Assembly (NCBI GenBank): GCA_051047955.1
Contig: JBPGPT010000056.1
Location: forward strand, 1 to 64,000
Length of the DNA stretch: 64,000 nucleotides
Direction of reading: 5' to 3'
DNA from: Cystobasidiomycetes sp. EMM_F5
Taxonomy: Eukaryota
Shown: piece by piece, positions 1 through 64,000 of the stretch
Layout of the letters: each line of letters starts with the position of its first letter
How positions within the stretch are numbered: the stretch's first letter is position 1
Notes under the pieces: model-generated
Databases searched by the model: none
What the model was told of the DNA's origin: nothing
Seen by the model: the letters and a program-made list of their open reading frames with translations, nothing else
Position numbers and translations under genes: made by a program

Positions 1-832
1 CACGGAGTTTGTGTCCGACACGTCATAAGCGTTGCCATCGAATAGACTGCTTGTTGTCAATACAGGCGACGATCTTCTGGGTTGCCCGTGACTGTTCTAA
101 TCCCACCTCGCGAAGAGGGTCACGCTGCCTTTGACTAGGATATTTGTCATCGAGGAGCTAGATGTCTCAAACCAACCTCTTAATGTGCGGCTTGCTCGGC
201 TTGAGCCCATATCAATTCTGCTGCGATGTCAGCGTTGGCAATCACGTAAGCATGGAAGGAGTCCTTAATGATGACTGCACGCAGGTAAACGATGCACGCT
301 CAGAGCAGGCTTCATCCACCGTTGTACAGAAGCGTGATGTTCGTGACTGCGACATCCGAGACACCAACAGATGGTCGTTCTTCACGTCAATTGCGTCTTC
401 GGCACTGAGTTGAATCATGCAGAACGAACGCCGTCGACTGCGCCTGCTCAATTCCAAACTGATATATCTGAATCAGCACAATTCGGGATGTGGGCCTTGG
501 TCACACCAGCCTGTTCTCTCAATGTTCAACGATGATACACTCGCAGCTGCTAGGGGACCTGAGACGAACGCAACGGGTATGTATGGATGATCGCATGGCA
601 CGTTCCAAGCCTTCAGAGCATTGTGTTTGATTTGCTGGCCAACATCCCAGAGGTCGTAGAGCTTGGGGGTTTATTGATCTATGCAATTGCGCGAGATGAT
701 ACGTGCCGAATCTGTGTAATACTGCAGCTACAGCTGCGTCGAGCGACGTCTCAAACAGATGAGGCTTCATAGATATTGCAGCAGACACACGACACTCTCT
801 CCAGAAAGCAGATGCGACCAATCATAGTCAAA

Positions 833-1165
833 TTATGACGGTCCGCTCGAGGTAGGCCGGGCAGAGGTAGTTGCGACCGTTGTGCCGTCCTTCAGGGTGA
901 GAGTTTCAACTTGAGTGGTCGTTACCCCAAAGTATGCCATACCGCTAGACATTGTAAAGGGTCCAACCATCGTAGTATTCCATAAAGCATACGCCATTGT
1001 CATCGATTGACCACTCGGGATGGCTGTGTTTTGCGGGACTATATGCCATTCACCAAGCGTTTTGCTTACGGTTGTGAAGGAGGCCGCAGGTGCGCTCTCC
1101 GCGAGCCGGACAAGAAATGAGCAGGCTGCAAGGAGCTTGCACAGTAGAGTGGGGTACGAGAGCAT
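833..1165 (-). CDS. Small secreted protein (110 aa), paralog of 1624..2052
   Basis: Intronless ORF with signal-peptide-like N-terminus ending AESA|P and a Thr/Ser-rich tail. Its core (TLGEWH...TMAYAL...VGPFTMSSGMAYF) aligns by eye with the neighbouring ORF. Confidence 0.75.
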   Translation of the reverse strand: MLSYPTLLCKLLAACSFLVRLAESAPAASFTTVSKTLGEWHIVPQNTAIPSGQSMTMAYALWNTTMVGPFTMSSGMAYFGVTTTQVETLTLKDGTTVATTSARPTSSGPS

Positions 1166-1623
1166 ATTGGGTCAGCTTGGTATAACTTTTGAAGCGAGTG
1201 GATGACGAAACAGGCCGAATGTTGGATGTAAGACTCGGCAGATAGGAGTCGCGGCAGGTCAGTGGAGGATGTCAAAAACATTGGCGTTCACGCGTTCCTT
1301 TCGCAATCGGAGCAAATCCGAGAGGGGGAACAACATCAGCTGAGAAAGCTGGAGATTCGGCAAAAGCGGGCAGCAGCTCTAAGTCGTGCCACCACCGGCT
1401 GTATGGAGCCGTACACACGTGAAATGGCTTGTGTCCGGCATGCCAGGATGGCGAAGCTTGCTAGAATCCAAGAACCCTCTGCCGACATCAACGCTTGCCA
1501 AGTTATTTGCACAACAGCCATACAATACTGTCGCTAGATTATGGCCAGCCATGGCAGAGTACTAGTAGGGTTAAGTTCGAGAGGAAGAGCATATGATAGA
1601 AGGTCAGCATTAACGATGCGCGA

Positions 1624-2052
1624 CTAAATACGTCCGACAGCCGTAATCGATGTAGAAGTTTCGCCCTGTCCTACGGACGAAGTTGATGTCGTTGAAGTGA
1701 CTGAAGTCGTGGAGGTTGTTGTGCCACCACCGACGGCAGTAGTCGATGTCGATGTCGGGACCTCCACGGATGTCGTAATAGTGGCCGTTGGCTCAAAGTA
1801 CATTTCTCCGTCACTGAGTGTGAAAGGACCGACTAACTCGGTCAGCCAAAAGAGGTTGTAGGCGAGTGTCCAAGTGCTGCCTGTTGACACGAGGCTGTCG
1901 GCCGTGACGGGGTGGTAAGTACCGAGCGTCTCGGTAGTTGCCGTAAAGATTGGAGCCGCAAATGACGATTGCGCAAGCATGCTACAGCAAGCTAGGATTG
2001 AGATCACCACCGATGGCATCGGCAACGGCATGGAAGTGAAGTAAACTCTCAT
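1624..2052 (-). CDS. Small secreted Ser/Thr-rich protein (up to 142 aa; true start may be a later Met), paralog of 833..1165
   Basis: Hydrophobic signal ending SSFA|AP; core TLGTYH...TLAYNL...VGPFTLSDGEMYF; long S/T tail. Confidence 0.75.
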   Translation of the reverse strand: MRVYFTSMPLPMPSVVISILACCSMLAQSSFAAPIFTATTETLGTYHPVTADSLVSTGSTWTLAYNLFWLTELVGPFTLSDGEMYFEPTATITTSVEVPTSTSTTAVGGGTTTSTTSVTSTTSTSSVGQGETSTSITAVGRI

Positions 2053-2444
2053 GATGCTTGAGGGCGTGGATGTGTTGCTTCCGGATTAACTTGGACTGAA
2101 GTGAAAACAGTATGTGGAGGAGAAAGCAGAAGCGCAGTTCTGGACGGAGCTGCTCTGAAATGCAGAGGGCAAGTCGCCAGCAACAGGGCGCTGTCTGCCG
2201 CTAATCTCGTGGCAAATTCCCAGGTTTGCATCGCCTATGGCCACAAATTGGGTGACTGGGCGATTTGCGGGTGTCTTGCCCAGTCTGTTCACGTCGAAAT
2301 GGAAAGCTGTCGCCCGGCAGCTGTACGACGACGAGCTTGCACCGCCTGAATGGTGCCGCGACCCAGCGATTGTGGTTGCCCGGCACCGATGTGCGTCGCG
2401 CATTGCGACATGGAGGTTGTGCAATTTTGACGCAAGAGCGTACT

Positions 2445-2997
2445 CTATAGCTTCTGTGCCTCGTTACGTAATCGGTCTCCGAGAACCAGCACACAGGGAC
2501 CTCCAAACACTGTCCTCTGCTTGAGCCATTCGTTGTCGGTGATGTACTTGACGACTTGACTATCTTCAGCACCCGGCTACGATGAGATGTCAGCACTTTT
2601 GACTATTGAGATTGATAATCACAGACGGCGACACACCTGCAACCAGATTCCCCGCAGCTGCTTCTGCTCGAGTGCTTGTTTCAGGACTCCGAGAGATACA
2701 GCGGGCGGAGTGACGATGCTGAGGCTAGTCTGCTCAGCCTGCTCCGCATCAAGCTCCTTTATCGAGGATATTGCGGCAATACCGAGCACATCTCTGCTCG
2801 ACAGAGTGACGGGCACTACGGGCAGCCCTCTCGACTTGTAATATGCTACGAGCTTGTATCCAAACTTGTCTGGGTTTGTGGATGCTCCTGCGACTGCATA
2901 ACTGGGGGATGAGCTGCCATCCAACTTCAGCCGATAGCCCATCAAGCGAGGTCTTGTCAGCGCACAAGAAGTTCTTCTGGACATCGTTCCCAGCCAT
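2445..2997 (-). CDS. CoA-binding domain protein (YccU-like, CoA_binding_2), 3 exons
   Basis: Spliced product MAGNDVQKNFL/SSPSYAVAGASTNPDKFGYK...SLSIVTPP...IWLQ/PGAED...GGPCVLV. The GAS, WLQPG and CxLV motifs are typical of the family. Confidence 0.85.
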
Positions 2998-3284
2998 TCT
3001 GAGCAGCTTTGACAGTGATGGACGCAGGTTGGAGGATGGTTGGAGTTGTCGGGAGCTGGAAAGGCAATCCATTAATTATCGACTGCTCAGGTCTTCCGCA
3101 CTCCAACAACTGATATCTGCAGACTCAGACCCAGCCATGACTTCTGCGCGCTGACTGTGAAGTCGAATGCAACCTGATTGCACAGCTTGGCCGGAGCGAC
3201 TTCCTCGACCGCCTTGGATGGCTGGATGGCCGGAAACGCGTCGAAAGAAGATTGTTGGAGACTTGAGCCAGCAAGGGCGGCGAG

Positions 3285-5214
3285 ATGAGTATGAATATGA
3301 GTATGAGTAGCCTGTACGTAGTCTGGCTGAATGGTCACTGCTAATGCCCGGAAAGGAGCGAACACGTACTGACATTCCGCTTGTTATTCACTAATCTCTG
3401 GCAACATGGTCACTTGCAGACTCTCCGTAAAGGTGCTCTCCCTGTCTGGCATGTGCATTCTCATGACCGTACTCGCCATCGTAATGCACATCAGCCGCAC
3501 CCATATCGCTCCAGGACAACCGCGATACAAGGCCGCCTCTGCCGTTCTTCTGACCGAAGTCGGCAAGCTGCTCTGTTCACTCGGACTGGCATACAGGGAG
3601 TCTAGGAATCTCATGCGGAAAGAGCAGGCTGAGCAACAAAAGTCGGCATACTCTCACGATGGGGGAACGTACGAGATGAATGGCGGAAACGGCCATGCGA
3701 ATGGAAGTCATAGCCAATCGCAGTACGACAACGACAGCCAGGACGTTCTTCCACCTCCAGATGCTCAAGAAGAAAAGCAGGGACTACTGTCTCCCGCATC
3801 AGCTGCAGATCCGTCTTGGGGCCAGCCATCGTCTGGCGCTTCCGTCTTCCCTCCTTTCAGATGGAAAGGCAACGGACAGGATAAATCTAGCCATATACCC
3901 ATCACACCCAAAGCCATTGCACAGCGAACGTGGCAGGAAACCTTCTCGGGCGACTGGCTCAAACTCATCATACCCGCAATGCTCTTTACGATGCAGGGTA
4001 ATCTGGCATACTATGCCAGCAGCAATCTCACAGTACCAGTATTCCAAATCACATATCAATTAAAGGTGGGCTCGATTCACCGAATCCAAGCGCAACGTCT
4101 TTTGACTTGTTTTCTTCAACAGATTCCCGCAACGGCACTTTGTTCGGTATTGATGCTGAGTCGGGTATTGTCAAATCTACAATGGGCTTCAATCGCTCTG
4201 CTATCTATCGGCGTCGGCGTAGTTCAGCTTGCGTCTACGTCTTCGACATCAGCGCCTGTTTCAGCACCCGCTGCGCCAGTCCACTTTACTCCCAATACTG
4301 GCGATCCGCTGCTCCCTGATACAGCCGAAGCAATTGCTCGAGCGATACATCGCGCTCGAGGATTATTGGCGGACGGAAGTACAGTCGAAATGAATCAGTT
4401 TCTTGGACTAGCTGCTGTCGTTCTAGCTTGCCTATCTAGCGGTTTCGCGTCAGTCTACTTTGAGCGCGTTCTCAAGAAACCCAGCAAGCCTGTCGTAATC
4501 GGTGCTCCTAACGGCCTTCGCGGTTCCCCTGCAATCAATGTAACAGAAGCGTCAGAACCTCGCAAGACTGGATTGTGGGTCCGTAACATCCAACTTTCCA
4601 TTTTCTCACTGCTAGCCGGATCAATCATCTACATTGGGACATCGGTCGATTCGCTTTCCGACTTTTTCGTTGGCTTTACACCGATCGTGTGGTTTGTTGT
4701 CCTCCTGCAAGTCGCAGGTGGACTCACAGCAGCGCTCGTCATCAAGTATGCAGACAACATCGCAAAATCCTTCTCTGCTAGCGTCTCCATCATTCTCAGC
4801 TTTGGTGCGAGCGTAGTGCTTTTTGATTATAAACTCAGCTTGGGCGTTATCGCTGGCAGTGCAGCTGTCGTTGGAGCCACCTGGCTATTCAGTGTGTCCG
4901 CCTACATTTCAATACGAAGTCACAGCCATATTGGGACTTCTTGCTGACTTGTTCGTATTCAATGTGTGTATACAGATTCGGCACCACCTAAATCAACAAT
5001 CTCAGCTCAAGCCATGCCTTCGACGTTGAGCCCAATGCGGCGGTCAAGTCATCAGGGCTGGCCCCAACAGAACGGGACACCACATGGTCCATCTCCGAGG
5101 TCGACATCCATGACAGTCAGCAAGTCGCACGATTCGGAGATGTACGTCCGTCAACGATCACCCTCGCCTGGCATTGCTATGCGCGATGGATATTTCCCGC
5201 CTTCTAATGTTTAG
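3285..5214 (+). CDS. Golgi nucleotide-sugar (UDP-galactose-type, SLC35A-like) transporter
   Basis: Motifs AVLLTEVGKL, IPAMLFTMQGNL, FQITYQLK, SSGFASVYFERVLK, WVRNIQLS, IKYADNIAKSF. A short first exon (MSMNMSMSS) splices in frame via intron 3314-3419; last exon ends at 5214. Confidence 0.9.
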
Positions 5215-5416
5215 TAGACTTTAGGCATTGCATAGGATGTTTCAGATGTAGATGACGCAGTCAGTACAGCTTGTTGTTGTATTACAAGATGAGGTGAAGC
5301 AGAAAAAGGAGCTCGACGCAGATTGGAGTCACATGGCCAAAGCTTCAAAGCCTTTCTTTCTGTACAGCCTCCCCAATACGACGCTTACAATATCGTACTA
5401 CAACAACGCAATCCCT

Positions 5417-6309
5417 TCATATGAGTTTCTGCTTTGCAAACCATGTCTGTGGTAATGAAAAGAGATTCGTCGCGAGTCAGGAACAGGTCGTACAACAGCC
5501 AATTCACCCGAAAAACTCACCCTCAAAGAGCGCATCTGCCATATGCACATGCCAATCAACGTCACAATCTGGAGAAGTGACCAGTAGACTGTTCCAGAAT
5601 TTGTCCTGTCGCTTAGAGCTCGGAAATCGTGCTCCCTTTCGCGCTGATACTGCTGCTCTTTCCGTATATCTGCGAGCTTCTTGTTCAAGTCTCTCACCTT
5701 GCCCGCCAGATCTGTGACGTGCGACTTTTCAGACTCTTCGTCTACTCTGGCTTCCCCGACGCTTTGGATGGACTTAAGGTTAGTGGCGTGAATAACATAA
5801 AAGAGAAAAGGTGCCTACGCAATGTCGAAATGCATCCTTACACGCGGTGTACTGAACCACCCTCCCGTGTAGTTTGACCTCAGGCATATGGAATGATCCC
5901 CCGCTGCATGCGACGTGAACACAAACTTGCCGACTGCTGCTCCGCGCGTGTTGACTATACGTTCTTCCGACTCCGTTTCCTGCGAGTACGCCATTTAGAC
6001 GTTGTACAGTGAGCATGACGGCGTCCCACTACTTGCCTCTACTGTAATCTGGATTCCCAACCGGTCATTGATGATCCACCTTGCGTCGTCTACGGTCCAC
6101 TCCTCTGCCTTGTAGTGCCCCACGACAATCGTGTCCTTGGGCAGCTCCTCTAGAAAGCATCTCGTCTCGCCGGCCTGCCATTCGCAAGTAAGTATAGCCA
6201 AATCATCGCGTTGCAGCTTGTTCAGACTCACCTGGAGATAAAAGTATAGGGCGTGCGCCTGGCTGAAGAGCAGGGCGAGCAGCGCGGCAGTGAGCGAAGA
6301 GATGCGCAT
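5417..6309 (-). CDS. p24/emp24/gp25L cargo receptor, probably alpha subfamily (Erp1/TMED9-like)
   Basis: Signal peptide MRISSLTAALL...AHA, LYFYL, GETRCFLEELPKDT (GOLD domain), coiled coil YQREREHDFR, TM segment, C-terminal KQKLI dilysine. Confidence 0.9.
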
Positions 6310-6678
6310 CGTCGAGGCAGAGTCCAGCCGAGTATCGCTGGCTGATATCAAGATTATTGAAGCTGTACGCGTTTGTTGGGCAGTTTGAAGGCTACAGAGT
6401 CCGTTCAAAGACTGGCTGAATGGTAATCTTGCGTGTATGTTGGGGAGCAGTATTTGGTGTATGTCTCATTCAGCATGCGACCCTTGCATTGTATTGCTCC
6501 AATTACTCCAGTTCCAACCGTGTTTCAATTCAAAAGTTACTCTCTCTCTAACCCCCGAAACTATGACTGCTGCACCCACGCTCGCACAGCGCACAGACTG
6601 AGTATATGGCAGGACACGGACACTCAACGACGACCACTCTCAAATAATACGCCTTTCAAGCAAGATTGTCCGACCAAT

Positions 6679-9600
6679 ATGACCGATTCAATAGCGCAGT
6701 CTGGTGGAAATGGAATGGCCAGCTCATCGTCGAATTTCAGTCCTCCTCCTCCTCTGATCTCACCGCCAGAATCCCAATGGCCAGCCTACTTTTTCCCTCC
6801 ACTCGCTCAGCAGCGCATGGTCTTTTGCGTCGAGCTGTTGAAGCAGCAGGACGTGCAGTCGGTGGGCGGAGCGGCTGAACGATTATTGACAGGACTGACT
6901 GTGCGCATACAATTCATTATACTCACTCATACTCCTCTCAAACCTGTCATATATACCCCGGACTCTTGGCTGACGGTGGCGATATCCATCCCGCATATGG
7001 CGACCGTCGCTCGCTTGATGTGAAATGTGATACAACCATGCAATACTCTCTCGCTATGGTGTGCGCGTCGAACTCTGCGCTGCTACACGGATCCCGCGGT
7101 GCACACGGTTGATCACGTTGGCGATGCCGAACCGATAATATAATCTTCGACACGTCTGTGCGGGATCCATCAAAACACGTCCACGCACTCCTTACACGCA
7201 TTAAACTACGTCATCACGGTCGGTACAGGTGTGCGAACTGGGATGCGGCGATGGATCAGTCCTTCGACCAATGGTGAATGGAGCATCCCACAGCGATTCG
7301 TTCCCAGAGCCCTACGTCGAGGAACCACGCCCTTCCCAGCCCCCTACTCCTGTTGATCTCCCTGAAGACGGCGACGAAGAACAGGAGGAGCGGAACGTTG
7401 CATCCACCTCCACCTCTACGAGTCGGCGGATCCGCACAGCAAGCGGATCGACAGAAGAAGACGATACGGCCATCCAATCCAAATCTACATCATCTTCACT
7501 GTCTTCGCTCGACAATGTATCATCAAATAAAGCACCAGACTGGGGCATAAATCGTGCGATATTGGATGCCTTTCAGAAATTACCGCCTTCAAGATCTGTC
7601 GACAAAGAGCTACATTTGAGGCGAATAGCAGGCTTGGATATCGTACCAGAACACTTGGAACATGCCATTCTCGCTACGGCGCCTTCGGAAGAAGAACAAG
7701 CGAGTTTCGAAGCTGCGGCTGCGGTCATTGCGGCTCGTAAAGCGAACAAAGGTCGACAGCAAGGTACGCCAGCTAATCATTCTTGATCTCCAATAGACTA
7801 AAGTATACGCTGCCGACCTATATAGACGAAACAGATGCAGATGATGTGAATGCCGAATATTCATGGGCTCCCCCAGATCGATGGGAAGATTTACGCGTCG
7901 AGATCTGGCAAGGCAGTCTGGACGTGTACAATGAGGCCTTTGACAACTTCGAAGCCATCATCATGACTGAGGTCATTGAGCACCTCTATGAAAAGCAGCT
8001 CGACAAATTTCCAGAAATCCTCTTTGGTTCGTACAGGCCCAGAATTGTCGCAATCACCACGCCAAACTATGATTTTAACAAGTATTTCACGAGAAGGTCG
8101 ACAGAAATGGCAATGGCTCACAAAAAGAAGAAGAAGAACGCGGATATGGATGATGATGCGCAACTTGACGAGACGCAAACTGGGTTCTTGGATCCGACAG
8201 GGCGGACGGACCGTGTATTTCGTGATGCAGATCACAAGTTCGAGTGGACGCAACAGGAATTTGCAGCGTGGTGCGAGAAGATTACGTCGACTTATGAATA
8301 TTCAGTTACGATCACGGGCGTCGGCTCGCTTAAGAACTATTACGGTAAAGGAGGATTCCGGGGCTTGTCAGAGGACACTACACCGGCCAAATCCGCGACA
8401 GCCGAACAGCCCGAATGGGTCACGACGGCACTAGCTGAATGTCCCGGCGGCGACGCTTCAAAATTCTTCGCAACGCAATGTGCGGTCTTTAAACGGCGGT
8501 ACACGTATGAACAAGAAAGAAACCCTCGTTCGCCCGTACAATCTCCTCTCGCCTTTTACGGTAAATTACCAACGTCATCAAGTAATCCAGCATTAGCAAA
8601 TACCGCACCCGCTAGTCCCGGCTCTATAACGCGACCCGCTTCGCGAGGTCGGTCTGCTATTGCTATACCCGGGGCGACTGCACTGTCCGGCAGAGGCGCT
8701 TCCGGTTCAGGCTCCGGGAGTCGGGGACGGCTGTCAGGTACTACGTTGTTTGGTCAGGCCCCGGGTATGGCTGCGGGCTCATCACCTGCTTCTCCCAGTT
8801 CCATCATGACTCTGTCGTCTGTTGGAAATGGAAACTCAGCAAATAAATCAACTTCGGCACAGCCAACACAGCACAAACTCCTCAAAACGCACGTGTATCG
8901 CGCGTCGCCCTACGCCGGTAATCCACAAAATTTGCCATACATCAATAAAGTGGTGGAGAAGCTCATGCGCGAAAAGATGAGAATGAAGACTGTGTCATTG
9001 CGGGAACTGTGGGGTCGGAACGAGGTATCGAGAGCTTGCGGTGGCTACATCAACAAGATTATACAAGCTGCAATTGAAGACGGCAAAGAGAATCGTTTCG
9101 ACATGGAGTTTAAGCTGAGCCTTCTTGCTTCTGGCGCGTCACTTGAAGATGCCACCTTCCTAGTATTGAAAGATTTTGTTGAGGAAGAAGTCAAATGGAC
9201 GGGCTTGGTTGATGACGAGGACGATGAAGATGAAGGGAATGGGTATACGCAGTATGAAGGCGAACTATCAGATGACGACAGCGACGACCTCGAAAGCCTG
9301 AGGAAGGAAGCAAAGAAGCCGAAGAGAGTCTGGCCCAAGAAATTGAAAGCTCGGCCAGTTGCGGCGAAGGCAGCAGATACGATTGCTGTTACGCAACCGT
9401 CGTCTGCAGATATCGAAGCAGGAGCCTCAAGCATGACTATACGCGCTTCTGGGAAGCAGCAGTGGTCGCTCCCCACCGCTGGACTGGTGCCTGACGCCGA
9501 TGCTGTGGCTGGATGGGATGTCATCCCGAAAGACGCGAGTGGTAAACCTACGCACAAACTGGAAAATGGGCTGCTCTGGCCTATGGCAAATGACGCAAGC

Positions 9601-9735
9601 GAAAAAGCGGACTGGGGCCCTGCTCCGGCAGAAACGGCAGAGGACGCAGCGTTGTGGGGTTCGACTAAAATCAGCAGCTTAATGACGGAGGAAGAGTGGC
9701 AGGCTGAGAATCCAAGTACTAGTGGATGGGACTAA
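6679..9735 (+). CDS. HEN1: HEN1-family small RNA 3'-terminal 2'-O-methyltransferase with long C-terminal extension
   Basis: FFPPLAQQR (FxPP motif), ELGCGDG (SAM binding), GLDI, TEVIEHL, TTPNYDFN, FRDADHKFEW. Introns at 6862-7228 and about 7764-7825. Confidence 0.9.
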
Positions 9736-10116
9736 GGAAATCTCAACAACGGAGGGATGGAAACAGCAGAAGGAGCATGAAGTGGTTTTGCAATAAGGCA
9801 GGTCAGTCTTCAATGTGTTTTGATTTGCAGTCAGTAGTTTGCTGGAGTCTCTCAGCTGCAGCCGGTCCGTTTGTCACGATCATGTTAGTGAAGGTTAAAC
9901 TGCTGCCAGCGGTTTGGGTCAACGACATGAACACATTTCTACTGTACAATGCGCATAGTGTTCGTCATTTTTCGAGACACATCCCAGTTTTGATACATCA
10001 CCCCCTTCCAATGTTGGAGTATCAAACCACTTCTCTTAGTACGTCTGAGTCGTCTACTATTAGCGCGCCGCGCTCAAATTGCTTGACGAGGCGCCGCGCT
10101 AGTTCGACAGTCCATT

Positions 10117-11189
10117 CTAGCTGGTCAAAGTCTTGAGATAATCTGCTACGATGAGTGTGATCATTCTGCATTTCATACGAAGAGCAGGTCAGTGCCATCG
10201 AGTACTTGTCGCCGCAGTCGTCTGTCGATAGAAGTGGGAAAACTCACGCGTGAGGGGCTATACGGACGTAAAACGTGCCAAATCCTCTATAAAACCTTGT
10301 AATTCCCTCTTCTCGCGCCACTTTACGTACACAGTCAAAGAAGCCCTTGTAGGGCAACTGACCATCTGGTCCTCTTGTCTGTTTTTGTAGTCGTGTCTTT
10401 ACGAAATCGAAGGGGAGGGAGAAGAAGGAAGCGAAAAAACCTGCTATTGCGGATGCGCCGAATGTCCTTGTGGCTTCTGATGTATGAGGAAAGTTTGCTT
10501 TGAGCTGTTGCTTGCTCTCTGCGAAAAAGCTGAGTTGTCCAAAGTTTAATGCCATTGCTCGAAGTATGCTGGGATAGGCCCCAGACCACCACGCTCCGAT
10601 CCCTTCGCTTGCAGCTATTCTTCGCAATGCATCAATGACTCCTCGATAGTTTGCGCGTTGATCTTTTGGCTTTAGCCCATCCGACTGCATTCGAATGAGT
10701 GCTAGATCGCACGGGTTGCTGAATGCAGCGGCGAGACCACCAGCAGAGAGGCCTGCCACTGCTCGTTCGGTGAATGTAATCTTTGAGCCACGCTCCTTTG
10801 CTCGTGCAGTCAGGCTGTTTTGAAAGGTGTCAAATAGGCCGAGACGAGCCGTCGTGTATGTCACTTGGCGAAGAAGCCCCGCAGACAGGCCGGTGTATAG
10901 ATCGAGAAACTTTCCTTCTGAGAGTATCTGACGCGTTATTGCGAGCGGGGATGAAGTAGCTCCACCTCTCGACCCTTCTCCTGCGAGTTGTATCCGGACT
11001 TTGACCATGTCTCTGCCGCCGAGCCATTGTCAGACGGGGCCGGCACACAGACGCAAAAGCGATACGAGCCCCCACTCACATTGGCTGGATGCACACCGTC
11101 GCAAACATGCCCGCCAGACCACCATTGATAAAGGGCAGCGCGCCCTTGAGTAACGGGCTCTGCGCAGGGTTGGCAGGCGATACCGACAT
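10117..11189 (-). CDS. Mitochondrial carrier, 2-oxoglutarate/malate (SLC25A11-like) type
   Basis: Carrier signature repeats (P..MVKVRIQ, PCDLALIRMQSD, PFDFVKTRLQ); RQVTYTTARLG and RIAPH motifs of oxoglutarate/dicarboxylate carriers; 3 exons. Confidence 0.9.
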
Positions 11190-11912
11190 GCCGGGCTGAA
11201 GGAATGATAAGGCTTCGATCTAGTATTCAGCGTTGCAGTGAGTGTCCTATTCCTTCAGCTCGACGAGTTGCAAAGACTCCAGCCCGCGCTCGTCGCAGAT
11301 TGCGTCGCGTGATTCCCAGCCGGGATTCCGGAGGGCCGGCAAGTCGGCAGAATCCGGGGCTCCAGATTGTGGAATATGTGGAGTGGATGCGGGTTATCGG
11401 AGTATGGCAGGGTGGGCATGGTTATGCATGTAGGGTAGGCGGGATATCCCGGCTTTGTTGTCGCATCATGCCATCATTTCTGGCAGACTTTGAAACTCCA
11501 TTTTCTTATCTGATTAGATTAGCATTAAAAAACGTATTCCATAGCTTTCGCGCTGGGGTGCAAACGAAAATGCTATCATGACAACGTCGGAACGAAACAT
11601 GATGAGACAAGGCTGCATGGACGCTGAATTATGCTATTAGTCAATCCTGACCTGTTCTTCCATTAATACACCCAATTTTCTATATCTGACATTTCCAAAC
11701 AACCGAAAGTATTAGAACGTCGCTCGAAGACAAGTCATGCTTCCGTTCTAATCGTCCCTCTTCTTGATGTCATTTTAAATCCGTCCACCTTTTCAGCCAA
11801 GCATACTTACATCTTTGCCGAGCCATTACAAAGACCGCCGAGCCTTGGAAGCGAGTCAAAAATGGTCTCCATGTACTGCCGGAAATCGTAATCTCATTAC
11901 AAAATTGTTGAT

Positions 11913-11930
11913 ATTGGATTATAATCCAAT
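11913..11930. promoter_or_regulatory. Perfect 18-bp palindrome with two inverted CCAAT boxes around TATAA
   Basis: ATTGGATTATAATCCAAT is its own reverse complement and lies 33 nt upstream of the bZIP ATG. Function is inferred. Confidence 0.45.
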
Positions 11931-11963
11931 GACGATTCTCTGTTAATCACCGACCCACCCAAC

Positions 11964-13480
11964 ATGGACGACGACGTCTCAAAGGACATCCTCGTCAAGC
12001 GGCAGCGGGGACTCGAGGCGCAGCGGGCGTTCAGGAAGCGCAAGGCAGCGCATCTGCAGGACCTCGAGAAGCGGGTAGCGCTGTACGAAGTCGAGAATGC
12101 CCAGCTCAAGGGAGAGAATGACCGGCTCAAGGAGGAGAACAGCTGGCTGAGGGCGCAGGCGACGATATCGACATCGACAAACTATACGAACGCTTCCTCG
12201 TCGTCTGGGGCAGATGGCTTTCATTCGATGAATAATAACGAAAACGCAACAAACCAAGAACACACCACAGCAGCATTGCCCACACACTCACCGTCACTGT
12301 CGTCCTCGAGCAACACCTCACCTCGCAGCAGACGGCGCTTCTCGGACGATGCTCCCATGCCAGAACCCGGGCACCGTCATGCACCGCCATTGTCGACGAA
12401 TGCGGCCCAACCCAGCGTGCTTTTACCGCAGCCTCAGCGACCTCGACTAGACCACGCACACTCGCATACATCCTCTCACCATCATGTTGCGAAATCTCCA
12501 AAACGAGGACATACTCTGCCGAGCATTGGCGTTTGGGAGCATACACTCGACCGAAGAGAGATGGTGAATATCGTTCGTATACGAAAAGTCATGAGCTAAC
12601 GATGTTTTATTGACAGCACCCACCTACATACAGACTCCAGCATGGCCAGCCTCAGCCAGCCTCGTCAGCTTCAGCGCTATCACCGCCGAGCATTCTGCCG
12701 CCACCGCACACTTACCAAGACTATACAGCTCCGTCGGCATGGCTTCCGCAACCAAGTACGCACAATCTCAAACAGCTGCACCCGACATCTGGACACCACT
12801 CGAGTCGGACAATGACTCCTGCATCGCTCGTCCTCTCGCCAGGCAGGCACTGCGACTCTCCACCTCCGGAAGAATCGCACGGCGGAGGTGAGGGGCCGTA
12901 CAAGAAGATACGACCCCTCCCACCTCGGCAGAGTCTCTTGCGATCTTCGACAGCCACTACTCATGCATTACCGAAATACAGCAATGCCCTTCACAACCCT
13001 CTTCCTCCCCTCCCTTCACCAGGACTGTCCCATTCCGCAACACACCCTAATACGCTCAGTGCCGCTGCTCACCAGACATTCCTTCCTCCCCTGTCATACT
13101 CCATATCGTCATCCTTCGATTCTGCGGCTTCCTCTCACATGATTTCCACTCGCAATTCCCGGTCTCGTACCTCAAGCAGCGAGCATAGCGCAGCGACAGG
13201 AGGACACGAAAACAAGTCTTCAACCATGTTCAATCATGCACATGATGTATCCCAGGCTGAGACTGCTGCTCTACCACCTCTCTCGGTCGCTGGTCAAGAA
13301 GAGGCAACGGTATGCTGTAATGGAGTCATCAAGTGCCCGGATATCGATATCGATGGTCGACCTTCGGACACAAGCACGGTCCCTCGCCCAATGCCGCGTA
13401 AACAGCAGTCGATTGAGGAAGACTACTTTGAAGTGTTTGGTCACCTCCCGACGGCAGAGGCGACAATAGTCGAGTCGTAA
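11964..13480 (+). CDS. bZIP transcription factor with C-terminal CCxGxxxC motif
   Basis: Basic region KRQRGLEAQRAFRKRK plus leucine zipper. Intron 12564-12616 joins in frame to the 12812 ORF, which contains CCNGVIKC. Confidence 0.85.
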
Positions 13481-13871
13481 TTTTCCGCAGTATAGTGCAA
13501 GCCGCCAAAAGACAAGTGAAGTTAGAGTAAGAAATAGTTTCAAACGGACAATTCAGCTTTAGTGTACAGTGAAGACTCATGATAGTGGACAGAAAGTGCG
13601 GTCATGAGAAAGTGTATACTCATTCGAGCCATTCTCTAGCCTCTTCATTCCTTTATGAATACTCTATAGTTGTGCTTATAACAACCTGTAGCCCCGATGT
13701 ATTCAACGAAATAGAGCCGAATACGGTCCTACCGAACCACGCACCTGCGTATCGCGGTGTGTTGTCGCCCAGCTTCGTTAGCCCATATTGTTTCGTTAAG
13801 CTTGAGGCGATGTACTTGTCGCATCATGTAATGTACGTATAGTCCTTGCCGCTCTACTCTTATCTGGAGGG

Positions 13872-15074
13872 TCAATTCTTTTCTGCAGCAGGCCAATGAG
13901 CATTAAGAATAAGTGACTGCCGCGATGATAAACCTCAGCAGGATGAATCAACCCACTGCCCGGCGTCACCTTCTGCAACCACTTTGGCACTTTGTTGCCA
14001 CTCGTGTTCGATCCCACTGTAGATTCCTTCCCTTTATCTTGTTGTTCCAGCTCTGATTTTCTCGCTGCTTCTTGTGCAGCTATCTGTTCTGGCGTTGGAT
14101 CAAAGGATGGAGGAGCAGGTAGATCTTCTGCGATATCCAGAAGATCCGCACGTAACGGCGCTCTGGTTGCGGACTCTACATGTTGACCGTCAGCCAATAT
14201 GCGAACAAGAGTGCAGTATGGCGTACCGTTCAGAGACTCTTCCGAAAATTTGATGTGTAGCGCAGAAGACGGAGCAAGCTGGAGATCCAGCAGACTCTTC
14301 CCCGTCACTTTCGGATCATTTAGACGAAGTTCAAAGCGTGGCGGCGTGTCTATCAAGCGCATCACGATCATGCAGCGGTTCGTCGTAAATTAGGAAGATT
14401 GGTCATTCAGTGGATTTCGTATCGCTAGATAAAGCCTTCTCACATAGGATGAAAGGTGATTCTCTCCACTCTTCGTTTAGCGATTCCTTAGTAAAATCAT
14501 AGACGGCTTGAAGTGTTTTCGAAGAAGGAAAGGTAGTCTCTAGCTGATGTCTGTCTGGAAACCTGATTCGTATGGTTGTCTGCAATCATTATATCAGTGT
14601 TGACACGTTTACCGGGGCAGAGTGCACATTGACCCACTCTAGGATAACGATTGACGCGCTTCTCCTCCTTTTTCCTCGCATCCAAGTCTCGCTGTTTACG
14701 CGTAGTGAAGTTTGTGTTGACACCGAGTTGAGCCAAGCGCTGCGACTGCCCAGCTTGAGCCAGTCGAAGGTCATTGGAAGAGGGTTGGTAGTAAGAGTCT
14801 GGGAGGTCGGCTGCATTCATCGTCCATGAAAGCATATATGTACGCGGTGTTCTCTATGTCAGATCCTTTACCGCTTCCTCAGAAGGTCTCAACACTCACG
14901 AATACGCGGCATACTGCCATCCTTTGGCGGTTTGTAGACCTTGACCGCAGAAGGCTTTGCGGATGGTCCAGCAGACAGATTAACATCTTGTTGGGCATCC
15001 AGCATGCTCGTGCTGGCTGTTGGCTGCTGAGCGCCGTCCACCGGCGTATTGGACGATGACGCGGTTACGTCCAT
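13872..15074 (-). CDS. UBX-domain Cdc48/p97 cofactor (TUG/ASPL/Ubx4-like C-terminal part)
   Basis: LPDSYYQPSSNDL, TTIRIRFPDRHQLETTF, L-LAPSS and terminal KVPKWL; multi-exon. Confidence 0.8.
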
Positions 15075-15271
15075 TGCGCGAGTCTTGCTGTTCAGGCTGA
15101 CAGCGTCGTGCAGAATCCCGCAATTAGTACTAAAAATGCTAACGCGGTCCAGAGGCAAGCTGCGAGCTCATTGTTGATTGCTCCAAGACAGGGTATTCGC
15201 CACCAAGTTTCAACGTACAAATACAACGACAAGCTGAAAAAGACTATGCACTGACTGTCAGCTATATATGC

Positions 15272-18200
15272 TCAGAGCTCTTCAGTCGAACGGAGTCGAG
15301 GCATTCCAGCACCGCGAGCAGAAGCAGCCTTGACGTTGCGGATACGCTGCGTGTCGTCCTTGGAACTGGTCGAGACAGTCTCAAACGATTCCGCCTGCAG
15401 ACCCTTCCCGTGGTACACCTCCTTTATGGCAGCAGGAAGAGCGTCGATTGGTTGGGAATTTGCCTTCTGCTTGATTTGGCAGAAATTACGAGGGGACAGC
15501 GAAACTGACGGCTCTAACCGACGCTTTTCCACTGCACGTCGGCTGGGATGTGTAGGCGATTGTGACTGCGACTGTGACTGGTATTGCGGCTGAAGTATAT
15601 TTGACGGGAGCTGAGACATAGCTCTCCTCAATTGTTCACCTCGCAACGTCACCGGCGAAGGCGGAGAATCCTCGTCAGGTGGCAGATTTTCGGCAGCACT
15701 GCTCATGACATCTTCTTCTTGTTTGATTTGACCAACTTTACGATACGGTGCAAGCAATAACTGGTATTTCGCATCGTCAAGCGACTTGACGGTATTCGAG
15801 ACAAAACAATCCTCCAGCCAAAGAATGTTAACTTTCGGAATCCTCCACTTATCCGCATAGTGGGCTTTGTTGCTTTCGAGACTGCGGATTAATCAGTCGA
15901 GAATTCTTCTTTGCCCATGACAGGACTGACTTATGGAACACAAGAACGCTTGTCTTCGTTTTTGAAAAGGTCGGACAGTATTGACAACCTAGCGCTCTCG
16001 CCAATTCGGCCACTACCTTCTTGTTCGACTCGTCAAAGCCCGTGGGGCAGATCGTCTGCATTTAGTATGGAATCAGCCGAGGTACAGGTACGAGCAAACG
16101 AGATGTACCATCTGCGCAAATTCAGGAAGCATCTGCGCCGGACGCGGATGCCACATTAAGTGCAGAGCCGGAGACGTGAGCCGTCCATCTGAGAACATCT
16201 GCTGCAGCCACGCCAGGTTTCCGATTGCCTTCGATGATTCCATAGCCTAGTCAGAGGCAAACAAACGTTAGCAACAAGTTTTCAACAACAAAATGAAGAC
16301 ACACCTTCTCGTATTCCCATCCTTCACGGGTCTCACAGAGCATATAATGAGCCATCTGCAGCGCTGTCTCTGCACTTTGACGGACATGTCCGCCTTGCAA
16401 AACGATTCCGCCCGCACCCTCGATCTTCAATCGCCAGGCATGTGCATGCTTGTCGCCTTCGCGCACACATTCCGCGAAATAGAATGCAACGCCAGCCAGG
16501 AAGTCCGACGAGGCTTGTGCTAGTGGAGCATGCTGAAAATTGCGTGATGGTGCCTTTTTGTCAACAAGGATTGATCTCGGAGAGGAGGGTGGGTGCACCA
16601 GGACCTCAATACTAGGCTTGCTGGTGTGCGGAGGCGGCAGACGGGATGCCTTGCATCCAATCGATCGGCCTGTTGTAGATTGTGAATCTTCCTCAATCAA
16701 GGTACTCGTTCGCTGCGTTTCCTCTTGCTTCCCATAGTTTAGTTGAGGCGGATTCTCTACACGCATGAGAAGCTCAATATCGTTCGCATCGTCGAGGTGA
16801 TCAAAATTGGCTTGAATGAATTCCTCGCCCATCCTGCCGGAGATGCTCGCGAATCGACTGACAGCTTCTTCTTGCGCGGCTATCGTTTCTGCCAAAATAT
16901 CTTCCATATTATCATCATCGTAATATCCCATGGGCGCAGTATACGGAAGTCCCATCATCCGCCTCTGTGGTTGAGCATCGAGGCCGCTGACGAAGGCTTG
17001 TGCTTCAGCTTGGAGTTGAGCACGTCCCCCTTCTGCCAAAAGATCACCAAAAAGGCGGGGAAGCGATAGATAGTCTGCCCCTTGTGCTTCCGGATAGACA
17101 GTATTTGGATAGATAGTACGCGGTCTGAAGCAGGCTACCAGGTCTCTCAATTCTGGTAAGGTCGAATGTCGAGCAATCGGAACTATGAAATTGTCGGGCC
17201 ACCGTTTTCCGCACGTCTCGCTTATAGAAGCTTCTCTGCACCGTTCTTCCAGCCGCGCACGATATGTTTTCCAACCATGCGCCGTTGCCTCTGCGAAATT
17301 GACAAATACGATATGAGGAGCGGATCCGTCCTCTTGCAGACTGCGTTCGGCGGCCAGAGAAACAGCATTTTGCGTCTGCCAGATCCTCAGGGCTATCGGC
17401 TCGACGTAGCATCCTAGTCCGTCTCCGCGTGTATGTACGCATTTCCACTTCTTCTCGCACGCGTGGAACCGAGTGTTCGTAAAGACTGGCGTGCCAATGT
17501 CGTTTAGAGGGGGATGAGTCTGCGGATTTGATGAATGGCGAAAGTCGTGATCTGACACGCTTTTATAGTCGTACATGTCTCGTTTATAATTGTCAAAGTG
17601 GATCTGCGTGTCTCATTAGCAAGCTCACTTTCAGTATGATTAGACATACCCTAGTCTTATACTTGTGTGCTACAGCTCTCAGTAGCTCTTCGTACCCGGT
17701 AGTCCAGCAATTTATGAAGAATCTTGTATTGGTCGGAAACAGGTCAAACAATTCCAAAGCTTCTGAGACAGCTTTCTCCTGTGGCCAATCATTCAGCCAG
17801 ATATATATTCAACTTACAGAAGGTTTGACGGCCGCACCTTGGTCATGACAGCTGCACTAGTCATTGCTGCAGCCGTATCGAGATATATGCAATCCAGCCG
17901 CCTTCGACCAGGTTGCAATTTTCTCTTTTTCGGTCTAGGAGGGTCTGACGACCCATCTGGCTTTTCGTGCATAAATAGCTTCAAGCGTGGATTCTGACGT
18001 ATCCGATTAATCAGGAATACTTCGGCACGCACATCGCCGGTGTAGAGGATTGCATGCTCTGGAGACTCGATGAGAAACCTGGCAACGGTGGCGAGAGCGA
18101 CAGAGTCAGTACTGTGATCTCACGTTGAGATGAGATTACCTACATCACTGCCCCGGGACAGTGATTTGCGTCTATTGGGGTAATCCACAATTCTGATCCA

Positions 18201-18705
18201 TACTCATCTGCAAAACTCCGTCGCACATTTAGATCAAGAGGTTTCTGTACAAGTCGTCCATTTAGCTGCTTCCCACTCGAGGACACGCGCAACCTACAAT
18301 AACATCTATACACTTCCTCTTGCCGTCTCTTCCTATCATCTGCCTCCCTGTACGCGGGTCGATGACAGGGGCGCGCAGGTTTGCAAAGGTGTAGTATCTG
18401 TCTGATTTAAACTGGTTGACCTGGAAGTATACGCGTTCGGAGGCTGATGCAGAGTGGAGGAGAAGGTCCTTTGTCGCCGCGGAGCAGTACAGGCTGCGTG
18501 TGTCGTTACATTAAATGCTTGTTGTGTCAATGATAAACAACCCAACTCACGTTCCCCGGAAGTTCTGGCTCGCCAGACCCACGGTGTGGTCTGCGTGGAT
18601 GTGAGAGAGCAGCTGGATCTTTGTGGCCGTGTCCTGCTGCGTGAAGCGGTCTGCGCGTATCCGTTTCCCAAAGTACGGCTCAAAGTAGCCGTCAAAGGTC
18701 GACAT
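15272..18705 (-). CDS. Artemis/SNM1-family metallo-beta-lactamase beta-CASP nuclease with C-terminal tandem BRCT domains
   Basis: N-terminus MSTFDGYF..IRADRF...LLSHIHADHTVGL, then ANHCPG, ILYTGDVRAE, IYLDT, ARHSTLPEL. Two BRCT-like repeats follow (FLAGVAFYF...GG...GNLAWL; TICPTGF...LG...W..PKVTFLWLEDC). Confidence 0.85.
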
Positions 18706-18864
18706 TTTGCGGGGTTGCTGAGGAGGATTAGGATATTATAACACTATGCAGTGTTCATTATAATCATCATCATTCATTTATAACATATTTGCAACTATTC
18801 AGTGCAAAGCCAACCTCGACATTCTCCTTGAGTATGGGTTGACTCCCGACCAATACCTGCACCC

Positions 18865-19331
18865 ATGGACGGTCAAGGGAATGCAGCGCACCCAGCCATC
18901 GATGCAGGTCCGTCCATACTGCCAGCCATGGCGCTCGCTCAAGACAACCCGTACGCCGGGAACGCGAGATGCAGCAAACTCGAGGGCCAACTGCTGGGCG
19001 AGTATGCGCGGATGGCGGGCAACCTCGACAAAGTGAGCGGTGGTCACTGTGTGGATACGCGTGTCGAAGGCTGAGTATGCCTCGTTTTGGGGCTAGCTGA
19101 ACGATATAATCGCCAGACTGGCAGCGTCAAGTCCAGAACTCCTAGACAGCATAGTCCCGCTCGAGCGCAAGCTGGGGCTTATATTTACCCTGTTCAAGGT
19201 GAGCGTGTAGTGCCGCTGTATCGATCTGCAGCGTCTGACGATGTCCCGTGTCTTTGGTGCTGCAGGCGAGCGTGTGGGCTACCCGCATGGCCGAGCAAGA
19301 AGCAGAAGAAGCAGAACTATACGACGCGTAG
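18865..19331 (+). CDS. DAD3: DASH/Dam1 complex subunit Dad3
   Basis: NPYAG...LEGQLLGEYARMAGNL and LERKLGLIFTLFKASVW, spliced over two introns. Confidence 0.9.
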
Positions 19332-19480
19332 AGTGACTCGGAGTGTTCATTGCACACGGCCCAAAAGACCAAACAACAACAGGGACGCTGTACACTTCAA
19401 CCTGCACTCCATTCTGCACAAGGAATCGATTTGCGAGACCAAATCTGTGCACGTCGAGACACAGACTCGTCCGAGAGGCA

Positions 19481-20504
19481 TCACGTATTGTCTGCAGAAG
19501 AAACGGTCAGCACTCATCCTTTTATTTGTCATGCTAGACGGCTACGCACGCCATAGCAAGTTTCTGGCACTATCCCACACCTCCGAGTCGAGGTAAAGAT
19601 ACTGCATCGAGGAGACCATGCCACCGTGCAGTCGTTCTCTATGATGTTGAAAGAGCCACCTGTGGCAATGTTTGAGTGCATCAGCCCAACAGTCTCGGGG
19701 CAGACGGAAGATACGGCATACATTACGGTTCCCCACGCTAGCGCAGAGTACCACCTGAATACTTGCGATTGCGGCGGACGACTCTTTGGGTACGGATAGC
19801 CTGGAGGAGTAAGCTTCTGTGAGGGTGGGGGCGGGGGGATCGAGGATTTCGGAGCTCCATCGAATTTTGAGCGGGGAAGTGCAGAAGTGACGACGCGAGA
19901 AATGACGTAAAGGACAATCTGGAGAGGGAGGCCGTCAGGACGTACTCGTCGCAGAAGAGTGAAAGTCTCCCACCTGCTCATTCACGGCATTCCGGTCGCC
20001 GAATACGATCCATCCTCCAACAAGGCCAGCCCAGAAGGTATCGAAAGAACCTTGCTTCAAGCTACTCCACCGGTGTAGGAAGTGTCGTTGGAGGAGGAGC
20101 ATGGTCTTGTAGATTGTTACAAATTTGGCGAGGTTGAAAGCGTGCTGCCGGGTCGCTTTGTAGATGAATTTCAATCGGGTTTGCCAGCTGAGGAATGAAG
20201 ATTACGCTTAGTGTGATTATCAGGAAGAGGTATAACAATGCCAATGACGTACGGCGTGCGATGGAAGATGAGGCTCATGATGAGTGCGTGCGGGAAGCGG
20301 ACTTTGACGCCGCTAGAAGTCAAAGTGATATGGATCAGCTCCACAAACAAGCACCCAGCCATTACATGCTCACTATACGAATCCATTACGGGCTCCCTTG
20401 AGGATTGCTAAGATATCCCTAAACCGGGGATCCAGGACGAGGTGGTTGAGCCTGTCGACGAGGAGTGCGCCGGCGCTGCCAACTGAGCTGGATGGCGGGG
20501 GCAT
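19481..20504 (-). CDS. Peroxisomal membrane protein 4 (PXMP4/Pmp24, Tim17 family)
   Basis: ILKGARNGFVYG.KVRFPHAL, ATRQHAFNLAKFVTIYK, FGDRNAVNEQIVLY, SSMQYLYLDSE..W. Confidence 0.9.
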
Positions 20505-20712
20505 GGTTTGATTAGAACACAATTGTAATGGCTGATTAGAAAGGAAAGAGAAGGGCATTTGAAATGAATGCCCGGCGTATTTGAAGCCCGGTGGTTGATC
20601 GAGCAATGGCAATGCAGAATAGTCGCAGCTCTGCTCTGGACGATGAAGACGACGATTGATAATGTACAACGCACTTCTGTCCATCGATATGGTCACGGAA
20701 TGACTTGAGACC

Positions 20713-22942
20713 ATGGTAAACTACGCCGGCTTGAAGGAACGCTTTCAATACATCAATGGGTTGTATGTCGAGCACAAGGATAAGTTACTCCAATTACAAG
20801 ATGAAGCAAAGGAAATACTGCCGTACGCTGTGTCGGAAGAGGTCTCCGATACCGTCCCATCCGTAAAGCAGCAGTTCAGACACACCCAAACAGCTACAGG
20901 CATCGCAGACAGGTGCACCGCTTTTCTAAACGACCCAGTCACAATCTTTCGTTTTCTACGCAAAGCGCACTTTGATTCAGCAGCCGCTTTCGAACTGCTG
21001 CGCAAGACGCTTCTCTGGCGGGTATCTACGTCCGTAGATTTGGTATCCCCTTCATCACTCGAACCGATCTACTCCGAACGACCCGTATTCTACCTCCACC
21101 CCCACGTTCATGACACCTTTGGAAGACCCGCTGCCGTCCTATCTCTCCAACATGTAGTGCGCACAGAAGATGGCTCACTCGACGCCCTCAGGGAGTACAT
21201 TGCATTCCAGATGGAAGTCGCACGACGATACCTTGCAGATCAGACTCATCTCGATGTGTCTGGAGCGCCGAAAGTACAAATTGTACTGCTTCTCGACTTG
21301 TGCGGTGCCAATCTATCCAACTTTGAGATCGAGCTACTGCCGTTCGTTGTTGACATTCTCAAAAACCACTTTCCGGGTATGCTGCGCTATTGAAAAGAAC
21401 GCAGAATGCAGCTAATCTAAGCATAGGAATGGTCGGCGCAATCTATGTACTCAACTATGGATGGGCGTATGCAGGGATGTGGCAGATTGCTCGGAGGTTA
21501 CTCCCAAAAGTCACATTGGAGCGCATTCTGTTTCCCAGTGCTGGAGAACTGTTCGCCTGCAAATATTTTGACAAGCAGCATATGCTACTTGGTGCGCTCA
21601 GCTGCAGGTGTCGCAACCGAGAAGACTGCTGATGCATGTTCATAGAACACGGTGGGACCCTCAAGTATCGATATCGCTTGTCGAGCAATGCCATCATGAT
21701 GAAGTACGGTCGGCCATCATACTTTCTTCGAGGTCTGCGGCTGTCATCCACGGTCGTCACTCCCTCAGCCTCTACCGCCGCATCACCTGCACCCTCACGA
21801 CCCTTGTCCCGAACCGGTTCTTTCGAGAGTCTGCGCAGTACAGATACTACATTTCATTCCTTTACTAGCACACCGAGACAAGCTAGTGTTACAAGTTTTG
21901 GCGATCATGCTACAAGTAGCAGCAGTGGCCAACCCCACAAGCATACTCCGTCGTGGCTCGGCATGACGCGAGCCGACAAGCCAGGTGCTCGTATAGCCAC
22001 GTTCTCAAACCATGTATCGCCCTTGTCCTCACCCAAGACAGCGAGCAGAGCACTAGCAATTCAAGAAGAGGGAAGGTCTCGAGAAGACAGCATTGAGCAG
22101 CTTCGCGATCAGCTGCAACAGCAGGATGTGCGGTCGACAGATCAATCGCGAGCGGTGCGCAGTGGGAAAACTTCTGGAACGGTGGTAAGTTGTTTCTGGC
22201 GCATGCAGCTTTTTTCCTTCTCTGATAAGATTCCCTGCAATAGTCGCCGTACAACGTCAATAACCCATACTATGGATATCCAGCCACCCGCTACGCCTAT
22301 ACAGATGAAGCCTTATTGCTAGGTGATTCACACGACAATGCAGTATCCAATCATACGATCGACCGGATCAAGTTACCGCATGCACGACCGTTCCATGCAC
22401 GGCGTCGAAAGCGAGACCTATTGAGAACGCTATCCTATCTTGCGGCATTACGTATCCTTGCTCTACACCGCAGGTTGAAATGGAGGCTCGCGCTGCTGTC
22501 CCACTTGTTCTGGAGTAAACTTGTGCGGTGGGGCGCTATCGCTCGGCATCCGCTAGTCGAGCACAATACTGTGGAGCCACATGAAGATGAGGACGATATG
22601 ACTTTTGATACAAGTGGTGCCCTGTCGGCGAACGTAAGTCCGGTCAAGGGCCGCAGAAAACGACGAAGCGTCCATTGGGCGTCGGACGATCCGTCCGCGC
22701 GAACGTATCCACAGATCCTCTTGTCGATCTTGCGGAGGCTTTCCCCGATCTCGATGCTGCAACGTACGCCGAGATGGATCATATATCTAGCGGCCCTTGT
22801 GTTTCTTCGCTCTGCGTTTTTTAGGTCGCATGCAAGCAGGGTTACGGAGGACGTGAAAGCCCGGTTGCAGCGAGCGTACGAGAAACACCCCATCTCGCAG
22901 GGACTCAGATCGTATGCGCTTAAACTCGGTGTTCTGGACTAG
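20713..22942 (+). CDS. CRAL-TRIO (Sec14-like) lipid-binding protein with C-terminal extension
   Basis: FRFLRKAHFD..AA..LLRKTLLWR, DTFGRP, LLLDLCGA, HFPGMVGAIYVLNYGW, EHGG. Confidence 0.85.
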
Positions 22943-22971
22943 GATAGGAAGAGGCAAATCGTCGGCAGCCA

Positions 22972-24803
22972 TCAGCCAGCAATAGCTAGAGTAGGCAAAC
23001 GGCCACCAGGCAGCATGCCGAATGGGCATGGTGTCCAGGAGGCCGAGGATGCCAAGCGCCATGCTTCCGAAGTATTGTGAACGTCTTGCACGTCTGCAGT
23101 CGTATCGAGCTGCATATTCGCGTCCGAAGACGCTGGCTCGCCTTCGGTCGTCTGCATTAATGCATTAAGGCGCTCCTGCATCCTCGTCAGAGCAGAATCC
23201 ACCTCGCTGTTGTGTAGTGCAGCAGTCTACGCAAATAGATGGAAGAGTGAGAGTTATTCGGGGATAAATTCTAGCATTAGTTGACTGCATAAGAGTATGC
23301 ACATTGACGTACAAAGACAGGCATAGAATGCTTCACATTTTGCAATTTCGACACGGTGGCTGATATGTGAGAGTTCTGGCGAAGCAGATCGGAGAGAACA
23401 GCGGACGTACTTTCCTCGCGCTGTCAGCGTTGGCATACCATCTTCTAAGCAAAACGAGGCCCACTAAGCGTTGATATTTATCAGGCAATAACGAATGACC
23501 TCGTCATGCAGTCCACTATGCTCCTTGTTGAGAAGGAAGACGATCCACGCGGTACACGTAGTCAAGAACGATTTGTCGATGAATTTGCTTGGATCCGCAG
23601 GTGCGCCATCAGTGCCCTCCGAAGCACCGTCACTAATCAGCTCGAGGAGCTCCCAAATGAGGTTCGTAATCCACCCAGGGAAGGAGCTGCCCAACTGGAC
23701 AAGTAGAGGTTGCCATATTGCGAGTATTTCTTCTGGCAACTGCAGGGAAGCATGCCTTCCAGACAGCTTGTTGGCTGCCAGTCTCTTCTTCTTCGACATG
23801 GGTACAAGGTGGCCGACCTCAAGAAGTGCATCTATCAGCATCTGGAAGCCCGCATCGTTTTCCCCGCTGGTCGCAGTTTGACTGTTTACAGTGGCTTCTG
23901 CCAAGCCTCTAGCCGCAGACGCATTGACGTCGATAACCCAGCGCTCTATCGCACGTATATGTTGCCCAAGCTCCCCTTCATTTGCTAGGGAGACATCTCG
24001 CACGACTTGCTTCTGAAACACTTTGTACTCTGCAAGTAAACTGATTATCTCGCTGTGCTGTAAAGCAAGCATGCCTTCGTCTTGCATTATAGGCTCTGAT
24101 GACTGCAATTGAGGCAGCCAATATCGTTCGTACAGCCAGTCAAGCGCCTGTGGGGTTACGATTCAGCAGAGTATTGGCCAACCTCGCAAGTTGCACACTT
24201 TTCTGGCTGCACTGCGAAGTATCGCTAGACTCGGCATATCTTCATGGGTAGCGGCATGTCGAATCTCTACAAACCAGAGCGGTAGGCCAATCTGTTGAGC
24301 TATGGCTGCGATGGATCTTGCAAAAGGACCCTGTTGAGCTGGATCCACGATGCCATTCACGAAGCTTTGCGACAGGACAATCAGCAAGATGATGCTCGAA
24401 ATGGGACCACATTACGGATCCTGCGACCAACCGAATGAGAGCTGAAGCGTAAGCCAACCGCAGCTCGCCATGGAAGATTGTGGGATGTGACTGTTTTTGA
24501 GGGATATCTGTCAGGATGACCGCCAGCAGTGTCGCGGTAGCTTCGGCACCGTAGGGACAGCAGCCTCTCGAGATCCACGTATGGATCTGTACGGAAGCAT
24601 CAGTGGACGAGCCAGCAGGCAAGCAGGGTCAGCCGCTTTATCGTCAGCTCACTGGATTGAAGAAATTTGATTAATAAACAACGGCTCACCTGCTGAACAC
24701 CGCGGAGCTGGGCATCTGGCTCGCTGTTATTGCTAAACAGAAGCTCAAAGGTCGTCTCAAAAGCAGCGGGGCTCTGCCATGGTCTTCGCCTAGGCAGCGA
24801 CAT
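22972..24803 (-). CDS. LAS1: Las1 pre-rRNA processing endoribonuclease (HEPN)
   Basis: MSLPRRRPW, LRLAYASALIR/FVNGIVD, LPLWFVEIRHAATHEDMPSL (RxxxxH HEPN motif), C-terminal WTPCPFGMLP. Confidence 0.9.
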
Positions 24804-24931
24804 GGGTTCGCACGAGGCAGAAGCATTTTGCATTGAATAGCAGCAACAACAGAATATCTTGGTTACCCCCAGTCATCGGCTACATGGTGGTCGTCTCTTG
24901 AGGTTCCTTATACTGCTGGCCTCATTGGGCT

Positions 24932-27900
24932 TCATTCCTCATCATCGTCATCATCGATATTGATGGGCTCGCTTGGCCCCCGCATCGCTTTTCGCCATGA
25001 CGGTACATGCCACAGCTCTCCGTCGCTTGTCCCCTGTTCTTCATTATCATTATCGTAATCATACTTTGTTGATCCAATTTCAGGCAGATCCGAGTCGGCA
25101 TCTGAGTATGTTGGGTGGCCATCCATGTCCTCCTCGTTAGGCTCCTCAACCTTGCGCTTCTTCCCACTGCGGGAAGCAGCTTTTTTGCCATCATCCTTCT
25201 TGTTGTTGGCCCCGCTTTTCGCCTTGCCTTTCCCCTTCGGTCTAGCCTTGCTTTGCGACCCCGCCGACTCCGCCGCACTGTTGTTGTCATTCCCCGCTTC
25301 GTCTCCTTCGTCGTCCAGCTGTCCAACTTTGTCCTTCTTCTTGCGCGATTTACGGGCAGCTTTAGGAGCAGCCAAAGTTGTGAGCTCAATACGAAGACTG
25401 CTCGATTCGACTTCCTCTTGTTTCAGGCGAGCCAGTCTGTTAACGTTGCTGCCGGATATGATGTACGCTGTTTTGCCAAGCACAGAACGGATGAGCGAAT
25501 GGCGCAATAATGAATGCGCGTGACCACTCACAAATCGTAGCGTATGCCGTCTGATAAAAATCCTCCTTCAAGTATTTACCCATCAACAGCTTGAGCAACA
25601 ACATTTCGGTATCCTGAGGAGCCCGCTCGTCAGCATGCACACAAAGCCTGTCTCGCAAGAGATGGTACAAACCTCCTTGTTAAGTGCGACTTTTCCGCCA
25701 CAGAACGTCTTCACATCGATATGCCCCTGTACGCCCTTTTCCACCGTGCCAAACAGACCCTTGGCGAGACCTCGAACAATCTCGCAAGCTTGTGGTAGCG
25801 TGCACCGCCCGCTCTGCCTATCCATCTCTCGTACGATCACACAGATCTTCCACGCGTCCATCGTTACGTCTCGGGTCGTTAGCGCACCTGCTGTGCTCGA
25901 AGTGTCGGTAGACGCGTTCATCGGCATGACACGAGCACAATTATCGCAATGTCCGCATGCTATTGTATCACTTTCTGCGAAAGGAGCAACCACGGAAGCA
26001 GGGTTGCCGAAGTATTCGTCAAACAGCAGTTTGCGGCATTTTTGATACTCCACGGCATATGTTAGCATGCTGTACACTGATGATTGAAAGCATGAGGTGA
26101 ACAGGTACTGCAATACTGCATCGGTATACTCACATTTCTGTGCTCCGTCGACTTCGCCCATTGTCAATGTACTTAATCTCGAAGCATCGGCTGCTCGGAA
26201 CCAAAGTACGCATTCGCTATCATTGCCGTCTCGTCCGGCTCGTCCAGATTCTTGGTAGTAGCCTTCCATGCTCTTGCTCATTGAATGGTGGTACACGTAT
26301 CTTACATTCTGCAGGCAAGACTTTAGCAAGTACTCCACCCCCACTATATATGCTTGACTTACCGGCGCATCGATGCCCAACCCGAAAGCGATTGTCGCAA
26401 CGACGCATTTCACTTTGCCTTTCCGCCACTGCTCGTGAATACGCTGTTTCTGGTAGTCATCCATCCCTGCATGGTACGTGCCGGTAAGGATTGCCCCGTC
26501 CGAAGCTTTTCGCAAACCATCAGCGACCGCTTGAGTGTCCTTTTGCGAGAGCGTATATCTAGGTTGTATATAGATATTAATCACCCTGTCGTGTCACGTC
26601 TACCCCAGAAACAACCTACACGATTCCAGTTTGATCACGATGATTCGCCAAGATCTGGTCCGCCATTTCTTGCACGACTTTATCCGCAGACGCCGGTTTC
26701 GGACGCACAGAATAGTGGAGATTCGCTCGATACAGCGGCGCAGAAAAGAAGACGGTCTTGTTGGGAAGGGCTGCTGAACCGGGCGTACATTCCTTGAGCT
26801 GCAGGATCCGTACGACATCGTTTAAAACTGCGCGACCGCACGTAGCCGTGAATGCAACGATGGGCACTCCTGGATATAGACTTCGTAGAAGAGAGAGCTT
26901 CTTGTAATCTGGTCGGACTGTCAGGCGATCATAGAACATGGTAAGCATACTCTCTGCTCAGAATAAGAAGGAGTGAGCAAGAACCGACAATCGTGGCCGA
27001 GCTGAGAGCAGCAGTGCGATTCATCGATAGCGATGCGAGCTAGTAGACCTTGCTCTCGCATGCGTGAGAGGATCTGGATATCGAAGTCAGCACAACGGTC
27101 GTTTGCCACGACAGGTCTGTACAAACATTCTGAAACGTCTTACTGCGGGCAATCTTTATCATCGGAATATCAGCTATTTTGCATACCAAGGATTCGCAAA
27201 CTTTGCACCTTTTCTGGCGTAACATAGCACAGCTTTATCGCTGTCCTTGCAGAAGTGCCTTCGTGAGCCAGCAGAGCAGCATGTATATCTCGAATCTCCT
27301 CTTTCGTAGTCGAACCCGTGATCCTGATGGTCTCCGTCTTTCAGGTCCACAGCTGGCAGGTAGAGCTGAGTGTAATTCTGCCTACATGACAGCTTCAATG
27401 CCCTTCTCGCGCAGGTGCATGACTTGGTCGCTCATTAATGATATCAAAGGCGAGATGACGAGTGTCGTGCCCCGTGACAGGAGAGCCGGGAGTTGGAAGC
27501 ATACAGATTTGCCACCTCCGGTCTGAAATAAAGACATAGGGTCACAATATACAACATCAGCCATTAGTGCAGGAACGTACATCAGCCATTAATGCGTATG
27601 AACGTACAGGCATTATGCAAATCACGTCCCGGTTAGCATTTACTGCATTGAGTACGCCCTCTTGACAAAGTCGCAGTTTGGATATTCCAAACACTTTCTT
27701 GAGCGTGTCGTCACGCTTCGTCAGCCAACTAAATTGCGTCGAGTCGCCATAGTCGATTGTTCTTGGTCCGTTCTCCGCCCGCTTGATATTGGTGGACGGA
27801 ATGCCAGCTAGGGCTGCTTCGCGAGAAGAACTCGTCGACACTTTAGGCTGCTGCTTGGTATATTGCTCTTGTAGACTCCTTTTTTCAGCTTGGAGATTGG

Positions 27901-28385
27901 CGAGCACTGACTGCAATTCGCGTAGCTGCTTCTTCACTGAATCGATTTCGCTGTCAATCTGTGAGACAACAGCGGCGCAGCGAGTCAGTGCAGTGTGTAT
28001 TGATAGAGTGACGGTATGTAATGCATACATTAGCTATCTCTTTGGGGATTACTGTTGGAATTGACTGTGATGCAATGGAAGACGGCCCTGCGACACCGTT
28101 GGAGCCATTCGCTGGAGGATGGCCATTCGACCGGAGCTGATTATAGTACTCGTCGATAGCATCGTCCATGTTCTCTACTTCTTCTTCCTCATCATCGTCT
28201 GGAATTTCGTATATTTCTTTGCTTTGATTTCGCGTTACATCGACCCGGCTCGACCGGTATGCGCTCTTCTGCTGCTTCCTGTCCGTCATGATGGCTGCAT
28301 GTTCATCTTCAGCCTCAGCATCAGCGCCGCAATATCCAGCATGGCTGTGCTCGTCGTCTGAACCTGGCGCGTATCTGAATGGCAT
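24932..28385 (-). CDS. RecQ-family ATP-dependent DNA helicase (RECQL1-like)
   Basis: [72 protein letters not shown] Zn motif CRK...CGHCDNC. Confidence 0.93.
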
Positions 28386-28705
28386 GGAAGACAAGGGATA
28401 TCCATTGAATTACAGAGGTTTAAAAGGACATTATAATGAGCATTACAACCGACCATTATTCACTGACTGACAACTGACCTACTGATTGACTGCTAATTGA
28501 CTAACTCTGCGCGTGTTGTTACCCTCGCATTCCTGTTGTAAAGTGCCGAGCCAAACAACATGCCAGACCAAACGTCGAGAAGATGGGAAGAACTGGCTGA
28601 TGGGATGGACGCTGATCCAGAACTCGACCAACTCACTGACCGCAGCCAGCTCATACCCACCCACGCTCATTTACAATCCCCACACTCGTTTACCCACCAA
28701 ACATC

Positions 28706-29795
28706 ATGCACTTCAAGGCCTCGACGACGAGTTTGGCACTCGTTGCAGCAGTGATTACTACTGGCCTGCTCGGAGTGGATGCGCAGAACTGTCAAGCGTG
28801 AGCACCCTCCATATTGCTGCAATGTCGCGCAACCACCCGTCTCACTCTACGCGGTTTGTTTATGTTTGTTTTTCGACAGAGCATGCAACTCGTACAACAA
28901 CCTCAGCGCAGGATGCAACGACAACGCCTGCAGATGCTCGCTGCAGATGATAAATTCCATCAACGCGTGAGTGTTCTCCCGCTTCACGCAAGACTGGCTG
29001 ACAGGATGTTTGGGTATCCAAACAGATGTGGTTCATGCGATGCAAGCCAATTCGGAGGCGACGTCAAAGCATTCGTAGCTCGTGAGCTTTCAGGCTGCGG
29101 TTTAGTGTCCACAGACAGCTCTGACACTCCGCTTCATACGTTCAGAACGACAAGCAGCCTGCGGCGTCGCTGCTACAGCTGCCTCATCCCCTTCGAGCAG
29201 CGCCAACAACAACAATGCTGTAGCTGCAACGTCGTCTGCCAAAGCTGTAGCAAGCAGCACAAACAACGCAGCACCTGCCGCAGCGACGTCCGCCAATTCC
29301 AGCAACTCGAACAGCAACTCTGGCTCATCCAACAGCAATAACAGCGGCAGCAGCAATAACAACAGCAACAACAGCAGCGGCGGATCCAGCTCTGGAAGCT
29401 CATCGAGCGGTAACAGCGGCAGCAGCAACACCAACAATTCGGGTTCCAATGCAGACGGTAGCAGCTCGTCGAGCTCAGGCTCGTCCAATTCTGGCAGCGG
29501 CACCGGTAACAGCGGCAGTGGATCTGACAGCAGTGGTACCAGCGCAGCAGCTGGAGGAGGTGCATCGTTCTCTGCCGCCTCCTCGGTATCCGTCGCTTCC
29601 CCTGTTGCGCGATTCTCGTCCTCTGTCATCGGTGGTATTGGAGCAGCCAACGGAGCATCAGTGACGACAGGAAGCGTGGCCGCAACTACTACAGGGCCCG
29701 TCAAGAATGGAGGTCACCAAATTGTACAGGCTGGAAGTCTGGCACTGTCTGCTGCGCTCGTCGTTGGCGTAGCTTCAGTGTTCCTGCTCGCTTAG
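28706..29795 (+). CDS. Secreted, probably GPI-anchored Ser/Asn/Gly-rich protein with 8-Cys CFEM-like domain (4 exons)
   Basis: Manual splicing (introns about 28798-28879, 28967-29025, 29082-29145) gives signal MHFKASTTSLALVAAVITTGLLGVDA, an 8-Cys domain, a low-complexity stalk and a hydrophobic C-terminus LALSAALVVGVASVFLLA. Confidence 0.85.
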
Positions 29796-30017
29796 ATGCC
29801 GTTCTCGTTGGCACGAAGGCAATTTGTCGTTTTCATCGTCTTGATAACCGTTGTGCTGTGCGTGCATATCGATTCCTTCGTTGTTTCATAGCATTCGTTC
29901 AAAAGCTGTTTTCGATACCGTGCGACTTTTGGCTTTCGATATTGCTTTGACCATCAGAATTTTTCCGATATTCTCTGAAGATTATGCGCCCATGACACTG
30001 CACTCCCACACACTGCC

Positions 30018-31052
30018 ATGACTACCTTCTCGCCGTCCTCATACCTGACGTCCCAAGGCTGGGCTGGAAACGGACATGGACTCCGTAAAGGCAGCCTCAA
30101 GAAACCCGTCACTGTAGCGCACAAGACGAATCTGAAGGGCATTGGCAAGGACAGGGACACGGGGTACGCCTGGTGGGACGATGTTTTCAGTATCGTTGCC
30201 AGCAAGACGGCATCATCGTCTGCAGCTTCGTCTGTGGAATCCAACAATACAAGCAGGAATAACAGCCGCGAAGGATCAGTGGCAGTGAATGATTGTACGA
30301 TATTGTGGTACAGAACAGGACTGATACTTTACTTGTGCGTGCAGACTGACCTCCGCAAAACATCAACCGGGATATTCTCCGCTCGTCCACCTCCTGCAAA
30401 ATCGCATAGTATTGTTGACACAGCTACTCCGGTGAATGTCAAGCCATCTACAAACGGATACTTCAACACCGACATTATCGCACAAGCGAAATTGGAGGCT
30501 GCCAGAAGAGAGCTCTACTCTCGTTTTCTTAGAGGGAAACCGCTTACGGGTACAGCAGATACGGACGAGTCAGATGCTTCGGAGAAAGTTGAAAGATGTG
30601 ATGCGTCTAGCAGTCGTGTGACTATCGATGTTGTCGACGAATCGCAAAGGAGGAGAGAAAAGACAGAACGACGAGCGGCAAGAGCGGAGAAGAAGGCACG
30701 CAAAGAAGAGAAGGCTGTTCGAAAAGCCGCAAAGGTTGCTTCTACGCAACACCGACTAATTACAGGCGATGAGAATGCTTCGCAGACGACAAAGGAACAC
30801 CATGAGCCGGATTCCACAGCAGACAGTGCGACCGCCGGTGACCTGAGCGACCATCACACGGCTGCTTCTCCCGATAAGAACACTCGGAAGCGGAAACGCA
30901 ATATAGATGTAGTCAATGCCGATCCTCCATCAGATTCGCTTAGCCAGGAAGTTCCGGTAGACCCGTCGCATCGTCTAAATACGATAAAGACCGACAAATC
31001 ATCCTCTCGCAAAGAAGCGAAACGCTTGCGCAAGGAGCAAGGACTGGGATAG
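30018..31052 (+). CDS. G-patch nucleolar protein (Tma23/GPATCH4-like)
   Basis: YLTSQGW..GHGL...LKKP...KGIGKD...WWDDVF, LYSRFLRG, Lys/Arg-rich tail; probable intron near 30280-30343. Confidence 0.8.
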   Translation: MTTFSPSSYLTSQGWAGNGHGLRKGSLKKPVTVAHKTNLKGIGKDRDTGYAWWDDVFSIVASKTASSSAASSVESNNTSRNNSREGSVAVNDCTILWYRTGLILYLCVQTDLRKTSTGIFSARPPPAKSHSIVDTATPVNVKPSTNGYFNTDIIAQAKLEAARRELYSRFLRGKPLTGTADTDESDASEKVERCDASSSRVTIDVVDESQRRREKTERRAARAEKKARKEEKAVRKAAKVASTQHRLITGDENASQTTKEHHEPDSTADSATAGDLSDHHTAASPDKNTRKRKRNIDVVNADPPSDSLSQEVPVDPSHRLNTIKTDKSSSRKEAKRLRKEQGLG

Positions 31053-31217
31053 TCAGACGGAGAGTATGTACAAGAGTATGTGCAGCCATGAGAGCTCGTA
31101 GTCTCAGTGCCTGCTGGCCTGTTGTTGTAAGACAAACGACACTTGCTTTCTTGCCCCAGTAAGCAATGTTCATGCTATCATACATTGTCAAAGTACGTGT
31201 GTAAGGTTACGTCTTGC

Positions 31218-32996
31218 TCAGAATCCGAAAATCAGATTCGTAACCGTGCTAATGACGCCTCCGCCAGTCGAGTTGGCTTGCTTCTTGTCTGCCTGCCCAT
31301 TCGTCTGCGCAGACGGCTGCTGAAAGACCTTTGGGTCAATCTTGCCTAGATCCGCTAGTCTACTGCTCGTTGCTGAGCGCGCTACTTGCATGTGAGCAGA
31401 CGACGGTTTCGGTTTCAAAAAGGCCGCAGAAGCAGGTAAAACTCTTGCTGGTGTGCCAAGCGACGTGGAAGATTGATTATGCTGAGAGTCAGATGCCTGT
31501 TGATCTGCTGAAGAAGCTGCAGCAGCAGAAGCGGCATCGGCGTACTTGACGCCAATCATAAAGCCCGAAATCACATCTCCATGCCGCGCTATAGCCCGTT
31601 GTGCAGATACTGTAGATTCATAGCCAAGCGTAAACCAATTTGCGCCTGTGTCTCCCTTCTGTGAGCCTTCCGGTTTCGAGGTTGACGACGAATTGTACGA
31701 AACTGGGCCAAGGGAGGTGAATTGTCGGACGACGTCTTGTCGAGAGTCGGGAGGGAACCCAAAGACAACGATCTTGAATCCTCCCGATAGCGATGATAAG
31801 GGAGTCGACACGCCGTTCGATGTAGAGGCTGATGCGTTGCCGTTCTCGGTCGGTCGGCGGCCTGACCCAGGTAATGCGAGGGCGCCTACAGAGGGAGGAG
31901 ATGAGATGCCGTTCGTAAGCGCTCCAATAGGTTGCGGTGAAGTAGAGAATTGCGTAGACATGTTGCTCTCGTCATACTCGTCAAGCGAAGTTGTGGGAGG
32001 AGCGTCCTCGTCCATACCGGACGTGTCGCCGTCACCTTGAGAGGAAGAAGACGCAGCTGTGCTTTGACGCATGCGGGACGATGATACCAAACCCGCTCGT
32101 GTCGCATACAATGACTGTCGAGGCGAACGTGATGGGCTGCAGTAGCGAGCGGATCAGCAAGTAACCAATTGGATACCTGTCAACCACCGACATACCTATC
32201 GCGCCCTCCTCCCGTGCCCCCGCTTGCAGTACTCCCACGCAATCCTCTCGCTCCACTATTGCTCCCAGCCAAATCTCGAGGTGTCTGTTCCGGAGATTTG
32301 CTTTCGTATGATCTAGCCGGAGACTGAAGAAAGCTGTCAGCTTCAGGTTACAACCACTTACCACCCTTCTCTACACACCTGGGCTGCTCCACTGAAGAAG
32401 CTGCTCATAAATCTCGGCGGAGCCCGTTCTTGACCCGGCGACGCTGTGTTTGCAGCGCTTGTTGAATTCTGGTGATGAGCAATAAATGACCCCATATTGG
32501 GCTGATAGAAGCCCTGTTGGGGCTGCTGTTGCTGGTTAGACATGTGTTGCTGCTGTGGCTGGTTTGAAAACGACGCGTTTCCGGAGTATTGGCCGTACGT
32601 TTGCTGCTGCGGCGGCTGCTGGGACATGCTATTGCCTTGCAGTGATTGAAATGAGGTTCCCTGTTGATACTGCTGGTTGTTCTGCTGTTGCTGCGGTTGT
32701 TGCTGTTGTTGCTGTTGCTGCTGCATGCCGTAGGAAGCTGTCGAGTACATGTTTTGCGTCGGTGGAGCATACGACGATGAGGAAAAGAATGGCTGCGAGG
32801 ATGATGAAGCCGCGGATGGAGTGCCATAGCCTGAAGTGGTGTTGTTGTTGGGGTTGTTGCTCGAAAAGCCGTAGCCTGGCTGCTGCTGCTGCTGGCCATT
32901 CATTGGTGTCCCGAATCCATTACTATTGCTGCTGCCCTGCCCTCCTCCTCCCCACATACTGCTGCTGTTGCTCTGCTGCTGCATCGCCCAAGACAT
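31218..32996 (-). CDS. Nucleoporin Nup53/Nup35/Nup40-like (RRM)
   Basis: Q/S/N-rich N-terminus, APPTTSL, RRM with IVVFGFPP, GANWFTLGY, AQRAIARHG...MIGVKY, and C-terminal amphipathic VTNLIFGF. Confidence 0.85.
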
Positions 32997-33247
32997 TGTC
33001 TGTTCAGAATGGGTCTGATGGCAAGAGTCAGTCGCACGGCTTGGAAGCAAACGAACAACCAAGAAGCGAATGAAAAGAAGCGATTCATTGAGCTGACACA
33101 CAGCTAACCGTAAACTATCTGACATGCTAACAAAGCAGTCACACGCCGTAATATGACTGTCGTGGGATGTTCCCAAATTTATGACGACCTCCGCTATGCG
33201 AGCCTCATGTGTTTGTGTGCTCACTCGGCACTGCTCGCGAATGCCCT

Positions 33248-34290
33248 TCACAGGCTGACTGCCTGATCTTTTGCTAGCCTTGGTCTTTGCCTTGCTTGCA
33301 TATTCTCAGCATCGCCATTGTCTGTTGAAGACTTCGCCTTCGCCTTTAGGTCCTTGACGGCCTCGATCTCCTCCTGTATGCAGAGTGAGTGCATGTACGC
33401 AGGCTGTCTCCAGGAAAAGCTTACTTCTGCAGTACTGATCAGCAGGAAGGTCTCTGCGGGGATCTCGATCGTTGTGAACCATATACTCCGCCAGATATTC
33501 TGGGCAGACTCATCCGCACTGGGTGAGGACACTGCATGCCAGCTACTCGCACCTGCTGACCGGTCCTCATAGGCCACGTTTCTGTATTTCTGCGGGACAT
33601 ATTGCCAGAGCTGTTCCTGCGACTTTGCGAACTATGAGTTTGTCTGGACCCTCTGGTGGAGCAGCTGCCAAAAGGTAGCTGTGACCGGCCAGCGACAGAT
33701 TCTGCGGACCAAAATGATCAGTCTGATGCGCCTCGTCATCCAGCCGCATCAGCACTCACGGCATACTTCGCAGCTTGTGCCTGCACTGAAGTCAGTATTG
33801 TCCTCAGCGCTGAAGATATTTTCCTCACGCGCTGAGCCGGACGCAGACTATACGAAGAGGCGTTGGCCGCCGGCTCGACGAATTCGACCATGGCTGCTCG
33901 CCATGCCTCGGCTGAGAGGGCAGCACTGACGTCTGCCTCTTTTTCTTGGCATCGCGCTTTCAGAAGCGCGATGTCCTTCCTCATCTCCTTCATTTCCTTG
34001 CAAGCTCATTTTATTGCAGTATTGGCGTCTATCCGAGTCTCTGTCATCTGGTGTCATACACGGCAGCATCTGGACCCACTAGGCATACTGATTGGCGTGC
34101 ATGAACAGTGTCCCCGTTTTCGTTCTCTTAATGTACAAACGCACCGGCATTGTCAGAAAGCTGCAAACTAGCGGTTGCAAAGTGGTGCTTACGCGCAACA
34201 GCAGCCAGGCCGTAGGCGATGGGTATCGCCTCATAAGCTCCGCTTACTGGACGTTCGTCTTTCCGACGGCCCGTGAGCGAATGTACTCAT
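33248..34290 (-). CDS. Hypothetical spliced protein, boundaries uncertain
   Basis: Adjacent minus-strand ORFs (33736-33993, 33567-33755, 33248-33577) with splice-like signals and a coiled-coil-like segment; no family recognised. Confidence 0.35.
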
Positions 34291-34582
34291 CGACTGTCCC
34301 GAAGGAATATTGTCAAGAAAGAAGGAAAGAAGGAAGCGTCAGACAAGTTTACATTTCAACCTGTCAGTCGTTGATCGAGTCCTCCACGCGAACAATCTCA
34401 TTGAGTGGTGTATCAGTCGCTTGAATCGTTTCGTTGCTAAACTTCCGAGTCGCCTGTCAGTGTCGTTGCAGATTGCCCCCACTGATTACTTTGCGTATGC
34501 GACAAACAACAGTGCAAAGAACGATTTCAAAACAGTCCGACCGTACACCGCTGTTACTTGATATCTTCTTCCAAAGCCATCT

Positions 34583-34641
34583 CGAGCTTCGTGCACCGAG
34601 CTTCGTGCACCGAGCTTCGTGCACCGAGCTTCGTGCACCGA
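34583..34641. repeat. Perfect 14-bp tandem repeat (CGAGCTTCGTGCAC)x4
   Basis: Directly visible; lies about 55 nt downstream of the ERG13 stop codon. Confidence 0.95.
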
Positions 34642-34695
34642 CGAAGCTGTCGCAATAGTCACCTGTGACTGTCGAACCGCTTTCCCTTGCAGTAC

Positions 34696-36651
34696 TTATG
34701 CCTTGACGCCATAGAACCGCCTGTTCATCTCGTCAACCTTTTCGAGGTAGTATGTGCCCGCAAACAGCTTGTCGTTTGATCCGGCAGGCGTATAGTTCTT
34801 GATGTTGTGCTTCTCCTCTCGCAACTGCACAATTGCAAATGCAGCAAACGATGTCAGTCAATGTTATAGTAAAATCAATCGGTGTGCAGGCCTAGCTCAC
34901 TTTCAAAGCATCAACAAACTCCTGGCATGGTCTCACTTCCATAGACGCAAGTCTCTCCTTCAGGTTCAATGTTGTCCTGATCGAGCTGGTGTCACCTCGG
35001 ACGTAGATGGTGAAGAACGACGCAGCGAGGCCGCTGCCGAAAGAGAACAGAGCGATACGCTTGCCTTGAAGCTCCTCTGGTGCCACCGAGTCGACTATGC
35101 TGGCAAGACCGCCGTATACAGATGCCGTGTACATGTTGCCTAGCCGGCGCATGCACTGCGTTGCGGGCCAAACGGCGCTCTTGTATTTGTCTGCTGAAGC
35201 AGCGATGAACAACTTTTCGCAGTCCTTGTTGAGCACAGACTTGTTGCGTGGCATTGTTTTGAACTCTTCAGGAATGTGAGAGAATCGCTCGGCAGTAGGA
35301 TCCGCAAGGTAGTCAATGTAGAAGAGTCGAGCAGTCGCTTTTTGTACAAGCTTGCCGTATGGCCCGTGCCAGCCAATGTAGTCGAAGGAATCGACAGTGA
35401 TGGTGCTGTCGGTGGAATGATTGCCGTTCACTCCGTTGGCTTTGGTGGCAGACTTGCCGGCCTTTGCGCGCTTGGCTGCCTTTGCCTTGTAATTCTCGTA
35501 AGACTGCTCGAGGCCGCCAATGTAAGAGTGCAGAGTGAGTGGCCCATCGACTGAGGGGTACTCAGATGCCAAGTCTGGCTTGAAGAAATCCCACCAGTTC
35601 CCAACACAGTTTCCGTGAGTGGCTGCATGATATTATTAACAAGATAAGCTTTGGAATAACACACTGAGCGTAAAGGAACGGACGTTCGATAACCATGGGT
35701 GCATCAGGACCGATGAGAATAGCTGCGGCGCCGGCGCCTCCGACAGGTCGAGCAGATCCTTCAGCGTATACGGCAATATCGCCGCAGACCATGAGGGCGT
35801 AACGGCCATCCCAAGATTCGGACTGCACCCAGTTGACGCAGTTGAAGAGCGCAGCTGTGCCACCGTAGCAGGCATTCTTGCTGTCAATGCCTTCGATGTC
35901 GTAGTTGCCGCTTGGCGCAAACAGATCCATGAGTACAGTCTTCACAGACTTGGACTTGTCAATGATGGACTCTGTGCCGACATCGAGCCGACCGATAGTG
36001 CGTGGGTCAATGTTGTACTTCTTTAGCAGATTGGAGGTGACTGTTGACAGGTGCGCTTAAATTCGCATCGATGAAAATGACTGCTTCTCTACACACCGGT
36101 GAGGGCATATGAATTGATGTCTTCATTGTCACTGCTGAAGGCCATGTATCTGGAATGCGGAGAATCAGCGGAATCAGCGGAACCATCGTCAGCATGTAGA
36201 CATGCTGAGTCAGTCATAAAACTCACTCCTGGCCTAGCCCCTTCGTATACTGCATGTGCGAATGTAGCCAACATTGTTAGCCGCTGGCGAAGCAAGACAG
36301 CGGATAGCTTCCCACCTTTCCGGCTGCGACTCCATCAAACTTCTCGAGCTCCGTCTCGTCGATGCACGTCGGTGGGAAATAAATCTCAATAGCGTCTGTT
36401 TAGGGATGTTGTTGCAGATTTGTAGGGTTGAGGCACGAGCGCAAGTCGGAGTTTGCGAGGAGATGGAATACCAGCGACGACAGAAGCGTGCACATTAGAC
36501 CATTAGCAATGCCAGTACAGCCTGCCATTTTGTATCAAAGCTCAGGCTCACGTATTCCGACATTCTCGGGTCTCTTTGAATCTGAGACTTGGAATGGAAA
36601 CGCAGCTCCCTCGAGGTGCAGGTTTGGTGCTGAGCCTGATGGTGCTGCCAT
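34696..36651 (-). CDS. ERG13: Hydroxymethylglutaryl-CoA synthase
   Basis: [42 protein letters not shown] (catalytic Cys), [23 protein letters not shown]. Confidence 0.97.
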
Positions 36652-36941
36652 GGGTTGAGTGGGTGCTATGCTGTGGTGCTGGTTAGATGAATCTCAAATT
36701 TGTTTGATATTGTGCAAAGTTGAACCAGATGGACGCGAAGAAACAAGGACGGACTCAACCAAAACCTCAATCGCAAAGACGGCACAAACAGACCGGAATG
36801 GTCTCATTCGAATAAGCTATGGACAGCTCTGCTCAGTCTATCGTTCAACGCGGGATTAGGCGGTCGAAAAGCTCGTTTTTTTGCAAACCTCGTACGATAA
36901 CGATGCAACGCGCGAATGACGCGACAACAAATGCGCGACTC

Positions 36942-39900
36942 TTAGCCGTCAGTCAGCGGAGTACCAGGAGCACTGTCTTCGCCGTGGAAAAAGTCGGCAA
37001 GGTCCTGTATTATATGTCAACGTCAGCATTCAGCACATCAGACACAAATGAGGATGCCACATACGTCCTCTTCTTCCTTTTGCAATTTGCCGCTCTCCAA
37101 GGCATCCTCTGCACCAGCTGCACCCGTCTCAATGACCTGAACAGCTTTGGCACCTTCCTCTGCCTTCCAGCCTTTGCCTCTCAACATGGCCTCATCCTGT
37201 ATTGCCAGGAAAATTAGCATGTATAGTGATATCATCCATCGCAAAAGACATACACTGCGATCCAAGAGCATCTGCAGAGTCTCGTCCGAGATAGCCTCAT
37301 CTGCCGTACTTATGACACGCGCTTCTTTGCCCTGCTCAACCTCTTTCATCTCTTCTGCAAACATGCGTGCAGCCAGGCCAGCGCCCTTGTCTTCTTTACC
37401 ACCACCGCTTCCAGACTTTGCAGCGTTGCCAGTAAAGATGTCTTGGAGATCTTCGAGCGATGTGGTGTATTTGCCTGATCCAATAACCAGCGCTTCTAGC
37501 TTCCGTTTCGCACCAGCCCGCTCAAGCATCTTCGCTTCGACTGTGTTGGCGGTAACGAGTCTGAACACGAGCACTGGATTCGTCTGTCCCAACCGATGAA
37601 CGCGGTCCATGGCTTGCAGATCCATTTGCGGATTCCAGTCAGAATCGTACAATATGACTGTGTCTGCGCCAGTGAGATTGATGCCGACGCCTCCGGAACG
37701 CGTCGAGAGGAGGAAGAGATGGCACGAGTCTGGTCCCTTCTCTTCATTGAACTCCTTGAGCTGCGAGCGCCGCTCATCCTGCTTGGTCAACCCATCAATT
37801 CGCATGGTCCGCCAGCCTTTAAATTCCTCTGCCCAGTCTTCGATGATGTCCAGCTGGCTCGTAAACTGGCTGAATACTAAGCATTTGTGCCCAGTCCGCA
37901 CAAGCTCGGTTAACAATCGATCCAAGAGCATCATCTTGCCGCTTGACGTGACTATGCGCTTATCGACGATGTACTCGCCGGTTTTGGGATCCATTGGCCA
38001 TTCAAACAGCCATGGCTGGGGGCATACATCTCAGACGTTTGCATGATCTATGGCATCCTCAGGAGACGTACGTGATTGCACACTTTCCGACACTGCATCA
38101 CCATATTCTGCAGCTTCATGTGGTTGACGTTGTTAACTGTATGCAGTTTGGCCGAATGAATTAGACCCGATTTTCGTACTCGAGTAGAATCCTCTTACAT
38201 CTGCTGGAGTTGGTGATCTGCTTGTCGTAGATATGGCCATATCTTAGCTTTTCGAAATCTTCCGCTTTTTCACGCTCTTCTCCGGAATACAGACTCAACA
38301 AGAATTCCTGCTCCGACTGCTCTACATAGCTAGGGCGTGACCGTTTCGCTTGCGGAGCATCTTCGTCCTCGTTAGCTTCTGTTTCTTCCGTATCGGCGTT
38401 GGCTTTTCGTTTTTTGCCTTTGCCTTTCTGCTGCATGGCAGCTTTCGCTTTCTTATTATTGCTCTTCTTCGGCACGTCCTCGTCATCCGAAGAAAAGGGT
38501 GGCTGTTGCTCGTCAGGTAATAGATCTTTCCTCTTGAGCAAGAAATCCCTGATTTGCCGCTTGATGACTGCATCGTACAGCTTCTTTTGTTCCATTGTCA
38601 AGGCGGCCGATAAAAGGTACTCCTTCTTTGGCGGAAGATTCTTTTCTACTTCCCGCTTCACTCGCCGTAATAGGAATGGCTTGAGGATGGAATGAAGTTT
38701 GGTAATGATCTGTACAGACGCGCTATCTTCGCCATTTACATCGATATCGAACCAAGATTGGAATGAATCTAGATCGTCGAATATCTGCAATTCGCATGTG
38801 AGCTTGTATGCTTGCATACCGGCAACCATGAAGACTCACCTCCGGCATAAGGAAGTTTAACAGACTCCACAGCTCTTCCAAGTTATTTTGTAGTGGTGTA
38901 CCAGTGAGCAGAAGTCTATTTGCTGATTTATACGACATGAGCTCCCGAATAAGTTTGCAGTTCATATTCTTTATGCGATGCGATTCGTCGATAATGAGGT
39001 ATTTCCAATCATACTTTGACAGGTATTTTCTATCGTGCATGACGAGCTCGCTGGGATACTTGTCAGCCAATGTTTTGTAAGACGATCGCACAATAACTTA
39101 CTACGATGTCACCACCACCGGGAACGTTTCGACAGTATTGAAATAGTACGCTCCGCGCTTCGATCTCGTCACCTCGGCTCGTTTGCCTTTATGCATATCC
39201 ACGGGAAGTCGCATCCGCTCTTCGCGCATGTCTTCGCGTTCTTTAGGTGTACCGTGATATAGCAATGCAGGAAAATCTGGAGTGAATCGCTCGAATTCGT
39301 TTACCCACTGCACATCACCGGGCAAAATTCAGGCTGACAGTTGCGAAGTACGGGAGTCGACTTACGTTGGCCAGTGTTGACAGTGGACAGACCACCAGGA
39401 ATGGTCCCCAAACTCCCTTCTCGCGAAGGTACGAGAGGAAAGCGATAGTCTGTAATGTCTTGCCAAGACCCTATATTGAAGAGATCGTCAGTCAGTGTGA
39501 AGGGTTTTGCGATATGCAGCGTCTCAGCTTACCATTTCGTCAGCGAGAACTATCGGTAGCGCGGTAGGTCAGTATTATCGAGCACAGAGTGACCGAAGCA
39601 TACTCACTGCCGTTCAAGCCGTTCTCGTACAGGCTTATAAGCCATTCCATGCCAGCCAGCTGGTATGACTTCATTGTCGCGCCTTTGACCAGTGATGGTT
39701 GACGGGACTTCGCTTCCTCGTTGCCGTCATCATCGTCGTCGTCATCATCATCTTCTCCTTCCTCGTCCTCCTCTTTCGCTTGTCGCGGCTGATCCCCTTC
39801 GTCTTCCGAATCCTGTACATCACCAGCCTTGCCTTTTTTGCCGTTGCTTTTGCTTGGCTTTTCCTCCTCTTCATCATCTGTGCTGCTCAGATCCATAATC

Positions 39901-40625
39901 TCCTCTTTGGCCTTTCCATTCTGGCTTCGAGTAGTCCCATTCGGCTTTGTAGACCCATTTGCGACTTTATTCTGAGCATTTCGGGCCGCTGTCCTTCCGT
40001 TCAGTCCCAAAGCCGACGCTACCTGCTTTGCGGGCGCTTCCTTTGCATTCAAACGCGTTCTCGGATTGTTTCCCTGTCTTGTGACTCTCGCGCCACTATG
40101 CACCTGTATCGAAGCATCGGCATCGGCATCGCCGTCATTGTCACTTGTAAAATCGCGAGCCTTGACGTCGTTTCCGTCTCCATTGTATGAATCAGACTGT
40201 TTGGATGCAGCCGATACGCGCCCTCTGGCCGGCTTCTTCTGCTGTCCAGTCTTATTTACAGCTCCTGCTGCGTTGCCGGATCGCGTATCCCTCCCGGCCT
40301 GATTGTCGCGCTCTGCCTGCTTCTTTGCCTTGTTGTTCTTTCTCGTATCAGCCTTTGCGTCTCTTCTCTGTCGCTCGAGCGTGTCTCTTGCGAGTTTGTC
40401 TGGATGTCGTGTTTGAAATCAGTACACTGGCCATCCATTTATAACAGGGTAATCTGATCCACCAGCAATAATTCGCGAGTATATGCTAGACTGCTGGAGC
40501 AGGAAGCTGAGCTTCTCGGGCAGCACTGGCTCGTCGTCGCCGTCTTTGTCGATATTGTTCGCGTCTGCTGGAGTCTGCGACCGCGTTACATCGACTGAAG
40601 CTGCAGCTGAGCCTGGCGACGACAT
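36942..40625 (-). CDS. SNF2-family chromatin remodeler, LSH/HELLS/DDM1 (Irc5-like) subfamily
   Basis: [90 protein letters not shown]. Confidence 0.92.
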
Positions 40626-40801
40626 GGCCGGTCAACGTTATGGCAGGATGAGCGTTTAATATCCAGTCCAAGCTGTCGGTCAAATCAAGGAAAGCCATAA
40701 GCTCTTTACGCGGTCCTCTAACGCTGATCGAGGCAATATTTCAAAGACGACGACGACGATATCGCTGCTTTGCTCTTGACCAAGTCTGCCATACCGCTCA
40801 A

Positions 40802-42373
40802 ATGCCAGTGCTCGCTGCCGCACTGCCGTCCAGGAATGGCTGGTCGACGGCTGCAATAGCTGGCCTCATTTCACTTCCGTGTGTTTTCGAATGACGATGA
40901 TATTCAACAACAATGTCCTGACTTGGCTCGCAGTATCGCATACGCCGCAGTCACAGAGTGCTACAGGTACTATATCGTACGACAGCGGCACGCAGCGTAC
41001 ACGCACTTTCTAAAGACGAGAACGGGCAACGTGTTTGACGATTTGAGGGAAGCCGTCGTTGCGAGGTTTGCGACCTTACGAGGACCACTGACGGGTGAGT
41101 GAATTCTCACATCTTCTCTGAATAGTTCATTGAATGACGCTTTCGCAGGCCGATACCTCAACGTGACTTTCGAATGGCACGAACAGAGCATATACGAGTT
41201 TCTGCTCCACCAACTCGTCTACAAACCGCTAACGGGACGGATATGGTGGTACGGGGGTCTGAGCAAAGACCCGGCTGTGCGAGAAGCCAGTCTACCCCAA
41301 GAAACGGTTGACATTCAGCAGCTCAAGCGCAGGAGCTGGAGGAGTAGTAAACGTAGACTATCACCCTCTGCACAGAATACAACTCCATCCGAGTCAGACG
41401 AATGGGAGGAATTGGCAGAATCGCCTTCTTCAGACGACGCCACCGATACGCTCTCCTTTACATGGCTGGGTCAATCCACCTGCATCGTCCAAATAGACGG
41501 CATCACTATCCTCACAGACCCCGTATTCACCGATAAACCGATAGCACACTGGCTAGCGCCGTCTCGTTTACGCGAAACGCCAATATCGCTCCAAGAGCTC
41601 ATGGAAGCAGACATTATCGACATTTGTATCGTCAGTCACGATCATTTCGACCACGCGAGCGAGGAAGCTGTACAGCAGCTGGGCAACAAGGCACTGTGGG
41701 TCTGTCCGCAGGATCTATCACATTTCTTTGTGTCGAATGGCGTGCACCCTTCGCGCGTAATCGAGATGACTTGGTGGGACGAGAGGACTGTCAATGTCCC
41801 CGGCGCAGATGTCATTCTCCAGCTTGCGTGCACGCCTGCACAGCACTGGTCGGGTAGAGGATTGCGAGACGTCAATCAGAGTTTGTGGGCGGGATTCATC
41901 GTAAAGAGCGTGCGGACGGGAAAAAGTTTCTTCCACTGCGGTGATACTGGCTACTCGAAGGGTAGGTGGTTCTCAGCACAGAGATGTAGAGGGTGTCGTC
42001 TGACTGTGTTGAGTTTAGACCTGTATGAAGCGGTTGGGAGGATATACGCTCCCATTACTGTTGCTGCCATTCCGGTAGGCTCCTACTCGCCTGTATGGTA
42101 CATGAAGAACTTTCACACGACGCCCAAAGGTGCTGTCCGGATACATCGTCAGCTGGGCATACAGCAGTCTGTCGCTGTGCATTGGGTCAGTGTGGGGAAC
42201 AATGTCAAGCAAGCAAGTCAGCTAACGACTACGATGATTAGGGCACATGGATGATGTCTGACGAGCGATGGGATGATCCGCCCAAGGAGTTAGCCAAGCA
42301 ATTGCAAGAGCAGGGCGTCAATGAGGAGTCGTTTGTCGTTCTTCCTGCTGGGCGGACAATCTCTGTCGAGTAA
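40802..42373 (+). CDS. NAPE-PLD/Fmp30-like metallo-beta-lactamase phospholipase D
   Basis: TWLGQST, ILTDPVF, SHDHFDH, TPAQHWSGR, FFHCGDTGY, IPVGSYSP, HWGTW. Confidence 0.9.
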
Positions 42374-42522
42374 AGCAAAGCAAAGCATAGCATAGCATAG
42401 CTTCGTCGCCGTCGTCGTGTTGTTGTAGCCGTACGTGCTTGCCATCCTACTTAGTTTTTCGTCGTCTCTCTCGTCCCCGCCCATCTTTTCACCAACGCCA
42501 GTCACCAAACCTGCCCCGAGCC

Positions 42523-43671
42523 ATGTCGTCGATGGCACTGCGCAATGTTGCTCGAGCTGCTGCTGCTGTCAGTGCTGCACCGCGGAGGGCCATAACGAGA
42601 CCTGGGATGGTCGCTGCGATGAACGGGTGAGCTGGGAGGAATAGCCATCAAAGCATTGGAACGTGGATGTATCTGAACACCTGCTGACTGCCATTTGTGA
42701 TTACTGCACACCATACTCCCCGCTCATACTCCTCGCATCGCATTACTCGCCGACGAACTGGAACCGGGGAATGCCTTTTAATCCGCAAACTATGCCATCA
42801 GACTCCGATATGCGTCCAGCACTCCAGCCAAGCAGGACCCAAAGAGCAGAGCCGCTGCCCTCATCGACGCCCTCCCCGGCAACTCTGTAGTCTCAAAGAC
42901 GGGCTGGATCACCCTCGGAACGGCACTCACTGGCCTCGGACTGAGCAAGGAGCTGTTGGTCGTCAACGAGGAGGTGCATCGTCGTGGATGGCATCGCAGC
43001 TGTCGGTGACGCTGACGTGTCTCGCTGCCCTCCTTCTCCGCTTCCCAGGTCGTCGTCGCTGGCTCCTTCTTCATCCTGATCGCCTACCTGAGGTGAGCTC
43101 CGACAAAGCTGCGACGAGCAACGAGCAACGAGCTCAGACATGAGTCTGACGATCTTTTACGCATACCTCTCACTCTAATAGCACCCTCATCCGCACCCCG
43201 TACTCGGAATGGGCAGACGGCCAGATTGCAAAGTTCAAGGACATTCTAAACAATTCGCGCACATCGCACACTCAAGCCGTACAGACGCGCATTGACAGCA
43301 TGGCCGAGCTCAAGAATGTCGAAGAGATTACAAACCAGCTGTTTGCTCTGTCAAAGGAGACTGCCCAGCTCGAGCACGAGACGTTTACCCTAAAGCAAAA
43401 GGCAGCCCTCGCTTCCGAAGTAAAGGCGACCCTCGACTCGTGGGTCCGCTTCGAGGCTCAGCAGCGAGAGTCGGAGCAGGCAGAACTCGTAAAGAGCATA
43501 CAGGAGAAGGTACTCGCTTCCCTCAAGGATCCCAAATCGCAAAAGGATATCCTCGCTCAGGCGGTCAGCGATCTTGAGAGTGGGTTGCGTTGTTCAATGG
43601 TGTGGTTGCATACAGCTAAAGGCCTGCCATCCTGCCAACCACCAGACCTCGTCAAGTCTGGCAAGCTGTAA
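42523..43671 (+). CDS. ATP4: Mitochondrial ATP synthase F0 subunit b (subunit 4)
   Basis: Presequence, IDALPGNS..SKTG, SKELLVVNEE, LFALSKETAQLE, VKATLDSWVRFE. Confidence 0.95.
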
Positions 43672-43957
43672 AGGATTGTCGCTTCATCGACCAACGCAGC
43701 ATGCATAGCCAGAATCGCCCGATAGATGAGCGTAGACGTTTATCGCGATTGTAAATGTCCAGAGCGGCGTTGTTGGATGCGTAAAGTCGCTTGATAAGTC
43801 GTTTGTGCGTAGCGGCTGTCGTCTGATGTCGTTGACAACCCGAAAGCTTGACACGCCGACGAGGTGCATCATCGTCATCATCGCTGCTTGCTCCAGCCCT
43901 AGCATGTGCGTCATATACCCATCCTGACTGGTGTCCCATTCGCGACCCCATCACATC

Positions 43958-45176
43958 ATGCAGCTCGACGATATTGTCGAGCATTCCCCGCTCGTCGTCT
44001 ACCTCGCTGTCGTTGTTGGACTCTCCATCCATCTCTTTCCCACTCCGCGCTCAATCACAGCTCTCGTCCTCAGTCTTGCTTCCGTTGGAGCGCTCTTTCT
44101 AACATGGCGGTACATGATTGCATTCATGTTTTATTCGTACGCGGAATGGGCGAGGACGGCCTCTGAGACTGCTACTGGGATGCAGACGACGTGGCGTACG
44201 ACTCGTTGGCTGAAAGAGACGAGCTTGTTTGATCAGGCTTGGAGGTATGTCGCGGCAGCCCAGGAGAGGTGGTGGATCTCGAGCCAGCTGTGTACATTTA
44301 CCGTCGGGATATGGACCGTCTTCTTGTACGCCGAAGGTGCGCGACTGTTGTGTCCAATACTGAGCAGAACGTGACTGATGACTCAACGCGACAGCTTCTC
44401 GGAGACCTGCTTTACGGAATAAAGCCTGGCTGTACATGGTCCTCGGACAGCTCGTGGCTATATCCTTCGGATCCGGCCTATTCCTCTCCCTTCTCTACTC
44501 TACCGGCTCTTCGGCAATGCGCTCTTCTCGCAAAGCTATCGTCTCGACGACAATACTAGAAACAAGCATCGCTCTAGCCTCTGCCTCCATTCTTTTCGTT
44601 CCGCGCACACTCGGCGCTGACGGTACCGGCTCCCTCTTCTTGCCGAATTTGCTAGCGATGCACGCCATCATCGTACTTCCCCTACTTCCGCACCTCCTGC
44701 CCACGAGCCATGCTGCAACCCAAGCGTCCGCTCAAGCTGTCCCGCAATCCTCCAAACACAAGCCTCTCTACCACATATACGCTTCTGCAGCGCTCTTTGC
44801 GACCTTTATGCATGTGAGAAATACGCTTCCCCTCCTAGCTTCGCTTCACACGTGGAGAGACCCATCATCGACCTGGTCAGCAATACTAGAAGACTTTGCC
44901 AAAAAGATAGCATCGGCATTTGTCTCTCATCCGGCTCAACAGAGCATATCGTACGACGTGGCATGCACAAACGGGATATGGCAAATGTGGTCGTGGTACG
45001 ATATCTGGCTCGACACGGGCAAATGCTCATCTAGTAAAACATGGGAGAAGGCGGTAGCTACTTCAACCATAGCTCTTGTACCGACATTTGGCGCTGCGCC
45101 CTGCGTCGGGGCTTACCTCGCCATCAGGGAGCTATGGATGGATAGAAAGTCTCGCTTGAACACAAAGGCCGCTTGA
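43958..45176 (+). CDS. Multi-pass membrane protein of unknown function (fungal)
   Basis: Several TM segments; WLKETSLFDQAW, YMVLGQLVAIS, HPAQQSISYD; one intron at about 44336-44393. Confidence 0.75.
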
Positions 45177-45340
45177 TGCAATTACGTCACAGTGTCAAAG
45201 TGCTATTTGATACATTATTCTTTTGGTTTGGTATAGAGGGTATTTGATTGCGAACTTGCAAAGCTTCGAAACAATTCCCGGTAGCCGTAGTTTACGTACT
45301 TGTTGTTACCAACGAGCTCCGACCAAACAAACGTCTATGC

Positions 45341-48193
45341 TCAGCTTCCGACTGACTGGCCGTCCAAAACACGATTGATGTTGAAGGCTGCGCTGATGAT
45401 CGCAATCGTAGGGAAAGATTGCGGGACGTTACCAAGTGCCTGGCCTGCCATCGAGATCTCTTCTGAGTATATACCGACGTGATTGGCATAGCCAAGCAGA
45501 TCTTCCATGAAGTTTCGTGCTTCGACTCTGATGTTACAGGAACGGTCAGAGAACGAAATCTCATATCGCATACAGAAAGTGTCGTAACGTACAGCATTGC
45601 TGGGTCGTGCTGCCCTGCTCTTGTCAATGCCTCGATAGCCCAGGCAGCACACATTACTGCCATTCGCTTGCATGTCAGCAGATGCCCCTCTATACACATC
45701 TCTCTCACTATCCGCCACTTACGGAATGCACCCTCTTCTCCGCCTACACCGTCATCGACCTTCGTAGTGTCGTATCGGTAGATCAGATGATTGACAGTCA
45801 GACCGCCCTTGTCTGTAGACCGATCAAAGGTGGTCAGCAGCAGCCTGCAGAATACCAGATTGTCCTACCCGGGGACTTGAGAATCCATCTCAGTGTAGAT
45901 AGCCATCTTGGATCGACAGGTGAAATAAAGAAGACCAAGGCTAGTGGTATTAAGCAGATCAGCAGCGACATTGTTCGTTAGACGACGAGCGACCTACGCA
46001 TTATTAGTACGCTAGCGTCCAGGACCTCCTTATTCTCATACGACATGCAGAAGAAGCCTTTCTCTTCGTTCCAGCCTTTTTCCATAACATCCTCATATAG
46101 CTTGTCACGAGTCTTGAGCCATATATCTTTGCGAGGACATGGCAAGGATCTCTTCTCCGCCAAGCGGATGCCACGATCAAGAGCGACCCACATCATAATC
46201 TTGGAATAGACAAAGTTTTGTTTCTGATTGCGCACTTCCCATATGCTCATGTCGGGCTCGTCGTAATTGTCGACCACATAGTCGACTATATCGCGGACTG
46301 ACTTCCATAACTCCCACGAGCAAGGCCGTGCCAGCTTAGAAGTCAAGTAAACACTGGTGACATACGGTCAATTTGTTAGGTAAACTTCAGCAATGGCGCC
46401 GCTTACGCATCCATGAGTTCCCCGTAGACGTCAAGTTGCAGATGGTCCGCTGCCCCGTTACCAATTCTTACGGGCCCTTGACCTTTATACCCTTCGAGAT
46501 GCGGCAGTATTTTCTCTGTCAGGTCCGTTTCGCCTCGAATGCCAAACAGAATCTGAAGAGGCTTTCCATTCCCACACGTCTTGATACGACTTTGTATGAA
46601 GTCCATATATGCTGTTGCCTCTGCTGTGAAACCCAAACGAATGAGAGCGTAGACCGTAAAGGATGCATCACGAATCCACGAGAAACGGTAGTCCCAGTTT
46701 CGGCCTTCGCCATTCATACCTTCCGGCAGAGAAAACGTTGCAGCCGCAATGATTGCACCCGTCAATTCGAATGTGAGCAGCTTCAAAGTGATTGCTGATC
46801 GATGCACAAATTCTCGCCATCGCCCTTTGTATTTTGAGTGATGGCTGATTTAAATATAATCTTCGTTAGCTCTGCCACCGTATCGTGGAGAGGGCAAACA
46901 TACATCCACGTAAACCAATACGCACTAGTCTGGTTGCACATAAGTGTCAGCGAATACTGCCAAACCGGAAACTTGTACTCACTGCTTCCTGTATGGTTTG
47001 TATGAGTGCGCTGTTCAGCAACGGGTCGAAAGCAGTAGCACTGAACATTTTCAGCTTGAGGCTCGCTTCGCCAGGATTGCGCGCTTGCAGAGGTGCCTTT
47101 GTGCTGATGAAAGACTTGTTGTCGGGCACTGCGGGAACATCATCTGCGGTATGTGGATCCTCTCTAAAGACGAAATCGACCGTCTGGCCTTCTGTCAATG
47201 TGAAGGTCGCTGAAATACCAGGACCCTTATGGCGTGGCCAAGTCTTGCTATCAATCTCAAAATCGACGCCTGTAATCGCATCTTGTTCGCAGAGTCCCAA
47301 CTCTGGATTGGTACCAGTCACGCAACGAAGTTCCATTGTCATGTCTTTTGACTTGAAGACTGCCTTTTTGCGCGTCTTGCCATCATTCGCTTTAGACGCC
47401 TGGTCATCATCGACAACGGTCGTTTCGTGCTCTGCTCGTGCATAGTCGAAGCCAGGGAAACACTCTAGCCGGAAAGGTAGTGTCCCGCGCTGGATCTCTA
47501 CCCGTCGAATAAGCCAAGGCAGTAGCGGTTTGTCGCTGCGACTTGTGGATGCGGGTCTTGGCATAAAGTCGGTGATTGTGCAGACGCCTTCATCTGCGAG
47601 CCACTTCGTTTGGATGATGGCACTGTTTGGAAGGTATTGTTGCTTGCTGTGGCAGTGGTCAACTGCCGGTTGAATCATGAAATGCCCGCCAATGTCCTTG
47701 TCGAGAATTCGTGCGAATATAGAGGGCGAATCAAAGTATGGCCAGCAGACTGCGGAGGACATATGTCATGAGATGTAAAGTTGGCTGCTCCACACTAAGC
47801 ATGCTATCTCACGAGAGTCGATGGAAGAGTCCCTTCCAACCATGGCTGCCGTTCTCAGGTTACCAATGATAGCTTGGGTGGATAAGTGAGCTAGCATCAT
47901 TCAATGTACGCAGTCAATAGCATCGTGACCTACCATAGTCACTGTTTGAGCATTGCGGGGCATCTTTGGTCAGTACGCACGTCATAATTGAGAGTTGCTG
48001 CCAGCTACCTTATTTCGAGGTAACCGGCGCCATGCCTAGCTGCCTTGAGGTAGTGGCTGTTCCTCGACGTCTTTGACGTGTCTATTCCGTCGAGCTTGCT
48101 GGATTTTGACGATCCTGATCCTTCGCTGTTGCTCGACCGGGAGCCTCCAATGCGGACGGCGTCGTCATTCTGGTCGCAGGTGGAAGCTGCCAT
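45341..48193 (-). CDS. Glycoside hydrolase family 15 (intracellular glucoamylase/trehalase-like)
   Basis: [68 protein letters not shown]; no signal peptide seen. Confidence 0.93.
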
Positions 48194-48332
48194 GATAGAG
48201 GTTACGATATAGCTTATCAGCTAATAATCAGTAGCTCGTCAGTGTTCAGGCCAAGTCAGTATGCTTTCAAGAAGCAATATAATGCGCGCATTTCGGTCAG
48301 CCTTCTGCCAATTGAGCAAAAACATGGCATGA

Positions 48333-49505
48333 ATGCAGAACAATCATGGCAAGAGCAGCGCAGCTCCGAGGAGAACACGGCTGAGGTGCGAGCGCAGCTG
48401 CTGGCGACTTGAACGGCACCGATAGCTCACGGTTTGGCTGGCTGGATCAAACAGCCTGCCGTCAATCAGGATATCGACGCCAGAACCGCAGGGAAACACG
48501 AGTCCGAATGGCCAGACTCAGCGAAGTAGGCTAACCAATGGACAGCCTCGGACTGCTGTGCTCCCGGGTTCGTCGTCCGTTTTGCCATTGAGCAAGTCTA
48601 CGGGTCATGCCCCAAACAGTGCCGACAGCCTCAACCTCAGCCTCAGCCTGGCTCGAGAGAAGAGTGCTCAGAGTGCGACCTCTGCTCGTAGTGACGGTAG
48701 ACCCCAGAAGACTGTCCCAGCCGCGGCATTGACCGACAGCAGCCCGCCCAGTCGACCTCGACAATCCAACACTCTATCACCAGCAGTAGCAGCCTTCTAT
48801 CAGCTTCCGCCAGTCGAGGCGAGACTGCAAGCCAAGTATGCAGACCGTCAGGCGGCTGAAGAAGCAGACGGACAACTGGATGAGGTGCTCCCGACCGCGC
48901 TGGAGCAAGAGATTCGGGTCCTAATAACGAAATGCGCTCACTACGAGCAGAAGCGTTCGACACTGCAGGTGCGATGCTTTCGTGTCAATCTGCGTACTTT
49001 TAGTCTGATCAGACCCTTCAGCACTCCATCGAGCACAAGATCCAATTGTGGGCAGACATGCTGGAAAGGTACGAAGAGCAGGACGAGGAAGCTTCCGTAG
49101 GCCACAGCTATATTGTCCTGCATACTCAAGCTGACGTCTATGATCACACAGGCCGTAAGAGAGTCTATTGCGTCGGCTCAGGGCATGCTGTCGCACGCTC
49201 AAGAGGGCATTGCCGTGCTATCAGACTGGTGTAACGAGATTACGAAATCTGTTGAAAGTCGCAAGGCGCGCCTCAGTGGCTTGCAAGACGAATTTGACAA
49301 GACCAAAAAGGGCATTGAAACAATCAACAAGAAAATCAAAGAAGAGCTCGCGTTTGCAGCCAAGGCTAAACAGATTCAGCATGCGTCCATCATGGTGGCC
49401 ATTGGATTTGGCGGAGCGCTTCTTTTGGTGATGGTTGTCATGCTGACAATGAGATCGGTGGTGATAGACACGGCAAAGTCGTTTATCGCGCGTATTACAA
49501 TGTAG
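48333..49505 (+). CDS. Tail-anchored coiled-coil membrane protein (possibly SNARE-like)
   Basis: Exon 1 (MQNNHG...) splices in frame to the 48558 ORF; heptad-rich segment followed by one C-terminal TM (IMVAIGFGGALLLVMVV). Confidence 0.55.
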
Positions 49506-49569
49506 CAGTCGGACAAGTGTTGCTCGTTGTGTTTTTCCTGAAACCCAACTTGCAAAAAAGCTGTAGAAT

Positions 49570-50752
49570 ATGCCCGCCAAAGGCTGGAAGCTCAACAAGG
49601 AGACTGGCAAGTGGGAGCGGGATCCAAACTACGTTCCCGAGACTGCGACTGCTGCTTCGACGAGCGGAAAACGGGGAGGTGACGGGTCGGGCGGTCAAGG
49701 GTCTGGCAGCGGTGGGGACAACAGCATGGGAATGGACGAGCGAGGACTTTTGGCAGGGCTGGATCAGTTTGAGCTCCCGAAAGGGTCAGGTAGGTGCATT
49801 TGAATGGTGTGTTGACGGCCAGTCCATGATATGCTGACGATGGATTGATTTGACGCGTAAAGTGGTCAGGATAGCAAAGAACGCGGTAGGCTGGCGGAGG
49901 ATAGCTGCTTCAATTTGTTCAAGTAGCGGCTGATGCTTCTTCCGACGGCTCAGGTGCCGCCAGGTGTTACTCTGCGTACGCTCATCAGCAATGCTCAAAA
50001 CATCAATTCTATATCTAGCTGACGAGTTGCAATACTATGGCCCTAACCAGGCAAGGAAGTCCAAGTAGCAGTCGTCAAAGGCAGTACAGTCTTTGTGAGC
50101 TATCTCGCAGCCATGTAAGCCGTCCCGAACGTACAAGCACAACGTCAATCTCACTGTGCTAATGAAAACCCTCGCATACCTTGATTTTGAAATCACTGCA
50201 ACAGAGCCGCTGAGGTAGCAGCCGCAAGAAACCAAAAGACGATAATGCCAGAACACATCTACGCCGCTCTACAGGAATTAGACTGGGAAGAAGACGAGGT
50301 CAAGCAGATGCAAAAGATGCTCAAAGGGCAACTGAAGGGTAGGCTGCGATTATCGACTGCCTGCATTATGGCGTAAAGTAATGTGACTGTCTCGATGACT
50401 TTCTACCCTGACAGAATTCAAGAAGCGTCGTGTGGCCAAGAAGACTGGTGTCCGACCAGGAGCACCTGGAGACGCGACAGCAGGTACTAGCAACGGCAAC
50501 GCGGTACACATCGACTCGCCAGACGAAGACGCACCAGGCGACGAAGCAGCCGAAGACAGTCCTTTCGAGGCAGAAGATGAAGTGGACGCGACGGAGGAAG
50601 AGGGGTTCGAGTATGAAGACGAGACTGAAGGTGACAACGTTAGTGGGACGTCACTCGGTCATTTCTCCGAACAGCAAGGGCTCCCAGTGGAAGTGGGGGC
50701 AGGCGGGATGGATATCGATGCTGGTCAAAACGGCGTGGTTGTAGCACATTAG
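49570..50752 (+). CDS. DPB4: Histone-fold protein, DNA polymerase epsilon subunit 4/CHRAC17-like
   Basis: Spliced FELPKGSVVRIAKNAVP...KEVQVAVVKGSTVFVSYL...KTIMPEHIYAALQELD; acidic tail. Confidence 0.85.
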
Positions 50753-50910
50753 AGTAGAGGTAATTACGAGATTGCTATACCTACCAGCTCGTAACAGAAT
50801 GCAGAGTTATCGGGCAGGTTAGATTGGTATTCGTGACTGCCATCTATTTGCACATCGTTGTAATTTGAATAGCATCTCCACTTTCTCTCTCGAAGTCCCG
50901 CCAACGCGCC

Positions 50911-51444
50911 ATGGCGACCAAACCAGCCAAGTTCTGCCATACGTGCGGACGTTCTTTCACATGGCGTGCGTCCCTCAAGCAGAACTGGGAAGCTGCAAAG
51001 TACTGCTCGAATGCCTGTCGCTCAAAACGGCCATCCAACAAACTCGATAAAGGCATCGAAGCGTCGTTTCTGCGGATGCTGTTGGCGGAGCAGAGCAGCA
51101 GCAGCGGCCTACTGTGCGAGGCAGTCCAGGCTGCCGATGGGCCAGAACGGACAACTGTCGACTGGCGAGAACGTTATCGACGAGCTGCCCGGCGATTGGC
51201 AAACATCTACGAGCTGTGCGATATCGAGCACTACGACAAGGGCAAGTGGCAGCACGGTGATGGCAAGGGCGAGATGCGCGTACGGGTGCACAATGGCAAG
51301 GCGCAGGGAGTGCGACAACGCTTGGAAGAGCTGGCGGCAGACAACGACAGCGGACAACGACATGACGAAGATACTCGACAAGAATGTGAAACTGATGACG
51401 AGAGCGGCAATGTATCGACCGGTCAGGAAGCTGGAAAGATATAA
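50911..51444 (+). CDS. DUF2256-like Zn-ribbon protein with DUF3253-like second domain
   Basis: KFCHTCGRSFTWR....NW...KYCSNACR, then DWRERYRRAARRL; intronless. Confidence 0.75.
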   Translation: MATKPAKFCHTCGRSFTWRASLKQNWEAAKYCSNACRSKRPSNKLDKGIEASFLRMLLAEQSSSSGLLCEAVQAADGPERTTVDWRERYRRAARRLANIYELCDIEHYDKGKWQHGDGKGEMRVRVHNGKAQGVRQRLEELAADNDSGQRHDEDTRQECETDDESGNVSTGQEAGKI

Positions 51445-51467
51445 ATCGATATGCGATAGAAATACGT

Positions 51468-51503
51468 CATGACTCAGGATTCGCCATGACTCAGGATTCG
51501 CCA
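51468..51503. repeat. 17-bp direct repeat (CATGACTCAGGATTCGC)x2
   Basis: Directly visible between two convergent genes; each unit contains TGACTCA. Confidence 0.9.
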
Positions 51504-51618
51504 GATCAAAAGGAGAGTGAATCAAGTGTGCTGTCGATAACACGGCGAGAGCATGGGTGAATGACGGGTACTGGATACCTACGCGCCTTGACCGATTCCG
51601 TCGACTGGAGATTCAACC

Positions 51619-52702
51619 TCATACGCCCTCACTCCGCAACTGTTTTGCAATCTCCGCCATACTGCCGTTCCACTTCATCCTGGCAGAGTCCGTCATATAG
51701 TTGAGCGGACCAGAGGCAATCACTGGCATCGAAGGCGGCTGCAAGGGGGCATCATCTGCTGACCCACTCGGTACCGAAACAGGCTCGACAGCCGTACTTT
51801 GGCCAGTTTCGTCATCAAGCAGGCTAGACGACCGTTTCAGGAGGTCCTTCATGCTAGGGGACAGCTGCAGAGCCTTGAGAGTATCTCCCTCCGCCATTGC
51901 TCTAGGCGGACTCAAAATGTTGGACTCGTCGGCTTGCGGTAGTCCGTCAACGTCGTCGCCAGTAGCGGCCAATACAGACTCTTGAAGCGGGGACTTGCGC
52001 TTGCGGTCTTTGTTTGTTACGAGTCCATACGATACAGGCACAGTCAATGTCGTTGCAGGCAATCCAGTCGCTTTAATCAGGCTCGGAGTGATTGGAGGCG
52101 GAGCCTTGCGTCTGCCATTGGCTGTCGGCAAGAGTGGTGCTGTGTCTGCAGTAGAGTCGGTCGATGCACGAGCGTTGTTTGGCGTTGGAGCAGGCTGCTT
52201 GTTTTGTGGCAAATCGCTACGAAGTCCCTTCGAGCTGTCTTGTCGCAGTGCTTGCGCGATGTCTGCCATAGCCTGGGATGGACGGCCATCAGCTATAGAT
52301 CAGATACCCGAAATTCGATGAGCGACCTACTGGAGATGCCATTGCATTACATGCATCAACTCGGTCTAGATGTGAATGGTGGATAAAATCCTTTGGCGAC
52401 CCAATCATACTCTTGGTGACTACCCTGTTGCGCTTCTGCAGCTTCTTGGGACTGCTGACGTTGCCATTCACGGCCATGTAGTTGTGATGCAACGACAGCG
52501 CTCGGCGGGGTGCTTGCCCATTGTACGAGACGGGTCGGACTTTGACTCGCTCTACGCCGGCTGGGCGCTGATTGTTGGCGAGCACATCACGACCGCTGCT
52601 GGCCAAGTTGATGTCTGCAGAGCTGAGTCGCTGGCCGTCGGTGCCAGATCGTCGCCGAGTAGTCGCATAAACGTCGGGATTGACGCAGCTGAAGAGGGGC
52701 AT
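51619..52702 (-). CDS. CRIB (Cdc42/Rac-binding) motif protein, largely disordered
   Basis: MIGSPKDFIHHSHL matches CRIB consensus IxxPxxFxHxxH; a roughly 56-nt intron joins it to the 216-aa ORF. Confidence 0.65.
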
Positions 52703-52848
52703 GAGGCTGATTGGGAAGAGAGATGTATGCAGGCTGCGTGGAGCTACACTTTCAGTTGGTCTGGGTTAGAAGTGGTCTCGGTTTCGTCAAGCACAGCTGC
52801 TGGCTGGCCCGTTGACCCGCCCACCGGCTCGCCTGCCGCTGTGCATGT

Positions 52849-52878
52849 TTGTTGTTGTTGTTGTTGTTGTTGTTGTTG
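52849..52878. repeat. (TTG)10 microsatellite
   Basis: Directly visible upstream of the CRIB gene. Confidence 0.95.
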
Positions 52879-53072
52879 GTTTGCATTCGTTTACTAGTCA
52901 TGCAAAGCTGCGTCGTTGTATCGTGTCGGAGCAGAGTTGAAGCAGCGCAATGAAAGAACGACGTCGATATCTTTGTCGATCAATGGAGATAATGTCTTGA
53001 TGCTCCTTGACTCTGTTCATTCCACTGATGCTCTAGCTAACACGCTTCTAACCCGGCTGACCATGTCCGAGC

Positions 53073-56000
53073 ATGCCGTCTTCTGTTGTCGCAGAGGGCA
53101 ATACTCCTGCTGATAACGGAGGTCATCCTCTCCACACCCATGTCTCCATTCTCCCACCCTTAGAATTGTATCTCGATGACGCTCCGGAGCGTCCCCCTCT
53201 CTGGACGCGAATCTGGGTCATCACAAAACGCCTCCTCCCCTCTGTGACTGCAATCTTCCTGGCATCCCTTTTCACTGCCGTCAGACCCATTGCATTCCTC
53301 AGCGGGACAGCCTCGTTTGCATTTCTCATCCTCGTGGCGTACACCCTCTTCTATCATGCAGGAGGAGCGACCGTCGGAAAACACATCGAGACTACCGTAA
53401 TCGGCCTGGCTGGTGCCGCTGTCGGAATGGGCTGGTCAATCTTGGCCATTGAGTTGGGCTGTATATCCAACAGAAGTGCAGGCAATCTGGATTCGATCGG
53501 AGCGCGGGCCATTCCAGCGGTGTTCCTTGCAGTTGCCAGTTTTGTCGGTCAGTGCAAATGGGTACAGGAGCAGTCGTGTCGTGTACATCTGACGCTTTGC
53601 AGCCGGCATGTTACGTAGTCGCTTTCCGATACTTTCTTTCGGATGTCTATTGTGCATGTTTGTGGTCATATGGCTCTTGGGCACTTCTGTTACTCTTGAC
53701 GAGGTAGGTATGTCGCAATCCTATGCACAGCGGCCTGGCTAAGATAGTCTCGTCAGATTGACTGGCCAACTATTCTGGGAATGACGTACAGCATTGTCTT
53801 TGCGGCCGCTTTGTCGCTACTGTCGGTCCTGGCGCTCTTCCCTGTTACAGCTAACGCAGTCCTCGCAAAGCAGCTCAACACGGCCTTATCGACGGCTTGC
53901 TTGCTCCTCCTCGCTTCCGTAAGGTATCACGAAGCCATCGCCGACGACTTAAACACAAAAGTGCTCCTAGAATTGTTTGAGCACGTCACGAAGACACGCG
54001 CAGATTTGGCGGAACAGGCGACTCGCCTGCAAACGACCTTCCACGATACCAGATTCGAGTTGACATACGCTCTCCTACCGCCAGACGGATACGGAATGTT
54101 CATCAGGGCAATCGATGCTATTCGAACAATATTAGCATCCCGATTCGGCATCGAAGCAGCGGATGATGCGGACAAGGCCGCACGAGCAGAAAATGGCGTC
54201 TCGTGTCTTCGTCGCGAGACGGAGTTGCGAAAGAGCACCGATCAGCTAGTCTCGGTAATTATGAGTAGCATACAGTACACGCGGAAAGCCCTCGCAGACG
54301 CTAGCGGAATAAGCAAACAGCCAATACTTGGGGCAGAGTCTCCGATTCTAGCGAGCTCGGCAGCCGCAGCAATGTGGGCGGGCTTACCTGGCAAGGGCGA
54401 ATTGACAAGCCGACGCTTACAAGACGTACTGCAAAGCGATATAGAAAGTCTCAGGGCAGCAATGGACCGCGAGGTTCTTGTTTGTTTGCGCCGAGCCACT
54501 TTGTCTGAACACGGCGCAGTCTTTCAGCCGCAGTACTTCAAGGATTACTTGCTGCTCACATCTTTGCTGGACCTCAGCTCTACAGTAGACCATATGCTTG
54601 CATCTGCTGCAAGCTTGCCACGTTCTGCTGAGGGGCATCGCAAGCGCCTTTGGCTTTCTTGGATAATGACATCGCACAAAGCAAGGCCGAGCAGCGATGA
54701 CGCTGCCATGGAAGATTCCGGTTAGTACATTGATGCTGAGTGTTGAACGTATTCGTTGATACGGATCTTGCATACATAGAGGCTGACTTTCAGGAACAAC
54801 AACGAGATGGAAGACATTCTCGGCAGCGGCGGTTAAGCGTGGTCTCGACATCTTCGCCTGCCATCAAGCCGGACTTCCCCAGGAAGTCTCTCTCCCGGCG
54901 CCTTATGTCTGTTCCTGGCGAAATTAGTCGCCTTTTTCGCAATAGGATCAGCAGCCCCGTTGCTATGCGCAGGCGATTGGCATTAAGCTCGGTAATCAGT
55001 CATATCAAGCACTCGCCACATCTGAAACATGGGATAAAGACAGCTTTCGGTCTATCTATGCTGAGTATACCTGGACATCTGGCGGAAAATTCAGCTGGTA
55101 GAGCCTGGTACACAGAGTCTCGGGCAAATTGGATCGGCATCAGCTTTCTCTACTGTTATCAGACCACCACTGGCGCCACTTTCCGAGTTGCTGTCTATCG
55201 AACGCTAGGAACCCTCCTTGGTGCGCTATACGCCTTAGCTGGACATGCAATATCACAAGGCAGCCCATATGGCCTCGTTGCTTTCATGACTGCGCAAAGC
55301 CTGTTCACAGACTATTTGATCGTATTTCGCCCTCGATTTGCGAATCTTGGCACGGTTGCGTTAGTTTACCCAAAGCCCTAACCCATCCGTAGCTAATGTT
55401 CCAGCAACAGCCAAATTACCGTGCCTGCTATCTTGTGGATTCCGTACCTCGGTCTCTCAACGACAAACGTTGTAAGCTGTTGAAACGTCTAATGTCGTTA
55501 CCGTAGCCGACTGACGTATAATCTGAAGGTTACTCTCGCTTTCACCCGTGCATACGACATTGAGATCGGTATACTTGCAGCCTTGATTATTTCAGTGTCA
55601 ATCTGGCCCTATCATGCTAGGTTGGAGCTCGTACGTAAGTTTGGCAAGATCAGCGACAACATAGCAAAGTTGTATTTGTCAATGTCGACAGATAACTTGC
55701 GTCACATCGACTGTGATCATTCGCGAAAGGTTCATGAGACGATGTTGCAGCAATTCACTTTGCTGGAGCGCAGGATACAGCACGATCTCATTCGCGCCAG
55801 ATCGCTGTGCACAATCCTGCACCTCGAGTTGGCTCTAATACCCATACCAACTGATCAACTCAATCGTATCGCCAGCGTAATGGATAGGTTGTCTGGCCTC
55901 TTCTTTGGACTCAGATCAACGCGCCTGCATATACCGAGGGAAGTTGCAGTTCTAAGCGTCTTGCCTCATCGCGCAGACCTGGTCTCTGCTGTTCTGCTCA

Positions 56001-56377
56001 ATCTCCATGCCATATCGCACGCTTTTTACATGCATGCTCCGCTGCCTCAATTTCTGCCGGACGCACGGTCAGCTCTTCAGAAGTTGATTATGGCCGTTCA
56101 AACACATATCAAGACTTATGCACAGCGGAATGACCTGCAAGATCGCGGTAATCTTTGCGCAACATCAAAGCAGGAGTTGGTTGATGAAAGCCAGCCACAA
56201 CATGTTGCCGAATCTGATTTGGCCCGTGCGACGGTTTACATCCTGGCAGAGAGCGAGGCTCTGTCACAGATAGTTGATTCGGTGGAGAATTTGCTGTCCT
56301 TAACGCGCGAACTCTATGGGGTTGCCGATTTCATCCAGGCGGAAGAGATCCCACTGATGACATTGAGGCCTGGCTAG
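53073..56377 (+). CDS. FUSC/ArAE_2 (Bre4-like) membrane transporter, paralog 1
   Basis: N-terminal TM cluster, RFELTY, HLKHGIK, TTTGATFRVAVYRTLGTLLGA, IGILAA..IWPYHAR, PLPQFLP. Confidence 0.85.
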
Positions 56378-56705
56378 CAAGACCCCAGGCTGATATACCT
56401 AGATCAATAATTCCATAAAACATGGGAGCTTGCCTTACCCTCGGTCGGAAGCCGAATGATGGGACTTGTTTGGCACCAAGGTGGCGGTCGACCGGTCACA
56501 AAATTCCTTTTCACAGATGGCAGAGTAAATCTACGCTGCGGACACGCCATGTCAATTAATCGACTCAGCTGTCGGAGACCTCAAGACATTTGTTCATACC
56601 TCTCTTAGCAGCACAGCTGGAGAGCTGCGTACGGTAGACAAAGGCAGGGCAGTCCTCGGAAAACACTCAGGATTCAAGGTCCACTCAGGCAACTACCATA
56701 GTCTA

Positions 56706-59700
56706 ATGTCGGGCAATCGCCCTACCAATGATTCAGCACAGACCTTACTGGGAACGGAGTCGTTTTGGAAGCCAGCAAAGGCACACGAAGCCTATCAATG
56801 CGGTCTTCCGCCTCTGCCGCAAATCAGAAAGCAAGATCACGCTCGGACTTGGCGGGAGTCCAGCATACGACTTATCCGTCGCCTAGCGCCTCCGCTGCTT
56901 ACGACATTCCTAGCCGCAATATTTGTCGTTCTTGAACCGATCAATTCGCTCAGTGGTAGCGATGACTGGTCATCCCTGACTCTCGTGTTCTGCACTCTGA
57001 CATTTCACCACCAAGGCCGGACGATCGGCAAGATATTCCATCATACTTGTGAGCAAGCATGCTCGGCATTTGACTGCTGAGCTAAAATGTGCCCGATCAG
57101 CCATAGGTCTAGTCGGTGGCCTGATAGGGCTCGGATTATCTGCGGTCGCAATTGAATTGAGCAGCTTAGCGGTTGATCGCGGCTATCTAATCGGTGGTCG
57201 AGCTATTCCGGCATGCGTATTGGCCTTGATGATTTTCGTTGGTCAGTCTAGCTATCAACCGCAGACCCCGCACACAACTAAAGTGCGCAATGACATGTGG
57301 CTCAGGAGGAGTCATCAAGTCTCGTTACCCAGCCATGGCAACCGGATGCCTGATGAGCGGCTTCATTGCAATATGGTTGATCGGGTACTCAACGGTTGAA
57401 ACTGAGGCAGGTCCTCCAAGGTTAGATTGATACTCCGAGCAGGGGCTAATCAGCCGCGTTCTAGATGCCAAGAGTATCGGTGCTCGGAATGCTATTCCCG
57501 ACTGTCTTCGCGGCCGGCATCTCCTTTTTCTGCGCAGCCATCATATTCCCCCGAACAGCACATGCTGCACTCTCTAGGCAGATGGAGACGGTTACGGATA
57601 CAATCTCGACGCTGCTACTGGCGTCATTGCATCTTTTCCAAGCCAGCGCACATGAAACTACACCCATGCAGATTCGACAAATGCGAGATCAGATACTGTG
57701 CTCTAGAGCTCGATTGGATCGGGAGATTGCCGTCCTAAAAACAGCCTACGAGGAGGCTAGATTTGAAATTACCTACGCTTTCATCCCTATACGCGCCTAC
57801 GAGCCATTCGTCAAGCATTGCGTCGATTTGCAGGGTCTCTTGACATGTCGAACAGGCCTCGATGTTTCTCCTTTCGATATCATTGCAGTGAATGGCGAGG
57901 AGAAGACAAATATTCGGTCCTCGCATGTTGATGCGAGTGTACGGACTCTGGTAGATCAGCTCGGTCAGGCCAATCTGGCTGCGATTGCTTACACCCGCAC
58001 GGCGATTGCGAAAGCCAGCAAGTCTCACTCTTCTTCCCCGGATCAAAGGACAAAAGCTGCTCTAGGTAGTAGCATCAACACCACTGCTCTCGGTGGCCTC
58101 GCCGCGCAAAGTCACTTTACACGCCAAAGGTTGCAGCGCGTTTTGACCGACGCGGTCGACAAGCTGAAAGACGGCATAGTCTCTAGTTTGGAGGAAGCCA
58201 TATCAGAAGACAGTGCTGCACAATCGGCACTCGAAGAACACCTTTTCCGCGAAAACACAATCAAAGACTGTTATTTCCTGACGTCTCTAGTCGAATTATC
58301 TGATACGTCAGCAGAATTACTTTCGTTAGCTGAACAATTGCCGGACCCAGCCAAAGGGGCCCGCCGCCGGATCCGCCTACATCGCCCGAACAAAGCGTTC
58401 TTCAAGGCCCGACACGGAGCTGGAACTTATGCAGACTCTGATGACAGCGGTGAGTTTCAAAATAACTTACGTGAACTCGTGTCTCACAAGCGGAAGCCAG
58501 ATGACGACGAAGGTGAATACGAACAAAAGGGAAGGCGTGAACATGTTAGGCTGGATGGTCAAAAGCGATTTAACCGAACAGACATAATGCCAATACAGCA
58601 TGTGGAACGTTCTTGGTCTTCGCTGACAACCTTACATACCCGTATCCACGACTCCTATAAAGCCTGGTGCAACAGCCCGGATGTTTTACGGAGACGCATA
58701 CAGCTGAGCAAGGCCATACATCGCGTTTTCCGATCTCCACACCTAAAGTACGGCATCAAGGCAGCACTTGGCGTTTCTCTCCTTACTCTTCCCGGCCATC
58801 TGCCATCAGAGTCGCCAGGATACAAATGGTACAAGTCTTGTAAAGGCCAATGGATCTCGATCTGCTTCCTGTATGTGCTGGGCACTACGACAGCAGCCAC
58901 CAACAGGATTGCATTCTATCGGTCTGCTGGGACGCTTCTTGGCGCCTTCTATGGACTTGTTGGTCAGATTATCGTAGGAACAAATCCATATGGCCTCGTC
59001 GCAGTCATGGTGGTATCGTCGCTCGTTACGGACTACATGATACTGGAGAAGCCTCGCGTGGCCTACTTGGGGATTGTCTGGTATGTGCAGACCAGTATAT
59101 CACCTGTTTGGTTACTAACACGGACATAACAGGCAGATGACAGTGCCATCGATCCTATTTGTACCAGCGTTACAAATACCCTATTCTAGCATCGTGAGTA
59201 GAGGATATCCAGTATGATAACGATCTAGCTGTTGAACAAACTGAGCGCGATCTCGGCAGCTGGACGTCGCGCTTACGCGGGCTTACGACATCGAGATCGG
59301 TATACTCGCAGCCTTGGTCATTACCAATTGCTTATGGCCATATCATGCTAGAAAGGAGATTGTCTCTACGTGTGCCAAAGCTGTGGATCGGATCGCTAGG
59401 CTGTTCTTGTCGATGTCGAAACAAAATCTGCATGCGAATGGTCAACCTGGTCCTATGGGTATCGAAGTAGCGCGTCAATTCGAGCATCTGGAACATAATA
59501 TCAGTGTGGGTCTCAACTGGTCAATTGCGGAAAGGAGCTAAACTTGATGGGGCGCACTTAGACGATGGTCGGCCGCGGAAACAGCCTTTGCGGTATGCTG
59601 AGGCTGGAGATGTCCCTTTCGCCGAAACCTATAGCAGAATACAGGAGGCTGCTGGAGTCAATGACGGAGTTGGCAAGTCTCTTCGCTGGGCTAAGAAGTA

Positions 59701-60350
59701 TTCGACGTCACATACCTCGCAAGTCGACTATTCTAGACGTGCTCCCGGAACGGACAGAAGTAGTCTCATCGATACTACTCTGCCTACACGCATGCAGTCA
59801 TTCTTTGCATACGGGGTCTCCTGTGCCGCAATTTCTTCCTCAGCCGCGTTTAGCTCTCAGCAAGTTGGTGAGTGCTATTGAGGCTCACGTTGAACGATCA
59901 TTCGCCGTTACCCGTGCATCGACCACTGTACTGGCACGTCGCGTATCAACAGACCCCGACCCTCCCGTAGCCGAGTCGATGCCGCAGGTTCTATTGTCTC
60001 TACCAGACGGCGAATCCAAAGTCCCGGACTTCAGCCCAGCTTTCCACCTACAAAGACAAACGACTCAAACCTCCATCCCTTACAGTCGACAGAGCGGCAA
60101 ATTAGGCTTCAGTTTCGCATTCGCGCTCGCCGAGCATGAAGCTCTGTCTGAGGCCGTCGAAGCACTCGAAAATTTGCTCGACACCTGTCGTGATCTATAT
60201 AGCGAAGCAACCTTCATACAGCCTGAAGACCTACCTGTGATCGATCTACACAGTCACTTAGCGACGCCGACTCCCGGCACCAGATCGAGACGCGGTAGCG
60301 ATGCGGCTTCATTCTATAGTGGTATATCGAGAATGCGCTCGCGCTCTTAG
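56706..60350 (+). CDS. FUSC/ArAE_2 (Bre4-like) membrane transporter, paralog 2
   Basis: Same architecture: RFEITY, HLKYGIK, YRSAGTLLGA, IGILAA..LWPYHAR, PVPQFLP. Confidence 0.85.
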
Positions 60351-60511
60351 CAGGCAGATTTTAACAATATTTGGTCTGACTCAAGCTCAAACTCATGTTT
60401 GTCCAAGCATCTCGTGTAGCTATTTAGTACAACGACACTTCTGTAGCCTCGACTGAGACTAGCTGATATCAAGAGCATACAGGTGTCATCTAGTCATGAT
60501 GAAATTGAATG

Positions 60512-63206
60512 TCACGTCCGCCGTCTCTTGTTCGTTGCCGGTCCCTCGGCTTTTCGTCGAGCTTGACAGTCATCGCAGAACCATTCGCCTTTGGGTTCAT
60601 TCGTGAGACCGACGCATGCCCAATGGAACCACTCTCGTGCGCAGTCCTTGTCGTCACAGCCAATCATGTTGCCGAAGGAAACGCGGTCGCAGTAACAATA
60701 AGTGCGCACATCATCGCCGCCTTCACCGTCACCTTCGAGGTCTCCTTGATCGTCGCCCTCGTCTATCTGGCCATCGGCATTCTCCATGTACTGGTCCTGT
60801 TCGACATCGCCTGGTCCGTACCCACTGGCTGTGTTACCTTGACCATAGTGCTCAGACTCCTGCTGCGGCACGTTCGAGTGATGGGTTTGCGGCGAAGCTA
60901 GTGCGCCCCTACTGCGCGAAGCTTTCGGAACGTACGCGTCTTGCATACCTGACCCACGTCTCTGCGGTACTTGAGCAAAAGTAGCTGACGTAGGCGTTCC
61001 AGCTCCCGATCCGCCTCCGACATCTGGCGATTCTCCGCTCCGTTGGCGTCTTGCACGAGACCGCTTCGCACCGTTGCCATTGGCTCCTCCATTTGCACCA
61101 TTCGCCGCACGATGACTGGCTGTAGAGCCGCTGGGACTAGGCATGCCCGCACTTCCCCTTGTCGAAGCATGGCGATCGCGGCGAAGGCCTAGTGGAGCCA
61201 CTGTATCTGCAATATCGACCCCGTCGCGGTCATTGTCAAGTGATCCATGCACAGATCCAGCGACACTTTGTCCGTCGTCGTATGCACCACCCGTTCGCTC
61301 CTTCTTTGCGTTACTTCGCCGTTTCTTGGGTTGAGGAGCCACCATGACACTTTCTGATGGGTGTGTGCCGATTGCTGTAGAAGAAGGGCCAGGAGCAGAG
61401 TGATGGTGATGATGGTGATGGTGCCCATGCTGCGCTTGAGAATGAACATCGCCGGCATTTGCGGTGATTGTTGCGCCAATATAGTGCGACGCGACATTCG
61501 AGCTGAGGTGAGGGCTCGAGGCACCATAAAGGTGGGACACGTCACCAGCTCCAGCAGGAACACCTTGTGGCTTGACTGCATAGGGTATGAAGCCAGGATC
61601 GCCTGGTCGCAGCTGCTGGCTACCAGCTGAGGAGGCCTGAGCGTGAGCCATTTGTGCATCAAGCGCACCGAGAGGAGGAGGTTGACCGAGATAGCCAATA
61701 GGTATACCATTCTGAGTGTTGAAATCGCCATCGGGTCTGACTCCTTGCTGTGGATAAGCGACACCTGCGGCACCGACAAAGACTGAATTGCCCTGAGCCG
61801 ACATGGGAATCGCTTGTCCATTGAACCCGCTGGGTGCTTCTTGTTCACCTGCCAAGGGTGTTCTGTCGCCGCTGCTGCTATCGGTATGCGCATTCACGCC
61901 AAGATGCGAAGCGTTCGACAAGCCACCGTTTGTATGGTAGCTACGGCCGTTGTACATTGGCGTGGATTCAGCGTCCACTGACATTCCAGCCATACTGTGG
62001 GATGTCGTTCCTGCTACGCTCTTGCGCTTTCGAGATCCGCTGCTTGCTTCATTTCCGGCCGCACCGTGCCTTGATCTCTGCTTGCCCGCATGACTGCCCC
62101 TGTCTGCCCATGCTGATGATTTCAGCGGCCCTACTCTATTCTCCTGACGTATAAACGCTCGTGCATCATTTGGATCGGCTAGTGGTAGACCTTCGCGCGT
62201 ATATGAGCGGACAGCATCTGCAGCGGCGGCGTAATTGACTGCATGGCGCTCACTGAGTCCCGGTGCGTCGTATGAAGGCGTAGGGTGTAGTCCTGATGCA
62301 GTCGGGTGTCCATAGGGCATTGCCGATGATGAAGCCTGCGGGTGTGCTAGAGATGGCGGATAGATGCCCGAGTTTGCAGAATAGCCCAAGCTGGCTGAAG
62401 TATTCAAACCAGCAACGTGCGAAGAGTAGACGCCGCTCTGCTGACGGCCATAGACGTGGGATGCGGGGAGGTAGTCTGGTCTCCTGTATGCTGCGCCGGA
62501 TGTGGATGCGGAAGCCTGGAAGAGCAGAGGGTAGCCGTGTGGCCAGGTCGGCGGGGGTATCGTCCCTCCCATAGACTGGGGCAGGAGAGATGTGAGCAGG
62601 TTGGCGAGCAGGTCCAGCTGATTTGTATGGTGTATGAGCTGTTCCGGAGCATGACCGTGGCCAAATGCAAAATGGGCAGAGATTCAAACTCCTCAGCACC
62701 GATCCAAGCAGCACGGTATTACCACCACACACCGTCTCGCACGTCCCCGTCGCTACGCGTATCTTGTCTTCGCCGCCGAGCTTGAATGCTCTTGCCTCTC
62801 TTGCGATATCTCTGAGCAGCTCAAACCTGGCCAGCGGAGACGCGCCCTTGTCTTCTATGAGCTCGAGGAGCCTGTTTAGCTTGAGGGTGATGGTCTCCAA
62901 CGATCCAGACAGGACGGCGTCGAGCTCCCGGAGGTCGCTGATTGACCGGGTTATCGTTGGGGGAAGCGAGTCTACGCAGTCTCCAAACGAGAGGCACACT
63001 GATGGTGGATGGTCAGCCATCATATCCATCATCATGGCTGCTCCTCGTCGCCCACAATGCGTAAACTCTGCCGCCGACTGGGCTTCCTGGCTGCCGGGGG
63101 TCAGTCCTGGCAATATTCCTGCATTTGCGAGTCCAGCTCCTGGCATTGCTCCTCCTCCTCCTCCATCTCCCGTCGTCGCAGCCGCAGTCGCTGCCCGAGT
63201 AGCCAT
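60512..63206 (-). CDS. ING-family PHD-finger chromatin protein (Yng2/Pho23-like)
   Basis: N-terminal ING domain [18 protein letters not shown]...EDKIRVA; C-terminal [28 protein letters not shown]...[10 protein letters not shown]. Confidence 0.92.
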
Positions 63207-63496
63207 AGTTTTCAGCGACGAGTTGTCGGGATGCAAAGGGCAAACAGGCAATAGCCGACATGAAACAAGAAGAAACGGCTTGCAAGAAGTACATTGCATT
63301 TGATAGTCTTGACTTGTACTCTGCTTGTACTCTCTGATTCTCACTCATACTGCAGTCCCCTGCTTTCCCTACGTACCCTCCACCAACTGGGCAGAGATGA
63401 CTCTAGTCAGCTCATGAGAGACCATGCAATAATTGGCACTACTCATCCACCACACATCTTGACAGCCACTACCAGATACCGCTCTCTCTCCTCGCC

Positions 63497-64000
63497 TCAC
63501 TTTGAACCCCCACAGTCAATCCGCCCGCCGGGAACCCGATAATGGCCTACTCCGATGGCCTTTGCCGCCTGTAGAATCTCCATGTATTCGTGATACTCGT
63601 CCTCGGTCTCGAATATGAAGTCCGCGACAGACATGGGATGGCAGCTCTCGCAGTGGCACTGATGACCGGGCATGCCGTGTCCAAGACTTTATCGTAACAA
63701 TGTTAGCGAAAGTACAATGATTTACGGAAATGATGACCTTACCAATACTGTCTAATCTCATTCTTGATTGCATCTTCATCCTCTGATCCGATATCGCTCC
63801 CTCCGGAGCTGCCGAGTGACGGGCTACTTTCCAACGACGGCGAAGGCGACGGGGAGGTTGTAAAGGAATCCGAGTAGGAGGAAGATGACGACGACGACGA
63901 CGAGTCGACTGAGGATATCGAGCTGCTCGACGATGACCTGTGCTGCTTCTTTTTATTGCTGTTCCCGCTCAAGGTAGACGAGCTCGCAAACCGAAAGAGC
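63497..64000 (-). CDS. 3' end of a hypothetical protein (Ser-rich; C-terminal Cys/His cluster), runs off the window
   Basis: Open Ser-rich frame from the window edge, GTAAGG donor near 63742 and a GCTAAC branch point; the last exon would encode HQCHCESCH. Confidence 0.4.

Follow-up and report, generated by a model that had tools for sequence, protein, structure and literature searches.

Introduction

Introns with distant branch points and AG exclusion zones (AGEZs) are known from human genes. According to Gooding 2006 (PMC1431707), the hallmarks of such a zone are a consensus branch sequence at its 5' end, either inside the zone or no more than about 15 nt upstream of it, an adjacent pyrimidine-rich tract, and the presence of AGs upstream of the branch. 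The same paper describes human PTB exon 11, with an AGEZ of 381, where UACUGAC at -351 is essential and a good branch sequence at -51 is dispensable, and human GABBR1 exon 23, with an AGEZ of 288 and the branch sequence CACUGAC at -275.

Long distances between branch and 3' splice site have also been described in fungi. In Saccharomyces cerevisiae they need stem-loops, and within the Saccharomycotina distant-branch distances reach up to 166 nt in Saccharomyces, 471 nt in C. glabrata and 185 nt in K. lactis (PMC3239191). Experiments have revealed early or distal branching in introns of more than 150 nt in the basidiomycete C. neoformans and in S. pombe; these branches were seen by spliceosome profiling, and many are suspected to be unproductive (bioRxiv 10.1101/224170). 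Within the literature covered by our search, no publication describes a fungal AG exclusion zone.

Here we analyse the first intron of a HEN1 gene in a 64,000-nt stretch of contig JBPGPT010000056.1 from Cystobasidiomycetes sp. EMM_F5, referred to as the window throughout. We lean, if only slightly, towards the reading that this intron, in a fungus of the Pucciniomycotina, belongs to the distant-branch-point type known from humans and carries an AG exclusion zone.

Results

A 367-nt intron interrupts a HEN1 gene

The gene model comprises three coding exons and two introns:

6679..6861, + strand: HEN1 coding exon 1 (61 codons; ends in DVQS; contains a YFFPPLxxQR motif)
6862..7228, + strand: HEN1 intron 1 (367 nt, phase 0, GTGGGC...ACAG)
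7229..7763, + strand: HEN1 exon 2 (begins VCELGCGDG)
7764..7825, + strand: HEN1 intron 2 (62 nt, GTACGC...ATAG; an ordinary short intron)
7826..9735, + strand: HEN1 exon 3 (methyltransferase core and an extended C-terminal part; last base of the stop codon, 9735)

Translation may start at the ATG at 6679 or at the in-frame ATG at 6715, and all three exons are open, giving a protein of 875 amino acids. The VCELGCGDG with which exon 2 begins is presumably the SAM-binding motif I region. Compared with the sequences in the PDB, the exon 3 translation matched human HENMT1 (5wy0, E = 2.2e-17; 4xcx, E = 2.8e-17), bacterial Hen1 (3jwg, 3jwh, 3jwi and 3jwj) and Arabidopsis HEN1 (3htx, E = 2e-12), while a Pfam search with the three exon pieces given singly returned no family above threshold. 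Because of the PDB matches, together with the homologs described below, the host gene is identified by sequence similarity as HEN1/HENMT1, the small-RNA 2'-O-methyltransferase.

Homologous proteins fix the position of intron 1. The YFFPPLxxQR motif occurs with the same spacing in homologs P0003, P0006, P0017, P0019, P0021 and P0025; an FxPxLxxxR block preceding x-[DE]-x-GCG-x-G is present in the window HEN1 and nine homologs; and the distance from FFP to GCG in the Pucciniomycotina homologs equals that in the window HEN1. Residues 11-93 of P0003 align across the intron 1 junction with 54% identity, and residues 34-692 of P0006 form a single alignment that spans it. Compared with these homologs, taking out exactly 6862-7228 rejoins contiguous conserved sequence, and reading through the intron from exon 1 meets a stop after 9 codons. 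The original prediction had placed the intron between QS and VCELGCGDG, a position that the identical spacing in the homologs bears out. Proteins closest to the window HEN1 include P0002, P0004 and P0005 (ENA/Logan).

The intron carries a 334-nt zone without AG

Most of intron 1 is free of the dinucleotide AG on the sense strand:

6893..7226, + strand: AG-free zone, a candidate AG exclusion zone (334 nt)
7227..7228, + strand: 3' splice site AG (ACAG/G), the first AG after 6891-92

The complete list of AGs in the intron consists of 6870-71, 6891-92 and the acceptor at 7227-28, so that direct counting upholds the earlier claim that none lies between 6891-6892 and the acceptor. Some 20 AGs had been predicted by chance in this span, and our recount is similar at about 17-21 (16.7 from the base composition of the zone, 21.5 from the AG frequency of the window, 0.0644). 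The probability of finding no AG in 334 nt is 1.3e-8 under the zone composition and 2.2e-10 under the window composition. No other AG-free run in the window is as long on either strand, the next being 151 nt on the plus strand and 124 nt on the minus strand. The 334-nt run is also the longest gap in the window for any dinucleotide of two different letters, followed by a gap of 209 for AC; a similar gap is found only for the self-overlapping word GG (337 nt at 34407-34746).

The four bases are present in balanced proportions across the zone (A 79, C 101, G 71, T 83), and all 15 other dinucleotides are present, 9-33 times each, including GA (17) and the complement of AG, CT (26). The depletion therefore affects AG alone, and only on the sense strand. 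Two AGs fall within the 31 nt at 6862-6892, 5' of the GACTGAC described below, and it follows, from what is a very small sample, that the exclusion of AGs does not reach 5' of the putative branch site.

A consensus branch sequence adjoins the donor

The 5' end of the zone coincides with a branch consensus close to the donor:

6862..6867, + strand: 5' splice site GTGGGC (G at +5, as in local donors)
6893..6899, + strand: consensus branch sequence GACTGAC (the first 7 bases of the AG-free zone)
6906..6945, + strand: G-free tract (40 nt, 65-70% pyrimidine, just 3' of the putative branch site)
6970..6974, + strand: second CTGAC, in GGCTGACGG (alternative or additional distal branch candidate)

As originally predicted, GACTGAC is donor-proximal: its putative branch A (6898) is base 37 of the intron and lies 330 nt before the final base. 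The A of the second CTGAC (6973) lies 255 nt from the end. CTRAY occurs in the intron at 6895 and 6970 only, and two occurrences per 367 nt do not exceed the chance expectation from the window frequency of 0.0031 per nt. The G-free tract is a candidate for the equivalent of a polypyrimidine tract. It exceeds every other G-free run on the plus strand of the window (the maximum on the minus strand is 39 nt), is broken by many A and is not U-rich, about one-third of it being T.

Short introns elsewhere in the window

For a local comparison, introns were predicted by continuity of open reading frames; 21 candidate rows were examined, and 13 putative short introns serve as the reference for length. 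These 13 introns are 44-102 nt long with a median near 61, and the 367 nt of intron 1 are thus about six times the typical length, in agreement with the original prediction. Their last AG-free gap is 13-68 nt, as against 334 nt in intron 1. An NCTRAY motif whose A lies 16-34 nt before the end was found in 9/21 candidate rows, and in all nine the acceptor is the first AG after the motif, counting one that skips an AG only 4 nt past the A; the first-AG rule therefore fits the host organism. ACTGAC is the branch-like motif in three of the putative introns. Since the distance of the branch A from the donor ranges from about 24 to 79 locally, position 37 would be a normal place for a branch A.

Orthologous introns are short

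Among 62 metagenomic loci fetched, five cover the intron 1 junction, all from distant relatives (core identity to the window HEN1 37-42% for L001, L002, L005 and L006, and 26% for L018). A short intron is present at the phase-0 junction in three of the five (52 nt in L002, 49 nt in L005 and 49 nt in L006), and L001 and L018 have no intron there. The three introns share the phase-0 boundary of the window intron, with S preceding and V-x-[DE]-x-GCG following. Judged by this homology, intron 1 is a bona fide spliceosomal intron, and its codon boundary carries one in other Basidiomycota too.

The L002 intron has the donor GTGGGT and GCTAAC at positions 33-38, placing its branch A at position 37, 15 nt from the end. 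It therefore resembles the window intron in its GTGGGY donor and in a putative branch A at intron position 37. Unlike intron 1, the introns of L002, L005 and L006 are only 49-52 nt long, with the branch A approximately 15-20 nt from the AG. Because these orthologous introns are so short, the window intron appears to hold some 315 additional bases between its donor-branch module and its acceptor. AGs occur upstream of the branch site in the L002, L005 and L006 introns.

Comparison with described distant-branch introns

Intron 1 resembles the human distant-branch introns in having a long AG-free stretch that runs up to the acceptor and whose 334 nt fall in the same range, in the order of its elements (NACUGAC at the 5' edge of the zone, then a candidate pyrimidine tract, with AGs upstream), and in being without stable structure. 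It differs in that its host is a fungus with introns of roughly 60 nt, in that the putative branch adjoins the donor, at position 37, rather than lying deep within a long intron, and in that the tract is a mixture of A, C and T rather than U-rich. There is also no sign of alternative splicing.

The Cryptococcus introns (bioRxiv 10.1101/224170) and intron 1 have in common a basidiomycete host with a narrow range of short introns, an intron longer than 150 nt (here 367 nt), a branch candidate at the donor distance of a short intron, and a branch-to-3' splice site distance far above the typical 15-30 nt. The branches in that work, which is not known to mention AG-free zones, were observed directly, whereas intron 1 is known from its sequence. 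The AG-free zone argues that donor-proximal branches do proceed to the first AG.

With COF1 and UBC13, intron 1 shares the condition of a fungal intron with a very long putative branch-to-3' splice site distance. It differs from them, in that they need a stem-loop and mask silent AGs, by having neither a selected structure nor an AG in the zone.

Alternative explanations

The alternative that survives best is that productive branching occurs near the acceptor and that AGs were purged from the zone against mis-splicing after non-productive early branching upstream. It would use the following site:

7191..7195, + strand: CTTAC, a weak candidate for a proximal branch site (no other yTnAy occurs within the final 60 nt)

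The A of this candidate (7194) is at a normal distance, 34 nt from the end of the intron, and inside the local branch-to-AG range. Speaking against its use, the 33 nt that follow it are T-poor (7/33 by our own count). A related CTTAT is probably the branch site of the HMG-CoA synthase intron at 35623-35683 on the minus strand, an intron whose position is backed by continuity of a Pfam domain. It had been claimed originally that no branch point lies near the acceptor. This is correct insofar as no CTRAY occurs in the last 250 nt, but the CTTAC was overlooked and, because it is present and CTTAT is likely used locally, the claim was too strong. [quoted passage not shown] If early branching were non-productive, however, a single point mutation would abolish each of the strong upstream sites, yet GACTGAC and the 334-nt zone persist. 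Harmful AGs 100-300 nt downstream would also require a spliceosome that reaches that far, and proximal branching with purged AGs therefore concedes long-range first-AG selection. We regard this explanation as unlikely, albeit one to be taken seriously.

If the branch is distal, the acceptor could instead be brought near it by a selected stem-loop of the yeast type, as in COF1 and UBC13. The minimum free energy (MFE) of the whole intron is -103.1, compared with -102.75 ± 5.1 for shuffled sequences (z = -0.07), and 45/100 shuffles fold equally well. The spacer is shortened by folding of any kind: averaged over 200 sampled structures, A 6898 and the AG are 47.6 graph steps apart, against 329 nt of linear sequence. 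Eighty shuffled spacers, made by mononucleotide shuffling that does not preserve AG-freeness, gave an effective distance of 43.3 ± 7.5, with 79% at or below the native value. On these two measures, the folding z-score and an effective distance no shorter than in the shuffles, a selected global structure in intron 1 was rejected. One feature in keeping with a structured intron is local:

6887..6949, + strand: local hairpin (encloses the putative branch sequence and the G-free tract)

This hairpin has an energy of -11.3 kcal/mol (z = -2.17; 4/200 shuffles fold as well), and its stem recurs in both the MFE and the centroid structure of the whole intron. Introns of the yeast type contain silent, masked AGs (PMC3239191), whereas the zone of intron 1 contains none. 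We consider a yeast-type structured intron improbable.

The avoidance of AG on the sense strand might equally serve another role, such as a protein-binding or non-coding RNA element, a small RNA hosted by the intron, or a signal at the level of DNA. The unusual length of the intron, the odd G-free tract and the hairpin would suit such a role, for which we see little probability given that both ends of the zone coincide with splicing signals. Rfam gave no matches at E ≤ 10 over 6400-7700, among described families, and Pfam gave no families for the three open reading frames within or overlapping the intron (6433-7020 on the plus strand, and 6950-7201 and 6886-7035 on the minus strand), which most plausibly result from the lack of TAG. 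An alignment of the two halves of the intron for internal duplication scored 17, against 15.7 ± 2.4 for shuffles, of which 86/300 were as good, and the search for copies of the intron elsewhere in the window returned matches of 13-15 nt only. A mobile-element or duplication origin was rejected on these two results. Nested or recursive splicing is excluded by the sequence, the zone having no AG for an inner acceptor, and a U12-type intron was rejected since the donor GTGGGC does not follow the minor-class (U12) donor consensus. TCCTTAC near the intron's 3' end only resembles the U12 branch consensus.

Chance or neutral history, that is a statistical fluke from a large scan or a young insertion free of AG by accident, is very improbable: extrapolation to about 250,000 windows gives roughly 0.5-27 such runs by chance (our own estimate under i.i.d. 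models), but the expectation across both strands of this window is 1.8e-6, the run is judged non-random because it ends at the homology-fixed acceptor and starts at the branch consensus, and neutral persistence would need an insert that is very recent and contained no AG from the outset, because about 150 positions of the zone (79 A without a following G and 71 G without a preceding A) are one mutation away from AG. Equally hard to credit is a wrong gene model or a dead gene, with 6862-7228 as a pseudogene insertion or containing an internal exon, given the open exons and the 875-aa protein that aligns to homologs across the junction (P0003, P0006), the intron at the same boundary in L002, L005 and L006, and an internal acceptor made impossible by a zone without any AG.

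Discussion

Intron 1 is most likely a further case of the distant-branch, AG-exclusion-zone kind known from human genes, a judgement that we base on its sequence features. In this distant-branch reading, its first 38 bases, with the GTGGGC donor, GACTGAC and the A at position 37, would be the normal donor-to-branch module of an intron of about 50 nt, and the approximately 315 additional bases would lie between this module and the acceptor. The first step of splicing would be branching at the donor-proximal A 6898, perhaps also at the second CTGAC (A 6973), and in the second step the exons would be ligated at the next AG downstream, at a distance of 330 nt. Splicing would release a lariat whose loop measures 37 nt and whose tail measures 330 nt. 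Any AG newly arising in the zone would be taken as the acceptor, with the reading frame destroyed, and purifying selection would therefore hold the 334 bases AG-free. We infer all three of the elements on which this account turns: that the branch site is used, that the first AG is chosen over 330 nt, and that selection is the cause. Speaking against the account are the proximal CTTAC within the local branch-to-AG range, a number of CTRAY motifs no higher than chance, a tract with only about one-third T, and the precedent of S. cerevisiae, in which long distances depend on stem-loops of which intron 1 shows no selected counterpart.

The proposal of a distant branch with first-AG selection thus stands as the best-supported reading, in keeping with the hallmarks of AG exclusion zones and with the early branching reported for long introns of a basidiomycete, while the branch site itself is a predicted one. 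The further suggestion of a regulated splicing step for HEN1 found no support, and nothing beyond ordinary constitutive splicing is indicated for this gene. The more general proposition, that basidiomycete spliceosomes can ligate exons at the first AG 330 nt past a donor-proximal branch without a dedicated RNA structure, seems to us possible but somewhat less likely than not, and we advance it tentatively. If it is true, the human-type linear scan to the first AG and its footprint, the AG exclusion zone, would operate in short-intron fungi as well, and long fungal introns might form a recurrent class in which a normal donor-branch module of about 40 nt is followed by a long tail devoid of AG. 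In that case the slow second step might determine how much HEN1 is made.

Should the branch be at position 37, the intron would be a natural substrate with 330 nt separating the signals for step 1 from those for step 2, in an organism with introns normally of about 60 nt. Long-range selection of the first AG would then not be a vertebrate speciality, in contrast to the situation in S. cerevisiae, whose distant acceptors depend on stem-loops. Such introns would be misread by software for gene finding or branch-point prediction that confines its search to the vicinity of the acceptor, and AG-free tails produce spurious open reading frames because TAG is impossible there. The length of the AG exclusion zone relative to that of the intron may offer a simple genome-wide signature for how fungi handle over-long introns.

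HEN1 and the boundaries of its first intron

On translation, HEN1 gives an 875-residue protein encoded by three exons on the + strand (6679-9735):

6679-6861, +, HEN1 exon 1
7229-7763, +, HEN1 exon 2
7826-9735, +, HEN1 exon 3

A PDB sequence search with the exon 3 translation matched human HENMT1 (5wy0; E = 2.2e-17) and further solved small-RNA 2'-O-methyltransferases, bacterial Hen1 and Arabidopsis HEN1 (3htx). Among named homologs in a protein search, a Cystobasidium minutum hypothetical protein ranked first, being 47% identical to exon 3, and proteins of rusts, Sporidiobolales and Agaricomycetes came next. This places the window in a Pucciniomycotina fungus that has no near relation among the proteins searched. 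The exons, searched singly, matched no Pfam family. The C-terminal half of exon 3 (~8530-9735) is a long extension past the methyltransferase core, some blocks of which recur in homologs from Pucciniomycotina (one surrounds HKLLK...AGNP of the alignment consensus). Having no Pfam family, the extension represents a hitherto undescribed domain in the HEN1 proteins of fungi. The emp24/GOLD-family gene at 5995-6408 (-) is divergent from HEN1 and begins ~370 nt ahead of its start codon; the two probably have a common promoter region.

Exon 1 ends in ...YFFPPLAQQRMVFCVELLKQQDVQS and exon 2 begins with VCELGCGDGSVLRPM. The junction block is uninterrupted and of equal length in the homologs P0003 (C. 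minutum) and P0006, and P0017, P0019, P0021 and P0025 carry an equivalent block with equal spacing. Using blastp, the spliced protein aligned with P0003 across the junction (residues 11-93, 54% identity, E = 2.6e-27) and with P0006 in a single alignment that includes it (34-692), while read-through translation meets a stop codon 9 codons into the intron. Intron 1 is therefore 6862-7228 (367 nt, phase 0, GTGGGC...ACAG). The 848-aa relative P0006 spans the junction as a single unbroken ORF, and its contig is no longer than 2790 nt; either it derives from a transcript or its gene is intron-less.

The AG-free zone

The original prediction that no AG lies between 6891-6892 and the acceptor was borne out, as the only AGs in intron 1 are at 6870, 6891 and 7227. 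The zone (6893-7226) comprises 334 bases (79 A, 101 C, 71 G, 83 T), in which each other dinucleotide occurs 9-33 times (GA 17, CT 26). The predicted ~20 expected AGs compare with 16.7 when calculated on the base composition of the zone or 21.5 on the AG frequency in the window (0.0644), and the exact probability of none is 1.3e-8 or 2.2e-10, respectively. Runs this long are expected 1.8e-6 times on both window strands, where the zone exceeds every other AG-free run (the next reach 151 nt on + and 124 nt on -) and its gap tops those of all non-self-overlapping dinucleotides. By our extrapolation, a whole scan of many sequences might contain 0.5-27 chance runs of this length; that this one starts at a branch consensus and ends on a homology-fixed acceptor is unexplained by chance. 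Two ORFs cross the zone (196 aa, 6433-7023, +; 84 aa, 6947-7201, -), probably as by-products of a sense strand without TAG, and the intron 1 ORFs matched no Pfam family.

Branch signals in HEN1 intron 1 and in local introns

Intron 1 contains two CTRAY motifs and, in its last 60 nt, a sole yTnAy:

6893-6899, +, GACTGAC, CTRAY with putative branch A 6898 (intron position 37)
A 6973, +, GGCTGAC, second CTRAY
7191-7195, +, CTTAC, yTnAy with A 7194, 34 nt from the intron end

The predicted consensus branch site near the donor stands, as does the lack of a CTRAY near the acceptor, where CTTAC is a weaker candidate site. The AG at 6891-6892 is one base upstream of GACTGAC. Directly after this motif comes a G-free run (6906-6945, 40 nt, 65-70% pyrimidine), the + strand maximum of the window, and both lie within a local hairpin (6887-6949; -11.3 kcal/mol, z = -2.17, equalled by 4/200 shuffles).

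Local introns were predicted from ORF continuity and donor/acceptor patterns, and 21 candidates were examined. Thirteen resemble real short introns (44-102 nt, predicted median ~61). NCTRAY was found in nine of the 21, mostly as ACTGAC, GCTGAC/T or GCTAAC/T, with its A lying 16-34 nt before the intron end; the predicted acceptor is in every case the first AG past the motif, one of the nine skipping an AG just 4 nt beyond the A. Five candidates lack any motif and are probably false, being weak or located within long ORFs. Two long candidates, predicted only (264 and 247 nt), contain 24 and 15 AGs. These motifs agree with PMC2483917, where no branch-like word is as frequent in Cryptococcus and Ustilago as hexamers of the ctgac type, and where the branch site of a fungal intron typically lies ~13-25 nt before its end.

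A Pfam search of 38 ORF pieces backs the HMG-CoA synthase intron 35623-35683(-), which has the N domain on one side and the C domain on the other. Its branch site is likely CTTAT, which makes the CTTAC near the HEN1 acceptor a possible branch site too. Just past the 3' end of this gene (-) is the longest GG-free stretch of the window (34407-34746, 337 nt), within which sits a perfect tandem array (34583-34641, 14-nt unit, 4.2 copies).

An AG directly abuts the putative branch motif on its 5' side in five introns (including AG/CTAAC, AG/ACTGAT, AG/CTTAT and AG/GACTGAC), one of them in L002, a metagenome HEN1 locus:

12573-12616, window intron
33702-33759(-), window intron
35623-35683(-), HMG-CoA synthase intron
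6891-6899, AG and motif within HEN1 intron 1
4479-4530, L002 intron

This may be chance, or these fungi may have an extended context at the branch site.

Structure and orthologous introns

Intron 1 folds no better than its shuffles (-103.1 versus -102.75 ± 5.1 kcal/mol, z = -0.07). In sampled structures A 6898 and the acceptor were on average 47.6 graph steps apart, versus 43.3 ± 7.5 for 80 shuffled spacers, 79% of which were at or below the native value. The modelling suggests a spacer compacted by ordinary folding, with no indication of a selected bridge. Intron 1 gave no Rfam match, is not internally duplicated and has no second copy in the window.

Scanning metagenome contigs with a catalytic-core alignment yielded 62 loci, five of which cover the intron 1 junction. 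L002 is closest to proteins of Cystobasidium and Sporobolomyces. At the identical boundary it carries an intron of 52 nt (donor GTGGGT), in which GCTAAC occupies positions 33-38 (A at 37, 15 nt before the end) and three AGs lie upstream of that motif. In the near-identical, Agaricomycetes-like pair L005 and L006 the intron at this boundary measures 49 nt; the boundary is intron-free in L001 (rust-like) and L018 (distant). The shared boundary in L002, L005 and L006 argues that the intron position is old in Basidiomycota. The donor-to-branch module of the window intron (GTGGGC, A at 37) resembles that of the short orthologs, and its ~315 extra nt lie between branch consensus and acceptor. L005 5422-5560 and L006 2306-2445 are a few substitutions apart on contigs whose names carry a common sample prefix, possibly two haplotypes or strains.

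How intron 1 may be spliced

We lean towards a reading in which the branch would form at the donor-proximal site(s), exon ligation would follow at the first AG downstream, 330 (or 255) nt away, and selection would have removed every intervening AG. We favour it because the pattern resembles the hallmark of human AG exclusion zone (AGEZ) introns and because early branches are reported in fungi. In PMC1431707, human distant-branch-point introns have a branch sequence plus a pyrimidine tract at the AGEZ's 5' end, normal AG frequency upstream and the first AG downstream as 3' splice site, a pattern that HEN1 intron 1 follows, with a candidate tract that is interrupted by many A and is not U-rich; PTB exon 11 (AGEZ 381) needs UACUGAC at -351, and a good site at -51 is dispensable. 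Spliceosome profiling in C. neoformans and S. pombe reported branches termed 'early' or 'distal', above all in introns >150 nt, and many of the resulting distances were judged possibly too long for step 2 (bioRxiv 10.1101/224170); consensus-sequence distal branch points in S. pombe are also mentioned in PMC4079972. In contrast, the Saccharomycotina distant-branch introns in PMC3239191 require stem-loops and have masked AGs, and differ in this from HEN1 intron 1; its authors set that type against the unstructured, AG-free human one.

In the main rival reading, which is less probable, early branching would drive AG avoidance but the weak proximal CTTAC would do the productive branching. This requires AGs hundreds of bases past the upstream sites to be harmful, which concedes long-range AG use, and it leaves the retention of the consensus GACTGAC unexplained. 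The original prediction is partly supported: donor-proximal branching with first-AG ligation is the part we hold to be somewhat the likelier account, and nothing points to regulated splicing of HEN1.

At this one locus, HEN1 intron 1 would on balance be a fungal member of the known distant-branch-point introns with an AGEZ; read from sequence alone, this single locus offers a clean natural case open to testing.

Follow-up and report, generated by a model that had tools for sequence, protein, structure and literature searches.

Candidate distant branch points and AG-free intervals in three long first introns of a basidiomycete

Introduction

How the acceptor is found after the first catalytic step of splicing is still debated, with linear scanning, diffusion and RNA folding as the competing accounts. 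A scanning and competition model of 3′ splice-site choice was reportedly put forward by Smith et al. 1993, and human introns that combine a distant branch point with an AG dinucleotide exclusion zone are said to have been described by Gooding et al. 2006. In human cases generally, long pyrimidine tracts are typical but not strictly defining, and there is an association with regulated or mutually exclusive exons.

Fungal examples include the structured introns COF1 and UBC13 of the Saccharomycotina, treated in the accessible text of Gahura et al. 2011 (PMC3239191). That text lists introns with branch-to-acceptor distances of up to 166, 471 and 185 nt for Saccharomyces, C. glabrata and K. lactis, respectively, and describes budding-yeast introns in which a stable stem-loop both conceals silent AGs and reduces that distance (PMC3239191). 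For S. pombe, the accessible portion of another report states that branchpoint-distant 3′ splice sites depend on Sde2, Cactin/Cay1 and Tls1 (PMC9508853). “Distant” in that source means approximately 20–40 nt; only ~40 of ~5250 introns have a spacing of at least 30 nt, and these are poorly spliced (PMC9508853).

The window considered here, the whole 64-kb stretch of DNA that was analysed, is nuclear DNA of a basidiomycete. The nearest named relative is Cystobasidium minutum, with 66% identity in HMG-CoA synthase. Three ordinary spliceosomal first introns of the window probably combine distant branch points, AG-exclusion zones and selection of the first AG as acceptor.

Gene and intron content of the window

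The baseline comprises 46 modelled coding introns, 17 of them checked against homologues and 29 standing as predictions only. The census is one of coding introns, UTR introns being invisible to it, and about half of the genes of the window are without a homology-supported model. Among the 46, introns longer than 90 nt occur in just three genes: a HEN1-like gene, ERG13 and ATP4. An earlier note on this DNA had delimited the same three introns, and all were located at the coordinates it gave, with homologues confirming those of the HEN1-like gene and ERG13 and, in part, that of ATP4. Its claim that they are all first introns also agrees with the gene models (in the HEN1-like gene, the first coding intron). 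These three introns constitute the sample. The remaining 43 of the 46 measure 52–90 nt, and their median distances are 44 nt from donor to branch A and 20 nt from branch A to 3′ end.

Several gene models contained wrong acceptors or merged short introns until homologues corrected them. A dynamic-programming gene-finding script produced many “long introns” of 105–439 nt along with merged genes, and none of these were counted as evidence. Those that were followed up, by inspection and comparison with homologues, lay in GH15, a FUSC gene, DPB4 and a mitochondrial carrier and proved to be two short introns flanking a small exon, or the product of wrong acceptors. The simple gene model missed or misplaced all three genuine long first introns.

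The three long first introns

The first coding intron of the HEN1-like gene (6862–7228, plus strand) is 367 nt long, with donor GTGGGC and acceptor ACAG. It is placed by the continuity of homologues across the junction, which is ungapped in two of them: residue 84 of P0001 maps to both 6864 and 7229, and residue 97 of P0002 does likewise. The junction peptide DVQS/VCELGCG aligns with DIKS-VCEMGCG and DIKS-VCEFGCG. The identity of the product as a HEN1-like small-RNA methyltransferase comes from the downstream exon, which matches HENMT1 and HEN1 in a PDB sequence search (E 2e-17 to 2e-12); a Pfam search of the exons returned no family. A candidate branch site, CTGAC, is found in the sequence at 6895–6899 (plus strand), which puts the branch A (6898) at 37 nt from the donor, with 330 nt remaining to the 3′ end. 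Upstream of this motif, AG last occurs at 6891–6892, 3 nt away. A second CTGAC at 6970–6974 (plus strand; branch A 6973, 112 nt from the donor and 255 nt from the 3′ end) is an alternative or additional candidate.

The first intron of ERG13, which encodes HMG-CoA synthase, is carried on the minus strand (36396–36551). It is 156 nt long, with donor GTGAGC and acceptor ACAG, and is delimited by Pfam matches on the exons and by the spliced N-terminus, which aligns without gaps to four homologues (P0007–P0010). Two CTAAT branch candidates occupy 36494–36506 (minus strand), with branch A at 36503 or 36495, respectively 49 or 57 nt from the donor and 107 or 99 nt from the 3′ end. The position of this intron was compared across 80 metagenomic ERG13 loci, in 62 of which the A-I-E-x-Y-x-P motif was located. 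Because the residues upstream of the motif are contiguous in nearly all 62, as judged by eye, the intron position is not common to the metagenomic loci.

The first intron of ATP4, the gene for mitochondrial ATP synthase subunit b, spans 42627–42801 on the plus strand (175 nt; donor GTGAGC, acceptor TCAG). Its placement relies on Pfam, a PDB alignment and the spliced model: Mt_ATP-synt_B matches a later exon, and the start of exon 2, SSTPAKQDPK, is matched in the alignment by the N-terminal end of the yeast subunit of known structure. An in-frame AG 18 nt downstream (42818–42819) may be the acceptor instead, and its use would leave the AG-free tract unaltered. The candidate branch site is CTGAC at 42684–42688 (plus strand), with branch A 42687 at 61 nt from the donor and 114 nt from the 3′ end.

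A short motif, CTCCTCKCA, has exactly three matches in the window, one per long intron, 33–42 nt downstream of the branch A. In the HEN1-like intron it reads CTCCTCTCA (6932–6940, plus strand) and starts 34 nt downstream of the branch A. In the ATP4 intron, CTCCTCGCA (42729–42737, plus strand) is 42 nt downstream, and in the ERG13 intron CTCCTCGCA (36454–36462, minus strand) lies 41 nt past the candidate branch A at 36503 and 33 nt past the one at 36495.

AG exclusion

Each long intron contains an AG-free tract that reaches to its acceptor: 334 nt in the HEN1-like intron (6893–7226, plus strand), 124 nt in ERG13 (36398–36521, minus strand) and 146 nt in ATP4 (42654–42799, plus strand). In the 43 short introns the AG-free run has a median of 25 nt and a maximum of 68 nt. 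Each tract was shuffled 20000 times with its own base composition kept, and AG-free sequences were obtained in 0, 41 and 3 of 20000 shuffles, respectively. At the AG frequency of the window, the probabilities of such runs are p = 2e-10 (334 nt), 6e-5 (146 nt) and 1.6e-4 (124 nt). Pooled over the three introns, the 129 nt that precede the first CTRAY contain 9 AGs and the 557 nt that follow it contain 0 (Fisher p 2.3e-7). The earlier note had placed a CTRAY about 36–60 nt from each donor, followed by 124–334 nt without AG; the distances obtained are 37–61 nt, and the runs 334, 124 and 146 nt.

The HEN1-like tract is the longest AG-free stretch of the window when both strands are considered. AG alone of the 16 dinucleotides is absent from it (0 seen against 16.7 expected), the others occurring 9–33 times each. 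Its composition is C 101, T 83, A 79 and G 71 of 334 nt, i.e., 55% pyrimidine (184/334), and by these base counts no extended pyrimidine tract fills the interval. AG-free runs of at least 100 nt recur in the window, with 12 on the plus strand and 5 on the minus strand (17 in total); thus, the 124- and 146-nt runs are notable only for ending exactly at a verified acceptor.

As a fungal control, 82 junctions were found in 45 ERG13 loci, and the 76 that were unambiguous and well-scoring were kept. The eight of these 76 introns that reach at least 90 nt have AG-free runs of 10–83 nt, equal to 9–77% of intron length (bin medians 0.32 and 0.49). In the three long introns of the present organism, the runs cover 0.79–0.91 of the intron.

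Intron geometry

The donor-to-branch distances of the long introns (37–61 nt) fall within the short-intron range of 24–68 nt. As the distance between motif and donor matches that of the short introns, the extra length lies entirely downstream of the motif. The strict CTRAY begins 3–31 nt after the last AG, i.e., at or just inside the upstream edge of the AG-free zone, and the first AG beyond the motif is that of the acceptor. A strict CTRAY for which the used acceptor is the first AG at least 9 nt downstream is present in 29 of the 43 short introns; the other 14 have no strict CTRAY compatible with the acceptor. In 10 of the 40 short introns tabulated, a relaxed motif is the sole compatible branch candidate. 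The first-AG rule holds in the homology-checked short introns. For the mitochondrial-carrier gene, the C-terminal pattern typical of the family identifies the first AG following CTGAC as the true acceptor, and not the later one of the gene model.

Among the short introns, length is correlated more strongly with the donor-to-branch distance (Spearman r 0.78) than with the branch-to-acceptor distance (r 0.47). The donor-to-branch distance fits an upper limit near 70 nt rather than a constant. The earlier proposal of a constrained donor-to-branch distance coupled to first-AG choice is upheld as to the placement of extra length downstream of the motif and the use of the first AG as acceptor, and has to be amended in that the distance is not fixed and, within the short class, grows with intron length.

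A predicted intron of a DPB4-like histone-fold gene (50115–50204, plus strand) measures 90 nt and has a CTAAT that places the branch A 48 nt from the donor, with 42 nt left to the 3′ end; its junctions are predictions. It had been described as a milder version of the same layout, ending at about 50203 with about 40 AG-free nt. The layout is present in weaker form, the end is at 50204 and the AG-free run is 65 nt, a length that is by itself weakly significant (706/20000 shuffles). In the gene model this intron is the fourth of five, not the first.

Proposed mechanism and alternative explanations

Under the favoured reading, the branch site would sit at the usual ~40–60 nt from the donor and the acceptor 100–330 nt beyond it. 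Recognition of the donor by U1 and of the CTRAY by the branch-site machinery would define the intron across the span that is usual for this organism's 52–90-nt introns. After lariat formation, the second step would pick the first AG downstream of the branch. Because any new AG in between would serve as a wrong acceptor, selection would purge AG from the whole interval, leaving an AG-exclusion zone. From the sequence we infer three components of this scheme: the use of the donor-proximal motifs as branch sites, the search for the first AG, and the disfavoured growth of introns upstream of the branch.

A broader proposal is possible but doubtful. In it, the lineage tolerates at most ~70 nt from donor to branch and can locate the first AG across unstructured intervals of hundreds of nucleotides, introns grow only downstream under strict AG exclusion, and CTCCTCKCA, ~35–40 nt past the branch, may help. 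A lineage-wide rule would be consistent with what is seen in the window.

It is unlikely that a weak motif near the acceptor is the main branch site, with the donor-proximal CTRAY being occasional or cryptic and AG purged since even its rare use causes mis-splicing. Relaxed branch-like motifs do lie at typical distances in two of the introns (in ATP4, TTAAT 20 nt before the 3′ end; in the HEN1-like intron, CTTAC 34 nt before it), and the 14 short introns without a compatible strict CTRAY imply that this organism does use weak branch sites. However, a relaxed motif is expected by chance in ~40% of 33-nt windows (16/1024 pentamers), so these two carry little weight, and ERG13 intron 1 has no relaxed branch-like motif near its acceptor. 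The purging of AG over 300 nt also implies that use of the upstream branch is too frequent to be negligible.

An explanation by RNA structure, in which folding juxtaposes the acceptor and a distant branch point as in budding yeast, is judged improbable. The branch-to-acceptor interval of the HEN1-like intron does have a short ensemble-averaged structural distance (4.3 against 15.4 ± 7.0 in shuffles, 4% of 50 shuffles being as short), but the ATP4 and ERG13 intervals are not shortened by folding, 16% and 46% of shuffles being as short. Whole-intron folding energies are no better than those of shuffles in any of the three introns (z −0.07, +0.69 and +1.17). The intervals also hold no AGs to mask, masking being the second role of the yeast structures in the accessible text on them (PMC3239191). 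Since shuffled sequences too fold with their ends merely 15–25 steps apart, generic folding may help anyway.

Very little probability is given to the AG-free tracts being some other element that lacks AG by chance, such as an embedded RNA, a first-intron regulatory element or a mobile “introner”. CTCCTCKCA, present once per long intron and nowhere else in the window, speaks for a shared element, as does a 10-mer common to the long introns with at most one mismatch, which was equalled in 7 of 300 shuffle sets. An element of 10–15 nt nevertheless cannot account for 334 AG-free nt. Rfam searches found no family in the window and none in the HEN1-like intron at E up to 1, and a tRNA scan of the window was negative. 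The long introns have no extended similarity to each other or to anything else in the 64-kb window; an introner-like test, confined to the same window, found no similar intron copy, and a MAFFT alignment of four introns gave nothing interpretable.

Nested or tandem short introns (a stwintron-like arrangement or a missed micro-exon) were rejected because the AG-free interval excludes internal acceptors; homologues have no extra residues at the junctions. Chance or mis-annotation is scarcely credible in view of the shuffle and Fisher tests and the homology-fixed junctions, even with 17 AG-free runs of at least 100 nt in the window.

Significance

If the favoured reading is true, a fungus of short introns that splices over 100–330 nt free of AG and apparently free of structure would offer a natural setting in which to test long-range first-AG selection, and would permit tests of the factors proposed to support it (Slu7, Prp18, Sde2, Cactin, Tls1 and U2AF). 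If the reading with a limit of 70 nt is true, it would provide a fungal system that naturally uncouples branch-site definition from the long-range acceptor search. Budding yeast depends on structure to bridge long distances, and fission yeast copes poorly with at least 30 nt, according to the accessible parts of the two reports (PMC3239191, PMC9508853). One consequence for annotation is that gene finders which expect acceptor-proximal branch sites and introns of 50–90 nt will miss or misplace such first introns.

Comparison with known systems

The layout suggested by these sequences is known in some human introns and is unusual among fungi. In the open-access literature searched, which extended to Pucciniomycotina and Cryptococcus, a layout with an AG exclusion zone is not described in basidiomycetes. 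The present introns resemble the human class in the long AG-free interval up to the acceptor, the branch consensus at its upstream edge and the first AG as acceptor. They differ from it in an interval of 55% pyrimidine (HEN1-like), in being first introns of housekeeping-type genes, and in an organism whose other introns are of 52–90 nt.

With the structured introns of budding yeast, as far as the accessible text describes them (PMC3239191), they share a fungal host and a branch-to-acceptor distance far beyond the norm. Unlike those introns, they have folding energies at the level of shuffles and zero AG in the intervals, none of the three containing the silent masked AGs of the budding-yeast class. 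The earlier note had contrasted this organism with well-studied yeasts, in which, it stated, extra length usually lies upstream of the branch point. That contrast has to be narrowed, since distant branch points exist there too (PMC3239191), and it persists in that those described in the accessible text rely on RNA structure and not on AG exclusion.

S. pombe is likewise an intron-rich fungus with short introns, in which the branch-to-acceptor spacing is a recognised variable in the accessible portion of the report on it (PMC9508853). The distances differ, being 99–330 nt here against ~20–40 nt there. As fission yeast, on the same partial source, splices spacings of at least 30 nt poorly (PMC9508853), 330 nt would be extreme for a fungus.

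Boundaries of the long introns

The 64-kb window is gene-dense fungal nuclear DNA with a G+C content of about 0.52. Its largest HMG-CoA synthase ORF shares 66% identity with a protein of Cystobasidium minutum, 63-69% with further database proteins and 54% with Mixia. C. minutum (Pucciniomycotina, class Cystobasidiomycetes) is the sole named relative matched by the HEN1-like gene. These matches place the organism among the basidiomycetes, near that class, and no close sequenced relative was found in the collections searched. The C. minutum homologues of the HEN1-like protein (window gene 6715-9735) and ERG13 (36651-34696) are both reported on an 817,545-nt contig, which may reflect conserved linkage.

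Judged by alignment to homologues, all three long introns are real. Intron 1 of the HEN1-like gene (6862-7228, plus strand, 367 nt) interrupts a sequence that is continuous in its homologues: the alignment stops at 6864 and restarts at 7229 at the same residue, 84 in P0001 and 97 in P0002, within the conserved block ...DVQS/VCELGCGDG (the slash marks the junction). A PDB search with the downstream exon gave human HENMT1, bacterial Hen1 and Arabidopsis HEN1 (E 2e-17 to 2e-12); the Pfam search assigned no family to the exons. The first 159 nt of the intron (6862-7020, plus strand) are open in the exon-1 frame (ORF 6427-7020), and an alternative intron at 7020-7293 was rejected as a prediction misled by this open frame.

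ERG13 intron 1 (36551-36396, minus strand, 156 nt) is fixed by a seven-exon model that aligns end to end with the ERG13 homologue P0010, the junction neither gaining nor losing a residue. ATP4 intron 1 (42627-42801, plus strand, 175 nt) is placed by exon 2, which begins LRYASSTPAKQDPK... and whose SSTPAKQ-DPK aligns to the N-terminal end of the yeast subunit of known structure. A second in-frame AG at 42818-42819 (plus strand), 18 nt past the acceptor, may act as an alternative 3' splice site. Its use would shorten the presequence region by six residues (LRYASS), and the AG-free layout of the intron is unaffected by which acceptor serves.

Short introns and branch-site position

Gene models were produced by our own script in three runs that made no use of branch-site position, the last scoring the presence of the branch-site consensus CTRAY anywhere in the intron. 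They were corrected with homologues of ERG13, an SNF2 (HELLS-type) helicase and a GH15-type gene, and by reading-frame inspection for the mitochondrial carrier and DPB4. The curated set holds 46 coding introns; homology checks cover the junctions of 17, and the other 29 are predictions only. Among the long introns that the script itself proposed, those followed up were short-intron pairs or wrong acceptors, and the remainder were left out of the set.

The median length is 62 nt, with 43 introns between 52 and 90 nt; the first introns of HEN1-like, ERG13 and ATP4 are the only longer ones. Of the 43 short introns, 29 have a strict CTRAY for which the used acceptor is the first AG at least 9 nt downstream. 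These show the usual fungal layout, with medians of 44 nt (24-68) from donor to branch adenosine and 20 nt (10-42) from there to the 3' end. Length follows the donor-to-branch distance (r 0.78) more than the branch-to-acceptor distance (r 0.47), and thus the short introns act as in other fungi.

The long introns keep donor-to-branch distances in the same range: 37 nt (also 112) in HEN1-like, 49 or 57 nt in ERG13 and 61 nt in ATP4. All of their excess lies downstream, the candidate branch adenosine being 330 (255), 107 or 99, and 114 nt, respectively, from the 3' end. DPB4 has five modelled introns of 73, 68, 75, 90 and 76 nt in order. The fourth had been named in the earlier note as a milder version of the same layout; its 42 nt from branch to 3' end is at the top of the short-intron range.

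In the GH15-gene intron at 45722-45657 (minus strand), homologues show that splicing bypasses an early AG, with its G 8 nt past the branch adenosine of CTGAC, in favour of the AG at 18 nt, which points to a lower limit of roughly 9 nt or more on the branch-to-acceptor distance. Micro-exons occur in ERG13 (36249-36227, minus strand, 23 nt), backed by alignment to P0010, and in the DPB4-like gene (49863-49885, 23 nt, and 49954-49975, 22 nt, plus strand), backed by the histone-fold sequence pattern only.

AG-free tracts

The AG-free runs that end at the acceptors measure 334 nt in HEN1-like, 124 nt in ERG13 and 146 nt in ATP4. At the window AG frequency (0.064 on the plus strand, 0.068 on the minus strand), their probabilities are 2e-10, 1.6e-4 and 6e-5; shuffles of their own composition lacked AG in 0, 41 and 3 of 20000 trials. 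AG is the sole dinucleotide absent from the HEN1-like tract (0 observed vs 16.7 expected), with GA occurring 17 times and all others 9-33 times. Across the three introns there are 9 AGs in the 129 nt before the first CTRAY vs 0 in the 557 nt after it (Fisher p 2.3e-7), the change coinciding with the branch motif. With junctions set by homology and these shuffle and Fisher tests, the earlier note's description of a donor-near CTRAY followed by an AG-free tract holds for all three, with small corrections.

As the window-wide scan found 17 AG-free runs of at least 100 nt, the 124- and 146-nt tracts are significant solely through abutting verified acceptors. Many of these runs, judged by eye with the gene models, are antisense to coding or low-complexity sequence. 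Four on the plus strand (39693-39824, 40013-40112, 32875-32990 and 28160-28310; 100-151 nt), antisense to such parts of minus-strand genes, look like composition effects rather than introns.

For comparison, automated spliced alignment of 80 metagenomic ERG13 loci gave 82 junctions in 45 loci, 76 of them unambiguous and well scoring; ERG13 intron 1 occupies a site that these loci do not share. Control introns of at least 90 nt (n=8) have AG-free runs of 10-83 nt, or 9-77% of their length. The median AG-free fraction is 0.32 for those of 90-149 nt, and the one intron above that size has 0.49, vs 0.79-0.91 in the three long introns. Since runs of 70-83 nt occur in other fungi, moderately distant branch sites are not peculiar to EMM_F5.

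A possible shared sequence element

Each long intron carries one CTCCTCKCA on its sense strand (6932-6940 and 42729-42737, plus; 36462-36454, minus), at 33-42 nt past the candidate branch adenosine. These are the only 3 matches on both strands of the window, vs 1.69 expected, and the wider shared sequence is TCATACTCCTC(T/G)CA. Because the pattern was taken from these introns, the fair test is a shared 10-mer with at most one mismatch in three shuffled introns, which arose in 7 of 300 trials (about 0.02). An extra element of long introns is therefore suggestive, not established. A related C/T/A-rich repeat, CTCATACTCATATTCATACTCATCTCG, lies at 3310-3281 (minus strand) between divergent nucleotide-sugar transporter (plus) and CoA-binding (minus) genes, so the CATACTC-type word may also mark promoters or 5' UTRs.

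Interpretation and comparison with known systems

The best reading, which we consider fairly probable from sequence, combines distant branch sites, AG exclusion and first-AG choice. Intron definition would operate over the donor-to-branch span customary for the organism's spliceosome, the second step would pick the first AG past the branch, and the stretch between branch and acceptor would be purged of AG. The interpretation of the earlier note is partly supported; the possible lineage-wide constraint that it also proposed is compatible with all 46 modelled introns and rests on the three long ones.

The three long introns may instead use weak acceptor-proximal branch sites. Relaxed, branch-like motifs are present near the acceptor in two of the three, at a frequency close to chance expectation. 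For structure-assisted use of a distant branch point, as in budding yeast, selection is at best hinted at in one intron. The structural path from branch adenosine to acceptor, averaged over sampled structures, is 4.3 in HEN1-like vs 15.4 +/- 7.0 in 50 shuffles (4% as short) and 12.7 in ATP4 vs 20.6 (16% as short). In ERG13 it is 24.2 vs 24.9 (46% as short), and whole-intron folding is no better than in shuffles (z -0.07, +0.69 and +1.17). Even random sequences of comparable length fold with their ends no more than 15-25 steps apart, and plain folding may therefore shrink the physical distance. An embedded RNA or repeat is improbable, with no Rfam match, no tRNA and no similarity among the long introns or to the remaining window above 11-16-nt words, and nested introns are impossible, internal AG being absent.

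Distant branch sites with AG exclusion are of a known kind, while this lineage and scale are without description in the literature searchable here. First-AG behaviour and AG-exclusion zones were reportedly established for human introns by Gooding in 2006 and Smith in 1993. In Cryptococcus, branch-to-acceptor distance sensitises introns to the loss of accessory factors (bioRxiv 10.1101/2021.03.19.436190). In S. pombe, only about 40 of about 5250 introns have a branch-to-acceptor distance of at least 30 nt, and such distances are poorly spliced (PMC9508853); the scale seen here is unusual for a short-intron fungus. In Saccharomycotina, introns with long distances (up to 166, 471 and 185 nt) depend on structures that hide silent AGs, and in COF1 stem-deletion variants of budding yeast splicing goes to the first AG past the branch (PMC3239191). 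By comparison, the long introns described here represent the opposite solution: the AGs that Saccharomycotina hide by structure are excluded from the sequence.
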